A stretch of 64,000 nt of DNA from Octopus vulgaris. Lineage: Eukaryota. Of this stretch, positions 1-64,000 are shown piece after piece; position 1 is the stretch's first letter; every line of letters starts with the position of its first letter. A program made the translations under genes and the position numbers. The stretch is taken from positions 8,928,001 to 8,992,000 of the forward strand of contig OX597822.1 in assembly GCA_951406725.2 (NCBI GenBank), in the 5' to 3' direction. The notes beneath the pieces are model-generated. The model was not told the DNA's origin, searched no databases, and worked only from the letters and a program-made list of their open reading frames with translations.

Positions 1-584
1 AATATCGATTCATAATCCTTGCTACCACCATCACCATCATCATCATCGTCGTCGTCGTCGTCATCATCATCATCATCATCATCGCAGCAACCCAGGTATC
101 AGGTGTGATGTTATCCTCATCATCGCCATATCATCATGGTCGTCGTCGTCATCATCATCATCATCATCATTATTATCAGCCTCATTATCATAACTTTCAT
201 CTTTTCGTTGAATCTTTTCCAAAATAATTCCTTTGTTTATATTTAGAGGTATCTGATTTCGCATTGATAATTATTTCAACATTTTTTTTTGAATCGTTTC
301 TTTTAAATCTTTTTTTCTGCATTCTGCAAGTGCAAAGATTTCCAGACGTTCAATAGTTTGTTTTAAAATATTCTATTAGATTAAAACAGGCGCTTTCAAA
401 ATAATTGATATGGGCTTCCATTTCAAAATATTTCGTTATCAATCTCTCATGACTGTGCTTAATATTACAGCGATGTTCTACATGTATATTAGCATAAGGA
501 ATATCATACACACACACGCGCACACACACACACGCACACACACATACACACACACACACATATATATATATATCTATGTATATT

Positions 585-770
585 CTTTAATCCTTTTTTG
601 TTTCAGTCATTTGACTGCGGCCATGCTGGAGCACCGCTTTTAGTCGAACAAATTGAACCCAGGACTTATGCTATCGGTTTCTTTTGCCGAACCGCTAAGT
701 TCCGGAGACGTAAGCACAACAACATCGGTTGTCAAGCGATGGTGTGGGAAAAAAATACACACACACACAC

Positions 771-818
<48 letters not shown>

Positions 819-1058
819 AGAGAGAGAGAGAGAAAGAGAAAGAGAGAAACTAAATAAAAGAAACCTGTCGTATATATATATATATATATATATATACGAC
901 AGGTTTCTTTCAGTTTATGTCTACCAAACCCACTAATAAGACTTCGATCAGCCCAAAGCTATAGTAGAAAACACGTTCCCAAGGTGCCACGCTGGGAGGC
1001 TGCATCCGGAACCATGTGGTTGTTAAGCAAGCTATTTACTATAAAACCACTCCTGCTG
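585..1058 (-). mobile_element. tRNA-derived SINE, family A (degenerate copy, internal TA/GA expansion)
   Basis: Colinear with copies at 7420-7832, 21044-21455 and 24449-24836 (cagtcatttgactgcggccatgctggagcacc...ccaaggtgccacgc...ggaaccatgtggttg); tRNA-like head on the minus strand. Confidence 0.85.
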
Positions 1059-1562
1059 CACTAGCTATATGTGTGTGTGTGCATGTGTGTATATATGTAT
1101 TATGTGTGTATGTATGCATGCATGTATGTATGTACAGTATATGTCACAGAACCTCCAAAATCTAGAAGCAATTAAGTATTATTTTAACATAAGATTACCA
1201 ATGAACAAAATGAAGTGATATTAATATATGTAACAATACGGAAAAGAAACCGCCATAACCCACAATCCCTTTAATAAGTTCAACAATACAAGAATGAAAG
1301 GCATCTCACAATAACGATACTCCAAGATATAATGATTCGTAGACATGAATATCAAACCAATAAGCTGTGTGAGGGATGTCGCTATGGTTTCGACACCTTA
1401 GCAATACCATTCAATTTAAAAGTGCCAACAACATTAAAAAGATAAATGCTGTCTGGCAATAAATAGACAAGTAACAGGCACGAAATATTAGCATAATATA
1501 TCCACTACACCTATATTTTATTACAAAACATTCGTTGAATATAAACAATATCCTATTAAACC

Positions 1563-2510
1563 TACGAGGTTTGCTTGAAAAGTCTATAGGCTTACTATGA
1601 AGAAGAGATGCTATACCTGTGAAATCTTGCATGCATGAATTGTAACTTTTCTTGTTAATAACAGACATTTAACTGTTCAAAGAAGACTTCAAAAGCAACT
1701 GGTGTCGATCTCTTTTGAAAATGGAAAATTTTTCGTATTGTGATGCAGAAAAAGGGTCCAACCGTCAAGGATATTCTGGCTACATTAAGAGATGACGCCA
1801 CAGCTTTATCAACAGCGTGAATTGGGTAGCTGAATTTAGAATGGTAAGGGAGAATGTTGAAGGTGACCCAAGAACTGGACGTCCTGCAACTCCCACCACC
1901 GAGGGGAACATTCATCATTTTCACCACATAGTGATGGGTGACAGGTAACTGACTATGGTTCAAATACGCAAAGCTATTAGCATATCCTGTGAGGGAGTTG
2001 AGAATATTCTGCACAATGAAGTTGACATGGCAAAGGTTTGTGCTCGGTGAGTTTCACGTCTTTTGATACCTGAGCAAAGGTGCACCAGACTCATCACACC
2101 ACGGGAAAATTTGGTTTTGTTTGAAGCAGAACCGGCTGATTTTCTTGTACGTTTCCTAAGCCAGGACGAGTATTGTCTTCATCACATTGATCCAGAGACA
2201 AAGAGGCACTTCATGCAGTGGAAACACCTGCCTCACCTGATCAAAGTAGGCCAAGATCGTATTATCTGCAGGGAAGGTGATGGCCTCAGTTTTTGAGATG
2301 CAAAATGCATTGTGTTTATTGAGTATCTTCAAAAGTGTCGCACCATCAATTGAGAATCCTGTGCCAACTTACTGAGGTGGTTACAAAAGGTTATCAAGAC
2401 CAAACACCCATGAAAAATGACAAAAGGATTCTTGTTTCATCTGGACAATGCTCCAGGCCACAGATCCTAAGTTTCAATGGCTGTTGAGCGTGACTGTGGC
2501 GTTGAACTAT
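1563..2510 (+). pseudogene. Degenerate mariner (Tc1/mariner) transposase with left end
   Basis: Starts TACGAGG. Broken frames give WVAEFR..EGDPRTGRPAT, VCAR*VSRLL (WVPRLL motif), SQDEYCLHHIDPETKRHFMQW, GKVMASVF*DAK and FHLDNAPGH; several stops and frameshifts. Confidence 0.9.
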
Positions 2511-2539
2511 TTATTTATTTATTTTAATATATTTATTTT

Positions 2540-2640
2540 AATGTTTTGGCTGGGAGAAAGAGAACTGAGGATATTGTTTTGAATCCGCTGGTTTGAAGAA
2601 GTCAGTTTCAATTTCAGTATCTTTTTTTTGTTTAAGATGT
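2540..2640 (-). pseudogene. Small Penelope-like RT fragment
   Basis: IETDFFKPADSKQYPQFSFSQPKH resembles IETDIYYKPTDSKQYLPFNSCHPRH in the PLE ORF at 56165-57520. Confidence 0.6.
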
Positions 2641-3348
2641 TCAGGAAGTATAGTTGCTTGTGACTGTATTCCATTGTGAATTAGATACTGTGGTAAATGC
2701 TGTTGATTAAGTAAATCCTGAGAGTTGTTCAAGTTTGTGTGGCCACAGAATGAGTAAGTATTTTCGGAAGTTGTCTCCAAATTTCAGTCTGGCGTACTCG
2801 TATATTTGGACTTCCAAGTATGCCATGACAAGATTAGCAAAGGTACATTTAAAAAAGTTGATCAACAGTTTTTTTTTATATTATTGATTGTTATGAACAT
2901 TTAAACTTATCAACATTAAAATTTTAAACATGTTTTTCTAATTCATAATTCTAAATTTGTCTGTTATGAACATTTAAACTCTTCAACATTGAAACTTTAA
3001 GCAGTTTTTTCTAATTCCTAATTCTAAATTTTTACCAATGATAATTTAAAAAAAATGTTGAAACTAGTTTGGTATATATGCAAATAAATTTATTTTAAAA
3101 CAATTACAAGTTTTTCAAATTTAGGTGCATTTTCAACAACAAGTTTTCCTATATATATATATAGTGTACATTTAAACACATAAGAGGTATCCATCATAGG
3201 ATTCCTTGCACGCTAGAGAGGACAGTTAAATTCCAAACCACTATTAGGGATAAAATTTCGAAGGAAATGTAAAATAAAAACATTTACACTCTTAGTTCTG
3301 GATAAATGGCAATATAAATTTAAAATATTTCTGATTACCCTTTGATAT

Positions 3349-3380
<32 letters not shown>

Positions 3381-3385
3381 TATAA

Positions 3386-3436
<51 letters not shown>

Positions 3437-3742
3437 CAGATATACATATACATATCGAAACAGTAATTATCCCTCTTCCAATCCATTAATGCAATTTTAA
3501 TTAATATGCGAAGCAGCTTGAACGAATAATATCTGTGAATCGCGAATGTATCTTTGAATCATTATTTTTCAATGAGTATCTAGTTGAAAACGTTGAGATC
3601 TATAATACAAAGCTGTAAAACAACATTAGACATGTATATAAATGCCGTGTGCACGCACACACGCACTCACGGACAGATACTCACACTCTCTCTTTCTTTT
3701 TCTATATGTATGTACGTATGCATGGTTCTATTCTATACATAC

Positions 3743-3774
<32 letters not shown>

Positions 3775-4056
3775 TTGAGATAATTTTTGATCAATAGATA
3801 TTATCTCAGGAATGCATAACTCTTATACCCATGCGTGTTTCTGTCATATTTGTTTCTTTGTACAGATTAGTAACTGGAATGTAAAGCTAAAAAAAGAAAA
3901 GCAATATATGAACTGATATTATGCTGTAATGTAATTATAGTTGTTATAATTTAACTTCATTACGTACACTTTGAAGTGTCTATTTTGTATTATTGTGTTC
4001 ATATTATTGAAATTATTAATTTATGCTATAGCTCATTAATTTTACAGTTAGGCCAC

Positions 4057-4690
4057 GATGACAAGAAAGAAAGTCTAGGTAATGCCGTGGTTCCTAGAAT
4101 TTGCTTTTATTCTCTTGCTTAGTAATGAGACAATACTTATACGACTTCTACGTATAAAGACATCTCGAAATGTTGCACTGAAGCCTCCGAAGATGAAAGA
4201 TCTCTTTGTGAGAATGCATTCAGATAGAAATCAAAGATTGTCTATATTTTAAAACTTCCAATTTTAATAACTTCTCCCAAGACACCATCTCATGCTGTCT
4301 CTTCAAATATATCCTGTAGCATAGGAAAAAGGGTATGTCATGCATTACTGGAGGGCATTTTATTATACCAACCGTTAAGGAAATCTTCGAAACCATTTTG
4401 AAGGACTCTGAATCTATTTGTGACGTTATTCCTTTGAAGAATGATAAATCCCACTTCTATATAGAGTAGACAGCACAAGATGTTGAAGAAGAGGTGACTC
4501 TGAATCTATTTGTAACGTTATTCTTTTCAAGAATGATAAAGTCCAATTCTGTGTAGAGAATACAGCAAAAGATGTTGAAGAAGAGGTATCTTCAGAAATT
4601 CAGTAGTGCAATTTCAGTAGTGCAATTTCTCCATCCCTCTAGGACGAGAGAATATTTGAAAGTTCTACTATTCTTGAAGTATATAATGTA
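4057..4690 (+). pseudogene. Degenerate hAT (Charlie/Buster-like) transposase N-terminal fragment with a ~91-bp internal tandem duplication
   Basis: Broken translation contains ALKPPKMKDLFVRMHSD and FIIPTVKEIFETIL..VIPLKND..AQDVEEE, resembling Charlie-type MKPSxL..H and LILPA..IPLSNxTVxRRI..AxD motifs; 4405-4495 is repeated at 4496-4587. Confidence 0.7.
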
Positions 4691-5641
4691 TTATAGTATA
4701 TAATAAAGATCCACAGCTTCCAAATTGTCTGAAGAAGCAATACATTTTGGTCGTAGTCCTTGGTAATCCTGCCGTTGTTTTAAACATTGCTGTTGCTGTT
4801 AACGTCTTCTTGTTTGTTCTTTGTTTATTACGTCCGTTAGTATTATTGCTATTGCTGTTACTGTTGTAGCTAGAGGTATTTTGCTGCGGCGGCTATCAAA
4901 GTCCTTGTTGCCACTTTTGCACTTATTGTTGATTTTTCGGTGATTTTATGATGATTCTGTTTTCAATGTTGTTTTCTTTAGTACTACTGATATTGTTACC
5001 GTTGTGTTCGTTTCTTTTTTATAGCTGTTGTTTTGGCGCAGATTTATTTATTACTTCGTTGTTATTTGACTCGCCTATCAACGCCAATTTCGGTCCAACA
5101 CCGAAACCATCCCATCTTTTTATTGGTATCTATGACAAAAGTATCTACTGCATATTTTCCTTATATATCACCATAGTGTCTGATGTTAAAATATATTTTA
5201 CTGTTTCATATTTAGGTGATCGAAGATCAAATAGAAACTCCCGCAGTGGCTCATGCTCTTAATATTTTTGTTGATATTTTTGAGGTTAGCATTGTTTCGT
5301 CGAAATGTATGCTGATCTAGACGATGCTGTGTTCTGATGTTCTTATCGTTCGAGTTAAGTAATTTATGATTCGTTTGCTGTAACCATATAAATATAGACG
5401 CGTACTGAACATGTCACAGATGGTGCTCATTAGAGAGAAGCACAGCCAAGTTTTAATCCAAAATAGGGAATATTTCTCTCTTAAATCTCTGTTGTCGTCA
5501 TTACTTTCTTGTTGTAGTTGTCCTTGTTTGCTCTTTGTATTTCGTTGCTTTATCTTTATTCTAGTTGGTTTTGTCGTATATCGTTATTTTTCACGAGAGC
5601 AGTTATAATGATGTTCTTTCCGTTGTCATCATGCTCATAAA

Positions 5642-6012
5642 TCTCAAATTATAAAGAGAAGTAGATTTCCGTCTGTCTGTCTGTCTGTCCGTCACAACAT
5701 CCATTAAAGGGCGGAGGAAGAAAGAGAGGAATCAAAATAAACGTCACCATGTATTTTTACAAGGGCAGTAGAAAAGGTTATTAAAAGAGAAGCACAGTGT
5801 GAGAGAAAGGGAGAAAGAGAAAGAGAAGAAGAGAGAGTGAGAGCGTGTGTGTGTATGTGCGCGCACATGTATGTATGTATGTGCGTTTGCGTGTGTGTTT
5901 CTGTATGTCTTTCAACATAGAGACAATGAAACACATCCTTTAATGACGTGTTGTTGAGAGAGAAATTCAGTGAGACAGATAGAGAGTGGGAGAAGGTGAG
6001 AGAGAGCATGCG

Positions 6013-6052
<40 letters not shown>

Positions 6053-6250
6053 GGATAATTAAAATTTTTTCAGGAAAATAAAATCAAGTTGTTCTCATTG
6101 AGAGAGGAATACAGAGAGAAAGAGAGAGAGAGGGAGAGAGAGAGAGAGAGTGAGTGTGTGTGAAGGATAATTAAAAATTTTTCAGGAAAATAAAATCAGG
6201 TTGTTCTCATTGAGAGAGGAATACAGAGAGAGGAATACAGAGAGAGAGAA

Positions 6251-6283
<33 letters not shown>

Positions 6284-6453
6284 AAGAGAGAGAGAGCGTG
6301 TGTGTGTGTGTGTGTGTGTGAAAGATAGCCAGATAGGTAATCACCATAGTAACGAAGGAGACTTTCGCAATATAACAATCTATTATTAAAAGATAGAACG
6401 TCCACGATTAACAAATATTTCTACCGGCAGCGTAGCGACGGCTGAAGAACTAG
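5642..6453 (+). mobile_element. Non-autonomous Helitron-like element
   Basis: 5' A|TC start followed by (CTGT)n; subterminal hairpin ccggcagcgtagcgacgg; 3' CTAG|T; internal ~75-bp duplication (6045-6119, 6156-6230). Confidence 0.6.
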
Positions 6454-7419
6454 TATATTCATACCTGAGATGTGTATCCATCTGGCAACAAATCTAATAA
6501 TACCTAATCTAATGTTGCATTTGTCAATCATTCCATGCAACAAGTAATTAGAAATGGAACCTCAAGCAGTGGAGATAATTTGAACCTGACCATGGTGATA
6601 CGAATCTGAATATCTCCACATTCTCTCGATTCCTTCAAGCTTGTTGGAGTTGTACCTGTTTACACATTTTTGGACCTAGGACAGTTATGCTCGTTTAGAT
6701 ATCAGCAATGCTAACCGTGACTATTCCATTTTCTCAAAATATATCCTTAAACTTACTCAAATTCAAAGTGCCATTCCATTGTCTAAGAATGTAAGGAAAT
6801 TTCACGCAAAGGAAATTTGGTTGCTTTTGTAGAGATTAAACAACCGTATTAGCGTGTTTATATCTCAATAGAATTAGCTACCTTCGCTACTGTTTGTGTG
6901 TGGGGGGATGACGTATTTTACAGATGAATGAAAAGTCATTCTAATAACACATAGTTAATCACAATGTGATTTAGCATTCAAATCAATGTTGTTCATCGCA
7001 TATACTATTTATACTATTGCATTTATTGAAAGGGAAAACCGGCTGCTAGAAGTCTATATGAGATCTTATTCCTTCCGGTCTATTTCTCAGTAAGGCCTGA
7101 CAACTATATCCCACATAAATGGCAACTATCGGCAAAAATTTAGTGTCTGAAAAGCGTTTAAAGAAAACTTTGTAGTGAAAATTGGACTCATAATCAACTA
7201 AATATTCACACTTGTTTCTCCGGCGTGAAAGTACCTAATGACTGTTATTAAGTGTAATTATGTAGCGGTTAGTATTGAGGATGAAGTGTTTTCCTTCGCG
7301 TATGCCTCACTATGCATAAGGTTGTTTGGGGACCAGAAATGAGTAAGAAATATCTTTACTGCAGAGGGACTAATTGAACATTCACTTTTGAAAAATATGT
7401 CTGTCTGGTGAATATCAAC

Positions 7420-7832
7420 TCTTTACTCTTTTACTTGTTTCAGTCATTTGACTGCAGCCATGCTGGAGCACCGCCTTTTAGTCGAGCAAATCGACCCCGG
7501 GACTTATTCTTTGTAAGCCCAGTACTTATTCTATCGGTCTCTTTTGCCGAACCGCTAAGTGACGGGGACGTAAACACACCAGCATCGGTTGTCAAGCAAT
7601 GCTAGGGGGACAAACACAGACACACAAACACACACACGCATACATATATATCTATATATACATATATACGACAGGCTTCTTTCAGTTTCCGTCTACCAAA
7701 TCCACTCACAAGGCATTGGTCGGCCCGGGACTATAGCAGAAGACACCTGTCCAAGATGCCACGCAGTGGGACTGAATCCGGAACCATGTGGTTGGCTAGC
7801 ACGCTACTTACCACACAGACACTCCTGCGCCT
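7420..7832 (-). mobile_element. tRNA-derived SINE family A, full length
   Basis: Minus-strand head AGGCGCAGGAGTGTCTGTGTGGTAAGTAGC...GGATTCAGTCCC with A/B-box-like motifs, shared body and (AAGAGTA)-type tail. Confidence 0.9.
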
Positions 7833-8383
7833 AACTTTTCTCAGATCTTTTCTTAACCCACCTCAGATTTACTACCAAGGATAGCTGCGAAATGTATGCA
7901 ACTTTTCATTAATCATTCATTCAAATAGATTCCAATTGATTACTGATATCTATTGATATTTGGGTTTGAGCCAATTGAGAATTCAATATTCTCAATATGG
8001 TTGATATGTCCTGTTCGATTCTTCGCAAATTTGTGCAAATTTTTATCAAAGATTTTACGCACACTTTACCAGTGAAGGTTACTATTACTCTTCTAGCTTT
8101 TACCTTCCTCTCCAAGTGTTCCCTGCAATATGACAAGGGTTTTATGTTTGAGAAGAAATGTTCTGGCATCATTCAACCGTCTCAACCACATTTTGTTTTT
8201 CTATAGGTACAAAGGATATTCTCAGCGGTACCTCTATGTGCAGGGTACATATTATATCCCAGAATGTTCTGGCCTTACGAACTCAACTTTATATCGATTT
8301 CGATATGATACTGTTACAGTAAAGTAGTATGTTCGATGAAAAGAACTTGGCTCCTCCACTCGATATTTCTGAGCTCTTGTCTA

Positions 8384-8972
<589 letters not shown>

Positions 8973-8989
8973 TTTTTTTCTTCATTTTT

Positions 8990-9345
<356 letters not shown>

Positions 9346-9346
9346 A

Positions 9347-9565
9347 AGGCGGAGAGCTGATAGAAACGTTACTATACCTGAGAAAATACTTAGTGGCATT
9401 TCTTCCGTCTTTATGTTCTGAGTTCAAATACCGCCGAGGTCGAATTTACCTTTCGTTCAATCGGAGTCGATGAAATAACTAAGTAGCAGTCGAGTACTGA
9501 GGTCGATGCAATCGACTAACCTCCTCAATCCGAAATTGCTGGCCTTGAGCCAAAACTTGAAACCA
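9347..9565 (+). mobile_element. tRNA-derived SINE family D
   Basis: ggcggagagctga.agaaacgtta...gagttcaaat.ccgccgaggtcga... shared with 35075-35678, 42238-42452 and 50220-50470. Confidence 0.85.
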
Positions 9566-9660
9566 TTATCATCGTCGTCGTCATGATAGTCATAATTATT
9601 TATCATTATTATTATCATCATCATTGTTATTATTATTATTATTATTTTTTTTTTTTTTTT

Positions 9661-10215
9661 GAGTGAGAGAGCAGTTCATGCCATCAAAGTGACACTGGGG
9701 TAAAATATACGAAGCCCAATATACCCATCATGACTACCCGTCTGATAAGGGTACACCAGGCACATGCATCACAACCATATGTGCGCGACATGGTGATCTC
9801 ATATCAAGGTAAACAGCACATGACCTTGCAGGTGGGGCCCAGTTAGAATTTTCTTCAGGTCGAGTAGCCCAACCCGCTCAAACGGTCCCTGAATAAGGGT
9901 TGTTTAAGGATGTTGAAAGAACCACCCAAGTTTCCAGAGGTGAATTATTCAAACCCCAAAGAATCCCTCTCAACACATGGCTATGATACTTCCCCCACTA
10001 CTTCTGCTCATGATCAGAGATGCACATATCGTCAGCCACTAAGGGACATGCTCAACTGGTTAAGGTCAAACAACTGACAAGCAAATCTGTGGTATTGAGC
10101 AGAATATTTGCTGTAGCCCATCTTTTATACCAAGACAAAACAATGTACATGATAACACTTCCAATCAGTTAAGATCAGAAGCCATGAGAGCCACTGCCTG
10201 GTACTGCATCAGGGC
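9661..10215 (-). mobile_element. ~555-bp non-coding interspersed element in (TAA)n, probably a non-autonomous retroposon
   Basis: Complex sequence bounded by (TTA)n on both sides, with a T-run at the left end (A-tail on the minus strand); its left ~100 bp recur almost exactly at 34773-34872, also in (TTA)n. Confidence 0.7.
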
Positions 10216-10282
<67 letters not shown>

Positions 10283-10389
10283 GTTATTATTATTATCATC
10301 ATCACTATTATTATTATTATTATCATTATCATCATCATTATTACTACTATTATTATTATTATTATTATTATCATTATCATCATCATTAA

Positions 10390-10422
<33 letters not shown>

Positions 10423-10529
10423 CATTATTATTATCATTATTATTTCGTCATTATTAAAATTATTAAATGTAATTGCATGATGATCATAATTATAATTATC
10501 ATCATCATCATCACGGTCGTCATCATCAT

Positions 10530-10582
<53 letters not shown>
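10216..10582. repeat. (TTA)/(TCA) microsatellite
   Basis: Directly visible. Confidence 0.95.
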
Positions 10583-10583
<1 letters not shown>

Positions 10584-11073
10584 TGGAATCATTTTGTTAT
10601 TATTTTTGCTTATTTGAGTCTAAGCCAATAACTTACATGACTTTCAAGATAAACAAACAACCAATTGTGTTGTTTTACAAATCTTATTTTGGTTCTTTAA
10701 ACATTTGCAATAAAATTAAAGCAGAATTTATTTACATGAAATTTGGTGAAAAACGAAAACCGGCAGATGTTCAATGAAATAGAATGTAAAATTAAAAGAA
10801 AATATTGTTTGTTTGTAATGTTTTCTCGTCTAATACTTCCTTTCTGTATGATTGGAAATGAATAAAAATGTACCAGAGCTAGACATAGAGCAGAAAGATA
10901 TAAGCAGAGAGATACGAAGCATACCGGAGAAAGAAGAAGGGAATTAAAAGAGATGTTAATAGAGAAAGAGAGGGAGAGAGAGAGGGGTTGAGTGTTTGCT
11001 GTGTGTGTCTATTTCAAAGCAGTGAAAAAGAGAAAGAAACAGAAATATACACACACACACACACACACACTCA

Positions 11074-11106
<33 letters not shown>

Positions 11107-11276
11107 AACACAAACACACACACCCACACATATGCTAGTACATATACATATATGTGTGTGTATGTGTATATGCGTGTGTGTGTTTGTATGTCTGTATGTA
11201 TGTATATACAAATACACACATACATAAATATCGACACGCGTATACATACATACGTACATATATACATATAAACGCA

Positions 11277-11319
<43 letters not shown>

Positions 11320-11348
11320 TTATATATCTACATCTATATATATATGTG

Positions 11349-11379
<31 letters not shown>

Positions 11380-11384
11380 GTATG

Positions 11385-11463
<79 letters not shown>

Positions 11464-13837
11464 ATGTAGATATAGAAATGTATAGATACACATATATATA
11501 CATGCAGAGACGCCCGCCTCGGTACACAGGAAATCAGAAAACACAAGTATCTACATTCTACTTTCTCCTAACATTTCCATACAACCGCCTGTATGAACTT
11601 TGATGGAGTCGACTTAGTCCAGACAATGAAGAGATGTTTTCTAACGTATTTTGATCAGGCTCTTTAGCTTAAAGGAAATCTGTTTGATGCTAGTTTGTAA
11701 ATATTGCTGGAGAATGTAAGAAAATAAACTGGGATGATTCAGGACAGATATGGTTATGTTATTAAGAAGTTTCCTTCTCATCTGCGTGGCTTCGTTTTCT
11801 ATCCCATAGCGTGGTAACATGGAAGGAGTGCAATTAATAATGAAGAGTAGAATTTTCAAATTGCTCTACTAAGGATTTTTTTGCCATATAAATGTACAGC
11901 AGTGTGTAAATGGCGCTGTGGGCTGTATGAAAACGGACTAAGACTATTAGACGTATTCATTGATGTGTCATAAACAAAATCAGTGCTGGCTATAACTATC
12001 TATAGAAAATCTGTAGAGGTAACATTAACAAGTGATTTAAAAGCACTACCAACACAGTAGAACACTGTATTGACCTATAAAAATGTTTAATGTACTTTGT
12101 AGTATATAATGATTGCATAACGAAATACGGTCTCACTACAGATCGTTAATATTAAGAAGTTTGTGTTGAATGTACAGGGTAACTTGTGCTCTCCGTCTGA
12201 ACAGCACCATAAGCCTTAGATATGGGTTACAAAAGCCCTGTAAGTGAAATTCTTTGGAGGAATCCGTGTGAAAAAATGGAAAAAAGGATCGGAAGAACTT
12301 TCCGCCTATTTTACTGTCATCCGTTTTTTTTTACACTGCCACCAACCTGGCCTTCTGTGCCTTTTCCGCGAATCCATTCCGTTCCGCGCAGGCATCTTAT
12401 ACGATACAAGTTATCATATGAGCTGCTTCTTCGTGGAAGACTACCGTGTATTTCGTTGCAAATCACAACCATCATAACTTATTTTTCTTGAAAATACTGT
12501 ATTTTAACTTTCATTATCATTTACTCTTCTCTACTACACTGCGTTTCATTCAAGTCTACCCCCAAAGTAAAATCTATTCATAATTCTTGCCTATTAATTT
12601 GATCTACCTTAAGACAAACAACATCTTCCAATCAATACTAATTGGTAATGATTACCAGAGCCCCTCTCCGAAACGAAATAGAAGTGTGTAAGTAAGCCTT
12701 GAAAAATAATTTTGTATACATTTGGCGGGTATTTGTATTAGAGGTCACAATTTTATTTTTTGCTCATTTTATTTCTGTTTCGCGCGGCTTATTATAAGCA
12801 ACCTTATATTTGACAAGGTCGTTAGCATGGTATAGTACTTTTCTTTATACGCATAAGGATGTTACTTGTTTACCATTCTCGGCTTTATTAGTTAACTCTT
12901 CCCACCGCTTCTCATTAACTATTTCTATAAACTCTTTCTTGCAGAAGGTCAGACGACTATGTTGACCGACTAGCCCTCTCGTCTGCTCTTTTCTTCTTTT
13001 CATTCTTTTTCTGTTCTCTATTTTATTTACTTAATCTCTTTTACTGTTCACCTAGTCACTTCCTTTCCTTTTATTACACCTTCATATCGTTAACCTTTGT
13101 TTATTTCTCCCTACTTTGTCACCTAAATCTCCTTCTTCTCGCAGACTTTAATTCTCTTTGCCAAGGAAACGAGCATACTTCCCCCCGTTTTATTTGTTTC
13201 CCTTCTCCTTCTATATGTCTTCAATAATCACTTCTTTACACACTCTCTTGCTCTTTTATTATCGTATTTCTCGACGCCAATATTTATCTTGAATATTGTC
13301 CTTCCCATAAAACACCTTATTTATTATTCTGAAAATTCTGTTCCATGTTTGCTGCTTGTATATACTCATGTATCAAGATTCGTGTGTGATGATAATATGC
13401 TTTTTAGTCATAGAGATTCATAATGTGCACCTGTTCGCATAACATGCTTTAGAATATCAAGCATCTACCAAATATCTGAAACAGCTGTAAAGGTTTACAC
13501 ACATCCTCTAAATGTATGGTACGTCCCATACAAATGCATTCCTTTTACCTACAGTCGTTTATCCATCTGTACATTTTGATACCTGCTTGAACTTATTCTT
13601 ATTTCAAGCCATCTCATCTGCTTTTAGAGTACCTTACGCTGGTTTTGGATGTCGGAGATTAGTCCCAGCTTTAAATCGGTTCCTGTCAATTTTACACTTA
13701 TGTCAGCAGCATCATACTCACCATATATATATATGTGTCTTTGTGTGTACACGCGCGCGTGTATGAGTGCGCGTACCTCTGTGGGTGTAGTATATATATA
13801 TGTATATGTGTGTGTATTTATATATATATATTATTTA

Positions 13838-14172
13838 ATTCTTTTACTTGTTTCAATCATTTGACTGCGGCCATACTGGAGCACCGCTTTTAGTCGAATA
13901 CATCGACCCCAGGACTTAATCTTTGTAAGCCTAGTACTTATTCTATCGGTCTCTTTTGCTGAACCGCGAATTTACGGAGACGTAACCACACCAATATCAG
14001 TTGTCAAGCGATGGTGGGGACACAAACGCAGACACCCAAGCATATACACAGACACCCAAGCATATACACGACGGGGTTCTTTCAGTTTCCGCCTACCAAA
14101 TCGACTCACAAGGCTTTGGTCGGTTTGAGTTTATAGAAGACGACACTTCCCCAAGGGGCCACACAGTCACTC
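13838..14172 (-). mobile_element. SINE family A, head partly deleted
   Basis: Body matches the other family A copies; part of the tRNA-like head is missing. Confidence 0.85.
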
Positions 14173-15038
14173 CTATATTAATATTTGTGTATGCGAAGTA
14201 ATACATAAGAACAATTTACCGTTCAACAAATGGATTCCCCAATATTTCTTTTAACGGAATACATATTTATTAATGTTCACAAGGAAATGCTTGATAGTGA
14301 CATTGAAATTTCAGCTTGCTCACTTTCACCACACAACCTGAAGATAGTACGCAGACCCAAAGCTTTATGTAGAAAAAGGGAAACGGATTGATAGGTATTT
14401 AGATAGATACATACATATCTACGTAGGCATTTACTGAAACAAATATACATACTTGCTTTTCGTTTAATATTCTGAACTCTTCTTTTCTTTATTTTTGTAT
14501 ATTTGTATAAATTATTTCAAATACTTTCTTAGGATTTTCTACTCTCATTAGGTTTCCAATAACTGTACAAGACAGCTGGAAGTTTATCGATTCAATTTCG
14601 ATTTTACAATTTTCATCTCGTCATAATGAATGGTGGGTGGTAAAGGACGTCTTGTTTGTGGACAAGGGCGATATTGATTAAGATAGTAGTGATGATGATT
14701 ATGAGGAGGAGGACGAGGAGGAGGAGGAGGATGAGGAGGACGACGACGACGACGACGACGAAGAGGATGATGAGGATGACGTTGCCATGATTTGGGAGGG
14801 AACCGTAGGGGAGGCGGTGGCGATGGCACGATAGGGGAGAACGAGGTTGACAAAACACTATTATGAGTTTTGTGTGAATTACTATGATGATAAATTACAG
14901 CGGAAATTACAACATAAGAATTGGAAAATTATAAGAATAGAAAATAATAGATGAGAAAGGAAATCGGGCGAACATACATGTATACATATATACATATATA
15001 CGTACATACATACACAGATAGTCAGACAGAGAGGTACG

Positions 15039-15240
<202 letters not shown>

Positions 15241-15917
15241 ATCACTTTACAGTTTGTTGTGCTTTTTATATTTTGAAGAATACTTTGCAAAAGAAGGCGC
15301 AGAACAGAAAGACTGGTGGTAGATAAAGGGCAAATTATTAGAAACAGAAGGAAAACGATGGGAAAAATCTTCAGAAAGTTGGTGCGGGAATTGGTGTAAG
15401 ACGGAATGTGTTGGTGGTGGTGTTCAAGCGAGTGGGAGCTTGACTGAGGCAATAGAGTTAAGTTTGAATGAAGAGCGATGAAATGTAAAGTGCGGCAAAG
15501 AAAGAAGCCGGGGACTGTGTCGGTGATGTGACAAGATAAAGGAGGAAACGATGGGACAACTTGAAAGCTGATTCGAGAAGATTTTGCTGTAAGTGTTACA
15601 GGAAGAGAAGGATAGAAGATGGGGGATGTGTGACAAGAAAAATGGAAAAGTCAGTTCGGTTGTGTGAGAGAAAGCGCGGAATAGACATCATGATAAATGA
15701 TGGCTGATCTTATCGATTTCATATTTTATTTGTTTGTTTTAGTATACTTATGTTTCCTTGTTTTCTTGACACAGATAACTTTTTTCTTTATTGTCTCTTT
15801 TCGGTGTAGCCAACTCCAGTATTCAAGTTGGTATTAAAGATGGTGCTGAAGTTGAAGCTGAATGTGGTCAGCGTAAGCTGTATCAGAAAACGAATTTATA
15901 CGCATCCATATATATAC

Positions 15918-16044
<127 letters not shown>

Positions 16045-16145
16045 TAAGAAAAGGATAGAGGAGAATTTCGATTATCTCCACGTGGTGAGTTTTAAGGCAA
16101 TTATGTAATATATAAAGAGAAGTAAAATGCGCACAGTTTACATAG

Positions 16146-16220
<75 letters not shown>

Positions 16221-16228
16221 GTGTGTGT

Positions 16229-16500
16229 GTGTGGAGGTACAATGGCCTAGTGGTTAGGGCAGCGGACTCGCGGTCGTAGGATGGCGGTTTCGATTCTCAG
16301 ACCGGACGTTGTGAGTGTTTATTGAGCGAAAGCACCTAAAATCTCCACGAGGCTCCGGCTGTACTCTTTCACCACTCTTTTTTCTGTTGGCCTGCTCGCT
16401 TACCCAGCGAGGTGGCGTCATTCGAAGGCTAAAACAATGCGAACGCATTGTGACCATCGATGTGTAACTACATCTGATGGACTGGTCGATCAGGTGATGG
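16229..16500 (+). mobile_element. tRNA-derived SINE family B head with tail type 1
   Basis: A box TGGCCTAGTGG and B box GGTTTCGATTC; head shared with 60151-60542 and 62645-63036; tail shared with 55118-55236. Confidence 0.85.
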
Positions 16501-16524
16501 TGATGATGATGGATATATATATAT

Positions 16525-17558
16525 ATATATTGTATGTAAAAGAGTATTGTGCTTGTCGACCGGCTTCGCCTTTGCTAATCAAGACCTTGAAATTATTGTA
16601 ATTTCGTATTTTCTTGAGATGAGTTTAGTCCATGTTCTTACAAGGAAGTTTGTGAATGAATCAACTTGTAGAAAATTCTAAGGGAAGTAATTGATGATCG
16701 TTATTATTCGGGACAGGGGAGGTAATTGCTCATTTCTTTGTTGGGGTTAGATAAATAAATATTCAAAAACCCCAAAGCTAAACTTGTGAGATGAAATATG
16801 TACAGTGATGTGTATGTAATTATGAATTAAAATATATACTGAGACCTAACTCGTTTATGCGTTAATATTTAGGCGTGCTCTCCCTATGTGTTCACTCAAA
16901 GGAATCTATTTGTATTTTGGGAAACAGATTTGTTCCTTAGTGTTTTAAAGCCTAATTTCTTGATACACTGAATTTCATCATCTATAAGTGAGGGTGTATA
17001 TTGTCTCTCTGTTGTTGTTCTGAGGTCTTGAAAACAGAGGTCCCGAGTATTTCCATCAGACACTATTGTGTAAATCTTCTTCGCTAAATTAAAGAGGATA
17101 TTGCTTTTGATGTGCTTCAGATAGCATACACTAAACAGAAGATACTGCTTCGTGTCAGTTTTCCCCATCTACCAGTGCAAAGAAACAATTTCTGTACGGA
17201 ACATTTAGATAAAGAAAATTAATTTATCAAAAAATACAGAACATGCCTAAATATGAAGGAATAACCAAATTTGGTCTCAGTATATAATTTCATACATGAT
17301 GACATACCCATCAATGTACATATTTCATTTCACTACTTTTCCTTTGAGTTTTTGTATATTTATTTCTAGTCACGAAGAAATTACGGTCACTAATTACCTC
17401 CCCTTAGATGTTTCTACTTGTCGATTCATTCACAAACGTCTTTCCCAGAACATGGACTAAGATCTTAAGAAAATACGAAATTACAGTAATTTCAATGCCA
17501 TGATTAGCGAATGTGAAACCGCTCAACAAACACAATACACTTTCACGCATAAAATATA
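16525..17558. mobile_element. Element bounded by ~190-bp diverged inverted repeats (16525-16716 / 17366-17558)
   Basis: ttgaaattattgtaatttcgtattttcttgagat...agtccatgttct...tttgtgaatgaatc matches the reverse complement of gattcattcacaaa...agaacatggact...aagaaaatacgaaattacagtaatttcaa. Confidence 0.75.
16896..17165 (-). pseudogene. Penelope-like RT thumb/linker fragment
   Basis: KTDTKQYLLFSVCYLKHIKSNILFNLAKKIYTIVSDGNTRD..YTPSLIDD aligns with the same region of the 56165-57520 ORF. Confidence 0.85.
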
Positions 17559-18794
17559 TTAAAAATAGATTAAAACTGTGAACTGTGTGCACTTTTCTTC
17601 TTTTATTTTACATATGCTGTGCACATGTGTGTGCGCGCGCGTCTGTGTATGCGTATGTGTGTGTGTATGTGACGAAATCTTTTCACAGATATGTGTTAAA
17701 AACACAGTAAATGCCGGAGCGAGACGAAGAGTGCTGCAGTTGTGACTTACTGAGGACGATCGACACGTCTCATCCTTCAATCCTATGCAAAAGTCTGTCA
17801 GTTGCCGAGAGGCAATGCTTGCATCTATATACACGAAACTGCGTGTAATACATTTAGTTATCACAGAAAACTGGCCGGGCTTTAAAAAACACCGTGAATG
17901 CAATTGAAGCGGTGTTTAATTAAAATCAAAATACATGTATCATGCAAAGTTTAAAATCAACGTTGAAGAACATAATGCTCTGGTTGTAGGCATACAAAAT
18001 ATACCAATATGGACATGTTGAGTTCAAAACATAAAATGTATCGGGGTGAGACAAACATCTTCGCAACACTGACTCACAAGGACAGAGGCATGATGACCTA
18101 CTTGGGGCTTATCAATTTAATACATCAACTTTTTCCTTGCATAGACGACAGGCTAAATTCGATATATGGGAAATAGTGAACAATGCACTAATAGGGCCCA
18201 CTGGTATCTCGGAAAGCTAACATGACTGAAAACGCTCTTTGAATGCAATTGAAACAACATTAAATAAAATCCTTTTTAGTATATCATATAATATGTTTAA
18301 TAACTTTTTGATTTAGGCATGCATCTTTATGTTCTATTCTGTAGTATCGTCGAGAGTGGCTGTGTTTTCATCCTTCCGGAATAGGTTAAATAAAGTACCA
18401 GTAAAGTAATTCGGTCGATATTATCAACTATACAGTTTTCCTAATGTGTGTCCTTGTGCTAAATTTGGAAATCAATATCAAATAGTAGCAGACCAAGAGC
18501 AAAAAAGAATAAATAGTAAACTCGGCAAAGACGTAAAACGCTGAAACATCAAACCGCGTAGCAAAATCAATAGCCCTAAATTAACCCAGTGCTATGTAAC
18601 TCGTACTAATTCCAAAACTAATTATATCTAATTATTTCTATTCGATTAATGAAATTCTCTCACTTCCATAATCAACACCTATAAATCCTTTCAACATTAC
18701 GATATTATTCTTTTCATTCCTACATATTTTTAATTTTGCGTTACACAATAACATATAAGCTACTCATTTGTTAATTAGTAAACAAGCTAGGCCG

Positions 18795-18830
<36 letters not shown>

Positions 18831-20726
18831 GTACGTATGTATTTATGTATACAGGTGTACAGCTATCTATCTATATATACATATATACACACATATATAT
18901 GTATGTACATGTGTCTATTTGTATGTATGTGTATGTATAATAACGGTCTTCTGAACAATATTCTTATCACCTAACTACCAGAGCTTCATTAAGGAAAAAT
19001 ATTGGGAAGAACGCTACAGATCGCAAGTACAACACCGTACTTCACGTAATTATTATTTGCCAGAATATGCGATAGAATCCTACGTTAGTCAGAGACTTGA
19101 TACATTTGGATCAGTTTACAGTTGAACGGACATGTCGTTCGATATACTATTTGGATTTCATGAGATCTGTCTGATCGGACGTCAAAGAAGTTGGACGACA
19201 ATGACAGCTCAATATATCTTGCAGTAACTAGATGCTTATTGAAGGTAATTTTAAGACCTGATTTGGATTCTGTAAGACGACTACTTCAATCCATAATGGC
19301 TTCATCTCAGTTTTACCTTCTAAGGATCTTCTCAATAACACTGTCCACTTGTCCTATTATTGCAATCTGTAAGCTTTACTTTTCAATTTTAGATATCCAC
19401 AAATACATGACCGGATCCAGTAATTTTTAGTGCATTATCATTGGGTAACAGAAGAGAATAGAAGACAACAGATGGTTTAGGATGTCCCTCGCAACAATTT
19501 GAATTTCTATTGCTGTTTCGCATGTTTTTCGTTCTACGATGGACTTTGATAATATGAAACATTGCCAACATATTTGCAGATGTATTTTCTAACGACAATT
19601 GCTTTGTTCTTAATTATACACGAATTCTCTATACTTCTGGAAAGCGGTAAACTTCATAATATCAAAGAATATGTGGAACTCGAAACACGGCCCTAGACCT
19701 CCAGTTGAAGAGATCCCTACGCACTACAGGTTCTGTCTAAAACCAACAAAACAACAATTATGACTTTCTCAAATGCACTAAAAGCGTAATTTAAACGAAC
19801 TTTGAAAAGTCAAAAGCTGGTTTTGGTCTCAGTTTATGAGAAACCTCTTTCTTGCTCAAAGTCGTTCGCCATTATGTTTTCATACATTCAAAGTAATCCA
19901 CACTGAAGCAATATAAAGCTTTTATTCAACTAATCTACTCCATTTACATTATTACAATAGATTTCCTCATTCAAAAGCACCAACTAATTTGCATTCTATT
20001 TATTTCCAACACCCATTAATTAAGTCACACCACATCAATCAGTTTATTCAATTCGTTCACAAACGCAAATGCAGTCGTACATATACGCATTCAACTTCAT
20101 GGGAAGTTAGTTTATTCTAAATTCTGGATTCAAGAAAGTTTTGTTCTCTTTTTATTTTACTTCACATGCTACCTGTTTTATATTTTTATGCATTTATTTA
20201 GCTTAGTTTTACGTTAAAGACTATGTTCAGATTTGCTCGGGTTTTACATTTTCAATTGTGTGTTTTCGACATATCTGTTCAATCAAATTATATCTTTGAT
20301 TCTTCTTTTGATTTCTGCTTTTGTGTTATTCTGATCATTGGCTAATGATAGAATGTTTTGCGATGACTTTTACGACATTTAGTTTTATCCCATTAACTTT
20401 TTCTGTTCTAATTCTATCGGCGTCGAATTTTATATTAACAGCAGAAGGGTTTACAGGAATAGGTACCCTTGTGGCGGATTATTCAGTGTCCCCTTTCTAT
20501 CAATTCTATAAGCATTCTGTTTTTGTTTGCTAAAGATGTTATAAATCCATATAACAGAAGCATATTATAAAAACTGTAGAGGGGTTTATCTAAAGCTATT
20601 GTCTCCTTTTTTCCTGTATATAGGAACAAGTAAAGTTTGAAATTCAAAATTGTCTAATAATTAATGTGGAAGTTTTAACTGGAAATATATATGCACATAT
20701 ATCTACATACGAAAGTGCATAAACAC

Positions 20727-20778
<52 letters not shown>

Positions 20779-20780
<2 letters not shown>

Positions 20781-20962
20781 GGGGGGGATTCACAAAAGAA
20801 CAAAAGACGAAGACAGGTGATGTAGACAACAAACAGATGTATTAGTATAACACTCGGGAAGAGGAAAATTCTTTAACGTTTCTACCCTACGCTCTTCCAC
20901 AGGAAGGAAGACAGAAAAAATAACAAGGAGAGAAAATAAAGAATGTGTAGTGGCTAGCGATC

Positions 20963-20966
<4 letters not shown>
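20779..20966 (-). mobile_element. Short (TA)n-embedded element carrying a degenerate minimal hammerhead motif (20870-20907)
   Basis: Homologous to 57618-57830; minus strand reads CCTTC CTGTGGA A GAGC GTAG GGTA GAAACGTT AAAGA; (TA)n on both sides. Confidence 0.65.
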
Positions 20967-21043
<77 letters not shown>

Positions 21044-21047
<4 letters not shown>

Positions 21048-21453
21048 CGCAGGAGTGGCTGTGTGGTAAGTAGCTAATTTATCAACCACATGTTTCCGGG
21101 TTCAGACCCACTGCGTGGCACCTTGGGCAAGTGTCTTCTACTATAGCCTCGGGCCGACCAAAGTCTTGTGAGTGGATTTAGTAGACGGCAACTGAAAGAA
21201 GCCTGTCGTATATATGTATATATATATGTGTTTGTGTGCGTGTGTTTGTGTGTCTGTGTTTGTCCCCCTAGCATTGCTTGACAACCGATGCTGGTATGTT
21301 TATGTCCCCGTTACTTAGCGGTTCGGCAAAAGAGACCGATAGAATAAGTACTGGGCTTACAAAGAATAAGTCACGGTGTCGAGTTGGTCGATTAAAAGCG
21401 GTGCTCCAGCATGGCCGCAGTCAATTGACTGAAACAAGCAAAAGAGTAAAAGA

Positions 21454-21455
<2 letters not shown>
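21044..21455 (+). mobile_element. SINE family A, full length
   Basis: Head aggcgcaggagtggctgtgtggtaag...gggttcagaccc and tail aagagtaaaagagt. Confidence 0.9.
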
Positions 21456-21502
<47 letters not shown>

Positions 21503-21508
<6 letters not shown>

Positions 21509-21880
21509 CGCAGTCAAATGACTGAAACAAGTACAAGAATGAAAGAATAAAAACATCTATGTGTGTGTGTACTACATACATATATATTTACACCCATATA
21601 GATACATATATATACATATATATATATATATGTGTGTACTACATACATATATATTTACACCCATATAGATACATATATATATACAAGTACAAGAATGAAA
21701 GAATAAAAACATCTATCTGTGTGTGTACTACATATATATATAGTTACACCCATATAGATACATATATATACATATATATTTACACCCATATAGATACATA
21801 TATATACATAGAATAAAAACATCTATGTGTGTGTGTACTACATACATATATATTTACACCCATATAGATACATATATACT
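21503..21880 (+). repeat. Irregular minisatellite beginning with a duplicated SINE A tail
   Basis: Repeated blocks (acaagtacaagaatgaa)agaataaaaacatctatgtgtgtgtgtactacat...tttacacccatatagatacat. Confidence 0.8.
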
Positions 21881-22048
21881 TGAGAGTCACTGTTTGAGTT
21901 GCATAATAGTGGGTTTATCTCTAATTTATATTTTATCTATTTATAATGTGAAATTTTATTTAGTAATAAATTGAATTCTTCCTTGTAAATTTGGAGTTAT
22001 ACTCCCTTATATTATTATTATACACACACACACACACACAAATATATA

Positions 22049-22887
22049 TCTATATATATAAAACTAAACTTGTATGTCTGTGTGTGTATCCGTGTGTGTG
22101 TGTCTGTGTGTTTAACTTCCCGGCACATCTCTTCCTAGCCAACAAATCGTAGAACCACCAAAAAATGGGTCACTTAAAGTTTAGGCGAATGAAAATTGAA
22201 CTGCGCTATTTCTGTTCCGAAATTCATCTCGCAAGTGCAAAAATCGATAATGTGTTTGTTTAGGCCTTATCCCATGCATTGAATAGTGAACTTTACTCAG
22301 TCAGCTGTTTGACGTGAACTGTGTTCACCACGCGTGCAAGCATGCGTAAATTGCATGAAAAATAAAAAATCAAGATATAAAAACGAATCGCCGTAAACAT
22401 TGTAGAAATTCGGCAAAGAAATGAATTTTCGGGATGTAGCCTGGAGGGTTTTTTCGTATTAATCGTTTGGACTTTGTGAACACATACCAATTGTTTTCAT
22501 AACATTTTTAACGCTTTGAATTAAATGTGACCATTTTGCGTTGAGTCTGCAGTTTGAATCACTTTAACCAAATTTTAGCAGGCCGGATTTTTGATCATCA
22601 CGATACATCGCCAGCGACTCCCTGAAACTCTCCCCTGAAATCCCCGTTGAGAAATACTGTCCTAAAAGAATAATTCAACAATGCAATTATTTGATCAACA
22701 AAAATTTATGAAATGCTTCTACGTACTTCCTATTGAGGAAATGGAACACATAAGCGCAAAATTAAAGGGCATTAAATGCTTGATTTTAAAACCCAAATAA
22801 TTGAATTTTGATTGAACTTCATCCAAGTTTAGCTTAATTCGCGCGTGCATAGAACGCACGAGCGCACGAGCCGGGCAATACTGCTAG
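22049..22887 (+). mobile_element. Non-autonomous Helitron-like element
   Basis: A|TCTATATATATAAAA start followed by GT-rich repeats; ends gccgggcaatactgCTAG|T, nearly identical to the end of 51953-52346. Confidence 0.75.
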
Positions 22888-22997
<110 letters not shown>

Positions 22998-23948
22998 ATG
23001 CACACATACACATATATATGTATGTATATAGGTATCTATGTATAAAGGTGTACACCCACACACACTCATATATGCATATATATATACATACACATTTATG
23101 TGTACATATTTCTCTATAATGCATGCATTTATGGATGTGCGTATACCACTAATAAATAGGTGTTGATGCGTTCACTCCGGTTAAATCTCTTCACTATAAA
23201 GATCAACATTGTAAATCGTAGTCAAGTTCATATATCTCTGCTAATGTTGTATTGGACAAACTCCCTTCAAGGTACGACAATGATGTTGCTTCGGAAACTG
23301 GTTGGTACCATACCATTGGTGTCTTTGTTAGTTAATCACTATCATAGATGTGAGATGACAGACCTAGGGGTAAAGACCCTTCTCGCACGATTATCTTACC
23401 TATTGTTTTCAAACATTGAATATCCACACTGCGGCATTTTTTTGTTATTTCCTACGCAATGTGCCTGAATTTTATCAGTTGATTCATGACTATTAGGAAA
23501 CGATTAGTCATTCCCTACCTGCGATCTGGCCTAACTTTTTTCTTCAGAGCCTTCAAAACTGTAGGACGAACGGCAGGAGGTGTTCTGAAAGAGATTCACC
23601 CAGAAAATGTTGCAACAAGAGTGAAAATCCATTGAAAGTGGTTTTAATCGACCGTCAGATTTTTTAAGTCTACAACCAGAATCAGAAAGGAAAACGTCGG
23701 ATGAAATATTGTACGGCAGCTTCATTGACACGAGTAAAATTGTACCAGTCCGTCGCTCTGAAGTTGAATTTTATTTTAACGACATAGAAAGGATAAAAGA
23801 GAAAGATAATATGGGTGGAACATGAACTCAACGCACAGAGGACTGATACGAGAGGAATCCGTCAAAGGTGCCTAAATCACTGGTTGTGCTCTTCAAATTG
23901 GTAATAGGTATAATCTGACTTCTATTTCTGGAAGATCAATTTTCATTC

Positions 23949-24173
23949 ATGTGAAGTATATTTGCCACTTAAATGTGGCTAACTACTAAGGGTGGATTAT
24001 ACTGTAGCTTGTAGCCCAAGGAGAACATCTTCTCCAGCTGGCTATTGGCTATTGACACACTTTCTGTCAATAGCCAATAGCCAGCTGGAGAAGTTGTTCT
24101 CCTTGGGCTACAAGCTACAGTATAATCCACCCTTAGTGGTTAGCTAGATTTAAGTGGCAAATATCCTTCACAT
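23949..24173. repeat. Long fold-back repeat: ~109-bp arms, 7-nt loop
   Basis: 23949-24057 is the near-exact reverse complement of 24065-24173. Confidence 0.95.
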
Positions 24174-24448
24174 TGTCGTGCAGCTACTGTTTATACCTCG
24201 TTCAAAGATTTATTATTAATTTTCATTCAGTTAACCAATAATGAACTTGCAAGATGCATCCATAACCGTACCAGTTCAAGTCGCAAAATATAGAACTACC
24301 ACAATTCTCTTTTCCTGTTTCGAGTGGATTATATCTTACTTCTAAAATTTATGTTTATTCCAACATTTCCAAGGTGACTGTTGGGTTTTTAACTTTGTCG
24401 CTCATCTACATGCTTCTGCTTTTCATTCTGGCATTTATTTATTTATAT

Positions 24449-24836
24449 ACTCTTTTACTCTTTTACTTGTTTCAGTCATTTGACTGCGGCCATGCTGGAG
24501 CAATGCCTTTAATCGGGACTTATTCTTTTGTAAGCCCAGTACTTATTCTATCGGTATCTTTTACCGAACCGCTAAGTAACGGGGACATAAACACACCAGC
24601 ATCGGTTGTCAAGCAATGCTAGGGGACAAATACAGACACACAAACACACACACGCATATATATATATATATACGACGGGCTTCTTTCAGATTCCGTCTAC
24701 CAAATCCACTCACAAGGCTTTGGTCGGCCCGAGGCTATAGTAGAAGACACTTGCCCAAGGTGCTACGCAGTGAGACTGAACCCGGAGCCATGTGGTTGGT
24801 AGACAAGCTACTTACCACACAGCCACTCCTGCGCCT
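24449..24836 (-). mobile_element. SINE family A, full length
   Basis: Colinear with the other family A copies. Confidence 0.9.
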
Positions 24837-25470
24837 ATAAAATATACTTATTTATTTATGTCATTTATTTATGTGTTTCCCATTTATCATTTTTACGTTT
24901 CCTGAAGTTGTTGTCAGCATTGGGTGAATGTTTGTCCAAACGTTCAAACATCTGCCGATATCGCTACTGCTATTGTTGTTCTTGTAATTGTTCAGGTTTT
25001 CATTTGTACTGAATTTACTTGTTCGTGCTGTTATTACAGAGTTCGTTTTTTTTTCTTGTCACATATGATTTTGTGTCTATCGTGTACTTGTCTCTATTGT
25101 GGTTAGTCTTCTTACTGTTGCGAGTGTTACTATAATGGGTTTCCTGAAATACTGAATTATATTTCAACAGAATGGGTTTGTTGAAAGAAATTTTTATGAA
25201 GAATTATAAAACTTTGCAAACAATACTATGTTGATTTACAAAGGAATCGAAGGTGAAATGACAATAGGTAAAGATACATAGATAAAGACATAAATGCACA
25301 GAGAGATCGATTGATGCATAGCATTACAGGACACAGTCACACATGTATTTACAGACAAAGCACCTCTCTTTCTCTTTATCTCTGTCTCACTGTCTCTATC
25401 TCTCACACTCTGTGTATGCATGTGAGTATAAATGCAAATATATAGATAAGTATGCATATACATGTATCTG

Positions 25471-25543
<73 letters not shown>

Positions 25544-25681
25544 TACATACATAATATACATACATACTTATACATATACATGCATACATACATATACATA
25601 TATAAACCTCTTATGGAAAATTACGAAGTAGATTGTTGAACTATGGCAAAATAAGAATGATAGAGAAATACAGAGAAAGAA

Positions 25682-25720
<39 letters not shown>

Positions 25721-26311
25721 AAGAAAGACAGAGAGAGGTGTATAGCTGGAGGATTAACTAATAGAGAAACAAGATAGAGGAGTGTCAGTATGAGAGCATT
25801 ATGAATCAGACCGAAGCTTGAAGCAATGAGTTGGAACTAATTGAAACACAGATGATGTCGAAATATTTAACGTATATTAGATATGTTAGAACTAGAATTA
25901 CGTTTTATAATTGTGTTTAGCTAAAATCGTATGCATTTAGTTAATAAAAGACACAGGATTTACTTAGAGTATGCTCTTGAATAAACAATGATACTTCAAT
26001 GACGTAACGAAAATATTATTTTTCTATCCAGAGAGATAATATCTGCGTGCTAAACATAACAGTCAAATCATTCTCGCATCTAATTCTACTCACTTACAAG
26101 AATTGGAGTGATATATATAAAAACGGATTGCTGATAAAGCGTTCGAGGTCTTAAAATCTATAGCTGGGTGATTAAGAGGTTTGATTCGCAACCCGGCCGT
26201 TTCGGTTTTAGTTCAACTACGCTCTAGTTTTGTTAAATCCTGTGTACTATTTCTTCGGACCTATAACGTTTTGTAGGAGTATTTTATTGGCAGAAGCCTC
26301 GTCATATTTAC

Positions 26312-26362
<51 letters not shown>

Positions 26363-26370
26363 ATATTGCC

Positions 26371-26414
<44 letters not shown>

Positions 26415-27072
26415 GGGCTGCGTCTGCGCAGTAGATTTTGAAAACATTAGGATGTATAAACAAGAAGCACATAGTTGATCGCCTCGTGTTTATATATTTA
26501 ATCTAAGGTGTACCTGTTGAGAACGATTTCACCTAGCGGGTAAATGTTATTTACTTGCTAAACTAAAATCACAAACCAATTGGTCCAGGAAAATTGATGG
26601 TAAAATGTTTTTATTTTTTTCATTTCGTTCCTGTCGAATTTTATCCCTAATTTTGTGGTTATGGAACGTAGCTGTTCTTTCTAGCGTATTGAAGAGTGTA
26701 TTCCTTATGTGCTTAAATGTACACTGTATTTTATAACTAATACATAGTCTTTGGACTAAATTTTTACAAGTTAGGCCACTGGAAATGAAAATTTCTATTA
26801 ATTTCCATTTCCCTTTGATTAAATATATATATATATAAACTTAGATAAAACTTAGATATGTTTCGACCAGAGATTGGTCCAGGCCATGTCTAACTTAATA
26901 GCACCACCTGATAGGATTATTCGAATCCTGTTTAAGTCAAGTTTTGTTCAAGTAGTGAGTTCTTGTTGGGTGAGTTGTATCCAGTTTTGTTCAAGTAGTG
27001 AGTTCTTGTTGGGTGAGTTGTATCCAATTATGGGTGGCTTATCTGGTATTCTTTGAAGGAATCTATCCAGAC

Positions 27073-27125
<53 letters not shown>

Positions 27126-27469
27126 GTACATCTTAAATCATATCTGGAATGAGAACCTCACAACCCACAAATATGCATTTGGAATTTGCTAAAGAACAAT
27201 TTCAAAGCAAATATTTCCAAAAACTAGTTGAAGGCAACTCTATTTATTCTTTCCAGAAGCTTCGAAATAAAACTGATCAAAAATGTACCGAGAAGAACAA
27301 GGAAAACGCAGAGAAAGGACGTTTGTGAAAAAATCTAAATAGAATTTCAATAATTGCGACCTAGGTAGGTACAAATGAAGAAAAGGTCAAATTTGTGGAT
27401 GAAAGAATGGAATTGGAAATTTCAAAGAAGACTTAGGCCTACTAAATCCACTCGGCAATATAGTTAACA

Positions 27470-27730
27470 AGGATTCGATAATCACTTCATTTGCTGCAGT
27501 AAATCTTTATAGAACAATCCCATACGAGTACGGACACAGTGCAATAGACCTTTGCCGAAGGAAATTCCCTGATGAAACACCGGACGGAATTTCTTCAGAG
27601 GGATTGCATTTTATCCTTTAAACCCAAATTTTTATTTTGGAGATAAAGACAAACCTACAAATATCTGGGACTGCGATGGATACAGAATTTACGCCAGCAT
27701 ACACCAACTCCGTCATAGCATATCTAAAAG
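27470..27730 (+). pseudogene. Degenerate Penelope-like RT fragment (motifs A and B)
   Basis: TSFAAVNLYRTIPYEYG..AI and QISGTAMDTEFTPAYTNSVIAYL correspond to SFDVVNLYSNIPHNLG..AI and QKSGTAMGTRMAPSFANLVIGYL of the PLE ORF. Confidence 0.8.
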
Positions 27731-29511
27731 TTCAGGTGGTGAACAACATTCAACCTTCCACTATCAAGGTTTCTTTTAGTCCAGCCGTTAATACCTTTTT
27801 TCTCTTCGTACAATTTCTGTTTAAAAAAACGCAAAGTAGTGATTTTACGAACTATTCAGAGCCAGTCGTTGTCACTTCAATTGATTTGACTTCTTCCATG
27901 GATGCTTCGGGATAATTTTATCTTATTGTTGGTAATGAAACACTTATCATTTATACCTTATTTCTACTGTTCATGGAGTGGGCTGTAAATATCTCCATGA
28001 TAGAACAATGGTGAGACAACAAGAACCGGCTGCGTTGCGAAAACATCCTGTCATCTTTTCTAGTGAAATTTAGTTCCTACGTTATAGCTAGTGATATGCT
28101 TGTTTTGACTGTTGTGAATGTGTCCTGAATTTATTGAATGTATGAGACTCGGTTGCTATTTATTGTAGGTAGATATCCGCGTAGGAGTTTCATGAGACAG
28201 TTGATGTAGTTGCTAATATTTTGTATTTTCTCCATTCATAAATTGTCACCTGAAAATGCTTCGTTTGCATATCATTGCTTTCTACTATTGAAATTTAATA
28301 AACTTAGACCAAAAGTTACTAGATATCCAGTCATTTATTCATTACAAATTTCTTCGTCCTGTTATAACTATGGTCGATATTTAAATGTAACATCTAGATA
28401 ATGCTAAGGTGGCAATCACAAGATCGTATATCTGAAATAGTGACAGAATTTGAATAGTAAATCTTTCACCTCGATAACATGTAATACGCTTTATTAATTC
28501 AGCTTTGTAAGTATCTCTGAAGTTGAAGAAACTGGTTATGTTGTTGTCAGAGTAACGTTCGTTAACGTGAAATTTGCAGCGTAAATAACGGGCTCTCTTT
28601 GTTGTACTTATATAACTCTGTCGTAGATCTCGAGCAAGGCCCATGATCGGTTTCCCGCCTCTCTGACCCTCCTGGAAAACATAAACAATAAACGGAGTTA
28701 TTCTCTCATTTGAGACGTGGCACGAATGCTTGAACTACCACTAAAATCAATTATTAGCCTGTTGGCAGTTATAGCCCATGAATTAGATTACCGTTATCAA
28801 GAAACAAGAATCCTCAATTACAGGACTTTCCACTCAACATCCGTATACGAAATATAGCTCAAAATATTTTGGTCTACTCAAAGTATTGGTTACAAGATAT
28901 TTTTCAAGGAGGCAGAGTACCACATTTATATTTGATTATACGTAACACGTAACTGACGGATCAACAGATCTTTTGCCGAGATGTACAATATTACATTGTT
29001 ATAAATATTTTATATTTGTTTTCTTTTGTTTTCTTTTGTTTTTGTCTTTGCTTTTTTTTTTAGTCTATAACAAATTACCATTTCAAGATATCAGTTACTA
29101 CATTTTATTGATAAGTCACCGGAAATCTAAGTATTGAATACTAATTACAAATTTTGGTTAACATAAACTACGACTTAATATTATTAATACTGCAGAAAGA
29201 TGCCTCAATCCATTGACTTTCGATTGTTCAAAATTGAATAATAATTGTATGTCTCTATCAATAAACACATCGAAATATTAATATTGCAGGCAAAGTCTAG
29301 AATCTACGTCTATACTGAATTGTGTAACATAGAATTACCAATGACAAACACAATTACCATCAACTTCCATTGCCTATAAGCGCACGCACACACACATACA
29401 CGTACACACACACACACACACCTATACACGCTCTCAACCCCCACCGTATATACGTATATCTATATATAGATATAGATATAGGCAGATAGTTAGATAGATA
29501 GATAGACAGAC

Positions 29512-29576
<65 letters not shown>

Positions 29577-29975
29577 TGTTTCTTTATTAGCCACACAGGG
29601 CTGCACACAGACAGGACAAATTACAAGGTAGAGCTTTTCTTTTGGGGGTAAAAAAGGGAGCGTAAAAGGAAAGAAAGAGGACAAAAAAAGGGGGGGGATA
29701 AAAAAATTTTAAAAAAGGGAAAGAAAGGGAAAGGAAATGATCAATAAGGATCGTTATCACAGAAATGTCAATATAAAGTGTAAAGGGGAGAAGGTGAGAT
29801 TTACCCGTGGAAAGAAAAGCCTACGGAAAAGACCACGGTAACCTCGGTCAATGAAGTCACATGTTATATTTTTTTTACAAATAAGCAACTCTCTGTCTTA
29901 ATTTTTACGGTTCATAGGATCATAGTCAAGGTGGCTTCGTCATTCATACGTGCCATTCTTGCTACATTCACCCAA
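29577..29975 (-). mobile_element. 3' end of a LINE (L1/Tx1-like, tentative) terminating in (GATA)n
   Basis: Homologous to 58310-58772 with the same junction to (GATA)n; minus strand has an ORF end WVNVARMARMNDEATLTMIL* followed by a pyrimidine-rich UTR. The clade is inferred, not shown. Confidence 0.55.
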
Positions 29976-30309
29976 AGGTAGATACAGATACATATATATA
30001 CTCATATATGTATATCTCAATGAATATATATCCATTTATGGTTATACATACATATATATATATATATATATATGCATATATATATACATATATACAAGCA
30101 TGCGTATGCATAAATATACCTATATATGTATGTGCGTACTATCTATGTTTACACACACATTTGTATACACACATTATTTCACATATTCAATTACGTACCT
30201 TTGAAGATGTCTGTTTCAACTTGCGAATCGTCGTAGAAATACACTTGTTTACCGTGTGTGCGTGTGCGTAGTGTGCGTGAGTATGCGTGTGTGCGTGTTT
30301 GTTTGTGTA

Positions 30310-30340
<31 letters not shown>

Positions 30341-30420
30341 CTGTTTGTGTGTGTGCGTGTGTATAAATATATATAGCAGAGCGTGATAGGGAACAGATAG
30401 ACAAGTAGATTGATTGACAG

Positions 30421-30742
30421 TGAGGGCGCGTGGCTTAGTGGTTAGGGCATTCGGCTCATGATCGTAAGGTTGTGAGTTCGATTCCCGGCGACGCGTTGTG
30501 TCCTTGAGCAAGACACTTTATTTCACGTTGCTCCAGTCCACTCAGCTGGCAAAAATGAGTTGTACTTGTATTTCAAAGGGTCAGCCTTGTCACTCTCTGT
30601 GTCACGCTGATTATCCCCGAGAACTACGTTAAGGGTACACGTGTCTGTGGAATGCTCAGCCATTTGCACGTTAATTTCACGAGCAAGCTGTTCCGTTGAT
30701 CGTATCAGCTGGGACCCTCGTCGTCGTAACCGGCGGAGTCTT
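30421..30742 (+). mobile_element. tRNA-derived SINE family C (CORE-like centre) with tail type 2
   Basis: A box TGGCTTAGTGG, B box GAGTTCGATTCC, centre gtgtccttgagcaagacacttt; tail shared with 60151-60542 and 62645-63036. Confidence 0.85.
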
Positions 30743-31022
30743 TTTAGATTGATTGACATATAGACAGATAGACCAACATATACATACATAGATTGGTGGT
30801 TTAAACTGCTATGTATGGCATAAGTGGCCAGTTTCCATGAATTTTATAACGAATTTGGCTGTTCTTATCACTTTGTCATCCAAACGGTAAAAGTTTCGTT
30901 TTTATTCTTAATCATGCTAGATAGTTTAGATAGACCTTAAGTTACTCTTTCGAAAGATGACGAAGAGAAAGTTGTAAGAAGGTATACAGACATATAAGGT
31001 AGATAGATAGATATATAGATAG

Positions 31023-31102
<80 letters not shown>

Positions 31103-31135
31103 CAGACCGACAGACAGACAGACAGACAGACAGAC

Positions 31136-31278
<143 letters not shown>

Positions 31279-31841
31279 CATAAATAAAGAAGGGAGCTTT
31301 AACGAAACGGAAAATATTCTGCGAAATTAGGTTTTAATGAGTGCCATGAATGTGTATGAAGAGTGTGACAAATATAGACGCTCATATTGTAAACATTACA
31401 GTTATTTTTAATGAAATTCTTTTGAAAATATCTTGGCATTTGAAGTCTTCAATAAGTTTAATAGTTTTTTTAATATTTGGAGAAAATTTCTCACCGTTCC
31501 ATAGACTTAATATTTGATCTAAAGAAATCAGTTATAGCTGGCTTCATATCCCATAACTTAATACTTTTGATATTTTCGCTGATACGATTAATCTCAGTTA
31601 CTTTAAAATTCCTTATTGCTAAATTTCACACAGAAAAGTTGTTAATGAAAATTACTTTGATTTCTTGAATATTAATTAAGATTCAATCTTATCAAATGGT
31701 TGGAAGCGATTCGGTATCTTTTTTATTCATTCGCTTTTATTCATTTGGATTGTACATGCTTTCTATATACGTAGCTGTATGTGCGTATGTGAATATGATG
31801 CGTTCTCATAAGTACATATACATATACTTATGCGCGAGTGT

Positions 31842-31900
<59 letters not shown>

Positions 31901-32030
31901 TACGAAAATATATATATATCAATATATATGTAGATATATTGTTGTATTTATTATTTATGTATACGTATACATTGATAGATGACAACATATACGTATTTAT
32001 GAATACAACCACACTCTCACGCACACACAA

Positions 32031-32113
<83 letters not shown>

Positions 32114-32281
32114 TATCTTGTATCGACATCTATACGCGTGTGTGTATGTATATACATATATAAACATATCTATAGGTATGTATATAATGTATATATATGT
32201 TTGTATGTTTATATATACACATATATGTATCTATGTGTCTGTATATATTTGTATGTATATATATGAACATATAACACACAT

Positions 32282-32320
<39 letters not shown>

Positions 32321-33137
32321 ACATTATGTATATAAATTTATATTTATAATATAACCGTGTCTGCGTGTATATGCATCATATGTATTATATCCTCATTCAT
32401 ATATATATAATATATAGATGCGTGTGTCTGTGTGTGTGTGTTTGTCTTTGTGTAAGTGAGATTGAGAGAATGCCTGCGCCTCGGCTTGTGTGTTTGCGCG
32501 CGCGCGTGTGTGCATGTGTGTGTGTGTGTGTGTGCATGTCCGGGGTGGGACATACGGTGCTTATATGTTTGTGTTATATTAATAGGCTAATACAAAATCT
32601 AATAATCGCCGATGCACCACGAGACAATAACAAAAACTAAATTTATCAGACTTCACTCTGATCTTATATCTGATATGATCCGAATAAATAAAATATCAGA
32701 TACGTCTGTGATATTTTAAGTGGAGAACATTGAAGGAGTCAGAAACGCTTCATTAACTAATTATTTGTGGTTTCGTTTGAACGGTTTCCTTTCTCTGATT
32801 TTCTTTTTGTATAAAACCATATGATAACCTAACTCAGGAAATTAATTGCACATGTACGATGAAACAAATACTGATATAAACAAGCATACATATACACATA
32901 TATACACATATGTACACACGCACACATACTTGAATTTATACATACACTCACAGATATATATACATAAATGTACTTACATATTTGTATATATGTATATATT
33001 CTCATATATATATATATATATAGAACCTACTTGGAAAAAAATACGTGGCGTTCGATGATATAATAATATAAATAATATATAAATATATGCATATATAAGT
33101 ATATACATGTGCATACCTACACATATATGCATATATA

Positions 33138-33458
33138 TACATGTATATATGGGTACATATAAAAAACGAGAACATAAGAAACAAAGACATGGAAAGCGAA
33201 CTTTTTTCGAACAACGAAAAGAGCAAACAAAGAAAGAGAAACGAGACATGCATCATAAAGAATATTCCCTACATTCGAAACGTGGAGTAGATAAAACAGG
33301 GGAAAACTGATGAAGGGAATGTTCTTTATGTTGTATGTCTCGTCCCTCTGTTTTATTCATTGTTCGAAAAAAGTTCGCTTTCTATGTTTTTGTTTCGTAT
33401 GTTCTCGTTTCTCATTTTCTCTACGTTTTTTGATATCCTGTACCCATATATGCATGTA
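33138..33458. repeat. Imperfect fold-back repeat (33138-33270 / 33314-33458) in TA-rich DNA
   Basis: gaaagcgaacttttttcgaacaa versus ttgttcgaaaaaagttcgctttc; cataaagaatattccct versus agggaatgttctttatg. Confidence 0.85.
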
Positions 33459-33734
33459 GATAAATATATATATATATATATATACTTGGTTGTTAAGTAA
33501 TACTTTAATTGTTCCACGTCCTCGCGTTGCTGTGTTTTTTTCTGTGTTTTTTTCTGTGTTTTCTTGTTTGGATTAACTATAAATATATATATATATATAT
33601 ATTTATATATATGCATATATATACTGAAATTTACATGCTTATATAATTATAAAAATTGCATTTTTTCGTTAATGTCATTATTATTATTATCATTATTATT
33701 ATTATTGTTGTTGTTGTTGCTGTTATTGCTATTA

Positions 33735-34620
33735 TCGTTTTACTCCTGAGAGTACTTGGTCTTGTTTGCTTTGGTAGATTCCGTGAGAATGGAGAGCAGC
33801 CTGCTGCCAGAGGTCTCACAGGCTCTCTTTCAGCGTATCATAGTCTTTGATACTTGGTAGTTAAGTATAGTGTGATATTTCAACATCGAAGTACCAGTCT
33901 CAAAATCCTAGCTGTCCCCAACAGGGCAGCTTTCTCGGCTTCCTCTACCCTCATGTCAATTCCGATTTCTCTGACATATTTCTAAAACTTGGTTGTTAGT
34001 GTACCTACAACTACTGGACTCTCCTCATAACCCACATTATTGCAACTTCATCTTTTAGTAGTCTGTACTTGTCAACCTTTTCCAATTCTTTATCCTTAAT
34101 GCGTGCATCTCCAGGTATTGCAATATCTATAATGTTGGTTTCCTTTTTACTTTTATCTACCACAACAATATCTGTTCTCCGAGCATCGATTAAGGAGTCA
34201 CATCGGATTGTAGAATCCCATAGTAGCTTATATTCCATTTTGTCGGTTACTCCTGGTTCAATTTAGTACCATTTCCATACTCTGTCAAAGCCGCAATTTT
34301 TACATAGCCTGCAGTGGACGACCTTAGCCACCGTGACTCCTTTTGTAGTGCTTTTGTGTCACCTTGCTACACACATTCACACTATGTGAGATTGTTTTGT
34401 TTCTGCTGCTACACATCCTATAATGGGGTGATTCGCTGTTCTTATCTATTTGGGACTTGGTGTAATTAGTTCTTATATCTTGTCCCTAGGCACTGCATAT
34501 TAATGCCTAACTGCATCCTTTCAGGTCACTTTTTCTAAGCCATCTCAAAGTGTGGGTCATACCTGCTCCTTCGATTTTCCTGAAGTATTGCCCATGCAGT
34601 GAATTCATCTTCCAATTGTT
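33735..34620 (-). mobile_element. R4/Dong-like LINE 3' fragment (zinc knuckle + REL), degenerate
   Basis: YKLLWDSTIRCDSLIDARRTDIVVVDKSKKETNIIDIAIPGDARIKDKELEKVDKY; flanked by (TTA)/(TTG) tracts. Confidence 0.85.
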
Positions 34621-34664
34621 TACTCTTTCTTCTTCGTCGTCTTATTATTGTTAATATTATTATC

Positions 34665-34699
<35 letters not shown>

Positions 34700-34733
34700 C
34701 ATTATTATTATTATTATTGTTAGTATTATTATC

Positions 34734-34772
<39 letters not shown>

Positions 34773-34871
34773 GAGTGAGAGAGCAGTTCATGCCATCAAA
34801 GTGACACTGGGGTAAAATATACGAAGCCCAATATACCCATCATGACTACCCGTCTGATAAAGGTACACCAG

Positions 34872-34872
<1 letters not shown>
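34773..34872 (-). mobile_element. Truncated copy of the 9661-10215 element
   Basis: Near-identical to 9661-9760; (TTA)n on both sides. Confidence 0.85.
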
Positions 34873-34948
<76 letters not shown>

Positions 34949-34963
34949 GTTGTTGTTATTGTT

Positions 34964-34994
<31 letters not shown>

Positions 34995-35074
34995 CTGTTG
35001 TTGTTGTTATCGTCATCATTATCATCGTTATCATCATCATCATCACCATCATCATCATCATTATCATTAAGTTG

Positions 35075-35678
35075 ACGGTGAGTTAGCTGAATCGCTAGCA
35101 CGCCAGAAAAACATGCTTAGCGACATTTTGTCCGTCTTTATATATTGGGTTCAGATTCCGCTGTGGAAGTTAATAAAGTAAGTACCTATTGAGCACAGTG
35201 GCCGGCGTTATCGATTAAACCGTCCCCCACAAACTGCTGGCCTTGTGTCAAGATTAGAAAGAATTATCAATATTATACAAGCGGTGAGTTGGCAAAATCC
35301 TTAGCTTGACGGACAAAATGCTTAGCGGCATTTCATCCGTCTTTATGTGTTGAGTTAATATATCGCCGAAGTTGCCTTTATCTTTCATGATTTGAGGTCG
35401 GTGAAGTGTGTACTTGTTGCGCACTGGGATTGATGTAATCGACTAGTCCCCTCCCCATGGATTTCAGGCCTTGTACCTACAGTAGAAATGGTTGTTATTA
35501 TTACTAAAGAGGAAAAGTTGACAAGCTGACAGAATCGTTAGCACGCTGGACAAAATTCTTCGCGACATCTTGTTTCGTCTTTACTTTCTGGTTTCCAATT
35601 CCGCCGATATCGACTTTGCTTTTCATCCTTTAGGGGTTGATAAATTAAGTACCAGTAAAACACTGGGGTCGATGTAAT
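35075..35678 (+). mobile_element. Three head-to-tail diverged SINE family D copies
   Basis: Repeated g.cggtgagtt.gc.gaatc.ttagc...tgcttagcg.catt...ccgtcttta units at about 35075, 35280 and 35510. Confidence 0.8.
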
Positions 35679-37469
35679 ACATACATACATACATACATAC
35701 ATACATACATAGACGGATGATTAACATCTAGCTATCACCTGAGAACCCTTATCACATGGGAAGATGTATCATGCGTTCGAAAATTGTTTTAGATGCCTGT
35801 TTTCTTGCGAGCAGGTATAGACAGTTTTCTTCCCTCTCAGTTTTGTTGCATTGTCACACACTAGGTGTAAGAACAGGTGGAGCGAGAGACAGCTGCATCC
35901 CTAGCATTCGGCTGGCACACATTCTTTCCTGAATTGACTGAAGCAACTGGAAATGCTGCGGCGCCTTCTTCATGGCGCTTCGTGCGCGTTCCAAAGATTG
36001 AATTATAGACATCATATTAGAAATTGTGAGCGACCAAGCCGACCGAAAAATGGAAAAAAATTTCCGTAGATTTGTAATATAGCTGAATTTTTGCATGAAT
36101 GGGAACTTTACCAACGACGAACAATTGAACCGGATGAGGGTGGTAAACTGGTGATGGATTATGTCCAGAAATGGTCCTGGAATGTGGTTCCTACACAGTT
36201 TTCCTTTTATGATATTTCACTCACAAAATTGATCTCATCGATGTTAAGCAACGTCTGAAGACGAATAACCAACGTTAGTTGCTATGTAATAGAAACCGAT
36301 CTTATACAGATGCAAAACCGACTTAATCATTTCCATTTCCACATTATGTGTACTACGACAGTTATGAGTTTCTTCTAGTAATTATTATCAGTTTCTAATT
36401 AAATTTATAAATAATTTAAATGTCAGTTTAAAAAAATAATGGCATAAAAATCTCAAACTGGAAGAATCTGTATTCAATGTGAGTTTTATTCCTGAATACT
36501 TTATAATAATATCTTTTATCCAAACACAGAATTTTACTTCCTTATCTCATTTTATTCTCTCTTTATGAATATGCGCTTTGTATTAGTTTAGTTTTTGTTT
36601 TTGTCATGAATATCTCTTATTAGAAAACGTATAAATAATCAAGCACCAGCTGTTGTGTTTGCGACATCAGGGCTACTTCACTTCATTAATGAAAACATCA
36701 ACAATTGCAAATCGCGGGCGTGTTAAAAGAACAAAACCAATGTGAATAAATTCTAATAATGACAAAACTGAGATGAACGTGAGGATAATTCATATGGTTA
36801 GAATTATAATTGAATACATGAAATATGAGATAAATGGCAAGTTTTAATGTCACTAGAATACCTTGAGTGTTTGGAAAGTTTGTTCTTTTTAAATAATGGG
36901 AGCGCTCACTTATATGACATCATCAACGGTTAGAAAAAGTTTTTAAATTTTCAATTGTGGTGCACCTACTCTGGATAGAGTCATGCTTTCAGAACGTGAT
37001 ATTAATTACTGCAGACAATCATACAATGGATGTTGTTAGAACAATATAAGTTACAGTGAGCTATGTTAGTCATATCGTTCACAACTTTTGAGATATAAGA
37101 ACAATAGCTATGAAAATAAATGCTGCAAATCACACGCGCATAAACACAGCCGCATATGCATTGTAAGATCTTAAACATTTTGCTATTACTGAACAGTGAT
37201 ACTATTACTAGCAGTTTCGAATCCAAACAAAGGTGGGAACTTTCTTCGAACATGCAACGTCCGTCCGCCAGCAGTTATGACTACACAGCAGTAAGCTCCC
37301 TTTATAAAAACCGATATAATCTAATGCTTACATCAGACGTAATGTCTGGACTCACATAGCTACCGCGGATGAACCCTTGTCAATGATCAGGCCGGTGAAT
37401 CCGACATATAGACTCTAATAGAGTGACATCGAAACACTTTTGAAACTTCGCTTACTGAGTCGTAAATAA

Positions 37470-37710
37470 AAATAAATGCACCCTTTTAAAGCCTTGTCAG
37501 GCTCATGGGCCCGGTTTCTCGGTTTCAATGGCATACGTGTTCCCCAGCTGGACGGGACGCGTTACTTATTTTTGCCAGCTGAGTAGACTGGAGCAATGTG
37601 AAATGAAGTGTTTTGCTCAAGAATACAACGCATCGCCCGGTCCAGTAATCGAAACCACAATCTTACGATCATGCTGCTGACACCCTAACCGCTAAGCCAC
37701 GCGCCTCCAC
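37470..37710 (-). mobile_element. SINE family C head/core with tail type 3
   Basis: Minus strand gtggaggcgcgtggcttagcggttaggg...tcttgagcaaaacactt...gctccagtctactcagctggcaaaaat matches 30421-30560; the 3' part differs. Confidence 0.8.
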
Positions 37711-37853
37711 TTTACTGCGTCTTATGAATATTTATACATATTTATAAAAATATAAAGACATAAACTAATATATAGAAATGTGTACATATATTCATAAAGA
37801 CTCATATGAATTTAGATGTACATAATCTGTGATCAAGAAAAAATATTAGGGCG

Positions 37854-37916
<63 letters not shown>

Positions 37917-37948
37917 AATAACATATATAACCACACACATGTACGCAA

Positions 37949-38005
<57 letters not shown>

Positions 38006-38186
38006 GGCTTGTATATTATTTCTATATACATCCATATGTATATTTACCATACAAATTATCCTCTTTCGTTTTTATTTTCGTCTCCATATGTTTTCTTTTC
38101 CCTGCTTGTGCGTTCCCGAACAATATCTGTCAGATAATCATTTTATTGAATAAAATTCATTGTATAATTGCAAAATTACAATACAC

Positions 38187-38246
<60 letters not shown>

Positions 38247-38686
38247 GTATATACATCCATATGTATATTCTATATACAAATTATCCTCTTCGTTTTTATT
38301 TTCGTCTCCAATATTTTATACATACCTTCTGCAGTTTGTTTTGGTATATGTTTCTATTTTGCTGTTTATCAATAGTGTTTTCCTGAAATTTTGAAAATAC
38401 TTTTGAAGTAAACTTTTAAAAAATATTTTACTTTTAATATTTTTTCTCAATAATACATATATGATTAAATAGTTTAAGAACGGGAAAAAACTTCCAAAAA
38501 TGTGTGTGCGTGTGTATATTTGCGTTTGTGTGTGTGTGTGTGTGTGTGTGTGAATGTATGTGTGTGTGTGCATGTGTGTGAGTGAGTGTGTGTGTTTGTT
38601 TATGTGTTTATGTGCGTGAGTATATATGAATGTAAGCTTAAACTGCTTTTTGCTCAGTATAGTATAAAAATATTTTTTTATACATG

Positions 38687-38771
<85 letters not shown>

Positions 38772-38837
38772 GAGTGTTCGTGCGTGTGATCTATGTGTGC
38801 GTATCTGTATATCTGCATATAAACTTAATTTTGTTTC

Positions 38838-38876
<39 letters not shown>

Positions 38877-38931
38877 TATAAATATTTATATATATGTCTC
38901 TTATAAATATGAAGTTTATATAGAGACATAG

Positions 38932-38982
<51 letters not shown>

Positions 38983-38994
38983 TTTATATATATA

Positions 38995-39062
<68 letters not shown>

Positions 39063-39073
39063 TAGAGAAAGAA

Positions 39074-39141
<68 letters not shown>

Positions 39142-39506
39142 GAATAAGAGGTGAATGGAAATAAAAATCAAACAAAGCCTAACGAGAATCAGAGAAAGAG
39201 AAATAGTGTGAGGAGAGATGGTTGGTGGGAATCATGTGTTGGAAATGGAGCAATGTCATTGGCAGAGATGATGAAAGTTTTGGTAAAGCGGGGGGTGGGG
39301 GGTTGGAATGTATAGTAAAACTACAAAGTATTTACCCAAAGTAAATCAATTTATCTTTACCAACACTTTTCAGTAGTAATAATGAATAAATAAGTGGCTG
39401 AATAAATTGCATCTGTGCACGGACATATACTCGTGAACGCATACACGTACAGATAATCACAGTTGTCATGCATGCACACATGTGCATACACACAGATACA
39501 TATATG

Positions 39507-39594
<88 letters not shown>

Positions 39595-42237
39595 TACATC
39601 ATTGAAGTCAGCAGCAATTTCAAATCGTAATGGTTTCTAAAAGATTTCTATTTTATACCAAACTTGAAACTTTTTTTTTCTATTAAATGGGAAAATACAT
39701 CAATTACATTTAGTATTTGGCAGTTTGTGCACAAAACGTTTTCCACTAGAATTAAGCAGTTTATCATTCGATGTTTTATAGCGAATTCCTATTCACATCG
39801 GCGTATATAAAGACGAAAAGGCTGAGCCAATACTTCAGTTTATATACACCTAATATGCCTTATTTTGAAATCTGCTGCTTGTAACATAAAATGTTTGTGG
39901 GCAGAACATTTAATTCTATGTCTCTTACCGTTCAATTAGCTTTTTTTCACTTCCAGCAGTGGCACTGCTGAAGTAATTACTAATACCATTTTCTACTCAA
40001 TTAATTAATAGTTTTCTTAGCAGCAGAAAACTCTACGTTATTAGGTATGCATACGCATGACCTAGTAAACGCTATAGAGTAGCTGTACGTTTGTTGCAAG
40101 CCAAATTTCTCTTGTCAAATTGATTTCCGATACAGGCATTTCAATCTTCACACATATCATTCCCTGAAGTATCTTTTAGTTTGAAGTGTTATGCATTACT
40201 CCTGGTTGATTTGCTCATGAAAATGAATTTTTTTCAGTGTAATATAAGAATGTTGCAGCTTGTAATATTCTTATATTGCATCACAGTACGTCCTCCAGTG
40301 AGACACATTAACGTAGAATCTAAATACTTCACACATTTTCTCCGATTTTTATTTGTAATTCCATGATAAAAGATCGGAAGCTTATAGCGCATTAAAATGC
40401 AACTACACTTGGACGTAGGAGAGAAATGGTTTCAAACAAACTATTTCAGTTCATTACCGGACTGGATATTGTAATTACAATGACAATGAAGAATAAAACG
40501 ACAAATTATAATTGAATTAGATTTTTTTTTAAAGATAAGAATGAAACTAGCACTATTAATTGTTGTCCCACTGCTAATTGTTTCGCTATCAAATATCAAA
40601 GCTCTAGTTAGCAAGATGACGTTGACACGATAAGAACGGCGACACATTAGAATATCCATTAGACTAATGAGCTGCGATAACTGTACTACTTACATCTACT
40701 TAAGTGGCTGTCTGCTCCCCATTGGCAGGATTGTAGTAAAGGTTATCGAAGAGTAAATGCTTGTGTATTGTGATTATGCTTGATATAATGGTAATTTCAT
40801 CGGTAATTTAATTCTTTAAATTGATTTAAACAAATTTCAAACGTATCTAGTTAAAAATATGGACATTTTTAACATATAAAAGATTTATCTCGTACGCTTC
40901 TCTATTCTCGCCAATTGCTTACTAACCTCTTCCTAAAATGAGTGAAGCCATTTGTTTGTCTTGAAAGAACAACGCTACTCCATCATTGTTTTAAACCAGA
41001 CAATGCTATTTGTTCTGGAAACAGCGTGAAATTTTCATTCCATACAATCAAGAGCATATGCAAATTTCCCAGCCAATAGTATACCCTAAAAATAGCTTTT
41101 TTTCTTTATTGGTTGAAAAATAGTTACAAGATAGCGAAGAGGCCTAAAACATAGAGGCATATATGCAAAATAGAGGCATATTTCAGTAGTTTAAACTTGA
41201 AGAAAGGCAACGAAAATGACAAATCAACTAAAAGAAGATAAGAAGGAATCTCTTCTTGATTTAAAGCGGATTCAAATTGCTCGTAGCTTGTTCTATGTGT
41301 CATCGTTCATTGCGTCAAAACGAGTGCTTCGCCAATTAATAGTAAAGCTCCATTGTCTCAAAAACGTATCCCCCTATTTATTAAGGACAGACTCATAGAT
41401 ACATCATATTTTTATGACCCCATCGTACTCAACTGCTTTATGTTTTCTCTAATGATGCGTGACTACTTTACTGAAAATACAAACATGCCTGCTAGACCTG
41501 ATAGTAATCCAGAAGAGCCTTCAAATTATTCACTAATACACAATTTGAATTCATTCCTATTATCATGTACTTGTCTCCTAAATAGAACGAGGCAAACGAA
41601 TGTTTCAGATTAGAATATTAAGCCTCAGTCCCCAACCGACGCTCGTCATAACTACTAATGATAATCCAATTGTACTTGCACTGCGATAAATGAAGTGTTT
41701 GGATAAATTGCTTCTGGTTCATATAAAAATCTGTTGTTGCCACAAGCGTCGACAACGAACAGCGCTTTATTATTCAAATATATTCACAGAGAAATCAGTC
41801 TCAATACTTTCTTCCTACTAATTTTCGTGCGCGTAAAACACATGCGACTCAAAAACTGTTTGCTGACTTCTGTTCCTTTCTGTTAAGTAATAAGATTCGG
41901 GGATATTTCCAAAAATGACAATAATCTGTTGTACATCTCCTTGTATTATTCTGACCACACAATTCCTAAGTAGATGACTACGACGCACTCTACGTTACAT
42001 CAATTTCTACTTATGGCTACATTCTTACCTACAGGATTTTAATAGTAAGTATGTGTCAACTTAGAAAAAAGTTATAGTATTGCTGTTACTATATTTTGAA
42101 ATATAAAACGGCGTCAGAAATAAAATTAATGAATCTTGAAACTTTGGGTGTCTCACAGATTTACCAATTTCCATTAATGCATGTTCCGCGAAACAGTTCC
42201 GCAGAATGAATTTACTCGTTATTATTGCATAGAAAAA

Positions 42238-42452
42238 AGGTGGCGAACAGGTAGAATCGTTAGCACGCCGGGAAAAGTGCTTAGCGGCACTTTGTCCGTC
42301 TTTACGTTCTAAGTTCAAATTCTGCCGAAGTCGACTTTGCCTTTCATCCTTTCGGGACTGATAAAATAAGTACCACTTGACCACTGGGTTCGATGTAATC
42401 GACTTAGTTCCTCCCCCAAATTTGCTGACCTTGTACCAAAATGTAAAACCAT
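42238..42452 (+). mobile_element. SINE family D
   Basis: Colinear with 9347-9565. Confidence 0.85.
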
Positions 42453-45164
42453 TTACTGTACAGAAGACCTACACTATACGTATAATGTGTACAACCATTT
42501 GGAGAACAGGCAGTTCGTTTTAGCTTAGGATATAGAGATAAAGAAAACAACTTTCATCTCTGTCCATGTTGGAAATTTCTTACTACGTTATTGAAACTGC
42601 AGAACACTGAAGAATACGCTTGGCCGCATTTACTTACATCGTTGTACATTCCAATAATTAAAATATTAATGCTAGCTACTAATGTAGCATAAATTGAGTT
42701 TTAATAATTATTATAAAAATTACGTTATATATTTCTATAGTATTGCAGTCATGAAGGAAATTTTACGATTGGCATTTTTTGAAATTTACATACAGGTGCA
42801 AAATTTTTACTATTTTCCTGCTTATATTGGACTGATGTCTATCATAGACTTATGTCTATCCGATTATTCTGCCAGTGTTCGATTATGTTCCTAAACCTTT
42901 AACAAATTTTACAACACATTCTTCTTTACATATCAAAGGTAAAACATACACCTGTATTTAAATACATTGTCGCAGTGGACGGAGTATATTAACTGCCCCT
43001 CCCCTCATAGCTGGTGATTCTAAAAAAAGAAACCATAAGCGCGCACAGGCATAGAATGGTCGTGACAGTAAGTTGAACACGCAAACACCAAATGTTATGG
43101 AGAAGCAATGCTTGGGAAGAGATGGAAATAATGAGAGAGAGGGAGAGAGTGGAGTGGATGGTGTTTGTGTATGTGACAATAGGGGAAAAATCAGAACGGA
43201 AAACGGATTTGAAAGAAGAGGGAAAAGAGAAGGGGTGCAAATAAGCGGAAAAGAACTGAAAGTCCCAGATTGACCGAGAGAGGAAGGATAAAGAAGACAA
43301 CGAAAGATATAAGAAATATAACTACAAAATATAGGAGATAAAAAGAGAGAGAGAGAGAGAAACATATAGACAGACAAGGAGGAAGGAAGGGAAACACTAG
43401 AAGCAACAAAGCTTTCAACGAGTCGCAGTAATGAAGGTAAAATACTTAAAGACAAAGGGGAGATAATCATTTTACATGAACGAAAGGAGACAGGAAGATG
43501 GACATACACAAAATCAATATATATTTGTGTGTGTGTATGAGAGAGAGAGATAGAGAGAGAGAGAAAGAGAGAGAGAGTAGGAGTTTGTGTATGGTCATCT
43601 TCCCCTCTCCTTTTGTTTTTGTACAACAATTACCTTTCCTTTCTCTTCATTCTACCCGCCTGTCTGTTATGAGCATATATGCGTGTGTAGGTGTGTATAT
43701 GTTCGAAATTAATTCAATATTCCTCAGGCAATTGTCTTAGAAATAATATAAATACTATATATGATGTGTCGGTAATAGACTATACATTCAATTTCGCTTC
43801 ATATTTATCAGTGAAACGTCTTAAAACTAATACAGTCATGTCAACACTGTGTGAATAATACATTAGGCTTTCGCTTTTGTTCTATAGTTAAGGAACCGTT
43901 TACTTAAATCGTTAAGTACGTACACTGTCGCAGGATAATATTACAGACTATTTTATGTATTTTATATTACTATTGCATCATTATAAGCGTGTCATCTATG
44001 CTAATTTATCTTATAATTTATAAATACGCATCATCAGTAAAATTGCAATGTAGTACACACGGGTTACATCATAAGTTATTTGTCAGTTGATTTGAAATAC
44101 TTGAATTATATCCTGAAATGTTTCGTTAGAATGATGCAGTGAGAAACAAATTACTGAAATTACCTATGGTGTTTGATTTGACATGAACTATGAGTGGACG
44201 AATTAAATATTAATTTCCACATCACGAGCAGTGTAACAAAATTGGGAGAGCGGGTACGATTCATAATAGGGCCCCCAGTATTTAAATGGTACAGTGATGT
44301 TTTGACCGAATCCCAGGAAGTAGGAGAGGCTGAGCTCACCATACCAAGACTCGAAATTTCAAAAAAAAAAATAAAAGCAAATGTAGATAAAGAAGCATAT
44401 TTTTTTATGAAGCGTTAAATAGGGAGAGATAGATCTTCCAGCTGCTAGTAAGTCAACCAATCAAAAGCAACTTTTCAGAGAGCTAGGATCAAACATAGCA
44501 ATCTATGCTAATAGAAAATTGTTGAGTTTAACGGAACTGTCAATTGTTACAACATTTTACTTTTTGAGTCACATTATACATACCTATGGTTGGAAAGATC
44601 GACTGAGACCTGGGAAACTACGTTTTCTAGTCATTAATACAATGCTGGTACGCTGGATCTGAATGAAACCCGAAATCTTCTGGAAAATATACGATAAATT
44701 ATCAGTTCTTGAATTCTATCGATCACGGCAGTTTTATTGACATTTCCGGAAGACAAAACACATGTAAATTGACATTTCCATGTTGTAAACCACATGTTTA
44801 AGACATGCTAACAATCAATAATAATTTGACTGGCTATCAGCCAACTTTTCTACAATGTCCGCTCTCGGTTTACAGAAATAAAGGGTAGACTGGATAATGT
44901 ATTCATAGAAATATTAAACCTGAAAAAAGATGACATAGTTACGGCTACATTGCTTTTCACCATACGTGTACGTCATTAGGGATAACCTGGGCTAATCAAC
45001 AAAAACATACCTAGGTCTTTTGAAAGTACTTTAGCTTCAACATCTAGATATAACACAGGTCATGTCCTCTTTGACAATATACTTTATTTTGAAATCTAAG
45101 AACGTTTTCAATGACATTATCAACATTATTCAGTTCTATATCTGAGAGATGAGGAATTATGTAC

Positions 45165-45418
45165 GTTATTTTACATTATTTACATTTGACGGGTATTTGT
45201 CCTCATTTTGTTTGTTGTTAACACAGCGTTTCGGCTAAAATACTCTCCAGCCTTCATCGGGTGTCTTTGAGAAATTTCGAACCTGGGTTCTCATTCCTAA
45301 GGTATTTTTCGATGTTATTATTATCACTATTATTGTTATTATTACTATTATTCAGGTCACTGCCAGGAATCGAACTCGGAATCATGGGGTCAGTAGCCCA
45401 CGCTCTACTACTATGCCC
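45165..45418 (-). mobile_element. Left arm of palindromic element: tRNA-like head + (AAT)n + hammerhead-containing body (mutated HHR at 45220-45265)
   Basis: Minus strand gggcatag...GAGTTCGATTCC...gtgacctgaataa, (AAT)n, catcgaaaaataccttag...GACAC CCGATGA A GGCTG..TAGCC GAAACGCT GTGTT. Confidence 0.8.
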
Positions 45419-45420
45419 GT

Positions 45421-45499
45421 GGGCATATGGCATAGTGGTTAAGAGACCGGGCTACCAGCCCAAGATTCCGATTTCGATTCCAGGCAGTGACCTGAATAA
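45421..45499 (+). mobile_element. Right-arm tRNA-like head of the palindromic element
   Basis: A box TGGCATAGTGG and B-box-like GATTTCGATTCC; reverse complement of 45348-45418. Confidence 0.8.
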
Positions 45500-45509
45500 A
45501 AATATTTTT

Positions 45510-45737
45510 ATTCTTTACTTGTTTCAATCATTTGACTGCGGCCATGCTGGGGCACCACATTTTAGTCGAGGAAGTCGACCCCCAGGAATTATTCTTTGTA
45601 AGCCTAGTACTTACTCTATCGGTCACCTTTTGCCGAACCGCAAAGTTACGGGGATGTAAAGACACCAGCATCGGTTTATCAAACGATGCTGGGTGACAAA
45701 TACAGACACACAAACATACACACATGCACACACAAAG

Positions 45738-45812
<75 letters not shown>

Positions 45813-45961
45813 ACAAGATTCTTTCAGTTTCCATCTACCAAATCCACTCACAAGGCTTTGAACGACCCGAGGCTATAGTAGAAGACACTTGCCCAAGGGA
45901 CTGAAACCAGAACCATGTGGTTGGTAAGCAAGCTATTTAGCACAGAGCCACTTCTGCGCCC
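45510..45961 (-). mobile_element. SINE family A (nested insertion)
   Basis: Colinear with the other family A copies. Confidence 0.88.
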
Positions 45962-46021
<60 letters not shown>

Positions 46022-46022
<1 letters not shown>

Positions 46023-47413
46023 TTATGGCTAACATAAATTTGTTGGCCATAAATTCGTTAGCAGTACCAGTTGTTCTTTATAGCTTCAATGTGCTTAACT
46101 GGAATACCAGTGAAATAATGCAAATTGACAGAAACATCCAGAAGCTACTGACTTGTAATAAGATGCACCATCCAAAGGCAGACGTGGATCGCCTTTACCT
46201 TCCCAGAGCTCAGGGAGGTCGAGGTTTGATCCAGCTTGAACTTACAAACAAAACCACCACAATAGGACTGGCCAAATACCTTGAAGTAACCGACGTTTGG
46301 ATGCTAAAACTTGTTGAAAAGCATGAAAGTCTGAAAAAGACTTCACTCTATTCTCAAAGAGAGCAAAAAATTCGCTGCTGATCTCTTAGATACCCACCAG
46401 ATTGATCAGGCTGAAGGAAATGCGCCAACTGCAGCTGCAAAGAAAATAAAATTAATTGCAAAGACAAAAACACATGAAAATTTAGCTAGCAGATAGGAAC
46501 AGAAACCTCTCCATGGCAAGTATGTGGCCCGTAGCAAGCAAGCTGATGTCTACCAGAAATACACGCACCAATGGTTACGAAGCTCCGGGCTAAAAGCAGA
46601 GAGTGAAGGTTTCATATTAGCTGCTCAAAGCCAAAGCTTATTAACCCGGAACTACCATGCCAATGTGATAAAAAATGGAGCTGATCCAAAATGCCGATTC
46701 TACAACGATGAGATTGAAACAATAGACCACCTAATCTCAAGGTGTAAAGTCTTAGCACCTGCAGAATATAAAGCAAGACATGACAGAGTCGGCCAGTATT
46801 TACATTGGACAATATGTCGGCATTATAAAAACCAAAACCGTTGAAAAATGGTATAAACACCATCCTGAAGCTGTGACTGGGGGAGAAAATGTGTCGATTC
46901 TATGGGACTTCCCCGTACAGACCGACAAGACTATAAAAGCTAATAAACCGGATATTATTATAAAAGATCAGACAAAAAATATATGTTTATTAATTGACAT
47001 GAGTATCCCTTGCGATCACAATATAGCAGCTAAAGAATTTGACAAGATTAGTAAATATAAAGACCTGCTAATAGAAAAAATCTCAAGGCGACTACAGTAC
47101 CAGTGATTGTAGGATCTCTAGGAATGATAAATAAAAAGGTACTGAAACCTATTTTAAACTGATTCCAGGCTTACCATCCCCACAGGAAGTGCAAAAAATC
47201 GTATTAACTGGAACGGTTCATGTACTGAGAAGAGCATTATCGCTGTGAAAACAACATCCGTCCATGAATTTATTTATTTATTAATTCTTAAATACATATT
47301 TCATCTGTGAATTTGCGTGTATAATCTGGGAATGCATACAATGAGCTTCTCTGTCCTAGGTGTATAAAAAGCACTCGGCGAGAAAAGGAAGAAAATTTGA
47401 AGAAGGAAAAAAC
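46022..47413 (+). mobile_element. 5'-truncated R4/Dong-like LINE (RT C-terminus, zinc knuckle, REL endonuclease, 3' UTR), frameshifted
   Basis: AINSLAVPVVLYSF..HPKADVDRLYLPRAQGGRGL; AESEGFILAAQ..KCRFY..ETIDHLISRC..RHDRV; WDFPVQTD..ANKPDIII..LLIDMSIP..KISKYKDL; (TAA)n on both sides. Confidence 0.92.
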
Positions 47414-47501
<88 letters not shown>

Positions 47502-47533
47502 TAATTATAATAATGATAATGATAATAATAATA

Positions 47534-47609
<76 letters not shown>

Positions 47610-47611
<2 letters not shown>

Positions 47612-47758
47612 TCGAAAAATACCTTAGCAAAGAGAACCCAGGTCCGAAATTTCCCCAAGACACCTGATGAAGGCTGAAAGGTATATCAGCCGAAACGTTG
47701 TGTTAACAACAAACAAGATGAGGACAAATATCTGTCAAATGTAAATAATGTAAATAAC
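47610..47758 (+). mobile_element. Right-arm body of the palindromic tRNA-head/hammerhead element
   Basis: Reverse complement of 45165-45314. Confidence 0.85.
47659..47704 (+). ncRNA. Minimal type I hammerhead ribozyme motif
   Basis: Stem I GACAC/GTGTT; core CTGATGA plus one extra A; stem II GGCTG(A)/(T)CAGCC; GAAA; self-complementary AACGTT in place of stem III; GUU triplet with predicted cut after 47699. Confidence 0.8.
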
Positions 47759-48436
47759 AAAACAATATTGTATAGAAGCTTAATTCCATCGTTTGCATTG
47801 ATTGCGTACATAGAAATCTAAATTAAGCAAGTAAAGGAGAAGGTACTACTAACTACATAGTCCTGAATACATAATTAGCATTATGTCTTGAAAGAACTAA
47901 ACTACAGTCGCCAAAGTGAAGAAAAGGCTAAATATTAATACACATGTTTATTGATACTAACAGATATAATATTAACAATATAATATGATTAGAACAATAA
48001 TGATATTATTATGAATTATCAATTAATTTCAGTAAGCTTCTATGGTTTGAGACTAGTCATACAATTCTGAAATTATATTTAGCAAGAGTTTCGTTCATGC
48101 CACAAAAGGAAGAGGGAAAACTAAAATGCCTGACGTGATTAAAATAATTCGTGTGTAAATGTTCCATTCATATCGGTGCTGTGTTTATTTCCACCTGCAA
48201 ATGCGTATAAGAATATGCCAGTGTAAGAAATCAAATAACGATAGAAGTCACTCTACCCGAAGCAGAATTAGAAGAAAAAAAAAGGCATCTCAAGTCATAA
48301 TGTTTCTGGCACCTTAAGTGTATTTTCCACCAGTGCATCTATTTGATAAAGTTTTAGGCTAAATGTAACGATCATAGAATATGAAAAAACAACAAGAGGA
48401 AAAATTACTGCATTGCACTTGTATAAATATATAAAG

Positions 48437-48491
<55 letters not shown>

Positions 48492-48552
48492 GGTCCCGGG
48501 TTGATTATAACCACAGTAAGTAAGGTACTCAATACATAGCAGAGTAAAATTA

Positions 48553-48667
48553 ATTTATTATATAGAAGGAGCTTCTACAGGACTAGTACTGTTTCATTCA
48601 AGAGAAATCTTCCTGAAGATTTCTCTTGAATGAAACAGTACTAGTCCTGTAAAGCTCCTTCTATATA

Positions 48668-48673
<6 letters not shown>
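48553..48673. repeat. Near-perfect 60-bp-arm fold-back between (TA)n tracts
   Basis: 48553-48612 is the reverse complement of 48615-48673 with one indel; 2-nt spacer. Confidence 0.95.
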
Positions 48674-48741
<68 letters not shown>

Positions 48742-48777
48742 TCACAGAAACACATACATACATACATACATACATCC

Positions 48778-48827
<50 letters not shown>

Positions 48828-50219
48828 GCTTTTGATTACAAACATGGCAATTATGGAGCATTATACATATTTTTATCGTATAAACAATTTTTTCCATGTT
48901 AGGCGTAGCATTTTGGCGGAATGAATTGAGTCGTTAGGAAAGTGTTCACTGCCATACTATGTGTTGTTGTTAATGATATTGTTGTTGCTGTTGTTGCCGG
49001 GGCTGTTTTGAAAGTCTAGCTGTTCTTTGTTTACCTTTTGTTGTTATTTTTTTTTTGTTTATTTTAAGTATGTGGTCCATTTCGGTTTCTGTTGCCTGAG
49101 AAAACTTTCTTAAAAATATAACTAAGTGAAATTTATTGCTAATTAGCTTTGAAACCTACTACTATTAAAATGTTTGTTGTTTGATTTCTTGTTTTTCTTT
49201 TCCTTTCTCTTTAGTTATTCAGCTCTGTCCAAACTCTTTTGAAGTTTGTTCCAGCAAATTAATTTTCTAAAGAGATGATACGACAAATTCTCTATTAAAG
49301 CATCTTTCTTTTTTCAATTCTTCTTTTCTTACTTTTACATCCATTTCAGAGAAAATCTGATAATTTTCACTTTGATGGTTGGCAATTTTCTATCTCTAAC
49401 TTGAAGCCAACGACTTCTTGTGTTGGTTTCTTCTTTCTTCCTTCACTTTTTTTGTATTCACTCTTAATAAACTATTTACATCCTAACTAGTTACCAAAAG
49501 TTCTGTGATTGATTAATTTTGCTTGCTTTATTTTATGTGGGATTTATTTATTTAATTAACTGGGAAGGTTTTTTTTTTCTATCTATCTATGATAACTTAT
49601 TTAAAAGTTTTCCGTATTACTTGTTTTGCATTGAAGATTTTGGTTGTATGTGTGTAATATTAATTATTTTGTTAAGTATTATGTAGGCAGAAGTTCCAAG
49701 TACTGCAATATGAATACTGAATGTGTCTCCTTTAATAAAACTTACTTTATATCGCCTTTCAGCTTCATACCAATTTCTCACTATATTGTTTGATCTGTTT
49801 TCACGTTCCTTCAGATATTTTCGTCAATATGTGAACAATAAATGACACTATATTGCTAATAATGATAGTTCTTCATGATGCGTAGCTTCTATAACGGACA
49901 ACACAACAGCTTCTATAAACACTCTTCAAAGCGAATCTATTAATTCATGTTTTTAGTCATTCACTTTTGCCTAAGTGCATCCCATCATGCACTGATGGGT
50001 TTATTCAGTCCGACAAACTGGTTTTCTGTAGTCTGTAAGTCTACAATGTTATATTCTTGACTTTATTTCTTTTCTTTTTGTATTTTCGTTTGCGAGGAAT
50101 ACATTCTTTTCATCAAAACTTGCTTTTAAATTAAACTGAAGTTTCTGGTAGCTGTTCACTATCATCATCATCATCGTCATCATCGTCAACAACTTATTAT
50201 CATCATCGCCATTAATGTA

Positions 50220-50470
50220 AGGAGGTAAGCTGGCAAGAAACGTTGGCACGCCGGGCGAAATGCTTTGAGGTATTTCGTCTGCCGTTACGTTCTGAGTTCA
50301 AATTCCGCCGAGGTCGACTTTGCCTTTCATCCATTCAAGGTCGATAATACAAGTGTCAGTTGAGCATAAAATAAGTACCAATCGATAAAAGGATTAGAAG
50401 CAGTTGAGGAAGCGATGTAATCTATTTAACTCTTTTCCTCAAACTTCCTGGTCTAGTACCAACATTTGAA
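50220..50470 (+). mobile_element. SINE family D
   Basis: ctggcaagaaacgttggcacgccgggcgaaatgct...gagttcaaattccgccgaggtcgactttgcc. Confidence 0.85.
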
Positions 50471-50484
50471 ATTATCATCATCAT

Positions 50485-50485
<1 letters not shown>

Positions 50486-50529
<44 letters not shown>

Positions 50530-50657
50530 CAGCAGTAGTATCAGCAGCAGTAGCAGTAGTATCAGCAGCAGCAGTAGTAGAAATAGTAGTAGTAGTAGCA
50601 ACAGCAGCAGCAGCAGTAGTAGTAGTAATAGTAGCAACAGCAGCAGCAGCAGTAGTA

Positions 50658-50688
<31 letters not shown>

Positions 50689-50739
50689 CAGTAGTATCAG
50701 CAGCAGCAGTAGTAGAAGTAGTAGTAGTAGTAGTAGAAA

Positions 50740-50790
<51 letters not shown>

Positions 50791-50859
50791 CAGCAGCAGC
50801 AACAGCCGCAGTAGTAGTAGTGGTAGTAGTAGTAGTAGCAATAGCAGCAGCAGCAGTAA

Positions 50860-50898
<39 letters not shown>

Positions 50899-50942
50899 CA
50901 GCAGCAGCAGCAGCAGTGGTAGTAGTACTAGTAGTAGTAGTA
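50486..50942. repeat. (AGT)/(AGC) compound microsatellite
   Basis: Directly visible. Confidence 0.95.
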
Positions 50943-51952
50943 TAACCTCCCTTTCACAGCAACGACAGCAGCAGCAGCAGCAGCGATGTTGTCATCGTTG
51001 TCATCGTCCTCTGCAACATCACCATCATCGTCTCAGTTATCGCTGTTGTAGTTATCATCATCAACATTTAAGGGAACTTTATCGATATTGCTTTTATAGT
51101 TGTTCTTTGTTTGTGGCAGTGGTTCTGGTAGTGGTAGCGGTGGTACTGCTGCACTATCAGTGCTGTCGGTGGCATCTAAATATGACTTGGTAGCGTGACT
51201 TATGCTTAGCATCTATAAAATTAAATATCATCACATGTCTCAACTTGCTTTCTGGTTTTTTCTTTCTCTCCATTCTTCGCTACAAATTTCTTTAAGTGTG
51301 TTTTAAACATTTATACTTAAGTGGCTTTTTAACTACACCACGCTCGATATTCTTTGATTGGACTTCCGTGAATCGCAACACTTTGGCACCGTTTCTTTAT
51401 GCGTTAATATATAAAAGCAATCGTTAGTTTTGACTGCATTGTGGGAAGCCTTTTAAAATAATCATTTTCAGTTTTGATTTTTTTTTTCTTTTTAACTCTA
51501 GTTATGTAGAAGTTATGAGGTGGACATTCATAGTTAATGAAATCTGCACTTTACTCTAACCGTATAAATCACGTTAACAAAAGTTATTGTATCATTAATA
51601 GATGGAATAAAATACGGAATAAAATACACAACACCATTGATTTTCAAAGGAGGTACATTAACGAATAACATTTCTATCAATTAAGAAAGTTTTGGTTTGG
51701 TATCCACGTAGGTGAGAGTGCGAAAAGTTTAAAATGTCGTGAGTTGTTAGAAGAAATACCAGTACGCTATAAAGAAGGAAATTAGTAGTGTTATAATGCA
51801 GGCAAAGGAGTCTATTATTTTAGTTTAAATAAAGGGGTGAAGAGGCAACAATAAGTGCAAGTGCACTAAACTGAATGCGTGTCAATTTTTAATTACATCA
51901 TTAAGGTTTTCAAAACGGGGAGAAGTTCCAACGGGGGCAGAGCTTCGAGAAA

Positions 51953-52346
51953 TCTTTATATATAAAAGTGAGGTTGTGTGCTGTCTGTCTCCACCGATTT
52001 AGATTCCTAACTACTCCCACATTTTGCGGTGCAGTTTAACCCAAACCGGGTATCTTATAGTCGTGATTCATATCGAGCCCTTCTGGGTATTAGCGCGCGT
52101 CTACGATGAGTCTACGATTTTTAAAAAATTACCATAAATTTTTCCCATGTTTTATGCATTTTTGGCATATATAAGGGAAGTAACTCTTTAAAAATTTATT
52201 ATTAAATCTCAGAACGTAAAAAGCTACAGTACTCCCCCCCCCTTGTGGTTAGCCATATTGAGATGGCTATTATACTTTACATCTCTAAAAATGCTTATAT
52301 AGTTATTTCCCTTACAAACCCGAGCAACGCCGGGCGATACTGCTAG
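51953..52346 (+). mobile_element. Non-autonomous Helitron-like element
   Basis: A|TCTTTATATATAAAAG start; subterminal hairpin cccgagcaacgccggg; CTAG|T end; no TSD seen. Confidence 0.8.
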
Positions 52347-52385
52347 TGAAATATATAAAGAGAACGATCTTACTTATTTGTACTT

Positions 52386-52810
52386 GTGGCGACATTCACC
52401 CTGGGTGGGTTGAGTCGGCTTCTTCTGCTTGGAAGAAGTTTCGTGGGAATATGTGGATTTCACAAGCGGTCCCCAACAATCCCGCATGTAGAGACATCCT
52501 GTTTGCCGCAGATTGCCGCAGATTGTCCGCAGACGCAGGGACAGAACGACCGAAGAGCCGCCGGTTGCCGAAACAGACACTCCGAGGATTTTCACCAGAG
52601 CCCCATCTGCCGATTTGAGGCCCTAATACCACTCAGTGTCAAGACCAATCCGCCTTGGGTGGCCCTACCAGCAAGCGAAGTTCCCGGCGGCATAGCTCTG
52701 ACACGACCCGTTGCCAGCGTCCCCACCACAGTGAGGAGGGGATGGACTTTGGGGACGTAAAGTGATAGATCATCGGTCGTTGTCTTTTCTCTCTCCCTCG
52801 ATGAAGTCGG
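52386..52810 (-). mobile_element. GC-rich segment resembling an RTE-clade LINE 5' UTR
   Basis: Minus strand gagctatgccgccggga...ctggtagggccacccaaggc resembles RTE-type leaders as I recall them; GC-rich relative to flanks. Not verified by search. Confidence 0.45.
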
Positions 52811-53144
52811 TAGACTGAACATGAGAAATATTTAGCGGTCGATTCTATCAATATGTCTATCCTCAGCAATGCGTTGTTTTGAGAGTATGTTGAGAATCAA
52901 TATTTCATTTTAAATAAACGGAGCAATAAATACAAAAAACAACGTGATTAAGGCGATGACAAATATTATTACAACGTAATCTGGATGAATGAATCACAGT
53001 ATTGAAGTAGTTATGTTCTAGTACTGTTTAGTCTATCTTGTATTCGCTGCACTAAAAGATATTCTCATCAATAGAAAATCCTGTCTTTTAATATGGTTGA
53101 GATAGAGCAAAACAAATGATAATATAAAGAGAATGAGAGAGAGT

Positions 53145-53193
<49 letters not shown>

Positions 53194-54392
53194 CAGAGGT
53201 AATCGTTGGAGATGCTTGTACCATTACATTAGCAATTGCGTGTGGGAGTGTTGAATCATCTACGAGCTACAGCTTAGCTATTTGAGAAGATACTCGCAAG
53301 AGCCTCATCCCTTGAACAACAGGAGTAAGTGTTTAATGAAAGACCATCTTGCCTACCCTCAAAACTTCATTTACCTGAACTCACGACCTTTTTTCTGGCA
53401 AAACATGATATCATTGTGTTACCTCGAACGATAAGTCTATTGTATTACTATTTAGTATTAGTTTTCACAACTTGTCGGAAGTGAGTCACTTCCGGTTTGT
53501 ATCTGGGATCGAGGTTGTTGTGTTTGCAGAAAAAGGGATGGAGTCCCTTTTTTGTCCGTCTATATCTCAGAAAACCTGCTGTCATCCCTAAATGTTCTTC
53601 TTCTTTGGTTATTTCTTGTTACTGCGAACGTGCCTTTGTACCAGTGTGACCAATTTTCTGCTGCTTCTAGAATGATGAACCGACAAAGTTTTTGTAAGAT
53701 AATTTAAATATATTGTTTTCCTTAGATAATGATGTGTAGATAATTGTATATCCATGGGTGAAAGTGTTTCAGTATATGCAACATTTTTTCCTCATACGGT
53801 ACTTTTCGCCCGCATCTGTCAGTCATAATAAATATGTTGAATGTATTTTGTAATCAAACTTTGTTACAAGAAAGTTGTACACCAGGAAGTCACATGACTT
53901 TTGTATTTAATTTTGTCATTTTTTTTAACTTTCTTATTTTGAAGTCTACCGCACACTTACCATCCACGTGGTACACCTGCATGGTGTTACGTACGGGTAC
54001 AAAATAAGTGGCCTCAAAAGTTTTAAACCATTGTTCGACTTTGTTATCACAGTGATGATTGTGACCTCGCTTACCTAGATTTCTACACGAAGCAGCAACA
54101 CATTGTATACACAAAACCTTCACACAATCTACTATATTCGCTTTTAAAACTTTCCCTGAGGGAAATAGAAGCAACAAAGGGAGAAGAAGTATGCGAAAGT
54201 ATCTCACACTCTTAGAAAACATACTTCGTTTGAGAAAAATAGAGCACTGTCACGATTAATAAGACTACTTGTATTCATAATGCCTTACCTTACAACAAAA
54301 AACGAAAATTCTCTCTGATGAAATGGCAACCCTGAAAAACTAAATTCCACTTTACCTCATTTCATAACTTCCGAACTCATTAACTTTTCAAT

Positions 54393-54394
<2 letters not shown>

Positions 54395-54476
<82 letters not shown>

Positions 54477-54541
54477 ACACACACACACACAAACATACAC
54501 ACATAAACACACACACAAACATACACACATAAACACACACA

Positions 54542-54637
<96 letters not shown>

Positions 54638-54655
54638 TACACACAAACACACACA

Positions 54656-54705
<50 letters not shown>
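54395..54705. repeat. (CA)n microsatellite, ~310 bp
   Basis: Directly visible. Confidence 0.97.
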
Positions 54706-54711
<6 letters not shown>

Positions 54712-55007
54712 GTAATAACGAAAATGACTTGTGGATAGAAATGTTTAGACTTTACCATTGTATTGCAACATACGTTTCTGTAGCCACTCATATTAATTTA
54801 TGAGGACATGTTCACATCGATAAGATATCATTAACTATTGTTTATAATATATGTGAACTTTGAGTATTCCTCCATTCTATGTGTGCGTTTCCTCAGGTCT
54901 TTTACATTAATACTCCGGAAAGTGAAAATAACAGCTGACAAACGATAACAAGAAACATAAAAGTTCTTATGTGCGCTCTCTGAGGCATAAAACAATATAT
55001 ATATATT

Positions 55008-55278
<271 letters not shown>

Positions 55279-55327
55279 AAACAAGTAAAAAATAGAAAAT
55301 GCTAAAATAATTTTATAGTGAACATTT

Positions 55328-55365
55328 CAGTACCGGTTTCGGTCATTTTGAGACCTTTTCAACTG
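55328..55365 (-). ncRNA. Minimal type I hammerhead, U3-A8 core variant
   Basis: CAG TTGAAAA GGTC TCAAAAT GACC GAAA CCGG TA CTG: stem I CAG/CTG, stem II GGTC/GACC, palindromic ACCGGT, GUA triplet. Confidence 0.75.
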
Positions 55366-56164
55366 TAACGATTAAATAATTAAATTTAGAAAAATTAGAA
55401 GAAAAGTTTTTTTAAAAGAATATTTCTATAGTAGTGTTCAGATTTAAGTGGCATTCTGCCTTTCTCTGACTCCCTTGTTTGCACTTGTGTGTTCGAGGTA
55501 GTTGTGAGTTCTTGGTAGGGTAGTAGAGGGAAGGCTGGTGAGGAAAGGGGGTGGGAGAATCTGGGAGTGCCCTGATGGTCGTATTTTGAATGGGTCAGTG
55601 GCGGCTGGCAGTCTCAGTTCAATTCAGGAGAATATTTATATTGACAGGCTTGTTTATAGAATTAGCGTAGGTGTTATACTAAAAAACATTAGTGACAAAC
55701 TTAAGGGGTAGGGGGTGAAGAAGAAGAAGAAGAAGAAGAAGAAGAAGGAGAAGGAGAAGGAGAAGATGATGGTGATGGTGGTGATGATTATGACGACGAT
55801 GATGATGATAACGATGATGATGAAGAAGAAGAAGAAGAAGAAGAAGGAGGAGAAGGAGAAGATGGTGGTGATGATGGTGGCGATGATGATGACGCCGATG
55901 ATGATGATAACGATGATGATGAAGAAGAAGAAGAAGAAAAAAACAGAGAAGGGAGAATATGAATGGGTGTAAATATAGCTATGAAGGGGCTGATTAGTAA
56001 TGGATTCTATGGAGTGTAGTATTTGTGTGTGTATATATATTTTTTTCTTTTATTCTAAAGTTGAGGTATATTAATTGTTTGTCGTAGACCCGTTAAGAAG
56101 TGGCTTGTATTTTGTAATAAAGAGATTTTCTTTACTTATTCTTTGTCTCGAGGTTGTATCGTCC

Positions 56165-57575
56165 CTAAATTGGTAGAGGGGGAAAAATTCTGAAGTTTGG
56201 TGTTTTTTTGTTGGCGCAAGTATCTATGTGTTGGCTAAAAGCTATTTTTCTGTTTTGGGGAATTTTTATCTGGGATCTGTGCAGGGCCATTTGTTTACGC
56301 AAACCATTTTTTGTTTGGCCTATGTACTGCTCTTGACACCCGGAGCAGGTTAGTGAGTATATTAGGTTCTCCGAAGCACATGTGAAGTTGCTTTTCACTG
56401 TAAACCGTTGTCCCTGTTTGAAGGAGAACTCAGAACCCTCGATTAGATAGTCGCATATCCCGCAATTGGGTCTTCCACATTTTTTTACTGTCGGCTTCTG
56501 TGTTGAAGAGTGAATTCGGGCTTGTGTAAGGAGACTTTTCATGGATCTAGGCTGTCTTTTGCTTTTTATGATCGTGTGTGTTTGGAGGATTGTGTTCATT
56601 CTGTGGTCTTTTTTTAGGAGGGGTATGTTGTGGAGGATGGTGTCGAAGGCTTCGTTATTGAGAGGGTTGTGTGTGGAGATGTATGGTAAGGCTTTTGGTT
56701 GTAAGTTTTTCTTTGATTTGGGATGTCTCAGTTCCTTGATGTTAAGTTGAAGGGCACGTTGAATGCACTTGTCAATAAGTGAAGGTGGATAGTTCCTGGT
56801 GATTAGGGTATCTTTTAGTTCTTGTAGTCGTGTGTCTCTGGTGTTTGCGTTAGAGACTATAGTGCATATCCTTTTTGCTAGATTGAAGGGGATATTCATC
56901 CTGGTGTGTCTGGGGTGGCATGAATTGAATGGAAGATATTGCTTAGAGTCTGTAGGCTTATAGTATATGTCTGTTTCTATTATATTATTAGCTTTCTTAA
57001 TGAGGATATCGAGGAAGGGGAGTTGTTGTTGGCTATATTCCATCGTGAATTGGATGTTTACGTCCAGTCCGTTTAAAATTTTCTGGAATTCTATGAGTTT
57101 TTCTATATTTTTATGCCAAAGGATGAAACAGTCATCTAGATATCTCTTCCAGTTGTTTTCTATGTAGATGGAGAAAGGGCTGCCATATCTTTCTAGAACC
57201 TTACGATACAGACTGATCTCTAGGTATCCTATGACTAGGTTGGCAAAGGAGGGGGCCATTCGTGTACCCATCGCAGTCCCCGATTTTTGTCGGTAGAAGT
57301 TGTCATTGAAGGCGAAGAAGTTATTTTCCAGGATGAATTTAACCCCTTCTATCACAAATTCTTTTTTGATGCGGTGTGGTAGTTCGTTGGCGTGATTCTC
57401 TAGCCAGAATTGGATTGCCTCTAGTCCTAGGTTGTGGGGGATATTGGAGTAGAGGTTGACTACATCGAAGGATACCAGTATGGTGTTTTTGTTTATAGTA
57501 TTCGGTAGGTGATTGAGCATATCTAAGTCGTCCCTTATATAGCTTTTGACATGTTTGAGGAGTGGTTTTAACAGG

Positions 57576-57580
<5 letters not shown>
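56165..57580 (-). CDS. Penelope-like reverse transcriptase + GIY-YIG endonuclease (5'-truncated, frameshifted near the C-terminus)
   Basis: SFDVVNLYSNIP, GTAMGTRMAPSFANL, RYLDD, LPFLDI, CGRPNCGIC, LIYSLTCSGCQEQYIGQT. The frame stays open upstream of Met 57520 to the TA tract, and a shifted frame continues ..TKYKPLLN near 56090. Confidence 0.93.
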
Positions 57581-57617
<37 letters not shown>

Positions 57618-57619
<2 letters not shown>

Positions 57620-57830
57620 CGGGAAGCTTTATGAAAATAGACAATAGACGAAGGCAGGTGGAATACAAACAAACAATTGTATTAGTATGGCGCTCAGGAA
57701 ATATAAATAAAACAAGTCTTTAACGTTTCGAGCCAACGCTTTTTAACAGAAAGATACACAGAGAAAAAACACAGAAAGAAGGAGAGAAAAAAATATGCGT
57801 GCAGAAGCTAGCGAATCAACATGGCGTTCT
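57618..57830 (-). mobile_element. Short (TA)-embedded element with a degenerate minimal hammerhead motif (57717-57754)
   Basis: Homologous to 20779-20966; minus strand reads TCTTT CTGTTAA A AAGC GTTG GCTC GAAACGTT AAAGA. Confidence 0.65.
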
Positions 57831-57839
57831 ATACATATA

Positions 57840-58234
57840 TAGCTTGCTTACCATCAATATGGAACCGCGTTCAGTCCCATTGCGTGGCACTTTGGGCAAG
57901 TGTCTTCTACTATAACCTCGGGCCGACCAAAGCCTTGTGAGTGGATTTGGTCGACGGAAACTGAAAGAAGCCCGTCGTATACATATATATATATATATAT
58001 GTATATATACATGTGTGTGTTTGTATGTCTGTGTTTGTCCGCCCAACATCGGTTGACAATCGATGCTGGTGTATTTACGTCCCCATAACTTAGCGGTTCG
58101 GCAAAAGAGACCGATAGAATAAGTACTAAGCTTACAAAGAATAAGTCTTGGGGTCGATGTGCTCGACTAAAGGCGTTGCTCCAGCATGGCCACAGTTAAA
58201 TGACTGAAACAAGTAAAAGATTAAGAGTAAAGAG
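57840..58234 (+). mobile_element. SINE family A, 5' head clipped
   Basis: Colinear with 21044-21455 from agcttgcttacc onward. Confidence 0.88.
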
Positions 58235-58237
58235 TAT

Positions 58238-58309
<72 letters not shown>

Positions 58310-58772
58310 GTTTCTTTATTGGCCACACAGGGCTGCACACAGATGGGACAAGTTACTAGGTAGAGCTTTTCTTTTGGGGGATGACGAGAACAAAAAAACA
58401 AAAGAAAAAAAGAGGGTGGCGTAGGTTTTCGATCAAGAGGGATCGTAAAAGGGAAGAAAAGAACAAAAACAAAAAAAAATGAATAAAATAAAAAGAATAA
58501 AGAGAAAAAAAAGGAAAGGAAAAGAAACAAAAGGAAAGAGAAATGAAAAAAGAAGAAAAAAGGGGAAAAAAAGGGGAAGAGGAAAAAAAAAAAAAGAACG
58601 ATCAATAGGGATCGTGTATCACAGTGTTATGATATATGGTGTAAAGGGAAAGCAAGTAAGGTTTATCCGTGGAAAGAAAAGCCTACGAAAAAGACCACGG
58701 TAACCTTGGTCAATATTGTTATATGTTACCACATTTGTTTGCAAGTGGGTAACCCTCTGTTTTCAATTTCTG
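58310..58772 (-). mobile_element. Second (GATA)n-embedded LINE 3' UTR copy
   Basis: Homologous to 29577-29910; (GATA)n on both sides. Confidence 0.7.
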
Positions 58773-60150
58773 TAGATAGATAGATAGATAGATAGATATT
58801 ATTATATCGTGTCAAAATGTTGTCACTCCAAGCTACGACCGGATTATTGACAATGCTTCACTTCATCAGTGCAATGTTGACAGTGAAGAGGAGGCTCACA
58901 TAATTCTATAAATGACATCATGTAATAATTGGTTTGAAAAATTCCTTTTGGATTCAAAACGCTGAAGGATGCCCATGTGGCACGAACCCACATCTCCTGT
59001 AGACATGAATAGCCTCCTATCATTGTACCAAAGTAATCATTTGACCATATCTACCAAATAGGAACTTTTAACACAATATTAACATGCTATTTTTTATAGC
59101 TTTATGTGAACCTCGAGGGACACAACTGGAAAAAGATTGTTTCGTGTTTTCTCGAAAGTATATGGGAACCTTATGACATCAACACGTATACAAACAGTGC
59201 TTAGTTGTTGATGTTTAGACACACTAAGGCATTGTCCAGTGACAGTGAGATATATAATACGTCAGACAGCGGAATGAATCTAAACGTTGCACGATGCTAA
59301 TTTGAATCCCTTATAAATGTTCTTAGATTAATTCCTAACTATTGAAAATAAATGAGTTCAAAGTCAGTTTGCATCGAAAATTGAGCTGAAATATATGTAC
59401 AATGATATTATGCGCAATTGCAGGTTGCCTTGGTTGTTGATGATAGAAAGAGCGTGTTACAGTGTATTTGATAATACTACACAAAGAAGAAATAATGGCA
59501 GTGACGTTAAAAATTGTAATAGTGACACAATTAATGTCGAGTGTTATGTTAATGTTATCGATGAACCTACAAAGAAAATGTTGATATTGTAGCTGCTATG
59601 CTTTTACTAACATTTGCGTAGACAATTGTAACACTTCATCTCTGGCCATGATTACGCAAACTGAAATTCGACTAGATATCACAGACTTTAAACTACAAGT
59701 TGACGTAATATATATTCACAGATTACGAATCGACATACAAAAGGCTACAACAATGCATGAAAATATACAGTACATTTTAGAAAATCATCTCTTACGAACC
59801 AACGCAATTTAAGGAAAGGCATTTAGAAACGTAGTCTGCAACGTTGGGGTAACCGACTATATTCACTCCAGTACTAAACAGGTCGTAAAGTATATTTAAC
59901 AAAGGCATAAGTTGAAGATAATACTACAAAGCATTTATATTGACGTCTTGTCAGCCCTGCCAATCCACAGATTTACCATCTTCTTCCATGTGCACACGAC
60001 CATATATTTTGAGGGAACAGATCCTCAGTTATTTCATCCAATTATGACCAGTACGTCATTTTATTATCATCCGGAAAGGAGAACAGGCTAAGGTTTCCTC
60101 GTTGAGATTTAAACTCAGGAAGTGAAGAACCCTAATACATATTTCAGCTT

Positions 60151-60542
60151 GGATGGGAAGCACTCCGTCGGTTACGACGATGAGGGTTCCGGTTGATCCG
60201 AATCAACGGAACAGCCTGCTCGTGAAATTAGCGTGTAAGTGGCTGAGCACTCCACAGACGCGTGTACCCTTAACGTAGTTCTCGGGGATATTCAGCGTGA
60301 CACAGAGAGTGACAAGGCCGGCCCTTTGAAATACAGGTACAACAGAAACAGGAAGTAAGAGTGAGAGAAAGTTGTGGTGAAAGAGTACAGCAGGGATCAC
60401 CACCATCCCCTGCCGGAGCCTCGTGGAGCTTTAGGTGTTTTCGCTCAATAAATACTCACAACGCCCGGTCTGGGAATCGAAACCGCGATCCTACGACCGC
60501 GAGTCCGCTGCCCTAACCACTGGGCCATTGCGCCTCCACTAG
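60151..60542 (-). mobile_element. SINE family B head with tail type 2, full length with TSD
   Basis: 10-bp direct repeat ATTTCAGCTT at 60141-60150 and 60543-60552; A and B boxes on the minus strand. Confidence 0.92.
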
Positions 60543-61565
60543 ATTTCAGCTTAGAATGTTCATGAACATATTAACTATTTCTCGTTTAGGAACGAAGCCA
60601 GTTATTTGGGAGATTGGGACGGTTGATGACATTGTATCCAGTGCTTCAATGATACCTTGTTTTAGCGGCTCCAAGAAGAAAATTTGACTTCGACGTGATT
60701 TGAACCGAAAATGTAAGGATCTCAGTGTAATTTGATCGTAGAACATAAATATTTGGATCACATACCACTACCATTTTCCTCTTTCTTGCCAATGCTCTAA
60801 AGACGCCACCAATCAACTGCTCCTGACGTCTTCAATGATACTAATGGTGTTATTATTTCGAGTACTAAAATTATATAATTACATCGAAACTTCTACTATA
60901 AACGGAAGAGAAAATTATAGTTTTAAAATTATAGTATCACAAAAGAATATGCAGAGATATATGTTATTAATACACATATTCATAGAGCAAAATAAAGAAA
61001 AAGATCTGCAGAATCAGAAAGAAGGAAAGGACGGTGAATAATAAGATGGCAGCGTATTGTTAATTTGATTAAAAGTAGGAGTCTTTAATTTAATTTTGTA
61101 ACTCAGATCTTTCTGTTCAGTCGGAAAATACTAGTTCTTTTTTTTATTTTATTTTTCATGTCTACTTTTTTTTCCTTCTCTATCTTTCTATCTTTATTTT
61201 TCATCTTTATTCACGTCTCATTAGCATAGTTCTTCAAAATTTACAATTGGAAAATTTTATTTTTCAAAACAGAAATAAGTCAGCAAATTTAGTGTAAAGT
61301 TCAAATTAGTTGTAAAGAAATATCAGAAATAAATTATATTGGACTTAAACTTACTGAAAATAGTTGAATATATAGGAGATTCGGTTGCTTTATTCGTTCA
61401 AAATTGTTTAGTTCCAAGATCGATTCAACCGTGTGGCACTGTGATCAATGGCCAAACCTGTAATCTCGAATTTAGTATTTCCTTGTGAATGGAATCTGGT
61501 TTCATTCACGTCAAGAGGGACAGAAGTCCGTCATATACATGTACATAAACATACACGCACACACA

Positions 61566-61648
<83 letters not shown>

Positions 61649-61779
61649 GATAAATGATGATTGTTTCATCTCGACAGATGATAGCCGTTCCATCAACACA
61701 CGCAACTGCCCATCACACCGCAAAATCACTCCGTTGATGCGCCCTTAGATGACATTTGAAACCAGTTGCTGACTGACAG

Positions 61780-63082
61780 GATTTAAAACACAAGTGACAT
61801 ATATTATTCAAGTTTCTTCTTCATCTTTGCCTTCTGGAACCTGATTCTGAAGCAATGATTTTGTGAACTAGCATATGTCTGCTAAGTCTTACAAGTTTTG
61901 TGACATATGACACAAGTCGTAACAAGGCGGTTGATGTCCAATTTTATTACCTATCTGGGCAATTCGATTTTCAAGTGACTTCGTATGTTTCACATATCCT
62001 GCTTCTGACAACCGAACACGATCACATATATTACATATCCAATATTCATTGTTGATTAGAGTACCGAATGTTCCTTTGCGACAGGCCCTTTTAAGCTCAG
62101 AGTGCTGAATCATCTTTTCCTCCCTGGCATTACAGCACCCCTACACTTGTTCCGATCTAGAACATCATTTTCAAATCACTTCATATCTAGTTTCTTCAGG
62201 TTCTCCTTCACACAGTTTTTATAACTTTTCCTCGGCTTATGTTGTGGTCGCTTACCAGAGCTGAGCTTACCATAAAAAAAAGACGCTTTGGCAATCGCTT
62301 CTCTTTCCTTCCAATAACATGTCCAGTTCATCTCATTTGAGCCAACACAACATGTTATTCAATTGAGCTACATAGTGCCATGCGCAAGAATTCTGTACCT
62401 GGTATGAAATATTCCCACGTGACTCCTAAGAATACATCTGAGGCACTTTTGATGGAATCTCTCAAGCATTTTTATACGACGTGTGTAAGTGGTTCACTTC
62501 TCACTTGAATAAAGAAGTGCAGTCAATACACACGCCTTATGGACATTGATTTTTGTCTGCAGGGAAATACCTCTATCTGCTCATCCTCGCTTTTTGAGCT
62601 TTCCAAATACAACACTTCCTTTCCCTATTCGATAGTATATATCTTAGTGGAGGCGCAATAGCCCAGTGGTTAGGGCAGCGGACTCACGGTCATAGGATCG
62701 CGGTTTCGATTCCCAGACCGGGCGTTGTGAGTGTTTATTGAGCGAAAACACCTAAAGCGCCACGAGGCTCCGGCAGGGATGGTGGTGAACCCTGCTGTAT
62801 TCTTTCACTACTACTTTTTCTCACTCTTACTTCCTGTTTCTGTTGTACCTGTATTTCAAGGGGCCGGCCTTGTCACTCTCTGTGTCACGCTGAATATCCC
62901 CGAGAACTACGTTAAGGGTACACGTGTCTGTGAAGTGCTCAGCCACTTACACGTTAATTTCCCGAGCAGGCTGTTCCGTTGATTCTGATCAACCGGAACC
63001 CTCGTCGTCATAACCGACGGAGTACTTCCAAAATCCAGTATATATCTGCATCAAGACCATCATCTCTTGACAGTGTGCTTTA
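61780..63082 (-). mobile_element. RTE-clade LINE 3' fragment interrupted by a SINE
   Basis: STLSRDDGLDADIYYRIGKGSVVFGKL..GISLQTKINVHKACVLTALLYSSE..LERFHQKCLRCIL..RLPKRLF..CNICDR..GYVKH; stops and frameshifts. Confidence 0.85.
62645..63036 (+). mobile_element. SINE family B head with tail type 2, full length with TSD
   Basis: 11-bp direct repeat AGTATATATCT at 62634-62644 and 63037-63047. Confidence 0.92.
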
Positions 63083-63179
63083 CAGGGTGCTTCCAAGTTA
63101 AATATATACATACATAGATACATACATACATGCATACATACATACACAGCCAGAGTGAGAATTAGAAAGAGAGATAGAA

Positions 63180-64000
63180 TACGAAGGGGTATCCAAAGGA
63201 GACCGAAATATTGCAATATTATTTTATTCACTTAGTTATACATGTTTACACTTCTATCGCCTTCAAAGTATTCTTCATTTGAAGCAAAGCATCGGTCCAG
63301 ACGCGTTTTCCACTGTTCGAAGTTGTCCTGGAACTCATACGAAGGGATGCCTTTTAATGCCTCCATCGGTTTTTTTTTCTCCTTTTCTAAATCTGAAAAA
63401 CGTTTTCCTTTAAAAACTTTTTTCATTCAGGGAAACAAAAAAAGTTGCAGGGAGCCATATCAACTGGCAGTTCACGACACGAATTCAGTCCTGATCGCTT
63501 TTGATCCCCCGTGAGCAAGCGAGGCACAAATTTTTGCTGCAACTCATTTCATCCAGAATTCCTCGCTCAAGCTTCGTTGGCTAGAGCCCCAAGACACACC
63601 AGTCATATCAACAAGTTTGACATCTGTTCGGCGACGGTCCTTCAAGATCAGATCATGAACTTTCCTGATGTCTTCATTCGCTTGGGAGGTCGACGTTCGT
63701 CCTGAACGTGGTTAGTTTTCAAGCGAAAAGTGACCATTCCTAAAGCGAGAAAACTTGTAAACTTGTGTTTTGCTCATGCCAATGTCCTTGTAAGCTATCT
63801 GAATCATGATAACTACTTCGGCCGCCGTTTGCCCCAGCAGGAAACAGAATTTCACAGAAGTACGTTGTTCCTTCGTTTCAGCCATCTCAAAGAATCTAAA
63901 AAACAAGGGAGAAGCACTACAAACCAAAGACGCACTGACTGAAACCAACCATGCCGGTCGACAGACCGATGCCTGAGGGTTGCATCAAGTGACTTCTAGC
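63180..64000 (-). pseudogene. Internally deleted mariner element (runs off the window)
   Basis: N-terminal EQRTSVKFCFLLGQTAAE..MSKTQVY..PRSGRTST and C-terminal KGKRFSD..FEQWKTRLDRC..EEYFEGD; most of the DDD domain is absent; TACGAAGG terminus at 63180. Confidence 0.88.

Follow-up and report, generated by a model that had tools for sequence, protein, structure and literature searches.

The window analyzed here is a stretch of 64,000 nt from the Octopus vulgaris genome (assembly GCA_951406725.2, contig OX597822.1, positions 8,928,001 to 8,992,000 of the forward strand), and the coordinates given below refer to it. Two arms lie head to head in this window, each composed of a tRNA-derived head, an (AAT)n spacer and a body with a minimal hammerhead, and the right spacer holds two later insertions; this layout, proposed in an initial annotation, was borne out by alignment and by the fold-back at the junction. 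The left arm (minus strand) comprises the head (45352..45418), with an intact B box and an A box struck by a 7-nt deletion, the spacer (45315..45351) and the body (45163..45314), which contains the ATG of the element's open reading frame (ORF) at 45294-45292 and a minimal type I hammerhead (45220..45265). The ORF frame is read through the body and hammerhead region in loci L214 and L236. The left arm had been thought to end at 45165, but it continues for 33 nt to 45132 as the Penelope "tail" of ~30 nt (45132..45162, minus strand), which is absent from the right arm and runs on into the ORF in full-length copies. The arms meet at a fold-back junction (45412..45428), a perfect palindrome with a 2-nt loop (45419-45420) and a hot spot of 5' ends in the family. 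The right head (45421..45495, plus strand) has an intact A box and a G53 to T change in the B box at 45472; thus, the two divergent A/B-box heads described earlier are indeed tRNA-derived and carry boxes, but neither keeps both of them intact.

The right arm has a T5 run at 45505 and is interrupted within its (AAT)n spacer. An abundant tRNA-headed SINE unrelated to the unit (45506..45962, minus strand), with six more copies in the window, is followed on the plus strand by (AAT)20 (45962..46022), the frameshifted 3' end of a 5'-truncated LINE located between AAT runs (46023..47413) and an (AAT)n/(GAT)n tract that includes the LINE end and the rest of the spacer (47414..47609). The LINE was recognized by translation; from its motifs we take it to be R4/Dong-like, its zf-RVT match is weak (E 5e-4, below cut-off), and related LINE pieces occur inside the (AAT)n of two further family copies (L309 and L313). 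The right body (47610..47757, plus strand) has a mutated ORF ATG (47630-47632) and a minimal type I hammerhead (47659..47704) with a predicted cut after 47699. In blastn searches within the window, the left arm (minus strand) was identical to the right body region 47580-47758 at 161 of 179 aligned positions (E 3e-67) and to the right head region 45429-45504 at 63 of 74 (E 1.5e-14). No target-site duplication was found flanking the whole insertion apart from a chance 5-mer, and none of the private variants (12 left, 6 right) was common to both arms as proof of fold-back copying. Both arms are mutated fossils, and the window copy is an ordinary fossil.

The hammerhead is of the minimal Penelope type, as first proposed, with a short helix I (5 bp), a long helix II (6-7 bp), an extra base between positions 9 and 10.1, a G10.1-C11.1 pair and a palindromic 15.2-16.2 replacing helix III; core, helices and palindrome are found in the family majority and in the right arm. 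The core is conserved in the family majority and intact in 49 of 115 arms, and the description of the window copies also stood, the right core being intact and the left one broken by U4C (45259) and U16.1C (45226), with a T4 run at 45240 within stem II. Scanned with Rfam, the window and the two arms gave no hammerhead family but only sub-threshold noise. The stem covariation to which the initial annotation had looked did not appear: in 284 bodies each stem pair had 0-2 double changes, most of them of the CpG-decay type; such low covariation is expected for neutrally decaying copies and therefore neither supports nor refutes the fold. Since the two window hammerheads lie on opposite strands, no dimer can form within one transcript, and a cis dimer from the window palindrome was rejected on this ground; an unconstrained cofold did not yield the active dimer fold and is uninformative on this point. 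No back-joint at the hammerhead cut, as for circular RNA, was present among the joints listed from an RNA library ill-suited to circles. Cleavage is predicted to require a dimer or the assistance of a protein, and the hammerhead is probably not needed for insertion.

Genome-wide, the head, (AAT)n, hammerhead and ~30-nt tail form one linked unit present in roughly 30,000 arms, in agreement with the linkage of head and body first suggested. This unit is the pLTR, the terminal repeat, of an autonomous Penelope/Poseidon-type (EN+) retrotransposon, and not a separate non-autonomous SINE/retrozyme family as had been thought. The order is ORF stop, 29 nt, head, (AAT)n, ATG, hammerhead, tail and ORF, so that the ORF stops 29 nt upstream of the head and restarts inside the hammerhead region. 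The ORF immediately precedes the head in 4 of the best 30 left-arm loci, the head and/or body lies downstream in 28 of 30 endonuclease-region loci, and a same-strand pLTR piece lies just upstream in 26 of 30 ORF-start loci (L240 being a partial tandem). Near-full-length copies were found (L072, L068, and L091), and the ORF-head junction is bridged by contigs from sequencing runs under five organism labels. The majority frame is open for 784 codons, and RVT_1 was detected above cut-off in the family ORF (E 1.8e-8 and 2.8e-10). The C-terminal part resembles GIY-YIG clusters in Atlas (score 0.97, with one family shared by 10 of 10 named matches), and the full-length relatives P0002-P0004 align across both the RT and GIY-YIG domains, with no Cys-rich linker visible between RT and EN. 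Pfam gave no GIY-YIG match on the family's own C-terminal stretches and only matches below cut-off on the relatives, and nothing relevant to the C-terminal stretch came from PDB or NCBIfam. Domain order and the motifs that we take as typical suggest the "Poseidon type" label. Altogether, we regard the pLTR identity and the fossil status of the locus as practically certain.

The insertion patterns were counted in 87 position-ordered insertions, after removal of the duplicate loci L098, L109, and L115. An inverted partner is present in 56 of them, and of 50 insertions with two arms, 44 have the tail on a single arm, which upholds the proposal that Penelope machinery made the inversion; the palindrome and the one-sided tail are ordinary Penelope insertion features. 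The back-to-back palindrome, previously taken as the unit of the element, is instead one common insertion outcome, with two heads in 12 of the 87. Among 44 insertions reaching the head start, 28 end at -10..+5, where the rate of truncation within the head would predict 4% (p 3e-28); this count is conservative, as it retains four of the 16 "ORF-side" insertions (L094, L099, L127, and L150, all at -16) that are alignments onto the inverted partner. Likewise, 20 of 30 head-anchored arms, five of which overlap the first sample, begin at -6..+6. Head-started insertions are more numerous than ORF-linked ones (28-32 vs. 12-16 of 87). Several head-started copies lack an inverted partner altogether (including L293, L305, L312, L315, and L318), and the fold-back junction ranks among the best-supported loose ends in sequencing runs under five organism labels. 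The 87 insertions included a few short tandems (e.g., L112, L116, and L168) but no long arrays of head-to-tail monomers. Most copies look like short insertions starting at the head.

The head aligns to host tRNA-Arg, the best match among only eight anticodon classes of six amino acids recovered, with 49 identities over 73 nt (score 63.5 vs. a shuffled maximum of 40.5, 0 of 1000). The A and B boxes, defined by the consensus that we assume to hold for such heads, lie at tRNA spacing, with T8 and G53-A58 at the positions that tRNA numbering assigns to them. In the family majority both boxes are intact although the acceptor and T stems no longer pair, but only 56 of 115 heads keep the two boxes; ARAGORN found no tRNA in the window and Rfam sees the head only as a weak tRNA match (14.3 bits, E 6.1). 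The pile-up of 5' ends lies about where a Pol III start would be, bracketing the position 13 nt before the A box. Because it coincides with the mini-palindrome, and self-priming is a known proposal for 5' palindromes of pLTRs in other Penelope elements (accessible part of PMC3846280), the defined end does not prove which polymerase is used. RNase P processing was considered as a source of the +1 ends and rejected because, by inspection, the acceptor stem of the majority head does not pair.

Besides, the family-majority ORF (2383 nt) contains no T4 run against 2.7-3.8 expected, an only nominally significant absence (P 0.016-0.038) on a T-poor strand (22%). The majority pLTR is T4-free as well, which extends the T4-free stretch of the majority sequence to about 2.7 kb. 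Single copies gain T4 by mutation (three in L245; mean 0.36 per kb), and a second PLE family in the genome has 5-27 T4 per ORF, matching its null. One raw RNA run (organism B, apparently unstranded, 4581 vs. 4718 mates) gave no concentrated ends at the head start or the hammerhead cut, and its depth profile is explicable as read-through from host genes. Distant relatives in 11 metagenome loci (two duplicate pairs) showed minimal-hammerhead patterns in L275, L276, L277/278, L280, and L282, whereas ARAGORN detected a tRNA head in none of the 11, and one loose A/B pattern in L282 lies away from its hammerheads; these loci are few and many are short. From these sequence features, it seems rather probable that the head is used as a Pol III promoter. 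Taken as a whole, the locus is likely a decayed, 5'-truncated head-to-head pLTR insertion, in which the pLTR starts with a tRNA-derived cassette that likely acts as a Pol III promoter.

The cassette could instead be a passenger: the 3' UTR would have captured an old SINE head, the element would be transcribed by Pol II as other Penelope elements are, and the 5' ends would pile up through a Pol II start, or through cDNA folding back at the mini-palindrome, in the same place. The head does resemble that of the window's abundant SINE (score 48.5 vs. a shuffled maximum of 40.5), and the organism B run revealed no RNA start. Protein-coding RNA normally requires Pol II capping. Moreover, the accessible parts of PMC8557442 and PMC3846280 report other PLEs whose pLTRs carry Pol II-type promoters and 5' palindromes. 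However, the palindrome in ORF-linked copies measures just 5 bp with a 2-nt loop, which is weak for halting about two thirds of the cDNAs in mid-template, and the head-started copies lacking an inverted partner speak against this reading, as do the bracketing of the expected Pol III start, the retention of both boxes in a majority whose tRNA stems are unpaired and the lack of T4 in that majority. We consider the passenger explanation unlikely, although it deserves more weight than the possibility of an independent non-autonomous SINE/retrozyme family that has its own master copies and borrows Penelope enzymes.

The latter is very improbable. The excess of head-started over ORF-linked insertions would fit it, solo copies with intact boxes could act as masters, and one hammerhead variant, A at position 7, is statistically associated with another change (p 1e-15) and occurs more often among head-started arms (18 of 67 vs. 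4 of 51, p 0.009), which hints at a sub-lineage. Nonetheless, the whole unit is collinear with the pLTR of the autonomous element, none of 239 positions distinguishes 80 head-started arms from 65 ORF-linked ones (best p 0.002 vs. a corrected threshold of 0.0002), and neither long tandem arrays nor, among the RNA joints listed, signs of circular RNA were found. Divergence was lower in head-started arms (5.4% vs. 7.1%) and was left out of the argument because the two sets were selected differently.

Under the favored reading of a pLTR with its own tRNA-derived promoter, any intact pLTR would be transcribed by Pol III from a start ~13 nt before the A box, and the transcript would run through (AAT)n, hammerhead and tail. 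The RT/GIY-YIG protein of the element would bind this RNA and nick AT-rich DNA, and cDNA would begin at either of two internal sites bounding the tail, a start demonstrated in vitro for the anole element PAc (accessible part of PMC11167929). At the RNA 5' end the cDNA would fold back on the 5-bp mini-palindrome or jump templates, giving the inverted second arm; a fold-back origin of the palindrome center is highly probable. The SINE and the LINE inserted later into the right (AAT)n. A promoter at the pLTR start, together with head-started copying, would let the pLTR spread mostly alone, SINE-fashion, without a separate lineage. A bolder extension, which we consider doubtful, is that Pol III, starting from the tRNA promoter of the upstream pLTR, transcribes the whole 2.7-kb coding element, with an ORF purged of T4 and an uncapped RNA translated from the ATG just past the (AAT)n leader; the same promoter would also yield the short pLTR RNA, which would spread as a SINE built into the element.

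The comparisons that follow refer to the accessible parts of the texts cited. Endonuclease-positive Penelope/Poseidon PLEs, such as the anole PAc (PMC11167929) and the Penelopes of Adineta (PMC3846280; see also PMC8557442), share with the octopus element a single RT ORF with C-terminal GIY-YIG, a pLTR holding the ORF start with a hammerhead overlapping the first codons, 5' truncation, an inverted 5' partner, a 30-40-nt tail on one arm and palindromic inverted junctions. The lack of a clear target-site duplication at the octopus locus is in keeping with them as well. The octopus pLTR differs in starting with a tRNA-derived A/B-box cassette followed by an (AAT)n spacer, whereas the promoters described in the cited texts are of the Pol II type (TATA/Inr, intron; PMC3846280, PMC8557442); in the accessible text, "tRNA" has no match in PMC3846280 and one unrelated match in PMC8557442. 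The hammerhead is essentially like the minimal type I motifs of PLE pLTRs (PMC4209133), its cleavage being predicted here. "Pol III promoter plus hammerhead" as such is already known from the schistosome SINE-like repeats Sm-alpha and Sj-alpha (PMC6765202), in which a Pol III-type promoter precedes a hammerhead in a short repeat. Those repeats are described as tandem, non-coding and released from multimers by the ribozyme, whereas the octopus unit belongs to a coding PLE as its terminal repeat, inserts head to head and does not end at the cut. The TRIMp3 elements Cassandra, Helenus, and Ajax (PMC10886601) also carry a small-RNA-derived Pol III promoter within a terminal repeat, but they are non-autonomous LTR elements with PBS/PPT and 4-5-bp target-site duplications, while the octopus promoter would belong to an autonomous PLE. 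Metazoan non-LTR retrozymes (PMC7229834; bioRxiv 10.64898/2026.07.22.740005) similarly have short hammerhead units related to PLE pLTRs and are thought to use PLE enzymes; they are defined by head-to-tail tandem arrays and circular RNA, in contrast to the head-to-head octopus locus, and the accessible text of both sources has no match for Pol III or a tRNA head, its tRNA matches concerning tRNA ligase and processing.

No description of a tRNA/Pol III-headed pLTR was found in the main texts of the open-access literature, and Repbase-type entries or supplements may hold the octopus pLTR family. The octopus SINEs OR1 and OR2 are said to have an arginine-tRNA origin. The octopus SINEs of Ohshima and Okada (1994), probably from the same animal group, likewise have tRNA-derived heads, and OR1 and OR2 are cited as CORE-SINEs (accessible parts of PMC4824008 and PMC4758252). 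The pLTR may once have been catalogued as one of the three octopus SINE families of 1994.

The probable tRNA-derived promoter at the start of a PLE pLTR is the unusual part of these findings. The pLTRs of PLEs are generally considered to contain Pol II promoters, and a SINE is as a rule a separate element that parasitizes LINEs; the tRNA-derived sequence at the pLTR start likely let the pLTR be copied alone in a SINE-like manner, and a coding PLE with such a promoter would show how an autonomous element can give rise directly to a SINE-like repeat, and would offer a possible origin of the schistosome-type repeats that combine a Pol III promoter and a hammerhead. Additionally, the 5' end is sharp and can be mapped, which gives a natural means of testing whether head-to-head PLE palindromes arise by self-priming, as has been proposed. 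Should the lack of T4 in the ORF be due to Pol III transcribing the element over its full length, this would represent a rare Pol III-made coding RNA, and the octopus family would then be an autonomous retroelement that serves as its own SINE and has a Pol III-made mRNA.

The repeat at 45132-47757 is built of two head-to-head arms, the left on the minus and the right on the plus strand, and the palindromic anatomy described in the initial annotation is present in the sequence. Within the window, the left arm (minus) shares 161 of 179 aligned bases with the right body and 63 of 74 with the right head, and a perfect palindrome occupies the centre around 45419-45420. The core is intact in the right hammerhead (47659-47704), and the left one carries the reported U4C and U16.1C changes, but the left arm is 33 nt longer than had been described, reaching 45132, while the right arm ends at 47757 without a counterpart of this extension. 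Both heads are damaged, the left by a 7-nt deletion crossing the A box and the right by a change of B-box G53 to T, and Pol III would terminate at T runs at 45240 on the left arm and 45505 on the right arm. The two bodies diverge from the family majority by 7% and 4%, with no variant common to both arms, and the locus is a fossil. Two further hairpins were observed in the window: a near-perfect fold-back at 48558-48668 (~54-bp arms, 2-nt loop), which adjoins a (TA)n run, contains a hammerhead-core-like word at 48613 and is possibly the stub of another fold-back element, and a near-perfect hairpin at 24016-24106 with 36-bp arms, matched only by a sub-threshold miRNA model.

Exact matches to a 24-mer of the hammerhead number 4224 in the 2.8-Gb genome, and those to a 22-mer of the head number 2931; the reversed control of the first and the control of the second each gave 0. 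Because the 24-mer is present in 16 of 115 arms picked independently of that pattern, the genome holds roughly 30,000 hammerhead-bearing arms, with a wide error. The proposed linkage of head and body was borne out: the left-arm search scored 40 places (best matches, and biased as such), all of which span both, and among 30 head-anchored arms sampled in position order, 24 have the body downstream. The remaining six arms continue into (AAT)n, which in two cases harbours a relative of the window's LINE. The (AAT)n spacer is a recurring insertion target, which explains the 2.1-kb interruption of the right arm by a SINE (45506-45962, minus) and a LINE fragment (46023-47413, plus).

The unit is a pLTR, and three tested features place the element among the EN+ Penelope-like elements (PLEs). 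A decayed ORF end lies upstream of the head in 4 of the first 30 loci, and a search for this ORF end returned 2738 first-look candidates, with head and/or body downstream in 28 of 30 fetched loci. The ORF includes a reverse transcriptase (RVT_1), with 410 candidates for its 5' part and 339 for its start region; upstream of the start, a same-strand pLTR piece was found in 26 of 30 loci, inverted pieces only in one and none in three. Moreover, the pLTR unit was found in sequencing runs of five organism labels, in all of which contigs span the junction between ORF end and head. The ORF opens at an ATG ~20 nt past (AAT)n, its frame continues across the hammerhead and the tail, the predicted hammerhead cut falls 70 nt into it, and its stop lies 29 nt upstream of the first tRNA-equivalent base. 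A 9-nt unit of variable copy number among family copies (window 45163-45185; body positions 129-150 of the family alignment) keeps this frame through the pLTR because its length is a multiple of three. In an 847-aa relative from another source, residues match across the hammerhead codons, and from this protein alignment we infer a ribozyme there too. The C-terminal domain of the family itself had no match in Pfam; it scored 0.97 against GIY-YIG clusters in the Atlas and can be aligned to relatives with weak GIY-YIG matches. Over 97 segments, mean copy identity to the majority is 94.3%, and the majority is a 784-codon open frame across the aligned part. Six fetched copies (L217, L221, L225, L230, L232, and L242) have 215-410 nt of ORF start followed directly by a pLTR piece; these are internal deletions or template jumps, from which short non-autonomous derivatives could arise. 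At L061:610-2517 (minus), an open frame of 636 aa carries the RT motif of another retroelement; it lies upstream of a family copy, at a distance of 4 kb.

Among 87 independent position-ordered insertions (90 loci minus 3 duplicates), 56 have an inverted partner and 12 a back-to-back pair of heads, and the tail is on a single arm in 44 of 50 two-armed insertions. The palindrome in the window is ordinary for the PLE class, in which a one-sided tail and an inverted 5' partner have been described before (PMC8557442); for rotifer Penelopes, both palindromic inverted junctions and self-priming have been put forward (PMC3846280). Like an anole element whose tail has been attributed to two internal RT start sites (PMC11167929), the octopus family has two main 3' ends delimiting the tail (loose ends of reads or contigs at 1167 and 1203/1212 of locus L053). 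The anole hammerhead also overlaps the first codons, is reported to cut only with protein, and is described as dispensable for insertion in vitro (PMC11167929). The head start of ORF-linked copies is a 5-bp mini-palindrome, at which fold-back would yield exactly the central junction of the window; this junction is also a main loose end in the other runs (L053 position 1458).

The head is tRNA-derived, with 49 identities over 73 nt with two host tRNA-Arg genes (score 63.5; shuffled maximum 40.5), arginine being the best among the eight recovered anticodon classes compared. The majority head has A-box T8 and B-box G53-A58 at exact tRNA numbering, the boxes being recognised by the A/B-box consensus. 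The longest arms of the 87 insertions have their 5' ends in the body (15), in (AAT)n (18), inside the head (10), at -10 to +5 (28) or farther upstream (16, four of them alignment artefacts on the inverted partner). Thus, 28 of the 44 insertions reaching the head start end inside a 16-nt stretch, for which the rate within the head predicts 4% (p 3e-28); the peaks are at -6 and +1, and -7 to +4 holds 40 of 71 arms. The purine at -5 is 13 nt upstream of the A box, the position expected for a type 2 Pol III start. Such a defined 5' end leaves the polymerase unnamed, and the mini-palindrome itself could contribute to the pile-up. The head of the inserted SINE (45880-45962, minus) also resembles the PLE head (score 48.5; shuffled maximum 40.5); the two heads may share a tRNA source, or the cassette may derive from a SINE. 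No tRNA head was seen in eleven distant metagenome relatives, a small and fragmentary sample.

The unit behaves like a tRNA SINE, but as a separate SINE/retrozyme family, which was the initial proposal, it fails the test of independence. Head-started arms, whose 5' end is at the head start, and arms linked to the ORF differ at none of 239 positions after correction, which counts against a separate SINE lineage; one linked variant pair is nominally enriched in the head-started arms. Linked variants at body positions 59 and 128 of the family alignment (p 1e-15) define a subfamily, and one of the two is hammerhead position 7, where the change replaces Asp with Glu in the reading frame that overlaps the ribozyme. 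The retrozyme part was excluded by the tandem-array test. No covariation was seen in the hammerhead stems, and 49 of 115 arms retain an intact core, both as expected for decaying copies. Most likely, the pLTR is SINE-like in behaviour yet still part of an autonomous element.

Along the ORF, no four-T Pol III terminator (T4) is common to 10% of copies (103 segments), and the majority pLTR has none. The majority ORF has zero T4 where three codon nulls predict 2.7-3.8 (P 0.038, 0.029, and 0.016), a marginal depletion on a T-poor strand. A second PLE family of the same genome, which served as control, has 5-27 T4 per ORF, consistent with its own null. This family (L284-L288, e.g., G000:C8:57974500-57981000) is young and PLE-like; its open frames are 760-1214 aa long and contain DKG and YIDD motifs, its coding strand is T-rich, and on the other strand a hammerhead-core-like word recurs at a spacing of ~4.5 kb. 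No RNA start or end sites at the head or the hammerhead cut were seen in the one raw RNA run examined, which is apparently unstranded.

Schistosome repeats already provide an example of a Pol III promoter ahead of a hammerhead (reviewed in PMC6765202), and some non-autonomous LTR elements have Pol III promoters within their terminal repeats (PMC10886601). For an autonomous PLE whose pLTR bears a tRNA promoter, searches of the open-access literature found no description.

Anatomy, linkage, insertion pattern and 5'-end pile-up are the observed parts of the mechanism that we propose. Pol III would initiate in any intact pLTR, and the short pLTR RNA, bearing the tail and the ORF start, would be recognised by the PLE protein. 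Synthesis of the cDNA would begin at one of two internal sites, with priming at nicked AT-rich DNA, and a fold-back or template jump at the 5' end of the RNA would create the inverted arm. The ORF mRNA may come from read-through, from Pol II, or from Pol III across the T4-free ORF; two copies (L214 and L219) have their 5' end at the head and extend into the ORF, as would a head-started read-through RNA. Pol III start, protein recognition, internal priming and fold-back would together make the pLTR SINE-like while it remains within an autonomous element.
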